This document shows positions 1 to 64,000 of a DNA stretch of 64,000 nucleotides, piece by piece (positions within the stretch are counted from its first letter, which is position 1; every line of letters starts with the position of its first letter). The position numbers and the translations under genes are program-made. The stretch is taken from NCBI RefSeq assembly GCF_001194135.2, contig NC_068998.1, positions 24,665,315-24,729,314 of the forward strand, given 5' to 3'. This stretch comes from Octopus bimaculoides (lineage: Eukaryota). The notes beneath the pieces are model-generated. The model made no database searches. It was given only the letters and a program-made list of their open reading frames with translations, and was not told the DNA's origin.

Positions 1-1515
1 ATATATATATATATATATACATATAGTATATTTTAACTTAAATCATATGATGGACGTATGATATTTATATTATAAATTTATAATGAAGTAATGTTATCTT
101 CATGTCGTTTCTATGAGAATTTATCTAGAAAAATTACATCTGCTATCATTTCAATTTGCTACAGTATGACCATAACTGTATGGGTTTATATAAATAATTA
201 TTGCATAAGCTTACAAAACGTCGCTAAATTAGAAAAGTACATACATATTAACACATTATTTTACAAAATTGGTTTTTGGGTTGTTTATTTGCGTTGTAGA
301 ATATTATTCCCAGATACAATTAATATTAATCAGAAATACAATATTTCGAGGCTGTAAATTTTTAATACCATACCTCATTTCTTACTGTTTCCCTTTATTT
401 CATTAATTACGTACAAAACACAATCAACTTTATTGATTTGTTAGTTTCATATTAACTTTAGCTTGCTGCAGTGCTGTTCAAGGTCATCAGGTTATTTCGA
501 AGGTCACTAAACCTTGTTGGTTTTAATGTATTTATTTCATTTCATTATATTTTCCATAGGTCATCGATTAGTTAGAGTGACCCACATGCTGCTTCCTGCA
601 AAAGCAATTTTAATGATGCCATTTTTCTTTTAGAAAATAAAGAAAGCATGAAATAATATCTGGAAAAATAAAAATAATATTTTTGAAGGAAGCAATTTAA
701 CATTTAATTCGGAGGTAGTATAGCATGCTGTATATAGTCGCGGTTCCCAGAATCTTTTGAAATATTCTTTTCCATTTTTCGAGCTTTTGTCTTTTCTGTA
801 AAATGTCTGTTAATATTTGGTTACTTTTCTTTAAAGTTGTGCGTTTAAATTCCACCAGAATCCCAATTATCTTTTCTTCTAGAGTCGATAAAATGTATTC
901 TAGTTTAAGTAAACTACTTAGCTTGATTTAATTTCCTCTGCTTAATATACAAATACGTGTTCGTGTGGCAGTGCTAGACATCAAGTTTTCATTATTGCTA
1001 CTTACGTAGTTCTTCCCGATGCTTCTAAACTAAATACAGAAGAAAGCAATTGTTCGAGAAGACTTACAATTTTGTTCTCGAGTTTACAGGACGAATTTTC
1101 CCAACTGCATTTTTATACCTATTTCCATTACTACAGATTCTGTGGATAGTTGCCGATATTTTATGTTAATGATAGATTAAATATAACGGTTCCTTGCCAT
1201 CATCTGGGGCAGCACATTTTCCATTTTGTCTGCTGGAGCCATGAGAAATGCCTCTATATTGTGAGAGGCGAGATTTTCAAAAATAAACAAAAAAATCAAA
1301 AAGTAATCTTTTACGGTCTTTTTGTTCTTGTTTACATTAATTTGTCCTTCATGTTAGCCCCCGTAATCTGTGAATGAGGTCAATTTCAGTCTATTTCCAA
1401 TCCAAATGTTATTAACACTCAGTACTAATCGAAGTTTTGATAATAGTGTAAATATGTAATACTGATGTCTAACCTTAGCACTGGATTACATCTTTATTAG
1501 ATTATGCTATATTGG

Positions 1516-1727
1516 TCTCAAATTTTGACTCAAGGCCAGCAATTTCGGGAAAGGAGTTAAGTCGACTGTATCGACTCCAGTACTCAACTGGTACTTATTT
1601 TATCGACAAAGAAAGAATGAATGGCGAAGTCATTCTAGACGGAATTTGAACTCAGCAAGTGAAGATGGACAAAATACCGCTAAGCATTTCACCCGGCGTG
1701 CTAACGATTCTGATAGCTCCCCGTCTT
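1516..1727 (-). mobile_element. tRNA-derived SINE, family A (octopus-type)
   Basis: Reverse complement of the head AGGCGGCGAGCTGGCAGAATCGTTAGCACGCCGGG...GTTCAAATTCC (A/B-box like) and body GTCGATAAAATAAGTACCAGTTG; homologous to copies at 17397, 28566, 37425, 39478 and 57688. Confidence 0.85.
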
Positions 1728-1997
1728 AGATTATACTATAATATTGATAGATATTTTAGAAAACACAAACCTAAGTTAAAGTCGTTTTATGGTAGCATTT
1801 GAACTCACTAACTAAACATAAGTAATTAAATAGTGCCAGACGGTCCACCATTCTGTTAAACATCATATATGTTCCTATGAGACACAATTGTTGTCCTTTC
1901 TCTGAAAATTGCAAGTGTAAAGTAATATAGATATAATTGGAGAAGCTGTACCAAGTAAAAGAGAGATTGTTAAAGATGATTTGTATCATACGCATAT

Positions 1998-1998
<1 letters not shown>

Positions 1999-2049
<51 letters not shown>

Positions 2050-2100
2050 GTGTATATGTATATATGTATGAATGTATGTATGTAGTATGTATATATATGT
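1999..2100. repeat. Compound (CA)n/(TA)n/(TATG)n microsatellite
   Basis: Directly visible. Confidence 0.95.
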
Positions 2101-3300
2101 TAAATAAAATGAGACAACAAAGCCAAGGCTGAGTGGAGTTTTCGGGACATTTATAAAGAGAAAGTCATATATATGTGTGTGTATATATATACACATAATG
2201 TGTATGTATGTATATACATATATATATACAAAATGTGTGTGTGTGTGTGTGTTTTTGCAACCATCTAGAATGACGAATTAAGACGATTAATTTGTGTATT
2301 TGTGGTGAGTAAATATTTGAACAGCTTGGTTAAATTACAAGGAAATACGGCGTGAGATCTGCAGCGTACTAGTACTAAACAATATAAAATTTCAATAAAT
2401 TGTCTTACAGTAACGCTTCAAATTCGACAATACGGAAAAAAGAAGACAAACGAACTAGAATGCTGCTATGAGAACAAAATCTTCCCAACAACGACAGTAC
2501 AAGCAGAAAAGCATTAGAATAATATGTGGCTTCTATTTTATAAAAATGCACAATGCTCAGCTAGAATACAATATATTTTCCTTCATTGATGGAATTAATT
2601 CACACGTATATTCTCATATATTTGCCTCTGGAAATATTTGCATAATTGTAAAAACACATCTGTGTATAGATATAAGTATATAAGTATGTATGTATAAATA
2701 TGTGTATGCTTGTGTGTGTTTGTTTGTATAAAAATATATTAACATAATAGAGTACGCTGTACAGATGTAGAGCAGTATACGTGTATCGTAATGACATGCG
2801 CAAGTAGTGGTAAACGAACCAACCCATTTATTTGAGTAAGGAACATATGGTGTGTTTCTCGTTTATCGGCATTGATATTTAAGTGCATGATTATTTAAAT
2901 CCGTTGAGATGTAAAACACAAGCAATTTCGGAAAAGATTCAAAGTTAAACAAACACCATAAATGACAAGTGGAGTGTCTGTAACTAAAATGAACGTGAGG
3001 AATTAAATCAAACAATAAGTAAAACTAATCAATAAGTAAAGGGGAGATTCTTGACGTTTTAATCCGGTAGTAATATAAATTTTCAGAATTTAAACAAGAA
3101 TTTGTCTGCATTGTCACTTCACAAAAACATGAAATATTTCTATTTAGATAATCACAGATAATTGAATGAATTCTTAACAATAAGCTTCATATATACATAC
3201 TTAGATATATATATGCATACATAGACCCATGCATATATATGTTTGCGTGTGTCTATGTGTTGCATGTTCGTATACGCATATACAAATGTGTATAAGTGTG

Positions 3301-3305
<5 letters not shown>

Positions 3306-3354
<49 letters not shown>
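3306..3354. repeat. (GT)n microsatellite
   Basis: Directly visible. Confidence 0.95.
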
Positions 3355-3355
<1 letters not shown>

Positions 3356-3544
3356 ATGTGGCCCACAATGCCGCTCCTTGACTAAAACGCTCCCATCATG
3401 TCTCTCTCTTTTCTACCATCGCCCGTCCTCACCTATAGTCTCCATCCACGAACCAAAATATTATAAAAACTGAAGCATACCAGAGATCAATCGCACACAA
3501 AAGAGACGACTTTACAGGTTTTGATTACTAAGATTGGCTCGAGA

Positions 3545-3900
3545 TACTCAAACTTTATTCCGCTCAGCGCTGCCGTGAGCACGATATCATTTGTATGATA
3601 AAGAAAATATTCCATCAACATTTTATTGTTGATGTTCGCATCAACTATAAAATTCATCTAAGGTTTGATCTCCGTGCCGTCCACCTTCTGCTAAAATCAC
3701 GCTCGCACATCATTACAACACCGAATCAGAATTATATCACCTCAGCTGGACTCGCTCTCTTTAATATAATGGCATGGCACATAGGGCGTATGGGAAGAAA
3801 AACATGCCATAGCATTGAAACGATTCCTGGATGCACGTCTCCAACAAATTCCAGATAAGCCATCTACACTTGGATACATTTCTAGAAACGATTACTATTT
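3545..3900 (+). mobile_element. 3' end of a CR1/L2-type LINE ORF2 (degenerate)
   Basis: Reads LYSAQRCREHDIICMIKKIFHQH...NYITSAGLALFNIM, then after a frameshift ALKRFLDARLQQIPDKP. This matches the LYSLQRRRERY...GPxLFN...FKxxLDxFLxxIPDxP C-terminus of CR1-group ORF2. Confidence 0.65.
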
Positions 3901-4104
3901 TCTCGAACGGCCCATGGTGTTCGAAGTATGACTGTGTATGAAATATCATTAAATGTGTTTTCCTGGTGGTTAGTCATGGCCTTGACCAATTCTAGCCGAA
4001 ANNNNNNNNNNNNNNNNNNNNNNNNNNNNNNNNNNNNNNNNNNNNNNNNNNNNNNNNNNNNNNNNNTATATATATATATATATATATGTATTATACTAAA
4101 TATC

Positions 4105-4935
4105 CTAATCACCTGTCCAGATATCAATCAAAATCTACCACACCAATGGCTACAAGGGAAAGTTTGAAAGGGGAAACAAGGTTTTGTTATTGCAGCGCAA
4201 GATCAGAGCTTACCTACCAGAAACTACCATGCAAACGTCCTTAAAGATGGGTCTGACCCCTCATGCAGAATTTGCGCAAAATTCACAGAAACAATTGAGT
4301 ATGTTGTTTCTGGCTGCCCAGTCCTCGCTGAAAAGGAGTACCTCATAAGACATGACAGTCTAGGGCAGTACATTCACTGGAATGCTTGTAAATACTACAA
4401 AATTAAATCCGATGATAAGTGGTACAGGCACCATCCAGAAGATATAGTAAATGGCGAGGGCGTCACCATCCTTTGGAATTTCCCGCACAGACAGAAAAAT
4501 TGACTTCAACCGACCAGACAACAACAGAGGAACTAATCTGTTAATAGATATGTCTGTCCTACAAGATCAAAATGTCTCAAGAAAGGAATACGAAAAGCCT
4601 TCTCACTATAAATATCTGCAAATTGGAATCACAAAAATGTGGAAGCTTAGTATTATGATAATATCAGTAGTAATTGGTACGTTGATAATGATAAAGAAGG
4701 GAGCTGACAAGTATATTAAAAAACTCCCTGGTAACTCCAATCTTCGTGAACTACACATGATAACCTTAATGGATACAGCCCTTATACTACGGATAGTACT
4801 ATCCATCTAAAAAAGGAATAAATGTGGTGATAAGTTTAGCATGCATAGCAAAAGCGAGTGCCCTGGCTACTCTTAGCCTCTGGAGGATGCCCGGTATTAA
4901 GGCAGCTGAAATAATGTTATAATGAAAGGAAACCA
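4105..4935 (+). mobile_element. 5'-truncated R4/Dong-type (RLE) non-LTR retrotransposon, C-terminal part, frameshifted
   Basis: Reads GFVIAAQDQSLPTRNY...CRICAKFTETIEYVVSGC (CCHC knuckle, H>Y)...RHD...ILWNF..TDRKIDFNRPD...LLIDMSV...KEYEK...ISVVIG...ILRIVLSI*. This is the zinc knuckle plus PD-(D/E)xK restriction-like endonuclease; an (AAT)n run follows. Confidence 0.85.
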
Positions 4936-4937
4936 TA

Positions 4938-4953
4938 AATAATAATAACAATG

Positions 4954-5018
<65 letters not shown>
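4938..5018. repeat. (AAT)n microsatellite at the 3' end of the RLE LINE
   Basis: Directly visible, about 27 units. Confidence 0.95.
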
Positions 5019-5619
5019 CAAATGATGAAATTTCCTAAATATTTTAATGCATCGGTATGTGCGTTTCCAAAAATCACATGTTCTTTGTGACTATAATCTG
5101 CATCCATAGCATGATTACAATATACTTTGTAATATCCATGAATATTACGGTAATTCGTTATTCATGCGTTCATTTTATCAGGTGATATAGCATCATAGTG
5201 GAAAGTAACGAATGTTTAACTGAAGGATGTTTATCAATTTTCTCTAATCAAAAGGTTCAGTGAGGTATGTTTTGGGGAGAGGGCTGTCTGCATTTCGATA
5301 ACCGTGTGTGTAAATACATAGAAATAACAAGAGGAAAGAGATGGAATTGTTGGCATGATTGAATTAAGTATCTAGATTGTGTAGTTGTTCAATGTTGATA
5401 GGTAAGAAGAGAGAGGGATAGAAAGAAAGAGTCTATGGTAAGGCTTGAGTTATTTTGATATTTATGTGTATACATGTTGGGATGGGGAACATAGGTAATT
5501 GTTTTGATCTTAGGCACAACAGGTGCTTCCATAATGAATTCAGATGTTGCAGGGCAAAGGAGCAACTTTTGTTTAGATGTTTTCGGTTCGAAATATTTGC
5601 TGGTCACTGGGGATATATA

Positions 5620-6727
5620 CACTGCGTTTCAAATCATTAATGATGTGGCATCTTTTTATTTTATTTAAAACTACTCGTTGGAATTTAACGAAACTGACAC
5701 AAAATGATGGCAACAGTTATATGCGCGTGGTGTATAAAAAAATGTGAGGTTCTATAAAACAACTCAGAAACTATGGCCATTTACAAAATTATTAGCAAGG
5801 TGTAATTAGAACTCATGTAAGCAAGAAAATACCAATGTAATTGTTTGATGCACATACTGAAAGGAACACATGCAATTATAAACATGGAAGAATTGGAAAT
5901 AAACAAATAATCAGCGTTCAAAAATGATTGGTGAACTTGTTAGTGAGGGATATATGAGCCTTTGTTTGAAAAAAGTTGGGAAAAAGCACTGGTCCATGGA
6001 ACATGTTAATTTCTGGATTTCCTCTGATGTTATACCACGAGATACATCCACTATTACCTGCTACAGTTAACACTTGCTCCTAAATTGGCGTCCGTTCTCG
6101 TAAACACATCGCTTTCGAATACTCAAGTTTTCTATTGGGTTTAAGTTGGGAGAACAGGCAGGCCACCTCATCTTCCGAGGTGCACAGGAGCCTAATTGTT
6201 GCAGATACTCTGTAGTTTTCTTTGCCAAGTGCGAGGGCGCATTATCTTGCATGAATATAAAGGTTTTCCTGAACATAAAATTTCTCTCACAGAAAGGCTA
6301 TATAAATGCTGGACGATTTTAATATCGCCCAGCACTTTTGAAAGACCAACCATAATACTTCCAATAGTACCTGATGCTTTCTCTCCCTAGTGGGCATCTC
6401 AACCATTGACGAAGATGTAGTACATTTACGATCCAGCCCTTGCTCCAACCATCAGGTCCAGCAAGAGCAGCACGAGTTTCGGCTGTAAACAAAACCTTCA
6501 TGTTATCTTCTGCCCATTACAAACGATGTTTTATGTGTATTTTGTATAAAGGAAGCCTTTTAATTGGTTTACCGACATTTTCAGAAGTTGACATTGGGTA
6601 GTTCTGGACATAGCTCTTTCATCAATGCACTTGAAACGTTCTCCACGTGTAAGATCTGGCTTTCACACAGCTTCACGCTTAATTCGAGACAGAGAACGTT
6701 GAAAAACAGCCTTCGACTGACCATTGT
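5620..6727 (-). mobile_element. Tc1-like DNA transposon (degenerate transposase; upstream end lost in gap)
   Basis: Minus-strand frames give KVLFTAETRAALAGPDGWSKGW, FMQDNAPSH, WPACSPNLNPIENL and GRQFRSK. A Tc1-like terminus TA|CACTGCGTTTCAAATCATTA lies at 5618-5640. Confidence 0.9.
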
Positions 6728-7522
6728 NNNNNNNNNNNNNNNNNNNNNNNNNNNNNNNNNNNNNNNNNNNNNNNNNNNNNNNNNNNNNNNNNNNNNNNNN
6801 NNNNNNNNNNNNNNNNNNNNNNNNNNNNNNNNNNNNNNNNNNNNNNNNNNNNNNNNNNNNNNNNNNNNNNNNNNNNNNNNNNNNNNNNNNNNNNNNNNNN
6901 NNNNNNNNNNNNNNNNNNNNNNNNNNNNNNNNNNNNNNNNNNNNNNNNNNNNNNNNNNNNNNNNNNNNNNNNNNNNNNNNNNNNNNNNNNNNNNNNNNNN
7001 NNNNNNNNNNNNNNNNNNNNNNNNNNNNNNNNNNNNNNNNNNNNNNNNNNNNNNNNNNNNNNNNNNNNNNNNNNNNNNNNNNNNNNNNNNNNNNNNNNNN
7101 NNNNNNNNNNNNNNNNNNNNNNNNNNNNNNNNNNNNNNNNNNNNNNNNNNNNNNNNNNNNNNNNNNNNNNNNNNNNNNNNNNNNNNNNNNNNNNNNNNNN
7201 NNNNNNNNNNNNNNNNNNNNNNNNNNNNNNNNNNNNNNNNNNNNNNNNNNNNNNNNNNNNNNNNNNNNNNNNNNNNNNNNNNNNNNNNNNNNNNNNNNNN
7301 NNNNNNNNNNNNNNNNNNNNNNNNNNNNNNNNNNNNNNNNNNNNNNNNNNNNNNNNNNNNNNNNNNNNNNNNNNNNNNNNNNNNNNNNNNNNNNNNNNNN
7401 NNNNNNNNNNNNNNNNNNNNNNNNNNNNNNNNNNNNNNNNNNNNNNNNNNNNNNNNNNNNNNNNNNNNNNNNNNNNNNNNNNNNNNNNNNNNNNNNNNNN
7501 NNNNNNNNNNNNNNNNNNNNNN

Positions 7523-7650
7523 CGACAAGCTTCTTTCAGTTTCCGTCTACCAAATCCACTCACAAGGCTTTGCTCGGGCCGAAGCTATAGTTGAAGACGT
7601 TTGCCCAAGGTGCTACGCAGTGGGACTGAACCCGGAATCACACAGCCACT
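7523..7650 (-). mobile_element. tRNA-derived SINE, family B (5' part)
   Basis: Reverse complement of GTGGCTGTGTG...GGGTTCAGTCCCACTGCG...CCTTGTGAGTGGATTTGGTAGACGGAAACTGAAAGAAGC. Confidence 0.85.
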
Positions 7651-7654
7651 CCTG

Positions 7655-9218
7655 TATGTATGTCATTTTTTTTAGTTTTATTTCAAAATTTCTTGCCAAT
7701 AGAGAAAGTGTTGATTTCTACTCTAGATCCAAGGCTACTCCATTGGAATTTCAATATCAATAACAGGGTGTTTTTGTTTATATGTATGTATGTATGTATG
7801 TATGTTTGTATGTATGTATGTATGTATGTATGTATGTATTTGTGCCGAATTGGATACTTTGATTTATGTATGTATTCTCATGCATATACTTGCATATCTA
7901 GACATACTGATATATACTTAAATGATAAACCTCTGGGAAATTTTACAGATTTTGACAGTTTCAGTGATGGATTAGATCCGTAGTCTTCGAATTAGCTTTT
8001 TCCTTTCTTGTTTTGAGAAGACTAATTTCTGAAGATTGGTATTTATGCAGTGTGTTACACATCTCAATGCCCCAATAATTACAGGAATAAACATGAACTT
8101 GTAATTTGGATAAAGTAACTGCAGATTTCGTAAGTCTGGAATTCTGGTTTTCTTCGCTAAGTGCGAGGGCTAAGTAATCCGACTCTTTGGGCATGTATTT
8201 AAGGTTATTAGACAAGGAATGCTGCTCAAGGAGCTATGTTCCAAGTCTTGTGACGTTATCAGCCTCATGTATGCAAACTTTGTCAAGGGATGTAGTTTGG
8301 CAGTTGATACAACATTCAAAGGTGGTCTGGATCGTTGTTAAGCATCTGCCGCCTTGTTTTCGTTTTAGGAAGATGCGATCTACGTCACTGTTTATGTGGA
8401 AATTATTTGTGCTTGTTATTATCTTTCAGATTTTCACATCAACGGCTCGAATCTGATCAAGCGTCCACTCAAGCAGCCCAAATGTTGGTATGAACACTGG
8501 CACTGCAAACACATTGTCTTATTGAATGCGGAGAGTTCTGAGGTCCAAATTTTCTTTATTCGGCTGTAATATTCTTTAGTGACACGTGTTTAGTTACCAG
8601 TGTCATTGTAAGATATGTTTTTATCTATCCCTAGACACCTGCAACATGCTTCATCAGATATAAGGAGAACAGTCAAATCATTGATGGGGATGTTGCCAGT
8701 CTGGTTTACAGCTTCCCTCTTTTCACAACCATATAGCAACATTTATCCTGACCGAACCCCAATCCTGTATACTTTGCGAATGTTGTAACCAGGTCAAGGC
8801 AGTTTTTCATCTCGTGCATATTCTTTGCATATAGTTTCAAATCATCCACAAAAAAAACAGGGTATAATTTTGCTATTTATGTTTCCTTGTGAACCAATGA
8901 GATATCCTTCAAACTTCTTTAACATGAATGACAAGGATTTTATACAAAAAGTATAAACAACATCACAGAGAGGTTGTCCCATTGGAAGATGCCTCTATGA
9001 TACTGTATACTCTCAGTGATAATACAGTCACTCTTTTTGTTTAATTTCAAAATGGTGGCCCACGATGTAGTTAGGCCAGCTATGGCTTTGACTATTCTCA
9101 CTGAAACTTCATCAAGCTGAAGGTCTTCTAGCATTCATTTGCCAGAATGAGGATTCAGTACACTTCTGTAAATACTCGTCTCCAATTTCGTTAGCAGATA
9201 TTAATATCGTATCAGGTG

Positions 9219-9250
<32 letters not shown>

Positions 9251-9790
9251 AAGTTGGTAGAAAATACTCTCTCCTGGAGAATACTTCAAAGCCAAAGTTT
9301 TCTTTTTTCTCGGAAAATTTCAGTGTGGGCACATTTCAGCAATATATAATCTTGACTGTTACTACTACAATAATCGTTGCGGTTGTGCCTGCTATTTACC
9401 GTAGTCGTAGTAGGGGACAGTGGTCAGTTACTTTAGCCAATAATGTAGTTTGGCTGGTAGGCAGTATAGAATCTGTTGGAATGTCGCAAGCTGCGAAACC
9501 ACGTGGGGGTCTTATATCATTCAAGTAGCCAGCATCGAGGCTTTGTTTCTTTCTTTTGTAGCAGTTAAATAAATCAGTATTCAATGCATAACTCCTAGAA
9601 AAATGAGTTTTGTAATTACGACTTCTTCTATAACTAGAGGTAGAAAGAATCTGTTTACCTTTTGAGCTGCTGTTTTCTTTCTGTTCCTAGATGATGATGC
9701 AGTTGATGTTGTGTCCAGCCATGTTGTTTGTAGTAACTCTCTGCATGGTAAGTTTCAGTCTAAAACCTCTACCATCATGAATAAAAAGGC
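7655..9790 (-). mobile_element. Internally deleted R4/Dong-like RLE LINE (second family), including its 3' UTR ending in (CATA)n
   Basis: Minus strand has RT motifs RGIFQWDNLS (QGDxLS), FVDDLKLYAK and GLGFGQDKC; C-terminus IPVIIGAL...LQIQSITETVKICK; then a 3' UTR ending GGCAAGAAATTTTGAAATAAAACT...GACATACATAC. Many stops and frameshifts. Confidence 0.8.
9218..9247. repeat. Poly(T) run of about 30 nt inside the LINE remnant
   Basis: Directly visible. Confidence 0.9.
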
Positions 9791-11516
9791 TCTCTCAGTT
9801 AATTCATCTGAAGATTAACCAGTTATTTAACAATACTGATAGTTGCGTCTCCAAAGCTGGAGACAGGATTCAACGTATTTTCGATAAATATTCTCCCACA
9901 CCAAATACGCGATTTGTCGCTTCGAGCTGTAGGTATGTGTGTGTGTGCGCGCGCGAATTATATACGTACATATATGTGTGCGTTGAATACAAATTTGAAT
10001 GGAGAGGTAATGCGATTAAAAAAGATCAGAATAGTATCAATTAGGTTTTTTTAAATAGTAATCGCTTTAAATAATGCGTGAGGAAAAATTACATCGTTTA
10101 TTAGATCTTGAATGATGAATAGATGTTCCTTACAATCTATTACTTCAGTTCCACCTCACGAAAGATTCTTATGTTGGTGGTACATATTTTACAGCACTTT
10201 TTTGGTTGTGTCGTAAAACAAATTAGCATTAAACTAATAATAATTTTGCATTTTCAAATTAGTTACGTCTAAAACAAAAAAATAAAAGTAAGAGTAATTA
10301 GCTGTTGATATATTTCATCCAAGTTAGGTACAATATCGTTTTGTAATTGGTCTGGGAGGTGGTTTACATGGAGCATTGTGGTGTAGAAAGTAATAAAATG
10401 TTACCCGTCTTCAAAAACCAAAATTAAACAAGTGTTTATTAGTGGGACGAGTATGAAATGTCGTTTTTTCTGCTATATTGTAACTTTATCGACTGTTGTT
10501 ATTATTGCCTTTTACAGCACATTTGGAAATGAACCAGCGAATAAATATCTTTTATGGGGTACTTATATACTCTATATCTCACAACAACTCAAACGCTTGA
10601 CTCTCAAACAGCAGAACTGGAGTCATATATGGAACACGTAGTCTGTCAATAGAATAAATTCGTGTTAATTTCTCGTCTAATTAAGATCGAAATATAGTAA
10701 TAGAGAAAATAATAAAGATTATCATGAAGTTCAATATTTAGGACAACTTTATACAAAGCAATGCTTAAAGTAGACGACACAAAATCTTTACAAAAGTCAT
10801 GTAACAGCCATCTGAAACGAACGTAAGTTTGCATTTTCAAGAATTCAGTCGCGTGATTTTCTTTCAAGATCTCAGAGAAATATTCGTTAGCAATAGATTG
10901 TCGTTGGCTTGCTGTGAAAGCTAACCTTTTACTCCAAAGCCATAAATATCTGATCAGTACTTTTATGTTTCACATAAACAGGGTGTGTTGGCGATGGAAC
11001 ACCGGAGTAACTGACTAGCGGTAAAATCTGTGTATCATTTCCGGGAATCTCTGTGCATCAGTGAACACAGGAAACCTCTGTGCACTGTTGAACACTTTCA
11101 ACTCTTCTTCGACTGCCAGTAGACAATATATCTATCTCTCTAATTTTCTTTCTTTCATTCTTTTCCTTTTTCTATATATTATTTGAAAAAAAAAAAGAAA
11201 ACAAAAAACAAAAAACAAAAAGATATATTAATGCCAAAATATCCTAGGAAAAACAAAATAAGAGGTTCAAATTCTACATCGAAATACTAGATGTAGTTAT
11301 CGCAGACCAATATCTTTCTCTTTCTCTCTCAGATATANNNNNNNNNNNNNNNNNNNNNNNNNNNNNNNNNNNNNNNNNNNNNNNNNNNNNNNNNNNNNNN
11401 NNNNNNNNNNNNNNNNNNNNNNNNNNNNNNNNNNNNNNNNNNNNNNNNNNNNNNNNNNNNNNNNNNNNNNNNNNNNNNNNNNNNNNNNNNNNNNNNNNNN
11501 NNNNNNNNNNNNNNNN

Positions 11517-11551
<35 letters not shown>

Positions 11552-12149
11552 TAAATAATATAATACGAGGATAGAAGTTAACATGATTTAAAAGTAGATC
11601 AAGGCGTACGTTTCTGCATCCCTATCAGTTTTAAGTTGCTGGGTTCATATTCTATAGCCTTACGTAAGGTTACTCCTCATAATTATTACAAGCGGGACCC
11701 GTGAATATTTCACAGAGTTAATGGTAAACCTATAGGGCTAAATCTGAAAGCTTTATTCAAAGAAAGAAATTGGAATACGATGATTACTTAATGCAGTGTA
11801 TATACACACTTTATATACTTTATGCACAATTTTATAGACTTAATACACAGCACTCATAAAATAAATATTCACTCTTATTTTTCCATTTTTCCCAATAAAA
11901 AATATATGTATCCTGTGTGTATGATACAGCCTTTAGTTAGATTGCATATATCTGCCACTTAGATAAGCGTGAATATTTCACGGAGTTGCACTTATGCGCA
12001 TGCGGTAAATGATAGGTGATATAAAATCTTAGTTCAATTAAAACAAATACCAATCTTAAAGCGCAGTAAGCAGGCACGCGTTCCGTTAAGAAACGACGAT
12101 CCTTAATCACATGTACCACCGTGTCCCAAACAGGAAAACAATTTATTCT

Positions 12150-12394
12150 TTTATTCTTTTACTTGTTTGAGTCACTTGACTGCACGCATGCTGGAGCACC
12201 ATCTTAAAGGGTCTTAGTCGAAGAAATCCATACCAGGACTTATTCTATCGGTGTCTTTTGCCAAACTGATAATTGATGGCGAGCCTGGGGTACAAACACA
12301 GACACACACAAATATATACAAGCATATATATATATATACATACACACACACACAAACAACACACACCCACCTATATATATAGAAGAAATCCATC

Positions 12395-12454
<60 letters not shown>

Positions 12455-12590
12455 GATGGGTTACTTCCAGTTTCCGTCTACTAAATCCACTCACAAGGAT
12501 TTGGTCGGTCCGAGGCCATAGTAGAGGACACTTGGTCGAGGTGCCAGCAGTGGGACTGAACTCGGCACCATGCGGTTGGGAAGCAAGCCA
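12150..12590 (-). mobile_element. SINE family B, near full length, with internal (CA)/(TA) microsatellite
   Basis: Head (GGTTGGGAAGCAAG on +) at 12575-12590, (TA)n at about 12396-12452, 3' part (GCATGCTGGAGCACC...GTTTGAGTCACTTGACTG) at 12160-12200. Confidence 0.8.
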
Positions 12591-12889
12591 ACATTTTATT
12601 CTTTTTTCGTTATGTATAATCCCTCACTGACAATAAACTGTTGAAAGATCTGTAAGATGGTACTGAGAATAGTAGTTACTATGAAATCGTGACAGCAAGC
12701 GCGTCATGCTGAAATCAATTGTTTTGAATAGTTTTGAATATTGCTCATAACTTTGATCTTCTAAAAGTCCTGGCAATACCTCTCATGTAGAAATATTGGA
12801 GTAAAATACTTGCGAAACATCCAGCGTTATAAGAACACTCCTTATAAGGACACTATACATTACAACTCTATTCTGCGGAATGCCACAGG

Positions 12890-13094
12890 CAATGACACAC
12901 GCACACACAGACGCACCAACACACAGACACACACACGCACACACACACATACACACACATGCATTCAAACATATATGCATGCATATGTATGAACATACAG
13001 GCACATACATATGTACATGAATATGCGTGTATATATGTGTACACATCTCTATATGTATGAATGTATGTACGTATCTCTTTCTTTCTCTCACTCA

Positions 13095-13175
<81 letters not shown>

Positions 13176-13222
13176 TGTATGCATGTATGTATGTATGTAT
13201 GTATGTATGTATGTGTGTGTGT
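12890..13222. repeat. Compound (CA)n/(TA)n/(TATG)n microsatellite tract
   Basis: Directly visible; it produces the spurious HT/YI/CM-rich ORFs. Confidence 0.95.
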
Positions 13223-13749
13223 TTACAATTCCCCACATACACTCATCCACAACTTTGATAATCTAGAATTCAAACTCACTCGCCCTGATCAATCGAAATT
13301 GAATATGTAAATAGCTATCCACGCTTATTCTACATATTCGGATCCAAAATATTGAATGAATATATTATATAAAATCGAATGATCGCTGTGAATTGTGTGA
13401 TTTTGAGCAGAAATTAAAAGACACAATATAACTCTGAATATATAATCTCCACAAGAACAACTTGATAAAAATCATCCTTCGTTCACACAAAAGTTCACGT
13501 TGTAAAGTCGGATGAGTTTTATCAATATATCCCGTCAACTATATAACAATAAAGCAAGTTTTTTGCTAGGATATAAGCACATATCAAAATATATAGTTTT
13601 GAGGAGTAGGAATAAATTTTTCTGGGTCTGCATCACGAAATGCACACAGGGTCAACAAAAATAAGTAAAGTACAAGAAATTAGTGTTGCAATACGAGGAT
13701 ATATAAATTTCTAAAAAAATTTAATAAAGCTACTATATTTGTCTCTTTC

Positions 13750-13901
13750 TATATATGTATTTTTGTATGTATGTATATACGTATGTCCGTACGCACGTAT
13801 GTATGTATGCATGCAGGCATGTACGTATGTGTGTATGTATGTATGCATGTATGTATGTATGCATGTATGTATGTATGCATGCATGTGTGTATGTATGTAT
13901 G

Positions 13902-13935
<34 letters not shown>

Positions 13936-14160
13936 TGTATGTATGTCACTACTGTATTTTATTTCAAGATTTCTTGTCAATAGAGAGAGAGCCAGTCTCT
14001 AACATAGATCCAAGGCTCCTTCATTGGAATATCAAGATCAACAACGAGGTATTTTTGTTTGTATACTTGTATGTATGCATGCATGCATGTGTGTATGTAT
14101 GTATGTATGTATGTATATACATGCACGAATGAATATGTATGTATGTATGTATGTATTTAT
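13750..14160 (-). mobile_element. 3' terminus of the (CATA)n-associated RLE LINE embedded in (TATG)n arrays
   Basis: 13945-14060 is homologous to 7657-7785 (TTTATTTCAAGATTTCTTG...AGATCCAAGGCTCCTTCATTGGAAT), with (TATG)n on both sides. Confidence 0.75.
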
Positions 14161-14339
14161 AGGTAGATATATGTTTTGGTATACAGTATTGATATTGAGT
14201 TGGAAATCATAAAACAACGTGTGCATTCATATTCAAAACACTCGATATGCACAAACTATATGCACATCTGTGCTTGTGTATATCTAGGGATGAACATATG
14301 CTTATTAATGTACATATTGCACGTATTTATTTATAGATG

Positions 14340-14500
14340 AGGATATATTGTAAGAAGCTTGCTTCTCAACCACATGGTTCTGAATGTAGTCCCACTGCAT
14401 GGCAACTTCTAGTATAGTATCGCCTTGGACAGACCAATGCCTTGTGAATGAGTTTGATAAAGTGATACTTACAGAAAACCGTCGTACAATATATACTTCA
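14340..14500 (+). mobile_element. SINE family B, 5' part
   Basis: GTAAGAAGCTTGCTTCTCAACCACATGGTTC...GTCCCACTGCATGGCAAC...GCCTTGTGAATGAGTTTG. Confidence 0.8.
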
Positions 14501-14516
14501 TGCATGCATATATCGT

Positions 14517-14576
<60 letters not shown>

Positions 14577-15294
14577 NNNNNNNNNNNNNNNNNNNNNNNN
14601 NNNNNNNNNNNNNNNNNNNNNNNNNNNNNNNNNNNNNNNNNNNNNNNNNNNNNNNNNNNNNNNNNNNNNNNNNNNNNNNNNNNNNNNNNNNNNNNNNNNN
14701 NNNNNNNNNNNNNNNNNNNNNNNNNNNNNNNNNNNNNNNNNNNNNNNNNNNNNNNNNNNNNNNNNNNNNNNNNNNNNNNNNNNNNNNNNNNNNNNNNNNN
14801 NNNNNNNNNNNNNNNNNNNNNNNNNNNNNNNNNNNNNNNNNNNNNNNNNNNNNNNNNNNNNNNNNNNNNNNNNNNNNNNNNNNNNNNNNNNNNNNNNNNN
14901 NNNNNNNNNNNNNNNNNNNNNNNNNNNNNNNNNNNNNNNNNNNNNNNNNNNNNNNNNNNNNNNNNNNNNNNNNNNNNNNNNNNNNNNNNNNNNNNNNNNN
15001 NNNNNNNNNNNNNNNNNNNNNNNNNNNNNNNNNNNNNNNNNNNNNNNNNNNNNNNNNNNNNNNNNNNNNNNNNNNNNNNNNNNNNNNNNNNNNNNNNNNN
15101 NNNNNNNNNNNNNNNNNNNNNNNNNNNNNNNNNNNNNNNNNNNNNNNNNNNNNNNNNNNNNNNNNNNNNNNNNNNNNNNNNNNNNNNNNNNNNNNNNNTA
15201 TATATACAAATATATATATATATACACACACACATATGTATATACATATACTGACGCGCACACACACACAGACATATATATATATATATACATA

Positions 15295-15934
15295 CATATA
15301 TAAGAGAAGACAAAGAAAATGGAGATTGGGAAGTTAATAATTGTTTATTATTAACACCAAATTAATCATCATCCATTATAGCTGTTTTTATTAATACTCA
15401 GTAACTATTAAGTAAATATCAAATTTATATGACCCGAACATAAAATCTTCAGAGGGAAAAAGGTACACCTTTTACATGTGTTTATGGATTCATTGTAGCA
15501 CATTGAATGACACGGTTTATGATTTGCATCAGTATATGTTTGCAGGTTGATTGGAGATGAGATAGAGTAGGTAAATAGAATTAGAACAATAAATGAATAA
15601 ATTAAATAGACATGATAAGGTATAAATAAAGTTATGAAAATTTCTATATATGGAAGTACACGCTTATGTATATACACGCATACATATATGTATCCGTACG
15701 TCCATATATATATACACAAAAACACACGCATATTCAAACACATATTCATACATCTACACGTACACACATATCCGTGCATATACGTATATATGTATATATA
15801 CATATACATGCGCAAATACGTTAATACGTATGCACGCTCACATATACACCCCTATACACTTAGAGGTGATGGGTAAAAAGTGTAAACGCATATATATATA
15901 TATATATATATCGACGTACGGATACATATACGTA

Positions 15935-16012
<78 letters not shown>

Positions 16013-16462
16013 CACATACGTGTGTACTTGCATATATACAGATTTTCATAGCTTTATTTATACCTTATAAACGAACATTCTATTTTTTTTATTAACTACA
16101 AACATACCTTATTTATATTTAAATTTTCTCTATCATCTCTATTTAATTTATTAATTTATTGTTCTAATTCTATTTACCTACACAATCTTATCTCCAATCA
16201 ACCTGTAAACACCTCGCCCGAACATATAACAATACAAATCACAAACCGTATCATTTAGTCTGCTAGAATGAACCCATAAACAAATATAAAACGTCCAGGG
16301 GTATATCTTTTCCCCTCTGAAGATATTATGTTCAGGTCATATAAATTTGATATTTACTGAGTATTAATTGAAACGGCTGTAAGGGATAATGATTAATTTG
16401 CTGTTAATAATAAACAATTATCAACTTCCCAATCTCCATTTTCTTCTTTCTTCTTTTATATG
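15295..16462. repeat. Long inverted repeat (foldback): arms of about 400-550 bp, spacer about 170 bp
   Basis: 15295-15712 aligns by eye to the reverse complement of 15890-16462, for example AAAATGGAGATTGGGAAGTT(A/G)ATAATTGTTTATTATTAACA and ATAAGGTATAAATAAAG(T/C)TATGAAAAT. Confidence 0.85.
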
Positions 16463-16469
16463 AATATAA

Positions 16470-16640
16470 ACCAGTGGTGGTGTGTTTATGTCTCCGTAAA
16501 CTAGTAGTTGAGGAAAAGAAAGCGATAAAATTAGTACCAGGCTTTAAAAAGAAAAGAGGTACTGATGTTAATTCGTTCTACTAAAATTCCTCAAGGCGTT
16601 TTCCCATCATTCCCACAATCAAATGACTGAAACAAGCGAA
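16470..16640 (+). mobile_element. SINE family B, 3' part (degenerate)
   Basis: GGTGTGTTTATGTCTCCGTAA...AGTACCAGGCTT...CAAATGACTGAAACAAG. Confidence 0.6.
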
Positions 16641-16699
16641 ACATAAAAGATATACACGTACACACACATACACACACAAGATCAAAGGTCCTTCCTCGG

Positions 16700-16899
16700 A
16701 TTCTGTTGGGGTATATATTGGGTTTTGGACGGGACGCCAGTCCGTCGCAGGATTACTCATTTTTACCAGATGAGTGAACTGGACCAACGTGAAATGAAGT
16801 GACATGCTCAAGAACACAACACGCCATTCAGTCCAGAATTTTAAACTATAATCGTAAGAATCACGAGTGCAACACCCTAACCACTTAGTCACGCGCTTC
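16700..16899 (-). mobile_element. tRNA-derived SINE, family C
   Basis: Minus-strand head GCGCGTGACTAAGTGGTTAGGGTGTTGCACTC, then GTGTTGTGTTCTTGAGCATGTCACTTCATTTCACGTTGG and CCTGCGACGGACTGGCGTCCCGTCC; shares its core with 47813-48123. Confidence 0.75.
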
Positions 16900-17396
16900 T
16901 ACAAACCTACACACACATAGACAAATATGTGTATGTGTGCGTCATGCGTTAATAAAGAAAAGATAGTAGATAGACCATATTTTTGTGGGAAAGCTGTAGA
17001 TATATTTTCATGTGTCGTTCAGTGAGATGTGCATCTCATCACACATCATGAAAACATTACATTCTTTCACGTAGATAACCGTCTGATGAGGATCGAGGTT
17101 CATTGTACCTGGTAAGGCTGGCTCACTGAAGGATGTTTACTACAGGGGTGGGGGTATAGAGTATAAATGATTATGAATTAAATGATAGGCAATAAGCAGT
17201 TCTTTCAATCATTTGCATAAGAAACGAGGAAATATTGTTGTTCGTTCTCCAGAGATAAAGAGAGAGAGAGAGAGAGCACGAGATAGTGAACGGGAGAGGG
17301 GGGGGGCGAAGAGATAAAGTGAGAGGAGGAGTAATCTAGTGTATCGAAAGCGTGTATTTTTACCTTGAAGCGGAATAGGCGTTTATTCTTTTCTGC

Positions 17397-17585
17397 TATA
17401 GGCATAAGGCCCGAAATTTTGAGGGAGGGGACTCCAGTATACAACTGGTACTTAATTTATCGACCCGGAAAGGACGAAAAGCAGAATTTGAACTCGGCGG
17501 AATTTGAACTCAGAACGTAAAGACAGACCAAATACTGCTAAGCATTTCCCCTAGCTTGCTAACTTTTCTGTCTGCTCACCGCCTT
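17397..17585 (-). mobile_element. SINE family A
   Basis: Homologous to 39478-39711 (GGCGGAATTTGAACTCAGAACGTA...GCTAAGCATTTC). Confidence 0.85.
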
Positions 17586-18076
17586 AGGAATAGGAGTTTA
17601 TGTTCGTATGTAATTTATTTACAAGTTAGACCCCACCCTCAACACACACGCAAACACACACTTTAGGCTTTCAGAAATTTGAAAATAAAATCCTTTTTTA
17701 AAAGGCTTCTTATGCGAAAGGAATTTATAAAAAAATAGTTTCATATCTATCGGGTAAAACAGTCATAATAACAACGAATAAAGTGGGCAGAATCGCCTAC
17801 GTAATTGCATATACTCATACGCTTACACAGACACGTACACACGCAGACACACATACACTCATGTATATATATATATATATATATATNNNNNNNNNNNNNN
17901 NNNNNNNNNNNNNNNNNNNNNNNNNNNNNNNNNNNNNNNNNNNNNNNNNNNNNNNNNNNNNNNNNNNNNNNNNNNNNNNNNNNNNNNNNNNNNNNNNNNN
18001 NNNNNNNNNNNNNNNNNNNNNNNNTGGTGTAAATAACAAAAGTATATATTAGTATGACGCTCGGGAATACGGAAAG

Positions 18077-18113
18077 TCTTTGACGTTTCGAGCTACGCTC
18101 TTCAACAGAAAGA
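18077..18113 (-). ncRNA. Minimal type-I hammerhead ribozyme-like motif (variant core CUGUUGA) in a short repeat
   Basis: Minus strand reads UCUUU-CUGUUGA-AGAGC-GUA-GCUC-GAAAC-GUC-AAAGA. Stem I UCUUU/AAAGA and stem II GAGC/GCUC pair perfectly, and the GAAAC/GUC cleavage triplet is present. Confidence 0.65.
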
Positions 18114-18136
18114 ATACGGAGACAAGGAGAAAACAC

Positions 18137-18170
<34 letters not shown>

Positions 18171-19094
18171 GCACACACACGCTCTATACACACATACACA
18201 CACACACACACACACACCCACACACACACACACACCCACACACACACACACACATATTTCACAGTTGGGTATCGTATGTATGCGGCATATCAAAATATCT
18301 ATAGCAGAATTGAATACCTTGTTTTCTGTCCCCGAATTCGTTGAATATTTAGCCTTGTTTCAAAAATCTCATATCACACAATTTACCATTATATTCTCTG
18401 TCATTATTTGGTATTGGAAGTATAACATCATAAACAACTTTGAGACCCATTTTGAAACAACTCTGTTACTTCTAGGGTCAAATGTAACCTATAATTAAAT
18501 GCAGATATTCTATTTCATATTTTGCATGTTTAATATTTTGTAGTTTCTACACAAGTCGCAGCTTTCCTTACAAATTTTTTAGTTTCATTAAAAATGCTGC
18601 CGTTTCATTTATTTATCAATTTTTTCTTTCTGTTTTGAAAAAGAAAACAGAGAACATTTTGTATTTTAAATTACTTCCTACGTATGTTTTGTTCCTTGCA
18701 TTTACATCTCTACCTTACTTTATCTCCGTTGGATATTTTCATTTTGCAAATAAGATATATAACAATATAGCAATTATAATTTGTATTTTTTTTTTATTCC
18801 TTCTCGCTAAGGTCTCTGCTAAATAGGATTTCAGACTGTATGTATTTCTTTCCATTTCGATTAGTTTTGTTTCCAGTATAATGATTATTTCCTAATTGGA
18901 TCACTGTGAAATCTTTAGGAAAATTGATTGCATAGTATTCCGTTACAGACTTAGACATTGCCATGGTTTTCACTCTGTAAGTAAATTTGCACATTCTCAT
19001 AAATTTAGGTATATTCGTTATAGTGAATAACGTTATACTTCAAACCAAACAACAACAAACATGAACAAACCATATTAAAGACTGTTAATATTTG

Positions 19095-19745
19095 AGATAC
19101 TTACGTGCGTATGCGAGTGTTCTAACGACAGTAATGCAAACGTGGGTATCATTAAATAATATTGCTCTTTCAAGTTGCGCAATTTGGTGGAGTGACTCTT
19201 CCTCTATACAAAGCTACTACCCAACATCGTCTCCTTTACCTGCAATGCTTTTACGCCAATTCACGGAAAAAATCAGGTGTACACTGCTGTTCTCACTTTT
19301 TCACAGCCGCTTTCACCTCGTCTGTACTGAGAAATGGTTGACTCCAAAGATTGTCCTTCATTGGACCGAACTGATGGAAGTCAGAAGGTGCCAGACTGGA
19401 GCTTTACGTTGGAGGGGGATAACTATTCAAGCAAATTTGCCGATTGCCCGATTTCGTGCCTGAGATATGTGTGGTAGTGCATTGTCGTGGTGAATGGGAA
19501 TAGTTTTCAGATTCAATATCTATGGTGCGTAGGAGTTACATGTTCGGTCTTTTCTCCCTAAAAGTTTCTTTAAAACTTTTGAGGCGTTCGTATCTCCGCT
19601 CGATGTTCATGGCACAGAAAATGAAGGAGAATGATACAGGAGTTTCTCTGTCGATGTTTGGCACTTTTACTTTGGAGATGATGTGTGATACCATTCTGGA
19701 CCATTACTTAATAAGCATTTAATCCGGGATGCTATCGATTCTGCC
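19095..19745 (-). mobile_element. Mariner transposase C-terminal remnant
   Basis: Decayed mariner-type C-terminal sequence (reverse complement of GAAGTCAGAAGGTGCCAGACTGGAG encodes a LAPSDF motif); many stops. Confidence 0.65.
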
Positions 19746-20026
19746 AGCTCGGCGCTTTAATGTATACATATGTATTAAGAAGCAACACATCAGGACATCT
19801 ATTTCTTCCCAGACCGGAGATCTGGTCTGAGTATTTACAACACTGTGTAGTCTGTTAAACGCATTCGAGGACGGATCCAATATGGTTAAATTGTATAGTT
19901 AATTAGGCAGTGGACTGTCCAAGAACCGTTACAATATTCCTCTCATTGATCATGAAGCGAATTTCTTGATGACACATGTGCACTCAGACATACACACATA
20001 GAAATTTACACATATGCATACGCATA

Positions 20027-21178
20027 TATCAGATTGTCAGATGAATTCGTAATGTTTTATGACCTTTTTGTTGCTCTATTTTTCCACCAAATTTTAGTTT
20101 ATCGTTTTCAAAATTTTAATAAATTTTATCTGTTTCTAGACATGACTACAGCGTTCCAAGTAAAAAAAAGTGTTCGTTTTTGACTCATGCTTCTCTTTGC
20201 TTTCAGTCAAGCTTCCAAAGCTACGAAGAACCAAGCGAAATGGTTAAGCTACTTACGGAGAAAGCAGTATAAATGAAAATGATGGACAGTAATAGTTTTC
20301 ATGTTTCAAAGAAGGTGGATTCAATTTCACAGACTTTCTGCGTTCCTGGTGACCTGTTCAGTTCAATGAAAATCAATTGAATGAGTTCATCCGTGATAAT
20401 CCGTGCCAACCGACTAGGGAATTAGCCCAACAAATAAGATGCTCTCATGATACCATCGCCAATGTACATAATTGGATACCATAAGCTCTGAGCGAGATCG
20501 ACAAACTCCAGCGTTCCTCTATCGCAGCCGATTTGTTCGCTCGACACCAGGGTATACGTAGTAACAAAGATTTCTTCGCTCTACCGTCACCGGCAATTTT
20601 ACACGGTGTCCTTACATCAATATGAAACAGAAGAAACGATAGCAGTGTTCCGACAAACAAGAAACATATCAAGCCAGGTCAGAGCTGCAACCATTCGAGA
20701 CAATGATCTGTGTTTGGTGGTAATAGAAACTGCTAATCTACAACGTAATACTAGAAAACCACAACACGGCCTATGTTACGCTTAGCAAATGGACTGTTCA
20801 ACGAGGCAATGCAACTGAAACGAAGAGACCAATAAAACGGCGTATTTCTTCAACATAACAACGCTCACCTGTTACTAATTTCCCCAAGACTACCATTTAA
20901 AATCTCGGTTAAGACATTCTACCGCATCCACTTTATTGGTCGCTTTCCAAAAGTCAACGAAGCGTTTCGTTCAACAACGACGTGAAGCTTAAAAAGATGG
21001 ATTGATGAATTCTTCGAGTCTCGACCTAGTTATTTCTACCGTCAAGGCATTGGCAAGCTTGTGGAATTTGGGCAAGAAGTAGAGAATGAAGAATATACTG
21101 TTCACTGGTTTGTTAAAATTTCTGATGGAAAAAAAAAATTAAGTGAAAAATAAAACAAATTTATCAGACAACCCAATA
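20027..21178 (+). mobile_element. Near full-length decayed mariner element with both TIRs
   Basis: Left end TATCAGATTGTCAGATGAATTCGT; right end reverse complement TATTGGGTTGTCTGATAAATTTGT. About 1.15 kb; C-terminus LKRWIDEFFESRPSYFYRQGIGKLV. Confidence 0.8.
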
Positions 21179-21179
21179 C

Positions 21180-21665
21180 ATACATATACCTACCTACCTA
21201 CCTACCAACCAACCAACCAACATACATACATACATACATACATACATACATACATACATACATACATACATGCATGTATACATATGGTTCAAATGAATAA
21301 TAAACAAAAGCCAGGGACAGGGGAGGGAACAACAAACAAGTTATATGAGTTTGACGCTCAGAAATTGGAAAACCTTTTGAAGTTTCGAGCTTTCGTTCTT
21401 CGACAAAAAGAAACTAGGAAAGAAAACGGAAAGAGGAAAAAAAAACCGGAGATTGGGAAATTTTAATCCTGTCTGGATTAAAGGTTTCACACGCCGAATA
21501 TGTATGTACATACATAGATACATACACATACGTACATACGTAGATGCATACATACATGCATTCAAGCATGCACGCATCCATCCATCCATCCATCCATCCA
21601 GCCATCCATCTATCCCTCCATCCACCCATCCATTCATCCATCCATCCATACATACATACATACAT
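21180..21665. repeat. (TACC)/(AACC)/(TACA)n and (CATC)n tetranucleotide tracts
   Basis: Directly visible at 21180-21280 and 21500-21665. Confidence 0.9.
21300..21430 (-). mobile_element. Second copy of the hammerhead-bearing short repeat seen at 18030-18130
   Basis: TGACGCTCAGAAATTGGAAAACCTTTTGAAGTTTCGAGCTTTCGTTCTTCGACAAAAAGA resembles TGACGCTCGGGAATACGGAAAGTCTTTGACGTTTCGAGCTACGCTCTTCAACAGAAAGA. Confidence 0.65.
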
Positions 21666-22451
21666 ACACGAGCGCTGCAACTGGATTACAAACAATGCCA
21701 TCGCCAGATTATTGTCCTAAACATGAACAGCGTAGATGTAGGTTTTCAGTCCTGATAGGGACCTAAATGTATTTTCATAAATGTGACAGTGATGGGTGCA
21801 TCATGTAATAAGTGTTTAGTGAGTTTGCCAAACACAACGACACATGCTTTCGTTCCATCATGAACTTTTTCATTGTGTATTTTACCTTTTTCGGCTACAC
21901 CAAGTCAGAGATTGCAACATATTCTAGAGATGTTAAAAATGAAGCGATGCTTGTTTTCTGAAGCCTTTGGAAGTGAGGAAGGGCATTACACAGGAAAAAT
22001 CTCACTCTGTAAACAACCTATACTAAAAAGCACAGTTAAACTACAGTATTGGATGCAAATGACGTCGCAGGTGTAACATTAGCGTTTTTTTCTTACTAGA
22101 GAAATGTCTAAACAAAGACTAGGGGTATCTTACTCCCAGCTATCAGTTGGTTTTGACATTACTGCATTCATCTGTCCTTGACAGGTTCTGTTTTCCGCCC
22201 TGCAGGATGTCCGAAGAAAACTACTCACCTTACCAGTTAGACTTGATTAGGATACTGGTTTAGCCAGTGACAGGTGGGCCATGAAAAAAGTTGTGCGTTA
22301 TATGTTACAAGTAGCACAAAGATCAATCTGTTCATACACGCATACATACATACATACATACATACATACATACATGCATGCATGCATGCATACATACATA
22401 TATAAATACATACGTATTTAATACATACATACATACATACATACATACATG

Positions 22452-22850
22452 CATAGTAGTTATTAAGGGCACTAAGATATGTAACACACTGCCTAAATAC
22501 CAATTTAAGAAATTAGGTTTCTCAAAACCAGAAAGGAGTAAACCGATTCAAAGACTACAGATTCAATGCATCACTGGTACTGTGAAAATCTGTAAAACTT
22601 TCCAGAAGTTTATCATTTAAATATATATGAGCATCTCTAGATATGCAACTACATGCAGGAGAATACATACGTAAAATAAAACATAAAAATATGCACATAT
22701 ACATACATATATGCATACAAATATACGAACATAAATGCCCTGTTTGTGATGTTGAAATTCCAATGAAGGGGAATAGGATCTAGGTTAAAAATCCTCTCTT
22801 TCTCTATTGGCAAGAAATCTTGAAATAAAACTGAATAATAACATACATAC
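22452..22850 (+). mobile_element. 5'-truncated copy of the (CATA)n-associated RLE LINE (C-terminal coding end plus 3' UTR)
   Basis: Encodes ...RLQIQCITGTVKICKTFQKFII*, homologous to the reverse complement of 7935-8090. It continues through the same 3' UTR to GAAATAAAACTGAATAATAACATACATAC and starts directly after a (CATA)n array. Confidence 0.8.
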
Positions 22851-24577
22851 AAATATAGAAACAAACATACACACACAGAAATATATGCATATGTGTATGT
22901 GCGTGTATGTGCATTTGTACACATCTGTACACNNNNNNNNNNNNNNNNNNNNNNNNNNNNNNNNNNNNNNNNNNNNNNNNNNNNNNNNNNNNTATATATA
23001 TATATATATGTATGTATATACATGTGTGTGTGTGCATAGATATACACACACATAGATTCATACATGCATCTTTATATATATTTACATGTATGTATTCTTG
23101 CATATGTACAACAATCTAACATATCTCAGTTTTTTATATTTATGTAATTACACGTTAGTGTAGAGTTTTTTTTTTAAATTATCATTCACAGACACAAATG
23201 CTTACACGATATTTAACGAAATATATAAACAGAAATTACAAAATATTTCCCAGTTATTAAACTACACGAAAATTATTTCTCTTCATAGCTAAGATTATTT
23301 CTCTAATAATAGTTTTATTGCTTTTCTTCATGACTTTAATCATTTTGTTGTGACTTCAAATTATACTTGACAAACTCAATATTATGCATGAAGCGGCGGG
23401 CAAGAAAACAAATATTAATAATAGAAGTGGCGATGAAGTGAAAACGTTATTTATTTAATATTTATGGAAGGAAAATATATTATAAATATAGGCCTCAACT
23501 AAAAGAAGAGAAAAACATAATTATAATGTAATACTTGTTAACAGTTGGAGTTGGAGATGGTATGAATGCCAAATGAATTGGTCTTATTTTCCTTGTATCT
23601 TTCACTGTTAGTGTAGTCCTATATTCTTTGTCGTAATAGTGTCCTAGATATGACTTTAGGCTACATCTGCTGTGGACCGCTGATTCGGGGATTCCAGGGT
23701 TTTGACGAGTATGGGATCACCTTTTAGCCACTACTTCCTATCAAATCTACTCTGACCCAGAGATAGAAGCACCCATCAAAGTCTTAGTATGGATTCATGT
23801 GCATATTAGTGAAGACTGAATCCAGCGGACACCACGGGAAAAAAACCGTCATAGGCCAACGGTGGGAAAATTCGCTGCAACAAGGCATTGTAGGATACAA
23901 AGGAAACATGAGGCGAGTAAGATATCTTGGCCAGGCACTGCATTCGTCTCCATCCTCAGTCGTCTTGATTTGGTTTTGCCACCGGATTGAAGATGGTCAC
24001 TGATATGAGAGTGAACATAATACAAAGCCATCACGCAAGTAATCAGTCATCTCTGACGATGACTGGATTGTTCGCGTCGCACCGACGTACGAACATAGTA
24101 AAAGTTAATCTTTTACACTTCTGTTCTCTTACAACTCTCACTTTTACCAGTCTTTTTTTCTAACATCTGTTACCCATATACCCTTCTACTTTCCAAATTC
24201 TAGCTATTGGTGCTCTCATTCATTTCTATATTATAGTAGGACAGCTTCCAAACTTTTAAACTTCTGCATTTTATATTTTATCAATTACTTATTTTCATAT
24301 ACCATTCAAAACTACAATAATGCACAACAGCCATTGAAAACAGAGAGGTCATTCATGTCCATTATGTAAAGGGAAATGATAGAATATATCCGATATATGT
24401 CGCTAAGAAGTTCAATTTTGATCAGTATGGTTATACGTTTGTGCTTCATATTGAGTAATTCTCTTCTATTGAATTAACCAGCGTGTTGACGGAAATTGTG
24501 CGGGAGCCTGCATGGGTATGCATATACATGTAATATATTGCACTCATACATATACATATGTATACGTGCATGCATAT

Positions 24578-24780
24578 ATGTCATTATTCAGTTTATTTTA
24601 AGATTTCTTGCCAATAAAGAAAGAACCTAGATCCAAGGCTCCTTCATTGGAATTTCAACATCAACAACAGGGTGATTTTGCATGTATGTATGTATGTATG
24701 TATGTATGTATATATGCATGTATGTATGTATGTATGTATGTATGTATGTTTTTATATATATATATGTATGTATGTATTTG
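24578..24780 (-). mobile_element. 3' terminus of the (CATA)n-associated RLE LINE
   Basis: GTCATTATTCAGTTTATTTTAAGATTTCTTGCCAATA...AGATCCAAGGCTCCTTCATTGGAATTTCAACATCAACAACAGGG, with TATG/CATA repeats on both sides. Confidence 0.75.
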
Positions 24781-24895
24781 ATATTTAGCAGAAGTAACAG
24801 AATGACTCAAGGTCCGAGACTTTTGTGCCAACGCACGAAGCTCCCCGATCTTAAGCTACTCTGTTATTTCTGCTAAATATTGATACAAATATCCG

Positions 24896-25295
24896 GAGGC
24901 GTGGCTGTGTGGTAAGAAGCTTGGTTCCCGACCACATTGTTCCGGGTCCACTGCGTGACAATTCAGGCAAGTATCTTCTACTATAGTCTCGGACCCATCA
25001 AAGCCTTGTGAATGGATTTGGTAGACGGAAACTAAAAGATGCCCTTTGTGTAAATTGGTGTGTGTGTGTGTGTGTATGTGTATGTGTGTGTATATGTACC
25101 AGTGGTTGTCTCCCACCACCTATTGACAGCCTGTTTTGGTGCGTTTACGTTCCTATAACTTAGCGGCTAGGCAAAGAATAGAATAAGTACCAGGTTTTCT
25201 AAAAACACTGGGGTTGAGTCATTCAACTAAAACTTCTTCAAGACAGTGCCCCAGCATGGCCACAGTCTAGTGACTGACACATGTAAAACATAAAA
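24896..25295 (+). mobile_element. SINE family B, full length, with internal (GT)n
   Basis: Head GGAGGCGTGGCTGTGTGGTAAGAAGCTTG, body GGATTTGGTAGACGGAAACT, (GT)n, tail CCCCAGCATGGCCACAGTC...TGACTGACACATGTAAAA. Confidence 0.85.
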
Positions 25296-25344
25296 CATAT
25301 ATCCATATTTTGAGTTCTATTTTTCCTGTTTCAACACACCTATA

Positions 25345-26567
25345 TACGATGGTCGGCTGAAAAGTTAATAGGCTAACAAAGATACTCTCATAGAATATGA
25401 CCAAATGAGGTTTATTTTTTAGCCTCCCCCCACACACATTCATCTTTGGGCTCCACACACCTCTTCCATCGGTGTTGCAGTGCTTGGATCTCATTGCTGC
25501 GGAAACATTCAACTTGTTGGTAAAAAAAAGTCATCAACAGCAGATATGAGGTCACCATTACTGCGATATTGGGTGAAGAGAAGATAGAGCCAAGTGATGA
25601 GAACAAGGACGGTGATCAACTAGTTCAAAACCACAATCACGCACAACAGCAGCCGTGGAAGCCAAACAACTGAGTGCTGGAGCCTTCACCTGATGAATCA
25701 AGGCTCCTTTCGTTAGTATTCTTCAGCGTTTGGACTTGATAACCTTTCGTAACTGCCTCAGCAAGTTGACGTAGTACTCTCTATTTGACCCATTTGAAGA
25801 CAATCAACGAACACAGTACATTTTGCATCCTAAAAGACCGAGACAATCACTCTCTCTGCAGATGAAATGACATTGGCCGTCTTTGAAGCAAATGAGGAGG
25901 GGTGTTTCCACTGTGTTTCTTGTCTCTGTGTCTCTGGCTCAAAACGATGAATTCAAAACTCATCCTGGGTTAGAAAACGATAAAGGAAATTAACAGATGG
26001 AACTGTCTCAAGCAGTGTCAGATTTTCTCGTGATGTCATTAGCCTGCCTTGCTTTTGATCAGGTGTCAGAAGACGAGGCACCCACTGAGCAGAAACCTTC
26101 GTCGTGCCAAGTTCATTGTGCAGAATATTCTCAACTCTTTCACGGAATATGTTAATTGCCTATCATCCATCACCATGTGGTGAATACGATTACTAGTTTT
26201 CACAGTGGTGCCAGTAGCAGGACGTCAAGACCTTGGGTTATTTTCAAGACTCAACGTTTCCTTCTCAAATGCAGCTGCCCACTTTTACATTGTTGATAAA
26301 GCTGGGGCGCCATCTCCTAATGTGACAATCATGCAGCATAAATGTCCTAGCGCTAAAAGACATTTTTCTGCAGGTACCTGATAACACCACGATGTCAAAT
26401 TTTGTCCAGTTTTCAAGAGAAGTCGATGACAGATACTTTTGAAGTTTTCTTTGAACACTCAGATATCGATTTAGCTGGAAAGAATCCAATTATTAATACG
26501 AAGAGTTGGAGCTCTAACGTCCCTGCTTCCTTCATAGTCCGCCTCTGAACTTTTCACCCTACCATCG
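25345..26567 (-). mobile_element. Near full-length decayed mariner element with both TIRs
   Basis: Left TA|CGATGGTCGGCTGAAAAGTTAATAGGC; right reverse complement CGATGGTAGGGTGAAAAGTTCAGAGGC. Minus-strand C-terminus ISAVDDFFYQQ...IQALQHRWKRCVE. Confidence 0.8.
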
Positions 26568-26589
26568 CAAGTATATACATATATATGTA

Positions 26590-26806
26590 TCTTTTTTTCT
26601 TCAATCATTTGACTGGGGCTATGCTGGAGCACCGCCTTTAGTCGAACAAATCAACCGCAGGACTTATTCTTTGTAAGTCTAGTACTTATTCTATCGGTCT
26701 CTTTTGCCGAACCACTAGGTTACGGAGACGTAAACACACCAACATCGGTTACCAAGCGATGGTAGAGGACAAACACAGAGATACAAATATATATATATAT
26801 ATATAN
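26590..26806 (-). mobile_element. SINE family B, 3' part (rest in gap)
   Basis: ATGCTGGAGCACCGCCTTTAGTCGAACAAATC...TACTTATTCTATCGGTCTCTTTTGCCGAACC...GTAAACACACCAACATCGG. Confidence 0.85.
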
Positions 26807-27503
26807 NNNNNNNNNNNNNNNNNNNNNNNNNNNNNNNNNNNNNNNNNNNNNNNNNNNNNNNNNNNNNNNNNNNNNNNNNNNNNNNNNNNNNNNNNNNNNN
26901 NNNNNNNNNNNNNNNNNNNNNNNNNNNNNNNNNNNNNNNNNNNNNNNNNNNNNNNNNNNNNNNNNNNNNNNNNNNNNNNNNNNNNNNNNNNNNNNNNNNN
27001 NNNNNNNNNNNNNNNNNNNNNNNNNNNNNNNNNNNNNNNNNNNNNNNNNNNNNNNNNNNNNNNNNNNNNNNNNNNNNNNNNNNNNNNNNNNNNNNNNNNN
27101 NNNNNNNNNNNNNNNNNNNNNNNNNNNNNNNNNNNNNNNNNNNNNNNNNNNNNNNNNNNNNNNNNNNNNNNNNNNNNNNNNNNNNNNNNNNNNNNNNNNN
27201 NNNNNNNNNNNNNNNNNNNNNNNNNNNNNNNNNNNNNNNNNNNNNNNNNNNNNNNNNNNNNNNNNNNNNNNNNNNNNNNNNNNNNNNNNNNNNNNNNNNN
27301 NNNNNNNNNNNNNNNNNNNNNNNNNNNNNNNNNNNNNNNNNNNNNNNNNNNNNNNNNNNNNNNNNNNNNNNNNNNNNNNNNNNNNNNNNNNNNNNNNNNN
27401 NNNNNNNNNNNNNNNNNNNNNNNNNNNNNNNNNNNNNNNNNNNNNNNNNNNNNNNNNNNNNNNNNNNNNNNNNNNNNNNNNNNNNNNNNNNNNNNNNNNN
27501 NNN

Positions 27504-27560
<57 letters not shown>

Positions 27561-28565
27561 TGTGTGTGTGTGTGTGTGCGTGTGTATACATATATAAATA
27601 TATCGTTGCTGTTATGCAAAAGTATCGTAAGTCTAAAACGTTGCTTTTTCAGAAAACATGAATGTATGTATGGACGTATGTATCTTTCATGGAATAATCT
27701 AGACATCCAATAATTAGTACTCGATGTTCCACTTGAATATATGCTGGTGTCAGTATGATAAATGAAAAATCGTTTAGTGTTGTGTGAAAATGTAGTTGCA
27801 ATCCAATTATTGAAACCATTCAAGTAATAGCGTTCTATACTGAAACATTTGCTTACAACTACAACTATTTATGTACAAGCCAAAACTAAGATAATCAAAA
27901 TCTGCCCGTTCCAAATGAGCTATGGGAGTTCATCGTATATTTAACGTACAGTTGATTAATAGATTGAATGTGCTAAACACACTACCTTTTAACCACCATT
28001 CTTAAATTTCCAATTTTGGTTCATTCTTTCTTGCCATACAGGTGGACAGTCATGAGGAATCATTAGAGACTCTGATAGAATGCTTTAATATATCTCTTCC
28101 ATCTCTTTGCGTCTTTAGCCCTGACCCCGCTGAAATCAACAAGCATTTCATCCTTCTAGGGTTGTTAAATAAAGAACTAGTCAAATACTTGGGCTGGTTT
28201 TCTCCGCCAGCCCTTCTCTTTCTCTCTTGGAATCTTTATGTTTTCTAAACATCAGATCGCTTCATCTGCTCATTTGAAATCCATACAGTTGAAATCCTAT
28301 GTAGTTGAAATTGCTTCAATCGTTTACTGTTTTAAATCATGGGACAGTGGTCATTCTAGAGCAACATCAGTGAGGTTATAATCAGCCGTATCGTCCTCAA
28401 AGCTTATAGTCTAGAATTTGATAACTTTTTAAAGCTGAAATAGGAATTAACTTGGACAGAATTTGAATCTTAGAACATGAATAATCAAAACCAAGTACAG
28501 CAATCAATTTGCCTGAACGCACTCTATAAAAAATCTGTTAGCATATGGGGAGTAATACCTTTCAG

Positions 28566-28763
28566 AATATTTGTTTCGAATTTTGGTACGAGGCCAGCAA
28601 TTTCGGGAGAAGAGTAAGTCGATTACATCGACCCCGGTGCTCAACTGGTACTTATTTTATAGACCCCCAAAAGGATGAATAACAAAATCGTACCAGGTGG
28701 AATTTGAACTAAAAAAGCTAAGCACTTCGCCCGGAGAGGTAACAATTCTGCCAGCTCACTACA
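28566..28763 (-). mobile_element. SINE family A; more degraded pieces nearby (about 28110-28200 +, 28930-29010 +, 30405-30503 -)
   Basis: GTCGATTACATCGACCCCGGTGCTCAACTGGTACTTATTTTAT...GGAATTTGAACT...CTGCCAGCTC. Confidence 0.8.
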
Positions 28764-29354
28764 TTAATACCTCTCAGAATATTAAACATTCATCATTTCC
28801 TTTGGGACGAATGGTTGTATAGGAGAATGGCCACTTTCAGGAACCAATAGCATACACACCAGTAGATTACTAGATACTATAAGTCTTCCTCAAGAATGTC
28901 TGGCTTTGTTCCGATGTTATATATTATTGTTGTTATTATCAGGGGTGATCAGTCAGCAGAATCCTTTTATCATTAGTCAAAATACCTTGCAGTATTTCTT
29001 CCGACTCCTTACGTTCTGAAGAATATGATAAAAAGTTAGTAACTGTGTGGCAATACTTTTTCTTTTTCTGTCATCATTTCACTCTCATAGGATATTGAAT
29101 CCTGATTCATTTTATCTACGTTTGAAATGAACGCAGAGAAAGTTTTTGGAAGAAGTCTTAGATGCTTTCTGAACAATTACTAACTGCAATAAACACTCAT
29201 TATTATTGGCTTGAAAGCCAGCTTTAGTCAAGTCTCACTGAACAGAGGATACATTATGTGTGTGGCGGTGGTGGTGCGTGTGTGTGTGTGTGTATATGTG
29301 TGTGTGTGAATATGTACGCGTGTATGTGCGCGTTTGTATATATACATATATACA

Positions 29355-29397
<43 letters not shown>

Positions 29398-31289
29398 GCG
29401 TGTGCGTTTGTGTGAGACAGATGTACTGAATTGATATAAATCGGTATATATAAAGAGATTGTGTGACTAATGTACTTTTTATGTTAATGTGTTTTCGACA
29501 TTATTTATTAGTATTTTTTTATCTTTAATAAATCTATTTTATTTATTACACTTGCCAACTACTGTGTGAACAGTTCTGATGATAACAGATATTCCTAGAA
29601 AGTTTACCATTGTATATTGATACAATATTATGAACTGACGTAACATCAATTGCTACATGGAAACTGACTTTAATGGGTAAAGTATCATGAAAGAAATCAA
29701 ATCAGACTTACCTGATTAGATCTGATTTTATTTCGTTACGGACATTAACACATATAATAATTCCATTTGCACAAATACAATACTTCTTTTGAAAATGTAG
29801 AATGCACAGGTAATTCGTCTGATTGCATTTTATTAATGATGCTTATTCTATTAGCATTACTGTGACGAAAAGTAAAATTAATCCTGGCATGGTTTGAACA
29901 CAAAATTGCAAATGATCGTACTTGGTATTGTAAAGTGTCTAATTCTTAGAATTTCCAACGAGAACTTGTAAGACATTTGTTTCAAGCTCTACTTAAGATG
30001 CTTTTATCCTATTAACGGACATGCTAGAACTAGCAGTCAAAGCTCCTTTAAATTAATTTTAATTGCCTCCAGAAAGATCAGAAAGATTAGAGAGAGCAGA
30101 CACACTGGACAATATAATCTAGACACATTAAGAAATATTGAATGTTCGTTTTATGCTTTAGGTCGAAAGAAAATGACTCATAGATATATCATGAGAACGA
30201 TTATTAAAGAGGAAAAATCAAGTAAATTTGCACAAACATTTATCCATTGTCTTGTCTGATTTTCGGCCTAATGCGTTGAATTGTACATATATGGAAATAT
30301 GTATTTTTATGAATAACCAGGTAGGGCAGCATCCTTTCTCCACTAGATCAGAATAGTTCACAGAATTTACATTGTCAGAAACAATTTAAATACAATCTTA
30401 CAACGAGTAAAGTTAAGCTCGGCGGAATTGAAATCATATCTAATATAACTAAACGCCGCCAGGAATTTTATCAATGACTAAAGTGACTCTGCCAAACCTC
30501 GCCAGTAAATTTATAAATGCTAGAAAAAGAATGAATGCTGCTGAGGACGGTCAATTACAGATGGTTGCCGGTTTGTGGTAAGGTTTATAAAACAATATAA
30601 AAAAGAGAGTGAATGTACGAATGATTTTTGGTAGTAATTTATTCGGAGATGCTATTGCTGGATAAAGTGTATTTAATTGAGCATTAAGCTATGTAAAGTA
30701 ATCATCGATATTTAATCGTGGGGAAAAATAACATATTAGCTAATGACTAATATTGTTCTCATATTTTTAGCATGTATTGTAGACAAATCTGAGCATGTTA
30801 TCGCTTAATATCACCTTATCAACGAAGCATAGCTTCTATAGTAAATGCTGAATCAGTGGTTCATTAAGTAAATTTATAAGTACATTTAAGACTAATTAAA
30901 TAAATTCATAAACTACATTTGTTTGAAAAGAAAAATAGCATTTCCTGTCATCAATATTGACCTAAAGTTTTCTTCAATTTGATTTATATTCATTATTATA
31001 AAGATATTATATCAAGATCATTATCACTTCGCTCTGCAAAACCGGCAAATATATTATAGAAATTTAAATCATAGAAGTTTCCTGAACATGTAAAACAAGC
31101 AGGACAATTTAACGATTAATATTCCAGAATCTAAACATACTATAGATTTCTACCCAGAAATAACATAACACGAAAGCGAATAAAAGAATTTTGTCGTTTA
31201 TACTACTTTATAAAGGTTATGACAAGATGGCATCGAACAAAGCTTCTGAGATCATAACTGAATAAATAGCATATGAATAAGATATCTTC

Positions 31290-31960
31290 TAAGAGCTTCA
31301 CTCCTGAACCATCAGAAAAGAATAACTGGCAGGGGATTAAAACCATCTAGTTAGGCATATCCTTTCATATTTCCGACACGACGAAATCTGAGTTTCCCAA
31401 CTTCCCCAAGTGATTTATTAGTACCTGCGATTCAATAGTTCTCCAGTCTTACAATGCCAGGAGAATCATACTTACACCATCAAACTAGGTGGCGTTCATC
31501 CGTCAGCACAACTCTTGTAAGATAATTATCCATGATGCAAATAAGCCTTTGAGCTACACATATATCGCAAGGTCTACTGATTTAACAAACTGTAGCCGAT
31601 CCTTCAGGTCCCTTGTAAAAAAGGTCTCCAACCCCACTGCCATGTCCTCATTTTCATTCTCTTCTAAACAATAGAGGATCTGTAAGTAGTATCCCGTTAA
31701 AGAAATTTGCCTTCACTGCCTGTTTTACATCTAACTCCACGCTAAACACTCTTGGTCAATACCCTCCAAATGCTCTTCTTCCAAATTAATTGCCTCTTTC
31801 TCGCCCTTACATATATCAAGTCTGGAAATACCTCCAGTTGCTTAATACAAACAAAGCTACCAACCAACTCTGATAATGTCCTTTCCATTACACTTAAGCA
31901 TTACGACCCAGAACGTAGCTCTCTCCTAACCAAACTCTAATTTATTACACTTTACATGAA
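31290..31960 (-). mobile_element. Possible C-terminal remnant of a Tx1/L1-like LINE ORF2
   Basis: Heavily decayed minus-strand peptide pieces (DSPGIVRL; LVGSFVCIKQLEVF; LIWKKSIWRVLTK) resemble Tx1-type ORF2 ends; recalled similarity only. Confidence 0.35.
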
Positions 31961-34714
31961 TATAACCCTAATACTTGAAAGTACGATCCAGCGTCTCCGA
32001 TTCCAAAGAAAGCCAACCCCCACCCCTACCCAACCAACTATCGCTCAAATGTAATAGAAGCAAAGACTAAACATGATGTTCCCCAAAGCATTGGTATTTT
32101 TTCCTCAGTATTTACAGTAAAGCTACTTCGAACCAATAGCTGCTGATCATACACCAGTGAGATCTCTCATTAGAGAGGTTCTGTGAATGCAATGTTACGG
32201 CTCTAAATCTCAGCAATCCTTCACCTATTTTTGGTATGCAAATATCTATTAAAACCTCCCTGCTATGGGCTATACCCGTCACTGTGTGCTTGACGCTCTA
32301 CCCTTTTGCATCACACCTGTAATGGTATCCGATCGTCTCATATACAAACAATCCACCTGTCATTGAAACTCTCGTAAATTTTTTTGCTTCCAACAACTAT
32401 CCGCTTCTCACTATTATGTCTTTTCTCCTGAGGACACTGAACTCCACCTGAAATATTCTCCCTGGTCATATTTTGCTTGCAGGTGATGGCTTGTAATGGT
32501 TGTAAAGGAAAATTAACTGCATCAACCTCATATATGCCAGTGGGCTTGTAAGGGTCATGCATGTTATCTCTTTCACCAGATTAAGCAAGTAAAAAATATG
32601 AGTGAGAGTCTACGATGTCACTCTTCAGTTAGAAATAGCAGCCACATTATCCTTAAAATAAACCAGGGTATATAGAAGATACTATGTCTTAATGTAAAAC
32701 AGGATAGTCATAAAGTGAATGCTTCGAGCATTGTTGATTCGCTTTTGCCAGAGGCAAAAACACTGCAACAACGTTGAACTAAGATTAGAAATATGAAAAG
32801 CTAAGGCAAAACTATTATTCTAAATATTAACATAAATAAGAACTCACATTTGTCTGTTACTGATTTAAGATGATACTTGTTTCAGACATAGTCGATAGAC
32901 AATATTTTATAAGATTGATTAGTATATAATCTACTTGACACCTATTAGGAAGCTTAGTGCTAGACGGTGTGATTGAAATTTGATGAAGATTTATTATTAG
33001 AGTATATTAGATGACAAACGTTCGGAAAAGAAGACACACCTTACAGCGAGTGAGGAATTAGTCATTCATAATTTACAACTAGTGCGTTTCACTGTTTGCA
33101 CAACTTGAAACATTAATTTTGTATATGTAGAAAGGTGTTCAAGTATAGTGTGGTAGTAATATACCTTCACAGGTTGCAGGCAGCTAAACTAGGGTGATAA
33201 GAAACAGTTATGTCTGAGGAAGATATCATTTCATGCCTCGTTTAGCTTGGGATGTCGTATTGCTCACACCATCCATTACAAAAATCGTGCGTTCAAAACA
33301 TCAGTTTGGTTCTAACGAATCACTGATTAGTTCCATAATTTAGATCCGTGACACACAATCTAATGCAAAATATACGTTAAAGCTGCAGGTGAAACAAACA
33401 TCTCTATGTTAATTGTACTGAAAGGAGTTCTTTGCTCATCGCGGGTGCTCGATACCCAATAAGAACACTTGCCCTCTGCTTTCTCTTTGTCCATCCAATC
33501 AACTCGGCTGTAAACTTACGAGCCAGCAAGAAATTTTTTATGCTGCTGGTTGACTTTCAAGAGACGGTAGCCAAGATTCTCCTCAAATGATTTTCTACCG
33601 TTCTAAAGTAGGTTGGATAATGTAGTAATAAATATCATGTGATAAAGTAATGAATTACAGGAAAGAGAACAGTTGAGTCTCAGCTTCAATGCCAATCAAA
33701 CTATTCGCCTTCGATAAAACTATTTTCCCAACGCATACAAAGCCTGTCGTATTTGACAGAAGCTACAAATATACCGAAGCAGGCCCTATGATGCGTGTAT
33801 AAGTTTATACTCACATACTCACAAGAACACTTTTAAACAACATCACTAATAAATACAAGTTAAATATACTCAACTTTAAAGAGAAAATTACCAAAAAAAC
33901 GATACTTCACAGACAAAAATAAACTTTGCAGACAATAAACAACATCAAACAATTTTAGATATCCATTGCCGTCATGGAATTATAGTATTTAATTTTTGCA
34001 TACGGTTTTTACGTACATATGATTCAGAAAATATTCTCATGACCACAACACTGACCATTCAGTGTTCCCAATTAGAATCTGATGAGACGATTGATACATT
34101 TTACAATAGGAGCAAGTTTGTAATACGAGAAAATCTTCCAATGTACAAATATTGGAAATTATATTTGTAAGCTAATAAAACATCGCTGCACTTCAACTGC
34201 CAAATTATAACCAGTATCACGAAATACCTTAACTAAATAAACGCACGCACTCAGATACATAAGCGCGTGAGTGATTAGATATAGATAGTTATTGGATAAA
34301 TATAACTTCAAGGTTGGTACATAAAGTTAAAATTTTACTTCTGTTAGAAACATGTCTTCAGAAAGTTTACTTGAGCATTATTTAGAGAAATTGTTTTCAA
34401 GTCTCAGAGTATTAATATGTACTTTTCTTAATAAACCGTGGTGTCGTAATGTAATTAGGGAAGCGGCGCTTGGTCTAAAACATTCTGATCCAGAGTTCAG
34501 AAGATAAAACTGACTATCTTAGAATGCTCAATGAGCTAGATCCCTTCGCCTTAGATTACAGAATCTTCCAATACCTTTAATATATAGTTTGTTTTGTTTT
34601 TTTTTCACTTCTATTGTCCTCTATTTTATACTATGCTGGATATTATCAATTTTAAGTCAATGCGTTGACGATCGTTCCTTTTCGTCAATAAAGAAGTCAT
34701 TTATTTCGAGTCCA

Positions 34715-35820
34715 TTATAAGCATACTCGTATAATGTGAGCATCTATCTTTCAGGCCCGTATAGAAGAACAGACTCCCTGTTGCCAGACACAACTTGACT
34801 TTCAATTTCCTTTGAACTCCGTACCTTTCTCAATTCATACCATGTGCCCCAGGCAAGAGTTTCCTTGCTACGATGTATTTTTCAGTACTTTATACCCACG
34901 CACCAAGGTATTTGAAATTTTCAACTAACTTGAGCGATTTACCCTCTCTCACTTTCACTAACACAGGCATTTCATGGTTGAATACTTGCAGCTGTGTTTC
35001 TTTGCGTTACAGTACAGTCCTACCTTCCCCCCGGTTCCTGCTCTAATCTACTCAGCACCTCCTGTGCCTGATCTGCACCTGATCTGTGCCTGAATTTTAG
35101 TAGTTTGCCTGCAAATTCAAGGATGATGTCTAAATCACATATTTTTATTACTTCTGGTGGGATGTTGTCATGACCAGTTTGTTTTGCTTCTTTCAGGTTA
35201 CTTGTAACCCTTTCTATTTCTTGTTTTGTGAAGTCTCCATTCTCGATTTGTAAATCGTCAAGTATCTTTGCTAATTCTTCATTTTCTGTTTCACTGTCAA
35301 CTTCTGGATCCTTCTCAAGTAAGATGTAGAAATGAGTATACCATTTCTTGATTCTCTCGTCCTTTGATTTCCTTTTGAGGATTCCCTGCGTTATAGCTTT
35401 GCGACCAGTTATGGAGTTAATCAAACTCCAGCTTTCTCCGTGCCTACTCTTTGCGTCTGTATTTCCGACCGGGGAGACATTTCATTCAGTCCCTCTTCAT
35501 GCATCTCTTGGTACACATGTTTTAGACCCTCTTTCTTTCTTTGTAAAGTTTGTTTAGTATCGTTGTTGGCAACTTTTTGATAGTTGCTGAATGCCTCTTG
35601 TACTTCACTGCGTGCTTTTTCTACCCTGGGATCATCAGTTAACTTTCTCCGTTTCATCCTCTTCTTTATCGGTATCAGTTTTGTTGCCGCTTCTTCATTT
35701 GATTGCACAAACTTGCAATATTTCACTATAACAATATCCTTGTTGTTCATGTCTCAGTGTTCCCAATTAAAATCTGATAAGACAAGTAAAAGATTTTACA
35801 ATCTGAGTGACTTTGTAATA
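34715..35820 (-). mobile_element. RTE-type LINE, inverted 5' segment (post-endonuclease linker, most of RT deleted, RT thumb)
   Basis: Reads FVQSNEEAATKLIP...INSITGRK...KQTGHDNIPPEVIK...IILEFAGKLL joined to QAQEVLSRLEQE...ENFKYLGAWV...ESVLLYG. Confidence 0.85.
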
Positions 35821-36075
35821 CGAGGTCACCAAAAGTAACACTGAAGATACAGCATAGAACGATGACGCTAGCTGGACAATGTATCAGGCACGGATGGAAT
35901 TGCTAACAAGATAGAGCTCTGACAACCAACGGAAGGAAGAACGAGGAAAGGAAGGAGGAAGACGACCTATATCGACAACTTGCTGGAGGATACTGGTATA
36001 GAAGGGGTATAGGAGTTGAGGACTATTATGGGGAAAACGTGTGGAAACAGTCTTGGGGCGTCCTGATGGATGACC

Positions 36076-36111
<36 letters not shown>
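35821..36111 (+). mobile_element. RTE-type LINE 3' end with (TAGA)n tail
   Basis: Reads PKVTLKIQHRTMTLAGQCIRH...TYIDNLLEDTGIEGV*ELRTIM; (TAGA)n at 36076-36111. Confidence 0.8.
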
Positions 36112-36112
<1 letters not shown>

Positions 36113-37199
36113 TGTTTCCAATATCATTCTTTGAAATTTTCTTCAATAATGCCGACGTAGATTTTAGTTTCAGTTTTTCCACTCTTATTAATGGAGTTGC
36201 TTCCAACTCATATATACCTGCTTTGATGTTGCAAATTTAGTTGTGTGAACGTGCTCATTCATTCTTCCATGGAAATGCGTTAAACCAGTGAAGGTGCTTG
36301 CTTCAATATTTAACCTGTTTTTAAATTTGGAGAGAAAGGCGGTAAATCACACTATTTTTAAATCAAAAGATGATCGTTGAGATATTTTTACAGATATTAG
36401 CTAAAGTACGAATATAATAGAGTGCTTCTGTAACAAAGTTCGCCCTGCTAATGGAGCGTTTGGATTTATACTATATCTCATTCTTATTTACTCAGATGAT
36501 AACGTTTATATAGCTTTTCTAGATTATTCATTCTAAATTAAACATGCACTTTTAGTATATACATTCTGTATGTAATTTATCATTAGCCTGTGTTTCTTAT
36601 GTATAAGTAATCGTCATCAACTTATAGTATTCATTGTTTCATTATGGGATGTATAGCCACAATATGTCTTATGTATCATCACCGTCATCATCATCATCAT
36701 CGTCATCCGGTTGAACGAATTACCCAAGCCAACAAGTCAATTTATGTTTCCCGTAGTTGAATATCTCACCTGCACATACCACGACTAAAGATGATAGCAA
36801 TAGTTCGTTCTCAGAACTGCTTGAACCTGGCTATTGACATTCTGTTGACTGTTCATACGCGCCCAACAACAAGTGCCATTTGCCATTGTCTGGATAACTT
36901 CATCAGCGGAAATAGTTCATGTCCTCCATGCTGTATCCTAGGACTCAGCGCATAGTTACCGCGCGCTGTTTATTCTCACATTCAACAGCTAACCTTTGTT
37001 CCCAAGCTAATTAATTTATAGCTGGGATTCTAACAATTGCAACTACTACGAATAAGAATAGATCTGGGAAGAATAGCGATATATTTGATAGGTGTAATTA
37101 ATCATTGAAAATTGCGTTTTATCGAAAGTATACGTATATATCTTGTTCCGTGGATTTCGTTGAAGTGTATATATTAGTTTCCATATTTAATACAATTAT

Positions 37200-37632
37200 G
37201 AGGGCAGTGAGCTGGTAGAATATTTTGTAGCGTTCGTTACCGCTCTAAACCAATGTCACCTTTAACTTCTGCCATTGTCTCCTTTACCTTTCATCAGCTG
37301 CAGATCGGTGAAACAAAGAACCAGTCAAGTAAAACATTCGAGGAAATCGACGAAATCTCTCCTCAAAATTTGCTGGCTTTTTGCCAGAATCATAAACAAT
37401 TATTGATATTATCATACAGTCTAAGACGTTGAGCTGGTAGAATCGTTAGCATGCCGGGCAAAATGCTTAGCGGCGTTTCTTCCGTCTCTACTTTGTGAGT
37501 TAAAATTTCGCCGAGTTCACCCTTGTCTTTCATCCTCTCGGGATCGCTGAAATAAGTACCAATGTCGATGTAATCGATTTACATCCTCCCCCAAAATTAT
37601 TGGCCTTGTGCCAAAATTTAAAAGCAATATTA
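37200..37632 (+). mobile_element. Two tandem SINE family A copies (37200-37395 degraded; 37425-37632)
   Basis: Both begin GAGCTGGTAGAAT and end with a GGC(C/T)TTxTGCCA(A/G)AAT-like segment. Confidence 0.8.
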
Positions 37633-38565
37633 TTTTACAATCTGGTTTGCAGTAATTTTCACTCTCAATCTTGTAAATCGATTAACGTATATAAATACAC
37701 TACCCAATATTAAGCTTACTTTAATTTAGTCAGTGAATTCTTGCAGGATCTCGTTAGGGTATACAAGACTCCTACAGAATACAATTCCCTCAGAAATGTA
37801 GTTATTACTAAACTGGATGATTGGCCTTACATAAAGTATAGTGTACTTTGATGTATTAGATTTACATTGTCTGTTGATCATTGCCAAACTGGATTTTATT
37901 TTTTAAAATAAGGTAGTGCTTTTAAGAATGTTACTACATAAATATGAGCAAACATTTACATTTATGAATTGGAAACTCTTCTCCGCTGAAATTAATATTA
38001 TTCTCATTGCTATAGCACACAATAATATCGGAGCAAAGCACCACCAATTCACAGACACAAATCTTTGGAATAGGCCTAAAGGACATGTGACGTGAAATGT
38101 TGTAAACAAGCTCAAATAAACTCGATTACAATCAAATCAAAATATAAACATAGTAAATATATATTATGCTGAAATACACATAAATTTCTAAAAAGTCTGT
38201 GCACAAATATAAAAATATTTATATATATATACTTACGTACATGCCTATCTACAGTTGTGTGTGCGTGTGTGTATGTACATGTAAACAGACAAATGTGTAC
38301 GTATGAATATACGCGTGAGTATGCATGTGCATATATATGTCCATAGCTGCAGCAATAAAAAGTAAGTCATGATATGTATACTAAGTTGTAAATACATAAT
38401 ATTCGAATCTATTTCCTTTATGGATAAAATTTCTAGCGAAATGCGAATAAACAAACATGGCTTATAGCTATGCTTGAAATTCAGCTTATAAATTCTCCTG
38501 ACACCGCAGCAGACAATCAGATCTAAATTGAATTCATCAATGCGTTCTATAAAGAAATAAAAGGG

Positions 38566-38666
<101 letters not shown>

Positions 38667-38967
38667 CATCTACTTTTGTAGTTTCCCTAGATTAAAACAC
38701 CTAGAAAAATAAATTATAGCGAAGCATAAATGTTTTCTAAACATTTCGCTCATATTTAAAAAGCAGAGGAAACCTTCTTTTGCTAGATATGCAAGAATAT
38801 AAATTCAAATCTAAGCAGATTATATACACACCAAACAATTGAATAATAAACTGTGTAGTAGACTATATAAGCTGAATATTCACAGAATTTTATTGTCTTC
38901 CATTTTCTGTAATCGTCAAAATGAATGTCTACTTCTCTACATAGTTACACACGCGCATGTTCACGCA

Positions 38968-40122
38968 TATAAGATGAGGTACCCAAAACAAATCGGAATT
39001 TTGAAATATTATTTTATTCATTTAGTTTTACATGTTAACACTTTTATCCATTTCAAAGTATTCTCCATTTGAAGCAATGCTTCGCTACAGACGCATTTTC
39101 CACTGTTCGAAGCAGTGCTGGAACTCTTACAAAGTGATGTTTTTTAAAGCCACCGTCGGTTTGGTCTTCATCACTTCCACATCTACAAATTCTGTAGCAC
39201 CAACTTTCGTCACCAGTGATGACCTTTGAAAGAAGATCTGAATCAAATTCCAACTATTCTCTCAGTTCACAGCACGCATTCAGTCGTCACTGATTTTGAT
39301 CTTCCGTGAACATGCGAGGCATAGATTTTACTGCAACTCTTTTCATTTACAGTTCCTCGCTCAGAATTAGTTGGCAGTAACTTTAGGACAAATCAGTCAT
39401 ATTAACAAGTTCGTGAATTGCTCAGTGACGGTCCTCGAAGATCAGTTCATGAGTATTCATGATCTTTTCATTCGTTCTTATTTGTTTATTGCTCACAAGG
39501 GGCTAAACATAGAGGGGACAAACAAGGACAGACAAAAGGATTAAGTCGATTACATCGACCCCAGTGCGTAACTGGTACTCAATTTATCGACCCCGAAAGG
39601 ATGAAAGGCAAAGTCGACCTCGGCGGAATTTGAACTCAGAACGTAGCGGCAGACGAAATACCGCTAAGCATTTCGCCCGGCATGCTAACGTTTCTGCCAG
39701 CTCGCCGCCTTTTCATTCGTTCGGGAGGTCGACGGTTGTCCAAAACGAGGTTGGCTTTCAAGCGACAGTTACAATTTCTAAAGCGTGAAAACTACTCATA
39801 AACTTGTGTCTTGTTCATGGCAACGTTCTTGTAAGCTCTTAGAAACATGACAAGTGTTTCGGCCGCGTTTTCTCCGGCAGAAAACAGAATTTCACGAAAG
39901 CACGCAGTTCCTTCGTTTCAGCCATCGCAAAAAATCGACAGGGGAGAAGCACTGCTAAGCAAAGACACACTGCGTAGCAGTAGGACTATACTGGACGACA
40001 CCGGTCGGCATACTGATATCTGAGAGTCGCATCAAGTGGCTTCTAACGGCGGAAGCCTGAGCTACAATGGGCTTGTTCCATAGAGAACGTTTCCGGTTAC
40101 TTTCTGTTACCCACTCACATAT
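38968..40122 (-). mobile_element. Internally deleted mariner element interrupted by a SINE
   Basis: Contains ITGDESWCY (first catalytic D). The termini GAGGTACCCAAAACAAATCGGAA and reverse complement GAGTGGGTAACAGAAAGTAACCGGAA are related. Confidence 0.75.
39478..39711 (-). mobile_element. Young SINE family A copy with target-site duplication
   Basis: Best-preserved copy in the window; CTTTTCATTCGTTC occurs at 39464-39477 and 39709-39722. Confidence 0.92.
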
Positions 40123-40199
40123 ACATACAATCATATGCATATTTATGTATATAGAGGTTATGAGAGGTAATAGTGTCAATGAGACCCAAAGGTGTCAGG

Positions 40200-43100
40200 T
40201 AATGCTGAGTAAGCGCTATGGATAGACCATAGTTAAGCTCCAGATTCAGTGATTATGCGAATAAGGGGTCCAACGTAGGTCATATATCAGCGTGTGTATA
40301 TATAAAAAAAATTAGTCTCCGTAATGTGATAAAAAACCAAGCCTATGTAGATTTTAGAGCATTTAAAAATAGGTCTTACAGCTGTTTCCAGGATATTTAT
40401 TATATCCCTTCATCGGAGATGGTGTGGGAACATGGTTAAGCAATAGTTAATTTAGATAAGATACGAAATAGAGAGTGAAGTGGAGGAATGAGAATAGATG
40501 TGGGATATGCAGGGCTATTGTATTTGTGGATCCATTATTTGGGCAGAATAGTATACAAATAAGATTCCAATATCTTATGAGTAACATCCAATAGTATTTG
40601 AAATTGGTCATTCCAAGTATAGAGTTTATACACAGTGTTATTGAATCAAGGGTTTTATTTAAAGTGACCTAAAAGTGGGGAATATATTGGTAAGGTCAAA
40701 TCGAAAATAGGAAGAGAGGAATAAAGAAAGAGAAACAAGAGAGAAAAAAGAGAAAAGAAAGAGAAGAAAAGAACAAGAAATAATATAATAATATAAAAGA
40801 AGAAACAGGAAGAGAGGAATAAAGAAAAGATAAACGAAAAGCAAGGATAGAGATAATAAGGGAAGGTGCACCAGTTAGTGGTCAGCCGAGATTATTTGAA
40901 AGTAGGAGTGGGGAGATAAGGGTGATAGAGAGAGAAAGGTATTAGAGTGTAAACAGATAGAAAGAATGGTGGGGTTTGATAGAGGGAGAGGTATAAAAAG
41001 TAAAGGAGTGTCAACTGTGTAGTGATAGAGTATAAGTTATGGGACAGAGAGAGGGGTAGTATTATGGATTGAAGAATTTAGGAATTTAGGTGGCTGAACA
41101 GAGAGTGAGAAAGAGAAGATGAAAAACACAGAAGATTTGTTTTACTGGAATTAAGAGTATATTAGAACCATGATAATAAAGATATACAATGTTGTACAAA
41201 ATAAGGTTTTGTTCTTTCAACATAATTGAAGTAAGGACCGGTTTTGCATTTCTCATCAAACTGAGAGTTGAATGAGATAACTTGCTAAGGGAAAAAAAAT
41301 TGTTAGGGGAGATAATTGTCTACTCATTTATTTTGCAGTAAAGGGGAGGTGAATCTGTAATTTTAGTTTTCTTTGTTTTTTGTGTTCTCTGCTTTATTCT
41401 GGCTTGCATCCTTCAATAGATGGAGTAAGTCGTTTATTTTTAATATGGGTTCATATTTAATTCTGGCTTATATTTTTGGATAAATGAGGTTGCTTTATTC
41501 AGTCTTGTGTTGCGGTCCAGAAACCAAGTTAATAAAATGGGACAATTTCGAATTGTGGTTGTAATCGTTCTGTACATTCGTCAATGTTTTGGATGAGGTC
41601 TATTCAGCGATATTGTGGGGAGGAAATTTGTGGACCGACATCTCTTTCGGATCGAATTCCCTGTTGAACCAATATAATTTCGATGGTAGCCCGAGCATCT
41701 GATTGCGTAAAGGGTTTTTGGGAGGTACAAGTGGAGTTAGATTTGATTTTGAATATTTGTCCTTGTCTGAAATGGAATTCCGATCCTTCTAACAGATTGG
41801 GAATGTTCTGCAATTAGGGCGACCACACTTTACGACTCTTGCGTCCGTTGTTCTAGAGAATAGTTTAGCATTGTTGGGAATTTTCTTCAATGTCTTTTGC
41901 TGTTTGCTGCTCTTAATGATTTTATGGTTACGTAGAATTTCCTTAAATTTGGGATATCTATGGTGTATTGGAAGATTTTGGACGAGGATATTGAATGTTT
42001 CTTTGTTTCTTGGGTTGTATGTGGAGAAATAAGGTAGTGCTTTGAGGGAAGATGTGTTGTTGTGCTTGGCTTTTCTTAATGTTTTAATATTAATAGATTT
42101 TGCACGTTTAATTCCTTCATTTATAAGTTGAGTTGGGAAGTGCTTGTCCTGGAGTACATTTTTAAACTATTGTAAACTTAGTTCTCTGATATTTGTTCCG
42201 GATACCATGGTGCAAATCCTTCGTGCAAGGTTGAAGGGGATATTTGTTTTGATATTTGTTTTGATATTTGTCTCGAGTGACATGAGCCAAAATAATAGAT
42301 ATTGTTTAGCGTCTATGGGCTTGTAAAAATGTCTGTTTCTATTTTTTTTTGGTTATTTTTATAATCAGTATGTCTAGGAATGGGAGTTCCGCGCGGCTGT
42401 GTTCCATTGTGAATTGTATGTTGATGTTAATGTTATTGAGAAGTTTTTTGAACTCCAGGAGTTTATCTATGTTTTCATTGCAGAGGATGAAGCAGCTGTC
42501 CAAAAAATCTTTTCCAATTTTTTTTATGTATTGGGAGAGAGTGTTTCCAAATTTTGAAAGTGACTACTGATATATTGTTATTTCTAAATTGCACGTTGTT
42601 AGATAGGCAATGATTGGGGGCTGCCCTGGTTCCCATTCCAATTCCAGACTTTTGGCGATAAACAACAGTGTCAAACACGAAATGTTTGTTTTGGAGGAGG
42701 AATTTAATTGATTCGATTATGAAGTCTCTGTTGATCCATTCTGGTATTTCTTCTGGATATTTGTCCAGCCAGAAACAGATTGCTTCTATTCCCTAACAAT
42801 GGGGTATGTTGGTGCATAAATTAATCACATCAACTCATACCATGATTGTTTCCTCCTCGACCCTTTCTGGAAGGTGAGTTAACATATCTAAGTCATCTCT
42901 AATATGACTCTTGATATGTTTTAGATATGGTTTCAGAAGAATATCTATGAAGCAACTTAATCGAACTGTTTCACAGGAAGGTCCAGTTACAATGGGCCGT
43001 ACTTTTACGTCTCCTGGCGCTCGTGTATATATTTATGTCTTTGAAGATTTTTTATGGCTTCGTTTATAGTTGTTTTTTTTTTTTTAATTTTAGGTAGACC

Positions 43101-44077
43101 GTAGAAAAGGCTGGGTTTACATTTAAAGTTTGTCAAATAGTCTATTTCTTTTTTTGTTAGGTCTTTTCCGTGGGTTTGGATTGTTGAAAAGAGGTTTTTC
43201 ATTATTTTTGTTGACATTTTGGTAGTGTTTTTCATTTTTAAGTATAGATACTAATAGTTTTTTTTTGTAGTAAAATGTGTCCATTACCACTACTAAACTT
43301 CCTTTGTCCGCTTCTTTGATTGTTATTTCCACATTGTTTCGTAGTTCAGCTACTTCTTTCCATTGGGTGGAGCTGAAATTTGAAGTAATTCTTTGTTTGT
43401 ACAGGGTAGGGAGAATCATCGGCGTTGAGTTTATCCAACGCACGTAAATTCCTGCTTTGTTTGCATATTTAATCATATTCCAGAAAGCAAATTTTCTGTT
43501 ATGAAGGTTTGTGTTCCACGAATTATCTATTTTCCTTTTAATTAGATAAGTGAGTGATTGTACGGGGTCGTAACGGGTTTCATTTAGTATGGGTTGGTTT
43601 CTGTCCAGTTTGTTTATGAAAATTGAGCTTAGCGTTGTGCATAAGGTGTTTAAATCTTTACTGCCTTCTGGACCTGAGCGCAAGTAAGACTGAATAAAGA
43701 AGCCTCGTTTATCCAAAAATATAAACCAGAATTAAATATGAACCCATTTTAATAATAAACGACTTACTCCATCTAATGGAATATGTAAGCCAGATTAAAT
43801 AGGGACCACACACACAAAACAAAAACAAAAAATAAAAATTACAGATTTACCTCCCCTTTACTGCAAAATAAATGAGTCAACAATTATCTCCCCTTGCAAT
43901 ATTTTTTTTCCCTAGCAATTTATCTCTTTCAACTCTCTCTGCGAAACCAGTCCTTACTTCAATTGTGTTGAAAGAACAAAACCTTATTTTGTACAAAATT
44001 GTATAATAGCTTTATTATCATGGTTCTAATATACTCTTAAATCCTGTAAAACAAATCTTCTGTGTTTTTTCATCTTT
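40200..44077 (-). mobile_element. Penelope-like element: RT plus GIY-YIG (frameshifted), 3' region, and an inverted 3' copy at its 5' end
   Basis: Reads IKEADKGSLVVVMD, FYGLPKIK, YRQKSGIGMGTRAAP, LPFLDILI, and the GIY-YIG-like YAIRCSGYHRNYIGSTG. 43666-44077 is an inverted copy of 41114-41522. Confidence 0.9.
40372..40421 (-). ncRNA. Minimal type-I hammerhead ribozyme-like motif downstream of the Penelope ORF
   Basis: Minus strand reads AUCU-CCGAUGA-AGGGAUAU-AAUAA-AUAUCCUG-GAAAC-AGCU-GUA-AGAC. Core has U4>C; stem III is the palindrome ACAGCUGU. Confidence 0.7.
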
Positions 44078-44189
44078 TCTGTGTCTGTATTTGTATCCAC
44101 CACGTGTGTTTCCCAACTAAAATATTTTCTACCACACACACACACACATATGCAGAAATAAAGAGTGTGTGGACGGAAGAAAGACACCT

Positions 44190-44484
44190 ATCTTTTATCT
44201 TCTACTTGTTTCAGACATTAGACTGCAGGCACGATGGGGCATCAACTTGAAGTCTGTATCAGCCTAGTGTGTTTTTTTGAAGTGTGTTACTCATTCTGTT
44301 GGGTTTTCACCAACACCGGTTGGCAGACAGTGGTTAGGCAGAAACACAGGCACAAAGACCCACTCATAAGGCTTTATTCGGACCTCGGCCATGGTAGAAG
44401 ACTGTTTCCCAAGATGTTACGCAGTGACACTGAACCCCAGAACCAAATGGTTGGGAAGCAAGTTCTTTACCATACAGCCACGTC
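44190..44484 (-). mobile_element. SINE family B (degenerate, no internal microsatellite)
   Basis: GGTTGGGAAGCAAGTTCTTTACCATACAGCCACG is the reverse complement of the head; 3' part ACTTGTTTCAGACATTAGACTGC. Confidence 0.7.
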
Positions 44485-45139
44485 ATTCTCTATTATATAT
44501 ACAATACACAAATATATAATAATTGCTGGTAAGGACACCGTATTTCGTTCAGCAACCATAATATACTAGCAACTATATTAAAGGTTTATAAGTCAGTACT
44601 ATGTCCTACCTATTTGTCTTGTCGGTGCGATTCAATCATTGTTATGTTATCTCTACGAATATTCTATATAATTTAGATCCAGTAGTGAAAATTACGTTTC
44701 ATATACGAATACGACTATGTAAATGCGCTCGAAGGTAGAAAATTAAGTAATGAGAGTATATGCGTATTTCAAGAGTTATTTCTCTTTCATCAGCACCACT
44801 TCCAACCCATCAACCAACGAATTGCTTAAACACTCACTAAGTTTAGTGGTGTAACAATATTGGATAGACCAAGTTACATATCAAAATCATTGCTGGCAAC
44901 TGATTCATAAATATTAATTGCTGCTCATTGTTTAGATAGATGTATTCGTCTACTAAACGCAATTTTCAGTGCTGGCTCTAAATGCTACAGAATATCTGAA
45001 GAGAAAACTTAGAAGTGACTGAATTACACTGCTAACAGAAAGAGGTAGGACACAGTGTTGACTTACAAAACTTTGATATACTTGGTAGTATATTATGATT
45101 GCTAAACGAAATACAGGAACATCTGACACTGTTCTGTAG

Positions 45140-46070
45140 CAGATCCAGCTGGTTAGCTTGAACGCTTCCCAATGAGTGTTAGATTCATCACTTGAGTCAA
45201 AGACAAAGAGACAAGTCATGCAGGGTAAACATCTTTCATCATCCCCAAATATAGCAACCATGTCAGTATGAATGTCCTCGGAGGCTAAACTCTTTTCCTG
45301 GAGGTACTTGATAACCGCGATGCTAGGTTTTGTCCATGTTGAAGAGAAACCACTCCTAGTTGTTTTTGTTGTCTTCTCTGAACAGGGATAGCCTCAGTTT
45401 TGGGGATTGCAAAACGTATTGTATTTATTGATTACCTTCAAAAGGACCACACCGTCAATGGAGAGTACTATGCCAACTTGCTGAGGCAGTTACGAAAGTA
45501 TATTACAAGTGGAAATTGACATTAAAATAAGTGCATGATAAACCGGAGTACAATTGTCTGTAGAAATTTCATGGTGTCTTTCATAGTATTAATTGGAATA
45601 TTACTCTACCAAAGAACAGATTACATTGATGCGAATTTGCTTCCTTTCATATGTAGCCGTGACACTAGAAATGTTGTTCTCTATAGCAAAAGAAGTAACT
45701 GTTTATATCAGTTACATATGTTGTTTTATTTGTTTATGATTTTGTTTTCAAAGAGTACCAAGCCACTAGAATCACAATTCTGTCCCGGTAATCTGTATAT
45801 GTATTTTAATATATGGTCTAAGTAGTTGCTCAGTGTAGAGACTGTGCAGTGGTCAGAAGTTGGCTGCTAGTGTAGGATACAGACTTAACCCTATTTTAAC
45901 ACCAAAAAAGAAGCTGAGTAAAGGAACATTGATTTCAAGAAGTCGAGGAAATTCAAGAGAATACGAGACAGCTGCTCGCTATCCCAAAACAGTGTTCCAG
46001 GAAGGCTTCAGTCATTGGAAACAACGCTGGATAAAGTGTGCGACTTCAGAATGGGACTACTTTGAAGGAA
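45140..46070. mobile_element. Scrambled mariner fragments in both orientations
   Basis: N-terminus AVIKYLQEKSLASEDIHTDMVAIFGDD on minus (about 45230-45345); catalytic region IVFIDYLQKDHTVNGEYYANLLRQLRK on plus (45385-45500); C-terminus FSHWKQRWIKCATSEWDYFEG on plus (45930-46070). Confidence 0.75.
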
Positions 46071-47812
46071 ATTTAAATGCCGAATTGATATGTTCTCTAG
46101 TTTTCTTTTTATAGCACAAGCCCTAATACCTTTTGATCGGACCACGTATGTGGTGTGTGTGAATATGTGTTTACGTATATGTACACACAAATAGAATGAA
46201 ATTTGTTTCGTTTTACGACAAGGTTGTTTAGTATAGTACACAAGTTGCCGCTCCATTGCAATTATTACTGACATCTGAAAACACAAGTGTTGAATTAAGA
46301 TGTCAACTCGGTGGTTCCGTATCTACCAAAAACACTAAACTTTTACAAATATTTACTTCAAGCTTTATTAAAAGAAAATAAAGCATCTTAGAGATTTTCT
46401 GAAGAATCTTACAAAATCAATGGTAATGTTTTAAAGAGCAGTATTTCTGATGGTTTTAGATGATTTATTCTGCTATACATACTTATTATACATAGACACA
46501 CTCATACACACGAGCGCTCACCTGCATACACACATTTCCACTTATATACCTTCATACAGATATCGATATTTGATGCTGGTAGCTATAATAACTATAAACA
46601 TTGAACAAACATTTCTTGTTTAATACTTCGTCTTGATGTAATTATGTGTTACATGTGCGTGCGAAAGTAATCTTGTTAAGATCTCTTAAATATGTAATTT
46701 TAAGGTATGATTTTAAATCTCACAAGTGTTAACATAAACTATCCATCCCACATAAATCGATAACATAATGAAGCTGTATAACATTATCAGTTTTGATATA
46801 TTCAATTGTTCTTGCAATCAGTTCTGTGTGAACTGTAAGTACAATATTGGTTTGAAAGTTATAGAACCTCACATAAAATAAAAAGAACCGCCGCTGAAAT
46901 AAATATACTTTATGTTTCTACAAACAATACAAGAAATATCTTTCATCACAAAGCACAACTTAATAGAAACCAATCCTCTATATATATTCAATGTATCTCT
47001 GAATAACGTTTCTCTTCCGTGTAGGAGTTTCTGCCCTAAGCTGCAGGTGACGTGTTATGCTACAGATTGTTAGTCAATAGAGACTGCATTGTTCTTAAGT
47101 ATGGCGCATTATATTAAATGACTTTGTATACATTAGTAACTCCTTAAATGAATTGTTATTTTTGTGAGTAGTTTTCAGATACATTTTTCTCATGTTTTCT
47201 ATTGATATATTTCATAACACGTATATATTAACGAAATTCCAGTTCGGAAATGTGTACTGATTCAACACGCTTTACAATTTTCTGAAATGTGATATATTAT
47301 AATATTTTTTTTCAAATTTAACTGTGTTCTATTTTCATTGCATATAATTTATCGAAAATTTGTACAAACTTTAATAGCATATTAAATAGGTGATAAAATC
47401 ATTTATTCGAATGTTTGTTACTAGTTCTGAGTTCACAAATATATTGCAGGTAAGCTTCCCATTCTAATATTTTTACTTAATTCATTTACAAATCTATAAT
47501 TTAGTAGCAACAATCTACAACAAACACATCAGTACTTTTGTTAATTAAGAAGAATTTTCAATACTCGATATATTTTTTAGTTTCAATTCCGCTACAGCCT
47601 TCAGTGTCTGAAAATACCTTTGGAATGTTCCTACCGAGATTTAAACTCTTAATCTCTCTGTGTCTCTGTCTGTTTGTCTATCTATCTGTCTGTCTGCCTG
47701 TCTCTGTCTGTCTGTCTCTCTCTCTCTCTCTCAGACATTTTAAAATTCATTCGTAAATTGTAAGAAAAAAACGAGAAACTATATGTGCAATGTTCTGGTA
47801 TTGTAATATAAA

Positions 47813-48123
47813 AGGGTAATGACCTCCTTCGGACATGAATGACCAAGGGATTGCAGCTAGAGTGTTACCCTCTGAGGCACAAATCCGGGCAAAGATTGTT
47901 TATAGAAGACCAGCAGTCGCCCATGCATATCAGCCACCCCTCTCCACGCCACATATGTTATCCAAAAGAAAGGCAAAGGCTGATACAGCTTGGTACCAGT
48001 CACGTCACAACTCATTTCTACAGCTGAGTGAAATGGAGCAACATGAAATAAAGTGTCTTGCTCAAGAGCACAACACACAGCCTCGTCTGGGTATCGAATT
48101 CACTACCTCATGATTGTGAGCCA
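47813..48123 (-). mobile_element. SINE family C-related element
   Basis: CAGCTGAGTGAAATGGAGCAACATGAAATAAAGTGTCTTGCTCAAGAGCACAAC, shared with 16770-16830. Confidence 0.7.
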
Positions 48124-49499
48124 TATATTGCTGTAGTGATCTACAATTAAAATGACCGTAGTTATGACAATATGTCTTGCATATGAGAAATCAGTAGTGA
48201 AAGCAGTTGACATTCGTTAAAATAAAATACTTGTTGCGTGCAAACCTGACGTCGATGAATAGTATTGACTGTGTAAACTGTAGCAGTATGAATGAGATAC
48301 AGCAATACCAGACACTGCGACTATCGAATAGAAATATTGATTCCTTCTGATTCACTTCGAGACCAGTTTGTTTATTATAGGGTTATATAGACGAGTGAAT
48401 TGTCGTAATATATTGCTAAGACATTGTATCGATTTTGGATGCAAACTAACCATGATGGTATTTGAATACAGAACTAAGAGAAAGTAAATACTTCTAATAA
48501 TCTTGTCCGGCATTGTGCAGAGTATGCCGGCACAATTTTCCTCCAGACAACTGGTTAAAAAACTTCTAAATGATAAATGTGAGATGCACAATGTGATGTA
48601 GAACAATACGAGAATTTATAAACAGTGGTAGTTACGTTGGATAATTGTTATTGGTAACAATGAAAGGTTGTCCAGCATGTTAGGGGAATTTAGAGTTATC
48701 TTGTATATTTTAGTAATGTTAATTGTAGACACTTTGGGATTTGTATCTCGAAATTACTCTAGAACCTGCATCTGAAATGACTAACAACATTTGAACGTCT
48801 GCTATAATCGTAGAAAAAAAAAAGCTCTCGCTATATGAGAGGACCAGAACGGCTCATAATTGATTGATGAAAAGTATTTGTAGATTCTTGTGGTAGGATT
48901 TCAAAGTGGTTTTTAGGTCACATATAGGTCAGATGTCTTAGATCAATGAGGTATCCAGTCTTCGGAATCTGTACTGGATTCTTCATAAAGCGCAGACTAG
49001 TTACGTGAAATTCGAATGTCTCCCGGTTGCTTACTGCACTGATTAACAATAATTTTGTGCTCCAACAGGAGTCTTCTGTAAAGAGAATAAGATACTATCC
49101 CTTCGTTTTGATTTGGTGTATAAAGCACAGGCCCGTAGTGCACTTGTGAAATGAGTATAGCTGAGCACTGTGAAAAAGAAAAGAAAACTGATATAATTAA
49201 ACCAGGATAACTCTCCTATTTAGGGAGGTGTGCGAAATAACCAAATAGCTAAATGTCAAAATGCTTTCTAACTCTCATTCACTTGAATGATATTTATTTT
49301 CGATAGCCTTTACTTAAGTGGATATTTTAAAGGATATATATATATAAGTTGAAATGAGTGGCTGCTATTAAGTTTATAATTTCATGTTATTTATCTCTTC
49401 GTTAGAAATAAAAGTATAAAATTAATATGTAATATATATAATCTTTCGGTCAATTTGATCACCGGTTCTCTACATATTTCGAGATGGATTAGATTTAGG

Positions 49500-49900
49500 A
49501 ATCATAGTTTTGAACTTAAAACTAAAAAACAGTTTGTCTTATTTACATGTGGATGCATCAGTGGATGAGAGATTAAAATCGGTAAATGAATTCGAAAAGG
49601 AATTCAGAACCATCCAGACTTTTCTAAATGCTGGATTTAATCCCAGCTTCTTCGTGCGTAACGCTTGGGTTATTAATCCTTATGTAGTGAGTTAATATTT
49701 GCTGCACGAATTTCACAAAAGCTCTGGAAAGGAACTAAATTCTACTTTCCTTCGTTCAACTGGTTGTCGGAGAAATGAAGTAGGCTTTACAGAAAGAGTT
49801 ACCAATGTTAGACTACAATTCGTTTCGGTTCGGGAGGATTAATAATATCACATATGCTTAATATTACAACTGCTGTTGATCCTTGTATTGACCGAAGGAT
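49500..49900 (+). mobile_element. Possible hAT (Charlie/Buster-like) transposase C-terminal remnant
   Basis: EFEKEFRTI...WVINPY resembles the EF..RF...WIxNPF motif; heavily decayed. Confidence 0.35.
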
Positions 49901-51989
49901 TACTTCTTCATGTTCAACACAATGAAGGAATAAAAACAGAGTCATCGTTCAATTTGTTACAACTGAAGAAAGCAAATGCAATACACAACCACAGGAAACA
50001 TTGCTTCGTATAATGAACATTACAACAGAGTTAGACATCCGATCCACTAACAATATCATCCGATAATGCTTATCGAACTTGGTGTATTTTCTCCATTAAG
50101 ATAGTGAACGCAATTATATGCGGCAGTATAAAAATGGAAATCAGAGATTGCGTGAGAGGGAAGCATTTATAAATGCAAAAATGAGAAATGCAATCTACTC
50201 AAGCGGTGGATAGAGTCCGTTAGATAAAAGGATGATATAGAAGTAGGATGAGACTGGAAAACGAAAATCCATTAAAACAGAAATAAGGATGAACATGAGT
50301 AGTTAAAAATAAAATATAGTAGAAGACAAAATATAGATAAACAAGTATTTAAATGACGATAGTTCAATGTTTATAGAAAATGAAGCAGATAATTCGTTCA
50401 TGCAAAGTGTTAATTAAGGACTGTTTGTTGTTTGTGTGACTATTTAAAAGAGATACTGATGAGATATTTATTGTTTAGTGTATTTTAACTAATTGACTAA
50501 TTCCAAATAGAATAATAAATTACGCGCTAACATTCAGGAACTTCTGAATTTAACGAACACTTTTAAATAAATGCATCCCATTCTTTTGTTATGTAAGAGA
50601 TGTCCATGGTATATGGGTTTTACATGTGTTATCCTATGGATTTATTAAAATTCTATTATCTTTCTATAAGTGAGTTTGGGTGATCAACATTCTTCATAAA
50701 TTGATGTCTTAAAGGTTGCTGCACTATATATTGAAAATATAAGACATGATTTGTGTTGCCAGGTAATTTTGATTATAGTCAACCGTTATATAGTTTGCTA
50801 TATAAAGACTATGGCCAGAAATAATACTTATAACTCAATTACAATATAACTCTTTTATCAAACATTGTCATTATGAAGAGAGTTCGTTACACAAAATGTA
50901 CCTACTTTTGTTTTGTCAAAGATATCTATACCCAATGAAACTCAAAGTAATTTTATTGAATGAAAAACTACTGTAAATAAAGTCTCTTAGATTTGCAAGT
51001 TATAGCAGATCAAATAATCTGCAAACTATATTTTAAAATCCCTTTCATATCAAGAATACATGACTCATTTTCAATAGTCCACTAGTGTGATATAAAAGCA
51101 TTGACATCCACAATGCTATTTCTTTTATTTTAATCATTAATTATCTCATATACCAGAAATCAAAAGTAGAATGTTCGGATAAAGATAAAATCATTCCTGC
51201 ATAAGTACAAAATCATTATATAAGTAAATCGACATTCTATAAAAATGAAATATTTCTATTTTTATACGATTTCGATAGACCGTTAAATTTCTCATTGGAA
51301 AATTATATACATGTAATTCTCTCAAGCATACTGGATTTATTAAAAGTTTCTATGAAGTACATCAATATGAATATTGACTAGAGGAAACTAATAATATACG
51401 TGAGAAAAGACAGCAAAGTACTTCTAAATTTACTCGGTGATTTTCTCTATTTTATCGTCTGAAGATTTATTCTTTTAATGAACAATTTTCCAAAACATTT
51501 CTAGGGTAATTTTAAAAATTATATTCCGGGAAACTCATTAGCAAATATAATATAAAATAATAAAATTTTATATACTTGGCATTATAGATAGATGAGAGAA
51601 TATTGCATTTATTTATCTGTTTATGCTTATGCCTTCTGTAATAAGTATTTATTAGCGACAGTGGCGGTGTTAATATCGAGAGGTAATATTTATCACCACT
51701 TAAACGTGGATGTTCTGTTAAAACACACTTTACTGTAGTGGTTACCATGGAGGATCAAGATTACTTGTCTGTAATAAGTGTTGTATAGATTAATAAACAG
51801 TGAAGTTTTGGCGCAGATTCTCTTTATATTGATACCCGATCGCAGGTGTTATATATTTACTAGTAAACAAATATGGAAGACTGAAATTTCTCACATATAC
51901 AGTAATATCAGAAAAAGCAAAAGAAAATAACTACATCAGATCTAAAAGGCTCTTAAACAAACTGAAAATCCAGCAGAAGATTTGATTTG

Positions 51990-52664
51990 GATTTTCTCAA
52001 ACGAGAAAAACTTCGACCAAGATCAAAAAGTTAACAGAAGAAATTACAGATGCTTATGTGCAGACTCGTCTGAAGATCCAAGTGTCATGTATACAAAATT
52101 TCCTGCAACTTCCACGCTTTAGGGGATGCCTCCTTACTTCCTTCCACAAGACCTTAGAGTTAACTCTGCCGTTTACATTGAGGTCCTGGAAGCAATTGTC
52201 AAGCCCTGGATAGACAGTGTATTGCAATGGAAGGCCATATGTGTTTCATTAAGACTCTGCAGATACATGGCTCTAGTAACACAGAAATGGACGGCTGAAA
52301 ATTTTCGTGATCACATAAACCCTAACATGTGGCCTCCTAATTACCCAGATCTCAATCCATATGGAGCATTGTTGAGAGAGTGGTCAATGAACACGCCCTT
52401 AACACCAAAGATTGTTTGAAAGCTGCTAGAGTCAGAGTCATGTCCAAAATTAACCAGGACCATTTGATTCCAGCATGTAGATCATTTAGATCTCATATAG
52501 AAGCAGTTGTTGAAACTGAAGGTGCCTTTATTGAATAACATTATAGAACAGAACGTTTATTTTTATCTCCCTAGCATTTTTGACAAATAAAGTTATTATC
52601 TTTTATTAGATATCTCTATTTTTATAAACACAAATCGGTTCTCAAATATCTTATGCACCCTATA
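51990..52664 (+). mobile_element. maT/DD37D-type (Tc1-mariner) transposase 3' half with right TIR
   Basis: Reads FSNEKNFDQDQKVN...TKFPAT...MPPYFLPQDLRVNSAVYIEVL...WPPNYPDLNP; ends CTCAAATATCTTATGCACCC|TA. Confidence 0.85.
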
Positions 52665-53200
52665 GAATAATTTAATGCATACATACATACATACATACAT
52701 ACATACATACATACATACATACGTATATATATATACGTATATATATACGTATATATATACGTATATATATATATATATATANNNNNNNNNNNNNNNNNNN
52801 NNNNNNNNNNNNNNNNNNNNNNNNNNNNNNNNNNNNNNNNNNNNNNNNNNNNNNNNNNNNNNNNNNNNNNNNNNNNNNNNNNNNNNNNNNNNNNNNNNNN
52901 NNNNNNNNNNNNNNNNNNNNNNNNNNNNNNNNNNNNNNNNNNNNNNNNNNNNNNNNNNNNNNNNNNNNNNNNNNNNNNNNNNNNNNNNNNNNNNNNNNNN
53001 NNNNNNNNNNNNNNNNNNNNNNNNNNNNNNNNNNNNNNNNNNNNNNNNNNNNNNNNNNNNNNNNNNNNNNNNNNNNNNNNNNNNNNNNNNNNNNNNNNNN
53101 NNNNNNNNNNNNNNNNNNNNNNNNNNNNNNNNNNNNNNNNNNNNNNNNNNNNNNNNNNNNNNNNNNNNNNNNNNNNNNNNNNNNNNNNNNNNNNNNNNNN

Positions 53201-53231
<31 letters not shown>

Positions 53232-53539
53232 GATGCATTTACAGTACTGAATTGGAATTTGTTAGGATAGCTTTCTAGATTAAAGCCACAAGCAAGTTAA
53301 ACGGTTTCCATGTAATTACTGATAGTAATAAACAGAATTTAAATGGTAGATTAATACTAAATTGTAATGATGGTAACATAATTAACCAAACTAGGTGTCG
53401 GAAGTATTACTATAGCAGAAACACTAATCAATGGAAGGCTACCATAACAAACTCTATCGCGAACACAGAAAAGGAATTTAGAAATGCTAGAAAGTGCAGT
53501 AGTCTGAATGTCATTAATGAGGAAATAGGAAATAACCTA

Positions 53540-53990
53540 GAAAATGGGGAAAAATAATTTAGAAATTACTCCTAGTGAAGCCAACGCAGAAGATAATAAT
53601 AAAAATAGAACTAATACATGTAATTGCACAAAAAATAGAGAGTCCCCATTAATTTCTAAATGTAATACTAAAAACAAAATCTACAAGTGTAAATTTACCT
53701 CAGGAAATACAAGAAGGTGTACTTTTATATCGCAGCTAGCTCCCGTTTTACCAAACAAAGGATCGCTAACCATTTAAATTCTTTTATATATAAGGACTGA
53801 GTAAATAGCACTGGCCTAAGTAAGCAATTTGGTCGCTAAAAGATAGTAGCAAAACCTATTCGATCGGCTGGGATACTATTACTAAAGCTAAACCTTATAG
53901 AATAGGTGGTAAGAGATGCGACTTGTGCATAGAAGAAATGTATCAAATTCTCACTTCAAAATTTACTCTGATAAATACAAGGCAGGGACG
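53540..53990 (+). mobile_element. Penelope-like GIY-YIG endonuclease remnant (second family)
   Basis: Reads CNCTKNRESPLISKCNTKNKIYKC...QRIANHLNSF...NSTGLSK...WDTITKAKPYRIGGKRCDLCIEE. Confidence 0.75.
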
Positions 53991-54563
53991 AACACTTAAA
54001 TATCTTCACACAAGGGAATATACATTTTAACAACTGAAATAATCACTTCACATTATATGTAATAATAATATTTATAATAATAATTGAGAAACCAAAATCC
54101 CCCAACATAAATCAAACCTAATAATGTACATCTACATTAATAATGTACTCTATGCAACAAATGGAACAATACACTATTAGAATTAATAATAAATCTGCAA
54201 AAACATTTAATCAACCTAGACCTATTATTAAAACCATGTTTCGCTTCACCGACAACGGTAGTAGAGATGAACCCTAGGTCAATATTCCTACAACTATTGA
54301 TAGTAGCACCCCTACATTTCACTAAACACCAACCAACAGACACTTTATTCATTCAGTTTACTTCGAAATAGTCAAGAGTAAAGGATCCAGAGGAAACTGC
54401 ACAGACCATGTTGCAAGGTTGCATATCCAACAATGTGCAGTCACTGCAGTTAAAAGACATGTAGGTCCATAGAATACGGCGTAAATAACTGTTAAATAAA
54501 ATTTATAGAAATAAAATATCTCCATTCCTCTTATCATTATTAATGTTACATATATATATATAT

Positions 54564-54814
54564 AAAGTAATGTTTGTTGCCACTTCAACATGGCTGTTCT
54601 GTACGGAACGACGTTACTACTATTTTTTTAATCCCAGGAGAACACCTTCTCTAGTTGGTTAACAACACCATCTTTGTCCGACATATTGCAAGCAAGGGAA
54701 CTTGCAACATATCGACATAAGCTGTGTGGTTAACCAGCTGGAGAAAGTGTTGTCCTGGTGTAAAAAAGTTGTAGTACAGAACAGCCATGTTGAAGCGGCA
54801 ACAAACATTACTTT
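54564..54814. repeat. Foldback palindrome (MITE-like), 251 bp
   Basis: The outer 41 bp arms AAAGTAATGTTTGTTGCC(A/G)CTTCAACATGGCTGTTCTGTAC differ at one base; the inner arms pair imperfectly up to a loop of about 8 nt. Confidence 0.9.
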
Positions 54815-55750
54815 TCAGTGTAATTACTATTTGCATGTCTTATGGAGATTTTAAAACCAGCTACTTGCTTGTCATATACATATATATATATATATANNNN
54901 NNNNNNNNNNNNNNNNNNNNNNNNNNNNNNNNNNNNNNNNNNNNNNNNNNNNNNNNNNNNNNNNNNNNNNNNNNNNNNNNNNNNNNNNNNNNNNNNNNNN
55001 NNNNNNNNNNNNNNNNNNNNNNNNNNNNNNNNNNNNNNNNNNNNNNNNNNNNNNNNNNNNNNNNNNNNNNNNNNNNNNNNNNNNNNNNNNNNNNNNNNNN
55101 NNNNNNNNNNNNNNNNNNNNNNGTATATGTATATGTGGGTACGTGATTTTAAAAATATATGTGCATAGTTGTAAATTTCTCTGCACAGTAACAAAACAAT
55201 CACTATCCAATTGTTATGTAGCTCAATGATGCCTTATACGAATGCACGACTCAGTTCTTCAATATTGGTGTCTATAGAATTTTTAATGTAGTGAACGAAG
55301 AAGAGAATCTTAAGGCGAAGTACGAAAGGAAATCTTTTTATCTCAAATTTCTTTTAAAATCTTTCAAAAATCATTTTAAAAATGATTTTATACACGTACT
55401 AATACTTCATAAATCAAATTCATATCAATCAAAGTATTTTACTAAAGAATGGTGTCTCTGCAACCAATATTTAGTATAGCGCCTTACCTTAAGTTTTGGA
55501 ATGGGTATTAAATTTTCTCAGCAATTTACAAATGGGTAACTGAAGGTAATCGATTTAGTATTGACTTATCACTAACTTGCTGAAGTATTATTTGCTCATA
55601 AACATTTGTAGTATTCAGTAATAAATCTGGTGCTACACAGCTGAGTCTTAAAGAATAAAATAAATATTGAAATTGACGTAAAATCTCTCTGAGTTATACA
55701 ATCATACATCCAAGCAAAATTATATTCTTAATATAGACAAGAATGCTTAC

Positions 55751-55789
55751 CTGAAACAGTGAGTCGAGGAAGGAGTGAACGCACTCCAT
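55751..55789 (-). CDS. Candidate first coding exon of an unidentified gene (MECVHSFLDSLFQ, phase-0 donor)
   Basis: AAAAAG-ATG-G start context, in-frame TAA seven codons upstream, strong donor CAG|GTAAG, and a CpG-richer segment at 55945-56005 upstream. No downstream exon could be confidently linked. Confidence 0.45.
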
Positions 55790-57687
55790 CTTTTTCTCTG
55801 GTTCCCTTCCTTAAAATTTTCCCATTCTGGCAATGTTTTTAATTTCCAACTCTGAGAGTAGAACGAATGTACGAGAAAAGACGGATGTCTTGGAGTAACT
55901 TCTTGTACCCTTCGACTACATTCCCACCAGCATGAAATATCTCCCAAAACGCACGCAAGCAAACGCGCAGGCGCGCAGAGGCAGACGCACACTCTCACGC
56001 ACGCACTTAAAATATCTTCTGGAAAGATTTTCAAATCCGGAAATACTGTCTGAGAATTAATTTTAGATAAAACATAATTATAACTCAACGTCAAGATAAT
56101 GCATAATTATAAGACAGAAACTGGTCTACAAAATATTTGGAAGTTCTTTTGTAAGAATATATTGAAAGTAGGTGTTTGCTGTAGAAACCGACTCGTCTCA
56201 CTCTTAACTAACATTGACAGAAATTCGGTAGTCGCTTGCTCTGTAGTTTGAACTAAAATGGAAACAGTGATATAATTGGTATTTCTAGGCGTAAGCTATA
56301 AAAATATATCCACATTCAACACCAGGGATTCACAAATAGTTATTTTGCGTAGGCAAATCATGCCATAATTTAGGGTATCAGGAGAGAACCAACATATATA
56401 AATTGATATATAAGATATTTTGGTAAAAGCAATTATATTATCATTTATGTAGTATTTTGAATTATTCCTTGTCATTCTGCTCTTCTGTATATGACAGAAT
56501 TATGTGAATATGATGGAGTGATAGTCAATAAAGACTCAGACTTACAGTACTGTGTTGCGCCAAGTAACTAATTGCTTCATGTGCACTTATAACCTTTTAA
56601 TACAACTGCCATTTCCTGTTAGTGTAGTTTGTATAAATTTGTCCGATGTTGCGCTGGTTTTCGGTTATGACATTGACTTATTATTATGTTGTGTTTTGTC
56701 CAAAAATCATGATGTTTCCAGTTCCTAATTACAACTAATAATAAATAACCAATATGGCTATCTTATTCAGTATAGTAAGCAAATTGCATTCATTACAATA
56801 TATATTCGAGAATATATACAAGCTATGTCAGTTAATTGATATACTGAAGTGTCGATTATAACAGAATGTCATTCGCATACAAGGTAAATTGCCCTCAAAA
56901 GTGTTTAACATACATCGCATTTATTTAAAGCCAAAATATATCCAAACTTTAATGCTATAAGCAGAATCTCATGGTGGAACAATCGGCTTTTACAATTCAC
57001 TGTTTACGGAACTTAAACATAGTTGTGCCTAAGGTGATGAGTTTGTCAATTTGAAGACCTAGAAAATGGAGTCTTTATGATATATTTTAAAATAAATTTT
57101 CTCTGAAGAAGAAAAGAAAATTCCGACTGCATAAATCGTTCATGTATATATCATTCTATCAGACTATCAGAAATTCTGAAACATATTACACTCGTATCAT
57201 CAGTGATGTAGAAAGAGATGAGCACAAAAATATGTAGGAAGTGTGAAACCGACTAAAAGTTTAACAATAATATATTTAGGTGGAAATGATGAGATACTTT
57301 CCCCTAGCTATTCACCTGATCTACAAAGAATGGCACTAATACATACATAAATACATATCATATATACACACACAAACGCACGCATACACACACAGAGGTA
57401 AATTTTACACAGATAACTATAAGAATAGTAATGGTGATGGTTGTGGATGAATGTTATTGATCACGAAGTTGAAGTCCTTCATAAAGGACAAAACAATAGC
57501 TAAAAGGTAGTGGATGGCCGCAATTAAAGGAGCCTAAATTAAATAATCTTCGATAATTTGTTCCGAGTTCAAATGCCACCGAGGTATTTATCATTTTGTT
57601 GTCGATAAGATGAAAGACAATATAATTGGAGACAATATAATTCTTTGTATCCATCCATTATTTTCAGAAAACAACATAAAAGGAGCG

Positions 57688-57911
57688 GTAAAGGCAGCGA
57701 CCTGGCAGAATCGTTCGCACGCCGGATGAAATGCTTAGTGGCACTTCGTCCGTCTTTACGTTCTGAGTTGAAATTCAGCCGGGATCGAATTTGCTTTTCA
57801 TACTTTCGGAGTCGATAGAATAAGAACCAGTTGAGCATTGGTTTCCATGTAATCGACTTAACCCCTTGCCGCTAATTTATTGGCCTTGTGCCGAAATTTG
57901 AAAGCAATATT
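57688..57911 (+). mobile_element. SINE family A (a degraded copy also at about 57505-57620)
   Basis: GGCAGCGACCTGGCAGAATCGTTCGCACGCCGG...GTTCTGAGTTGAAATTC...GGCCTTGTGCCGAAATTTGAAA. Confidence 0.85.
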
Positions 57912-58740
57912 AATGGAGCAGTAAACCGATGTTTTATTTTTCGTGATTATTTTTTACGTATTAGATGTTTGTTAGGACAGATATTGCATAAAATTACTTC
58001 TTGAAGTAAACATGTCTAGTAAGAAGTGTAACATTAAACTTCATTGCTGAATTTGATCGTTAGTTTTGTCAACCAATTCTTCAGTATTCCCCGTTTCTGT
58101 AAACAAAATATATTTCGTTATCTAAATTCCGATCACGGGCCATGCAAAAAACCTTATGTGATATAGAATTGCTGCATGTATCCATTATCAAAAACAATTT
58201 CAGTAACCTCTTTTATATCTTTTATACCATTCAATTTCTGATGCTGTCCACAAAGAATATTATCTAATACAAGAATAATATCTATAGCAGAATATTATCT
58301 ATTCTGCTATTGCTAACATTCCATTTCATATATATGACTTTTGTTTACTAATTGCACTTGCGTTCTTGTTTGACTATTTATTTCACAATGTATTTCACGC
58401 GATAACATCATAAATGATAGTTGTTAGAATAACTAAAAACCGAGGCAATGATCTGTGTGAGTACGTTTGTTTGTGCATCTCTGCGTGAGCGTGTGTGTGT
58501 GTCTTTGTGTGTTTCTGTGTGTCTCTGCGCGTGTGCATGAGCGTGTGTATGTGTGTGAAGGCGTGTTAGAGCAAACTGTAAATAGTTCACATGCGTGCAT
58601 TTCACTAATATATATTCAGTAAAACTTACAAAAAAAAAACTGTATGTTGAATCCAATCTACAGGATGAACACAGGAAAAGCCCAACTACATGCGACTGGT
58701 TTTTGTCGAGTTACCAAGAGCAGAAACGCATGATCTATGG

Positions 58741-59000
58741 TACAAAGTGCAGTTCAAAAGTTTTCAAACTTTTTGGGAGAGATATTAATTTCAAAGAATT
58801 ACAAAACTCTAAGCTCCTTGAAATTAGGATAGGAGCCTCTGACTTTAATACAACTGTTGTTGCACTTGCGCCACTTCGTGAAGGCCACATGAAAGTCCTC
58901 CAGTGTAAAAATGTCGAGGACCGTTGTCAGAGCCTCATTCATTTTCATACCACTTAACCTGAAGTTCTGCTTCAGCTTGGGGAACAACCAAAAGTCACTG
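58741..59000 (-). mobile_element. Mariner 3' fragment with TIR
   Basis: Reads APSDFWLFPKLK...AFTKWRKCNNSCIKVRGSY; terminus TACAAAGTGCAGTTCAAAAGTTTTC. Confidence 0.75.
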
Positions 59001-59960
59001 GGAGCATGTTGTCTCTTTTTGCCCCTATATTTCTGCTGTTTTGGGATTTCTTGTGATTGCATCTGTGTGTCTGTGTGTTCGTGTATTTGTGTGTCTGTGT
59101 GTTTGTTTGACTGTAATTCTACGTATTACGTCTTTGTGTCTATATCTTTAGGTTTTCGTAATTCTGAGTTGTCTTGTTTCTGGTCTGAATGACTTCGTAG
59201 TTGTAAGTCCTTTACTAGTAATTTTCCTGGTAAATTTTCTCCGTTTCTCATCGAGGGTTGGGTTTCCTCTTCCATTGCTTTACACTTCTTCAATTCCACT
59301 GTCGTCGGTGACTTACTTCTCCCTCTTTTCCTGGGTTTAACCTCCACAAAATTCTCATCATGTTATGTTTTCTGTTTCTGCCTTTTTCTACCATTATATC
59401 TTCCTGAACACTCTCCTCTACCATTTCCACTGCTGCTCTAGGGCATTTCCTTCCCAACTGCCCTCTTTCACCACATTCGTAACACTTTGGAGGTCTCCCC
59501 TCCAACATTATTTCCAGCTTTTTTCGCCTCCTCTTCTGATACAAAGGTTACTACAATAGTCGCATATTTCCTTCCTCTTGTAAAGAACGTTAACCTTTCT
59601 CCAATTTGTTCCTCCAAGATTTCCTCTATGTCTTCCCATGGCGCGTGTTCTATTCTCTTATTTACATTCGAAAACGTTCTGAATATGACCGTCTTGTTTT
59701 CCATTTTTCTTTTTTCCTTCCTCTGGCAAGGTCATTTTTATATTGGACCTGTCTTTCTTTATCATTCCATAATATTTGGTTATCTTTTCCTCATTCAACT
59801 CCATCATCTCCGGCTTCAGCACACGTGGGTCTAGGGAAATTCGTCGTCCGGTAGCCTCTGCATAACTTTTCATTTTTTCCTTATTCACTACCACCCAACG
59901 ATAGTGGCTTCGCACAAAAAATTTTGCTTACAATCCCTCAAAAAAAAAAAAAAAAAGACA
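59000..59960 (-). mobile_element. Gag-like ORF1 of a Tx1/L1-type LINE (frameshifted; no ORF2 visible)
   Basis: Starts MKSYAEATG at 59873; RRM-like TIVVTFVSEEEAKK; knuckle CYECGERGQLGRKC (CX2CX4[H>Q]X4C) at 59441-59487; basic C-terminal tail. Confidence 0.65.
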
Positions 59961-60062
59961 ACAAAAGGGCGTGCCTTGCTAGCTGTCGATGCTTATTCGC
60001 CTTGAATACTTATAGAATTTCAAGTGAAATAAATTCACAAAATCTACAAAATCTACAAAATT

Positions 60063-60427
60063 GGAAATATTACATTTCTAAATCTCTCAGAGAGACTTAT
60101 ACAGTAGCAGCACGATAAAGTGATGGTTTGTTGCCAACTTAACGTGGCAAGCCAAGCTACTCCAGACTGATAAAGAGCAATGAATCTAAATCTAGTCTCT
60201 GGATGCTGACTTTGCTGGCTGGAGGTGCTTATCTCCTCTGTTTGAAAACTTAAGGACACTGAACCGTTGTGTCACGTAGCCAACTGAAAACGATGTTTCC
60301 TGGGGCTAAATAGCAGTAGCATTCTTTACTTTCCTGGAACTGCCGCATTAAGTTGGCGAGAAACCATCACTTTATCGTGCTGCTACTATATAAGTCTCTC
60401 TGAGAGATTTAGAAATGTAATATTTCT
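60063..60427. mobile_element. MITE-like element with 86-bp TIRs and AAAATT on both flanks
   Basis: 60064-60149 and 60341-60426 are near-perfect reverse complements (about 5 mismatches); AAAATT at 60057-60062 and 60428-60433. Confidence 0.85.
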
Positions 60428-60586
60428 AAAATTATATCTATCTATATGCATATAAATACATACAAAAGCACACACGCACACATATATGAATATATATTTA
60501 CATATATATATTTATACATATATACATATATATATGTATACACACACGCACACACATATGTATATATATACAAATGTACATATACA

Positions 60587-60622
<36 letters not shown>

Positions 60623-61429
60623 TGCATGTATGTGTGTGTGCATGCATGTTAATTGACGTGTACAGTATTACATATTATTACGGATATATAAGATGGTAGT
60701 TATGGAATAATTACCATCTCTGAAGAACGCAGGGTTACATCAGCGGAGTGTTAGGTAACACTCTCTTACACCCCTACTATGAAATCGATTGGTAAGATCG
60801 GCCGTACTGGTTACATAATACTATATACCTGCTCTACTGACAGATATACGAGTGTATTTTTCCTGACTTATGTATTGTTAGACGGAGATATATATATATA
60901 TAAATATATGAATATATATANNNNNNNNNNNNNNNNNNNNNNNNNNNNNNNNNNNNNNNNNNNNNNNNNNNNNNNNNNNNNNNNNNNNNNNNNNNNNNNN
61001 NNNNNNNNNNNNNNNNNNNNNNNNNNNNNNNNNNNNNNNNNNNNNNNNNNNNNNNNNNNNNNNNNNNNNNNNNNNNNNNNNNNNNNNNNNNNNNNNNNNN
61101 NNNNNNNNNNNNNNNNNNNNNNNNNNNNNNNNNNNNNNNNNNNNNNNNNNNNNNNNNNNNNNNNNNNNNNNNNNNNNNNNNNNNNNNNNNNNNNNNNNNN
61201 NNNNNNNNNNNNNNNNNNNNNNNNNNNNNNNNNNNNNNNNNNNNNNNNNNNNNNNNNNNNNNNNNNNNNNNNNNNNNNNNNNNNNNNNNNNNNNNNNNNN
61301 NNNNNNNNNNNNNNNNNNNNNNNNNNNNNNNNNNNNNNNNNNNNNNNNNNNNNNNNNNNNNNNNNNNNNNNNNNNNNNNNNNNNNNNNNNNNNNNNNNNN
61401 NNNNNNNNNNNNNNNNNNNNNNNNNNNNN

Positions 61430-61463
<34 letters not shown>

Positions 61464-61871
61464 GGAATGTGTGTGTATTTATTCTATATGTCCCTATATT
61501 CAATTGATTTGGTGTTGGAAAATACCCCAGACTGTTCGCGGATAGCATTCTATCCTTTGATTTTGAACGCAAATTTCACATATTATTTTCTCATTATTTT
61601 GTAAGTATCTGCTCAATTTCCATTAAAAACAGACCCACTCAGTTTTCTTTCGTGAAGAAGAATATTTTTCACCAGAGAAATTAATGATAGATAAATAACC
61701 TGTTTAGATGCTACAAACAAAAAAATCCTAAATTTCAAATAAAGCTGATTAAATTGTGTAGGGGCTATTTTCAACCAGGAGCAAGTTAAACGCAGATCTA
61801 TTTGTAATATTATGTCAGATGCTATATATGTATCTTTACAACTAAAACCCAACAGAATGCATAGTCTAGAG

Positions 61872-62115
61872 CAGAATTTCTGAAACAATTCTTGCATATG
61901 GACCCCATTGATTCGTATTTTACTCGAGTGGACCCTCCAATCCATTCAATTTAAACAGTCTTTTAAAGTGCTTTTATATTTAAATATTAGAAATAGTATT
62001 AAAATAATTATTAAAATATTTTGTGTATTGTAAGCAATTTATTGCAGATAAATTTTACCAACAATATTTTATTTGAACCCCCAAAGGTCATATGGACCCC
62101 AGTTTAGAAACACTG
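61872..62115. mobile_element. Charlie-type hAT MITE
   Basis: Ends CAGAATTTCTGAAAC and reverse complement CAGTGTTTCTAAACT; flanks GTCTAGAG and CTCTAGAC match the NTCTAGAN target of Charlie elements. Confidence 0.6.
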
Positions 62116-62189
62116 CTCTAGACAGTCTTTTATCATATTCAAACAATATGCTTCAGAAATAAGACCGGCATTCAATAAAGGTTTCATCA

Positions 62190-62600
62190 TTTTTCAGTGT
62201 AAGAGAATTGAATCCAGTATGCTACACCGTGTCTTCATCCTCAAGAAACAATCGGTCCTCTTGATGCCAATTATAGAAGAAACTTTTGGTAACTTTTGTA
62301 GATTATCTCCGGCTTCTGACTGCTGAGAACAAAGTCTTCCAATCTTCAAGATTTCAAGATTGATTTTTATATGATAAACAACCTTGTGAACGTCGTCAGT
62401 GAAACTAACAATATTACTTTTTACAGCAGTACAGATTTTGACCATGTCAGTCTTCCCTCGCAATTTTCTTCTCCTAATATGAGCGTCTATCTTCCACTCA
62501 ATTTTAAAAATCCGTTCTTTCTTCATTCTTGCTTGGGCCAACGAAATGAAAACAGAGATAACTATTTTCTCACTTTTCGAAAACTAACCACTAAATATTC
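62190..62600 (-). mobile_element. Possible hAT transposase N-terminal remnant
   Basis: KERIFKIEW resembles the RxFxxEW motif of Charlie/Buster/SPIN-type N-termini; weak. Confidence 0.3.
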
Positions 62601-64000
62601 CACTTAAGCTCAATCTGTAGAAATGTATATTGAATTTACACGGCCTTAGATGAATTTATCAACGTTAGCTCTATTAAGAGATCATCATGTTTATTGGGGA
62701 AACCAGTTTTAAACTCAATCGAGGCTCTTTATGAGCCTATGCACGAATACATAAAATGGATAGTATATGCTATTTCAAACATTCAGTAAATTTCAACAAC
62801 TAATTTTTACTGAGCGTGGCAAGGGAAAATTTCTGAAGACATTTCATGTAAAATTAAAATCGCTTATGTGATTTTAAATTTACTTTCTGTATTATTGACA
62901 TTCATGTTGATATTCACACCTTTTACAAAGAGTTAAAATTGAAACATTTCTGGGCATTGTAAATTTATACTCTTTCTAAATTGTAGGAAATACTTAGAAC
63001 TTAATAGAATCTGCGTGATAATATTAGATTACCTAGAATATTAGCGACACATCATAAGAATAAAAATGATTGCTGACTTGTAACTTAAGGCATTTAAAAA
63101 ATTCATTTAACTGTTTATGTTGCTTAAAACACAAACAAAAACCAGAAATTACATTCTATAAGAGAATCGTTTTGACCGCCTAATAAAGACGACCTCATGA
63201 AGTTCCTGTTCCAAATGTAGAAATTGCTACGAGTTTATCAGATACCGTCAAAAACTGCTGTTGTAAACTCGAAAATATATACAATGAACAAAAATAGTTC
63301 GTGAGAAATCAGATTAAACAACCCTGCTGTAATAAACATTTGTGATGAAATTTTCCACGAACGTATTTCGATGAGTTAAACAAAGTTATAAGAGAAAATT
63401 AAATAATAGAATTACGCTGAAACTTCCGACCTTAGCCTCAAACAACAAAATATTTATATTTCAAAGCTAAATGACAAAAGTGTGATCCTAAAGCTTTTAA
63501 TATCCTAAATGTATATGTGTTTTCTAAATTCAAATAACTTATAAGAAGCGTTTCTTAACACTCTAATATTATGGTAGTAGTTTAGATGCAAAGTATTAAA
63601 CTACAGAATCCGATCAATACGTCCCTATGAAAATTCCACTTCTTCAACCTAAAACTTCAGTTTTTATAATGGTTTCTTTCAAACATATTAATATTAAAAA
63701 GAAGTCTTTTTAACCTTTGAATGTACACATTTTAGTTAAATTCAACTAGTTATTGCGCGCACATAAACATCTCTCATTAATCAAACAACAAAAGCAGAGA
63801 AAAGCTTGATGAATATAAAATTTCAATAAGAAATTGAAATTTCTGAATAGAAAACGTGCATTTGCGCAATATTGAAAAAATTGTTCTGTAAAATATGAAT
63901 TGTATAACATGTACTAAATTCTAGAGTTGATCATAGAAATGACTTCACAAGATTTAATTTCTTGAAGCGCAATTCAAACTCGGCTTAACAATAAAATCTT

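Follow-up and report, generated by a model that had tools for sequence, protein, structure and literature searches.

Does a LINE whose 3' end is joined to a simple repeat also insert into that repeat, or does it carry the repeat as nothing more than a tail? The question is raised by a stretch of 64,000 nucleotides of Octopus bimaculoides DNA (in the following, the window), for which an initial annotation had described LINE 3' ends next to CATA repeats and had proposed a family that targets, and perhaps spreads, such repeats. The window has about 65% A+T, is interrupted by many N gaps and contains numerous simple repeats. A B-box motif of the tRNA type is found in its SINE-like repeats, and loci of Octopus sinensis and O. 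bimaculoides match the repeats of the window at about 80% identity. No recognisable host gene that could serve as an orthologue anchor was found in the window.

Four Fossil Copies of One Repeat Family in the Window

Self-comparison together with a profile search identified, in the window, a repeat family with exactly four copies, located at 7663-~9665 (copy A, minus strand), 13946-~14340 (copy B, minus strand), 24581-24777 (copy C, minus strand) and 22456-22841 (copy D, plus strand), with pairwise identities of about 77-82%. Given their divergence of ~20%, these copies are probably older than the separation of the octopus species. Copy A, the longest in the window, is documented by a match to the reverse transcriptase (RT) model RVT_1, by tblastn to relatives and by alignment with L001, a copy from O. 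sinensis. Read in the sense of the element, it consists of a degenerate, frameshifted RT open reading frame (ORF), which starts at ~9649 and has its C-terminal end at 8082-7918 with the stop codon at 7918-7920, an internal (CATA)n array at ~7777-7872 and a 3' unit at 7663-7768. About 1 kb of the N-terminal part of the RT is missing from this copy as the result of an internal deletion, and the CCHC/RLE region is deleted as well. An A28 run at 9219-9246 was considered as the tail of a foreign retroposon that would mark the 5' end of copy A, and was rejected as such because L001 reads AAACAAA at this place and the homology continues on both sides; the run represents an expanded internal A-run.

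Copy B (nhmmer E=6e-33; local alignment z~3.5) comprises a 3' unit at 13946-14057 and an internal (CATA)n array at ~14058-14160, followed by a diverged stretch with weak homology to the end of the ORF at 14276-14338, and its 5' side is masked by a SINE (14350-14480, plus strand), (AC)28 and a gap. Since the homology extends to ~14340, an interpretation of copy B as a truncation within its internal array was rejected. Copy C (nhmmer E=3e-28) is composed of a 3' unit (24581-24680) and an internal (CATA)n array (24680-24777), the 5' edge of which adjoins a MITE at 24780-24880. Copy D was recognised by its alignment to copy A and by a tblastn match to the C-terminus of the relatives; it is 5'-truncated and contains a C-terminal remnant of the ORF (22456-22620, with the stop codon TAA at 22618-22620), a degenerate internal (CATA)n array (~22650-22735) and the conserved 3' unit (22736-22841). 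Its identity to the corresponding part of copy A and its tail (8082-7653) amounts to 76-81%. The window copies, which have themselves lost the CCHC/nuclease region by deletion, are fossil, and being old and broken they have no present-day activity.

Assignment to the RLE-Type LINEs

The view of the initial annotation that these copies derive from an RLE-type LINE proved right by sequence as well as by predicted fold. In the degenerate copy A, the Pfam match to RVT_1 (E=2.7e-5) remains below the curated cut-off, and a 1171-aa relative with a single ORF, located at 15961-19476 of L004, matches the same model with E=3.6e-24 and zf-RVT weakly. Pfam revealed no APE domain in the 1171-aa relative; no named Pfam family matched the N-terminal 294 aa or the RLE domain, and no zinc-finger, Myb or other named DNA-binding domain was recognised in the N-terminal part. 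Intact homologues, which were found with the translation of copy A, combine an RT with a CRLC..H....C knuckle and a KPD-(14)-D...K nuclease motif, and have a characteristic C-terminus, IPVVLGATG...LGT.KIVKSF. Among annotated octopus proteins, protein searches yielded two members of the family, P0018, which led to L001, and P0034, which led to L009, a fragment from O. bimaculoides. L001 (8368-11473; 80% DNA identity) aligns to the ORF layout of the 1171-aa relative from residue 4 on and retains the CCHC motif CDDRCRLCGVHTEVIIGSC as well as KHNRPDI, while L009 retains KHNKPDI.

The best PDB matches obtained with an intact homologue in phmmer searches were all R2 proteins. Likewise, when an AlphaFold (AF2) model of the homologue P0010, which has a confident C-terminal domain (pLDDT ~90), was submitted to Foldseek, the top seven matches were R2 proteins that aligned over ~640-660 columns, nearly the full length, at a structural identity of 17-20%, and cap-snatching PD-(D/E)XK nucleases appeared as weak partial matches. 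The family is an RLE-type non-LTR LINE of the R2 group, to which R2, R4/Dong, HERO, NeSL and CRE belong, with a single ORF encoding an RT, a CCHC motif and a C-terminal restriction-like endonuclease (RLE) of the PD-(D/E)XK kind. The label Dong-R4 comes from the repeat-annotation papers on octopus and not from an RT phylogeny (PMC13282606, PMC8967140). According to these papers, which do not mention targets, Dong-R4 LINEs as such are numerous in octopus and have been active there in recent times.

CATA Repeats as the Fixed 3' Tail of the Family

Every copy ends in a conserved 3' unit of about 105 bp, which reads ACCCTGTTGTTGATGTTGAAATTCCAATGAAGG...TATTGGCAAGAAATCTTGAAATAAAACTGAATAATGA in element sense and is followed directly, in the orientation of the element, by CATA-phase repeats. 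Their extent differs between the copies: copy A has 2.5 CATA units, CATACATACA (7653-7662), copy B about 49 units (13750-13945; TATG on the plus strand; TRF), copy C a degenerate CATA/CATG/TATA repeat (~24505-24580), and in copy D CATACATACA passes into a degenerate repeat of the CA/CATA type, which is cut off by an N gap (tail 22842-22932; gap from 22933). Directly after the tail of copy A, a tRNA-like SINE head is located in the same orientation (7523-7652), followed by an N gap. These positions agree within a few bases with those of the four equally oriented CATA-abutting 3' ends that had been reported initially. The O. sinensis copy L001 ends in the same way at 11473, so that the same terminal base followed by CATA is found in five out of five octopus copies (A, B, C, D and L001). 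Because all of them are joined to the repeat at an identical terminal base, CATA belongs to the 3' end of the element and is not a chance neighbour; (CATA)n is with certainty the fixed 3' tail of this family.

A second, internal (CATA)n array of about 80-100 bp is present in every copy between the stop codon and the 3' unit. Conjecturally, this internal array and the 3' unit may go back to an ancestral event in which a short copy inserted into the tail of the master element itself. The 3' unit contains conserved arms, CCAATGAAGG and CTCTATTGG, around a variable loop; the energy of this candidate RNA stem is weak and no covariation was detected for it. At the Rfam gathering thresholds, no 5' ribozyme or 3' RNA family was found in six loci, and in the window the Rfam search gave sub-threshold matches to microRNA models alone, which lie on the microsatellites themselves. 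A scan of JGI metagenomes gave no match to the octopus 3' unit.

5' Junctions of the Octopus Copies

In copy D, the homology to copy A begins at 22456 (corresponding to 8082 in copy A), directly after a (CATA)31 array of the same orientation (22333-22455, plus strand; TRF, period 4), and the truncation directly behind a (CATA)n array that had been placed at about 22452 was hereby confirmed. Since copy A runs on upstream of 8082 into coding sequence where copy D meets the array, copy D is truly 5'-truncated, and since a profile search found no 3' unit of the family upstream of the array, the latter does not represent another copy's tail. The (CATA)31 array is a candidate for the remnant of the upstream half of a target array. 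In octopus sequence, at least two CATA units ending no more than 15 bp upstream are found at about 2% of positions per strand, and the junction of copy D in CATA is therefore unlikely to have arisen by chance (p~0.02; one case).

The remaining octopus junctions give a mixed picture. Copy C breaks off where its internal array begins on the 5' side, and no LINE homology was found beyond the MITE next to it; its junction is compatible with CATA and uninformative. The near-full-length copies A and L001 lose their mutual homology exactly at the start of the ORF, upstream of which the two showed no significant alignment, and hence no common 5' UTR, and no adjoining CATA. The nearest simple repeats are located about 245-275 bp further up, as a degenerate CA/TA repeat at 9932-9985 of the window and as (TA)n at ~8085-8110 of L001. 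Given that the 5' UTRs of the relatives range from 15 to ~400 nt, copies A and L001 may conceivably have unshared 5' UTRs. CATA is not found at the 5' end of the fragment L009, the 3' end of which is missing. Taken together, the 5' junction lies in CATA in copy D, is compatible with CATA in copy C, is unreadable in copy B, and is without CATA in A, L001 and L009. In about 107 kb of octopus DNA (the window, L001 and L009), members of the octopus family were never seen arranged head to tail.

These junctions could be explained without any CATA-directed insertion if the (CATA)n of this RLE LINE were only a tail, produced from a template or by slippage, as found in many CR1, L2, RTE and I elements, and if the array in front of copy D were a coincidence or the product of later array growth. 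Such an explanation agrees with the homology ends of A, L001 and L009, with the shortness of the tail of copy A and with the single clean positive junction in octopus. However, it has to accept the low chance probability of the junction of copy D, and it runs counter to the predominance of target specificity among RLE-type clades (PMC4640811).

Arrays Flanking the Relatives in Marine Assemblies

Contigs with homologous proteins were taken as relatives from ENA and TARA marine eukaryote assemblies. The octopus 3' unit is absent from all of these contigs, and the matches of L002-L008 to octopus DNA are few, short (67-74% identity) and restricted to coding regions. Five contigs (L004, L005, L006, L008 and L012) form a CATA cluster of several diverged lineages that all end in CATA, and the 3' ends of all readable relatives in this cluster are joined to this repeat. 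On L004, 5' starts were found within a few bases of same-strand CATA at 7658, 11708, 12178, 15600 and 19870; further 5' starts at same-strand CATA are located at ~5880 on L005, at 9307 and 11420 on L006 and at 5113 on L008. Both truncated and full-length copies are represented among these CATA-positive junctions. Two junctions, at ~9745 on L005 and ~2910 on L006, are without CATA. In the CATA cluster, 10 of the 12 readable 5' junctions lie in CATA versus a background of 3.3% (P~8e-14), a background that is inflated by the tails of the elements themselves; coordinates were recorded for nine of the positives, which gives a conservative count of 9/12 (P~8e-12).

Head-to-tail copies are found on L002, L004, L005, L006 and L010, and in several cases it is unrelated sequence or a SINE-like element that lies in front of the upstream array. 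In L012 and in copy c of L006, 2.5-3 CATA units follow the 3' end and are succeeded by unrelated sequence. A sister cluster, consisting of L002, L010 and L011, displays identical behaviour with (CTTA)n, as exemplified by the succession of a 3' end, (CTTA)51, a truncated copy, (CTTA)65, a full-length copy and (CTTG)24. In the CATA-type and CTTA-type relatives alike, the motif of the tail and that of the flanking array are always concordant. The CTTA-type and CATA-type clusters are separated in a rough neighbour-joining tree built from RT sequences, in which the octopus family stands alone on a long branch. The tail motif tracks this tree: a CATA tail was predicted from it for P0010 and was then found on the contig of this protein, which had not been viewed before, as CATACATACATA about 150 nt past the stop codon.

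A mere tail cannot yield the high proportion of CATA junctions in the relatives together with the head-to-tail arrays of mixed, diverged lineages, and we consider an untargeted element with a (CATA)n tail unlikely, though worth keeping in mind. The array-embedded junctions of the relatives, by analogy, make CATA targeting likely. They have to be read as an analogy and not as a measurement on the octopus family, since the RT identity between the relatives and the octopus family is only about 40-45% and the latter occupies a long branch of its own.

Probable Insertion into CATA Repeats and Its Alternatives

When the junction of copy D is viewed together with the behaviour of the relatives, the octopus family probably inserts into CATA repeats, and we infer that it is itself target-specific. 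The proposal that (CATA)n serves as its insertion target is thereby upheld in part: copy D and most of the relatives' junctions speak for it, the CATA-free ends of A, L001 and L009 speak against it, and the octopus sample is small and mixed. We favor, with somewhat better than even confidence, a Dong-like strategy in this family, with an RLE nick in a CATA array, RT primed at the tail, and tails that act as new targets.

According to this model, the RNA would contain two (CAUA)n stretches, one after the stop codon and one at its very end, and the conserved 3' unit of about 105 nt would lie between them. The endonuclease would nick the bottom strand within a (CATA)n.(TATG)n array of the genome, and the freed (TATG)n 3' end would pair with the (CAUA)n tail of the RNA and prime reverse transcription, the incomplete course of which would give rise to 5'-truncated copies. 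The upstream part of the array would be left untouched at the 5' junction, while the tail would fuse with the downstream part. A nick followed by tail-primed reverse transcription is the accepted mechanism for Dong-type elements. Every new tail would in turn constitute a new target, so that arrays would seed further insertions and the family would spread CATA arrays. Of the bases that make up the CATA arrays of the window, about half touch copies of the family, which indicates that the family contributes to the spread of the repeat, as had been suspected from the outset.

The occurrence of copies with just 2.5-3 CATA units after the 3' end suggests that the requirement for the repeat may be short, or may be set by pairing of the tail and not by the nuclease. 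This leads to a second alternative, in which nicking would be loose and successful priming would for the most part require pairing between the nicked DNA and the (CAUA)n tail, so that insertions would be enriched in, and not restricted to, CATA arrays, very short ones included. The unrelated DNA that follows the few CATA units in copy A, L012 and copy c of L006, the absence of CATA at some junctions, and the constant match between tail and array motifs, for CATA as for CTTA, are in agreement with such a pairing bias. It is a variant of the Dong-like strategy that does not contradict it, and as a separate explanation we regard it as improbable.

Template jumping by R2-type reverse transcriptases is established in vitro. 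An origin of the upstream CATA as the tail of a second RNA after such a jump, or by unequal exchange between arrays, with no pre-existing target, would fit this behaviour, the frequent position of relatives directly behind the tail of another copy and the odd AACCAAC+CATA repeats at the 5' end of copy b of L005, but it is very improbable, since no 3' unit of an element precedes the arrays that lie before copy D, copy b of L006 and the L008 element, adjacent copies on L004 differ in their terminal and 3'-UTR sequences, and the arrays that are preceded by unrelated sequence or a SINE-like element are not accounted for by template jumping of LINE RNA.

Comparison with Known Target-Specific LINEs

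The Dong-like strategy is named after (TAA)n-specific LINEs of the R4/Dong clade, which include Dong from Bombyx mori, DongAg and, from the snail Biomphalaria glabrata, DongBg (PMC3812793). In these LINEs, and probably in the octopus family as well, the microsatellite that forms the 3' tail is also the flanking target, and DongBg also comes from a mollusc. The repeat, however, is TAA in Dong and CATA here, and the octopus family has an extra, internal array in its 3' UTR. A second element in the window (4120-4937) ends in (AAT)27 and represents a more literal analogue of Dong.

An overlapping target is known from Waldo (WaldoAg1/2, WaldoFs1), an APE-type group of the R1 clade in insects that is specific for (ACAY)n (PMC3812793), ACAT being the same repeat as CATA. 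In contrast to Waldo with its APE endonuclease, the family described here has a C-terminal RLE, no APE and R2 proteins as its best structural matches. As Waldo is APE-type, belongs to the R1 clade and occurs in insects, the octopus family is not a member of this group, and any common target would be convergent. With R2 the family shares architecture and fold (RT, CCHC, RLE), and target-primed reverse transcription is presumed for both. It differs from R2 in its candidate target, a microsatellite instead of 28S rDNA, in the low structural identity and in having no recognisable N-terminal zinc-finger/Myb Pfam domain. Other microsatellite-specific LINEs, namely Kibi for (TC)n, Koshi for (TTC)n, Mino for (AC)n, Togen for (TG)n and the leech HERO family (PMC3812793, PMC4640811), insert, as is proposed for the octopus family, into a simple repeat that they also carry as a tail, but they use other motifs and belong mostly to other clades.

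In a search of the full-text literature, no paper was retrieved in which an RLE/Dong-like LINE is described as targeting CATA or CTTA. The initial impression that such a target had not been described thus agrees with the papers searched as far as RLE/Dong-like LINEs are concerned, and does not hold for LINEs in general in view of the (ACAY)n specificity of Waldo. What is found here is probably a new target motif within the known class of microsatellite-specific RLE LINEs, not a new kind of element. As a tentative proposal, to which we assign slightly less than an even chance, the octopus family and its relatives may be part of an undescribed R2-like lineage that is specific for tetranucleotide microsatellites and widespread in marine invertebrates, and in which sister groups would have switched between (CATA)n and (CTTA)n targets together with their RNA tails.

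Significance

An RLE family specific for CATA, together with sisters specific for CTTA, would enlarge the known and small class of microsatellite-specific LINEs by a new target and by an instance of switching within a lineage. Such switching bears on the choice of DNA by R2-type proteins, which are now used for site-specific gene insertion, and the tetranucleotide lineage, if real, would offer a natural series for how the target choice of RLE LINEs is reprogrammed and would account for part of the CATA-repeat load of octopus genomes. For the octopus genome, targeting of CATA repeats would show how part of the abundant Dong-R4 fraction behaves. It would also explain the flanking sequence common to many CATA arrays, which causes trouble when markers are designed and genomes assembled.

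Structure of the 3' end

The conserved 3' unit of the octopus family, which covers about 105 bp and directly precedes the CATA-phase tail, contains two conserved arms, CCAATGAAGG and CTCTATTGG (window 22736-22841 in copy D, with equivalents in copies A, B and C and in the Octopus sinensis copy L001). These arms could pair around the intervening stretch, which is variable and in part deleted across the same five copies. No covariation was found in the arms among copies D, A, B, C and L001, and the predicted energy was weak.

Family fragments in gene models and neighboring repeats

Two NCBI gene models, LOC115227337 of O. sinensis (L001 10001-11707) and LOC106878562 of O. bimaculoides (L009 10001-10837), each represent a fragment of this family of dead LINEs; at L009, C2H2 zinc-finger-like repeats (9500-9900) lie immediately upstream of the fragment. 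Within the window, copy C is bordered, exactly at its 5' edge, by a MITE-like element (24780-24880) that spans about 100 bp and has terminal inverted repeats of about 21 bp (GATATTTAGCAGAAGTAACAG / CTGTTATTTCTGCTAAATAT). In addition, a SINE-like repeat, which carries the B-box-like motif GGTTCAGTCCCAC of the tRNA type, adjoins the short tail of copy A (7523-7652, minus strand) and, as a second copy, the 5' end of copy B (14350-14480, plus strand).

A second RLE-type LINE, distinct from the CATA family, was represented by a fragment at window 4120-5018 (plus strand), in which tblastn to relatives (residues ~390-640) revealed a CCHC motif and the RPD...D nuclease region. Its ORF ends at about 4810 and its 3' end, at about 4937, is followed by (AAT)27, a tail that literally matches the (TAA)n tail of Dong; its 5' side passes into (TA)n and an N gap. 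Two minus-strand ORFs of 197 aa (43123-43716) and 134 aa (35020-35424), one of which contains the motif ...EADKGSLVVVMD..., look like pieces of other retroelements.

Arrays and a SINE-like repeat beside the CATA-type relatives

Just 5' of a full-length relative on the marine contig L005 (5727-5880), AACCAAC / AACCAAATC, corresponding to the first 7-11 bases of that element, is repeated four to five times with a few CATA units between successive recurrences, a pattern that could stem from unequal exchange or from repeated abortive events at the 5' end. On a second marine contig, L004, a CATA-type full-length element is preceded by a compound array (7534-7657) in which (CTTA)6 comes directly after (CATA)25; these are the motifs of the two sister groups. 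The eukaryotic genome with these CATA-type relatives also carries a SINE-like non-coding repeat (L004 7400-7533, 14350-14805 and 20600-20819; L005 11726-11823 and ~12100-12530), whose 3' end reads ...AACTGGGTCTTGGCGGTCCCGAATCT(CATA)n and of which both full and 5'-truncated copies start right behind CATA arrays. This repeat may represent a non-autonomous partner of the CATA-type LINEs.
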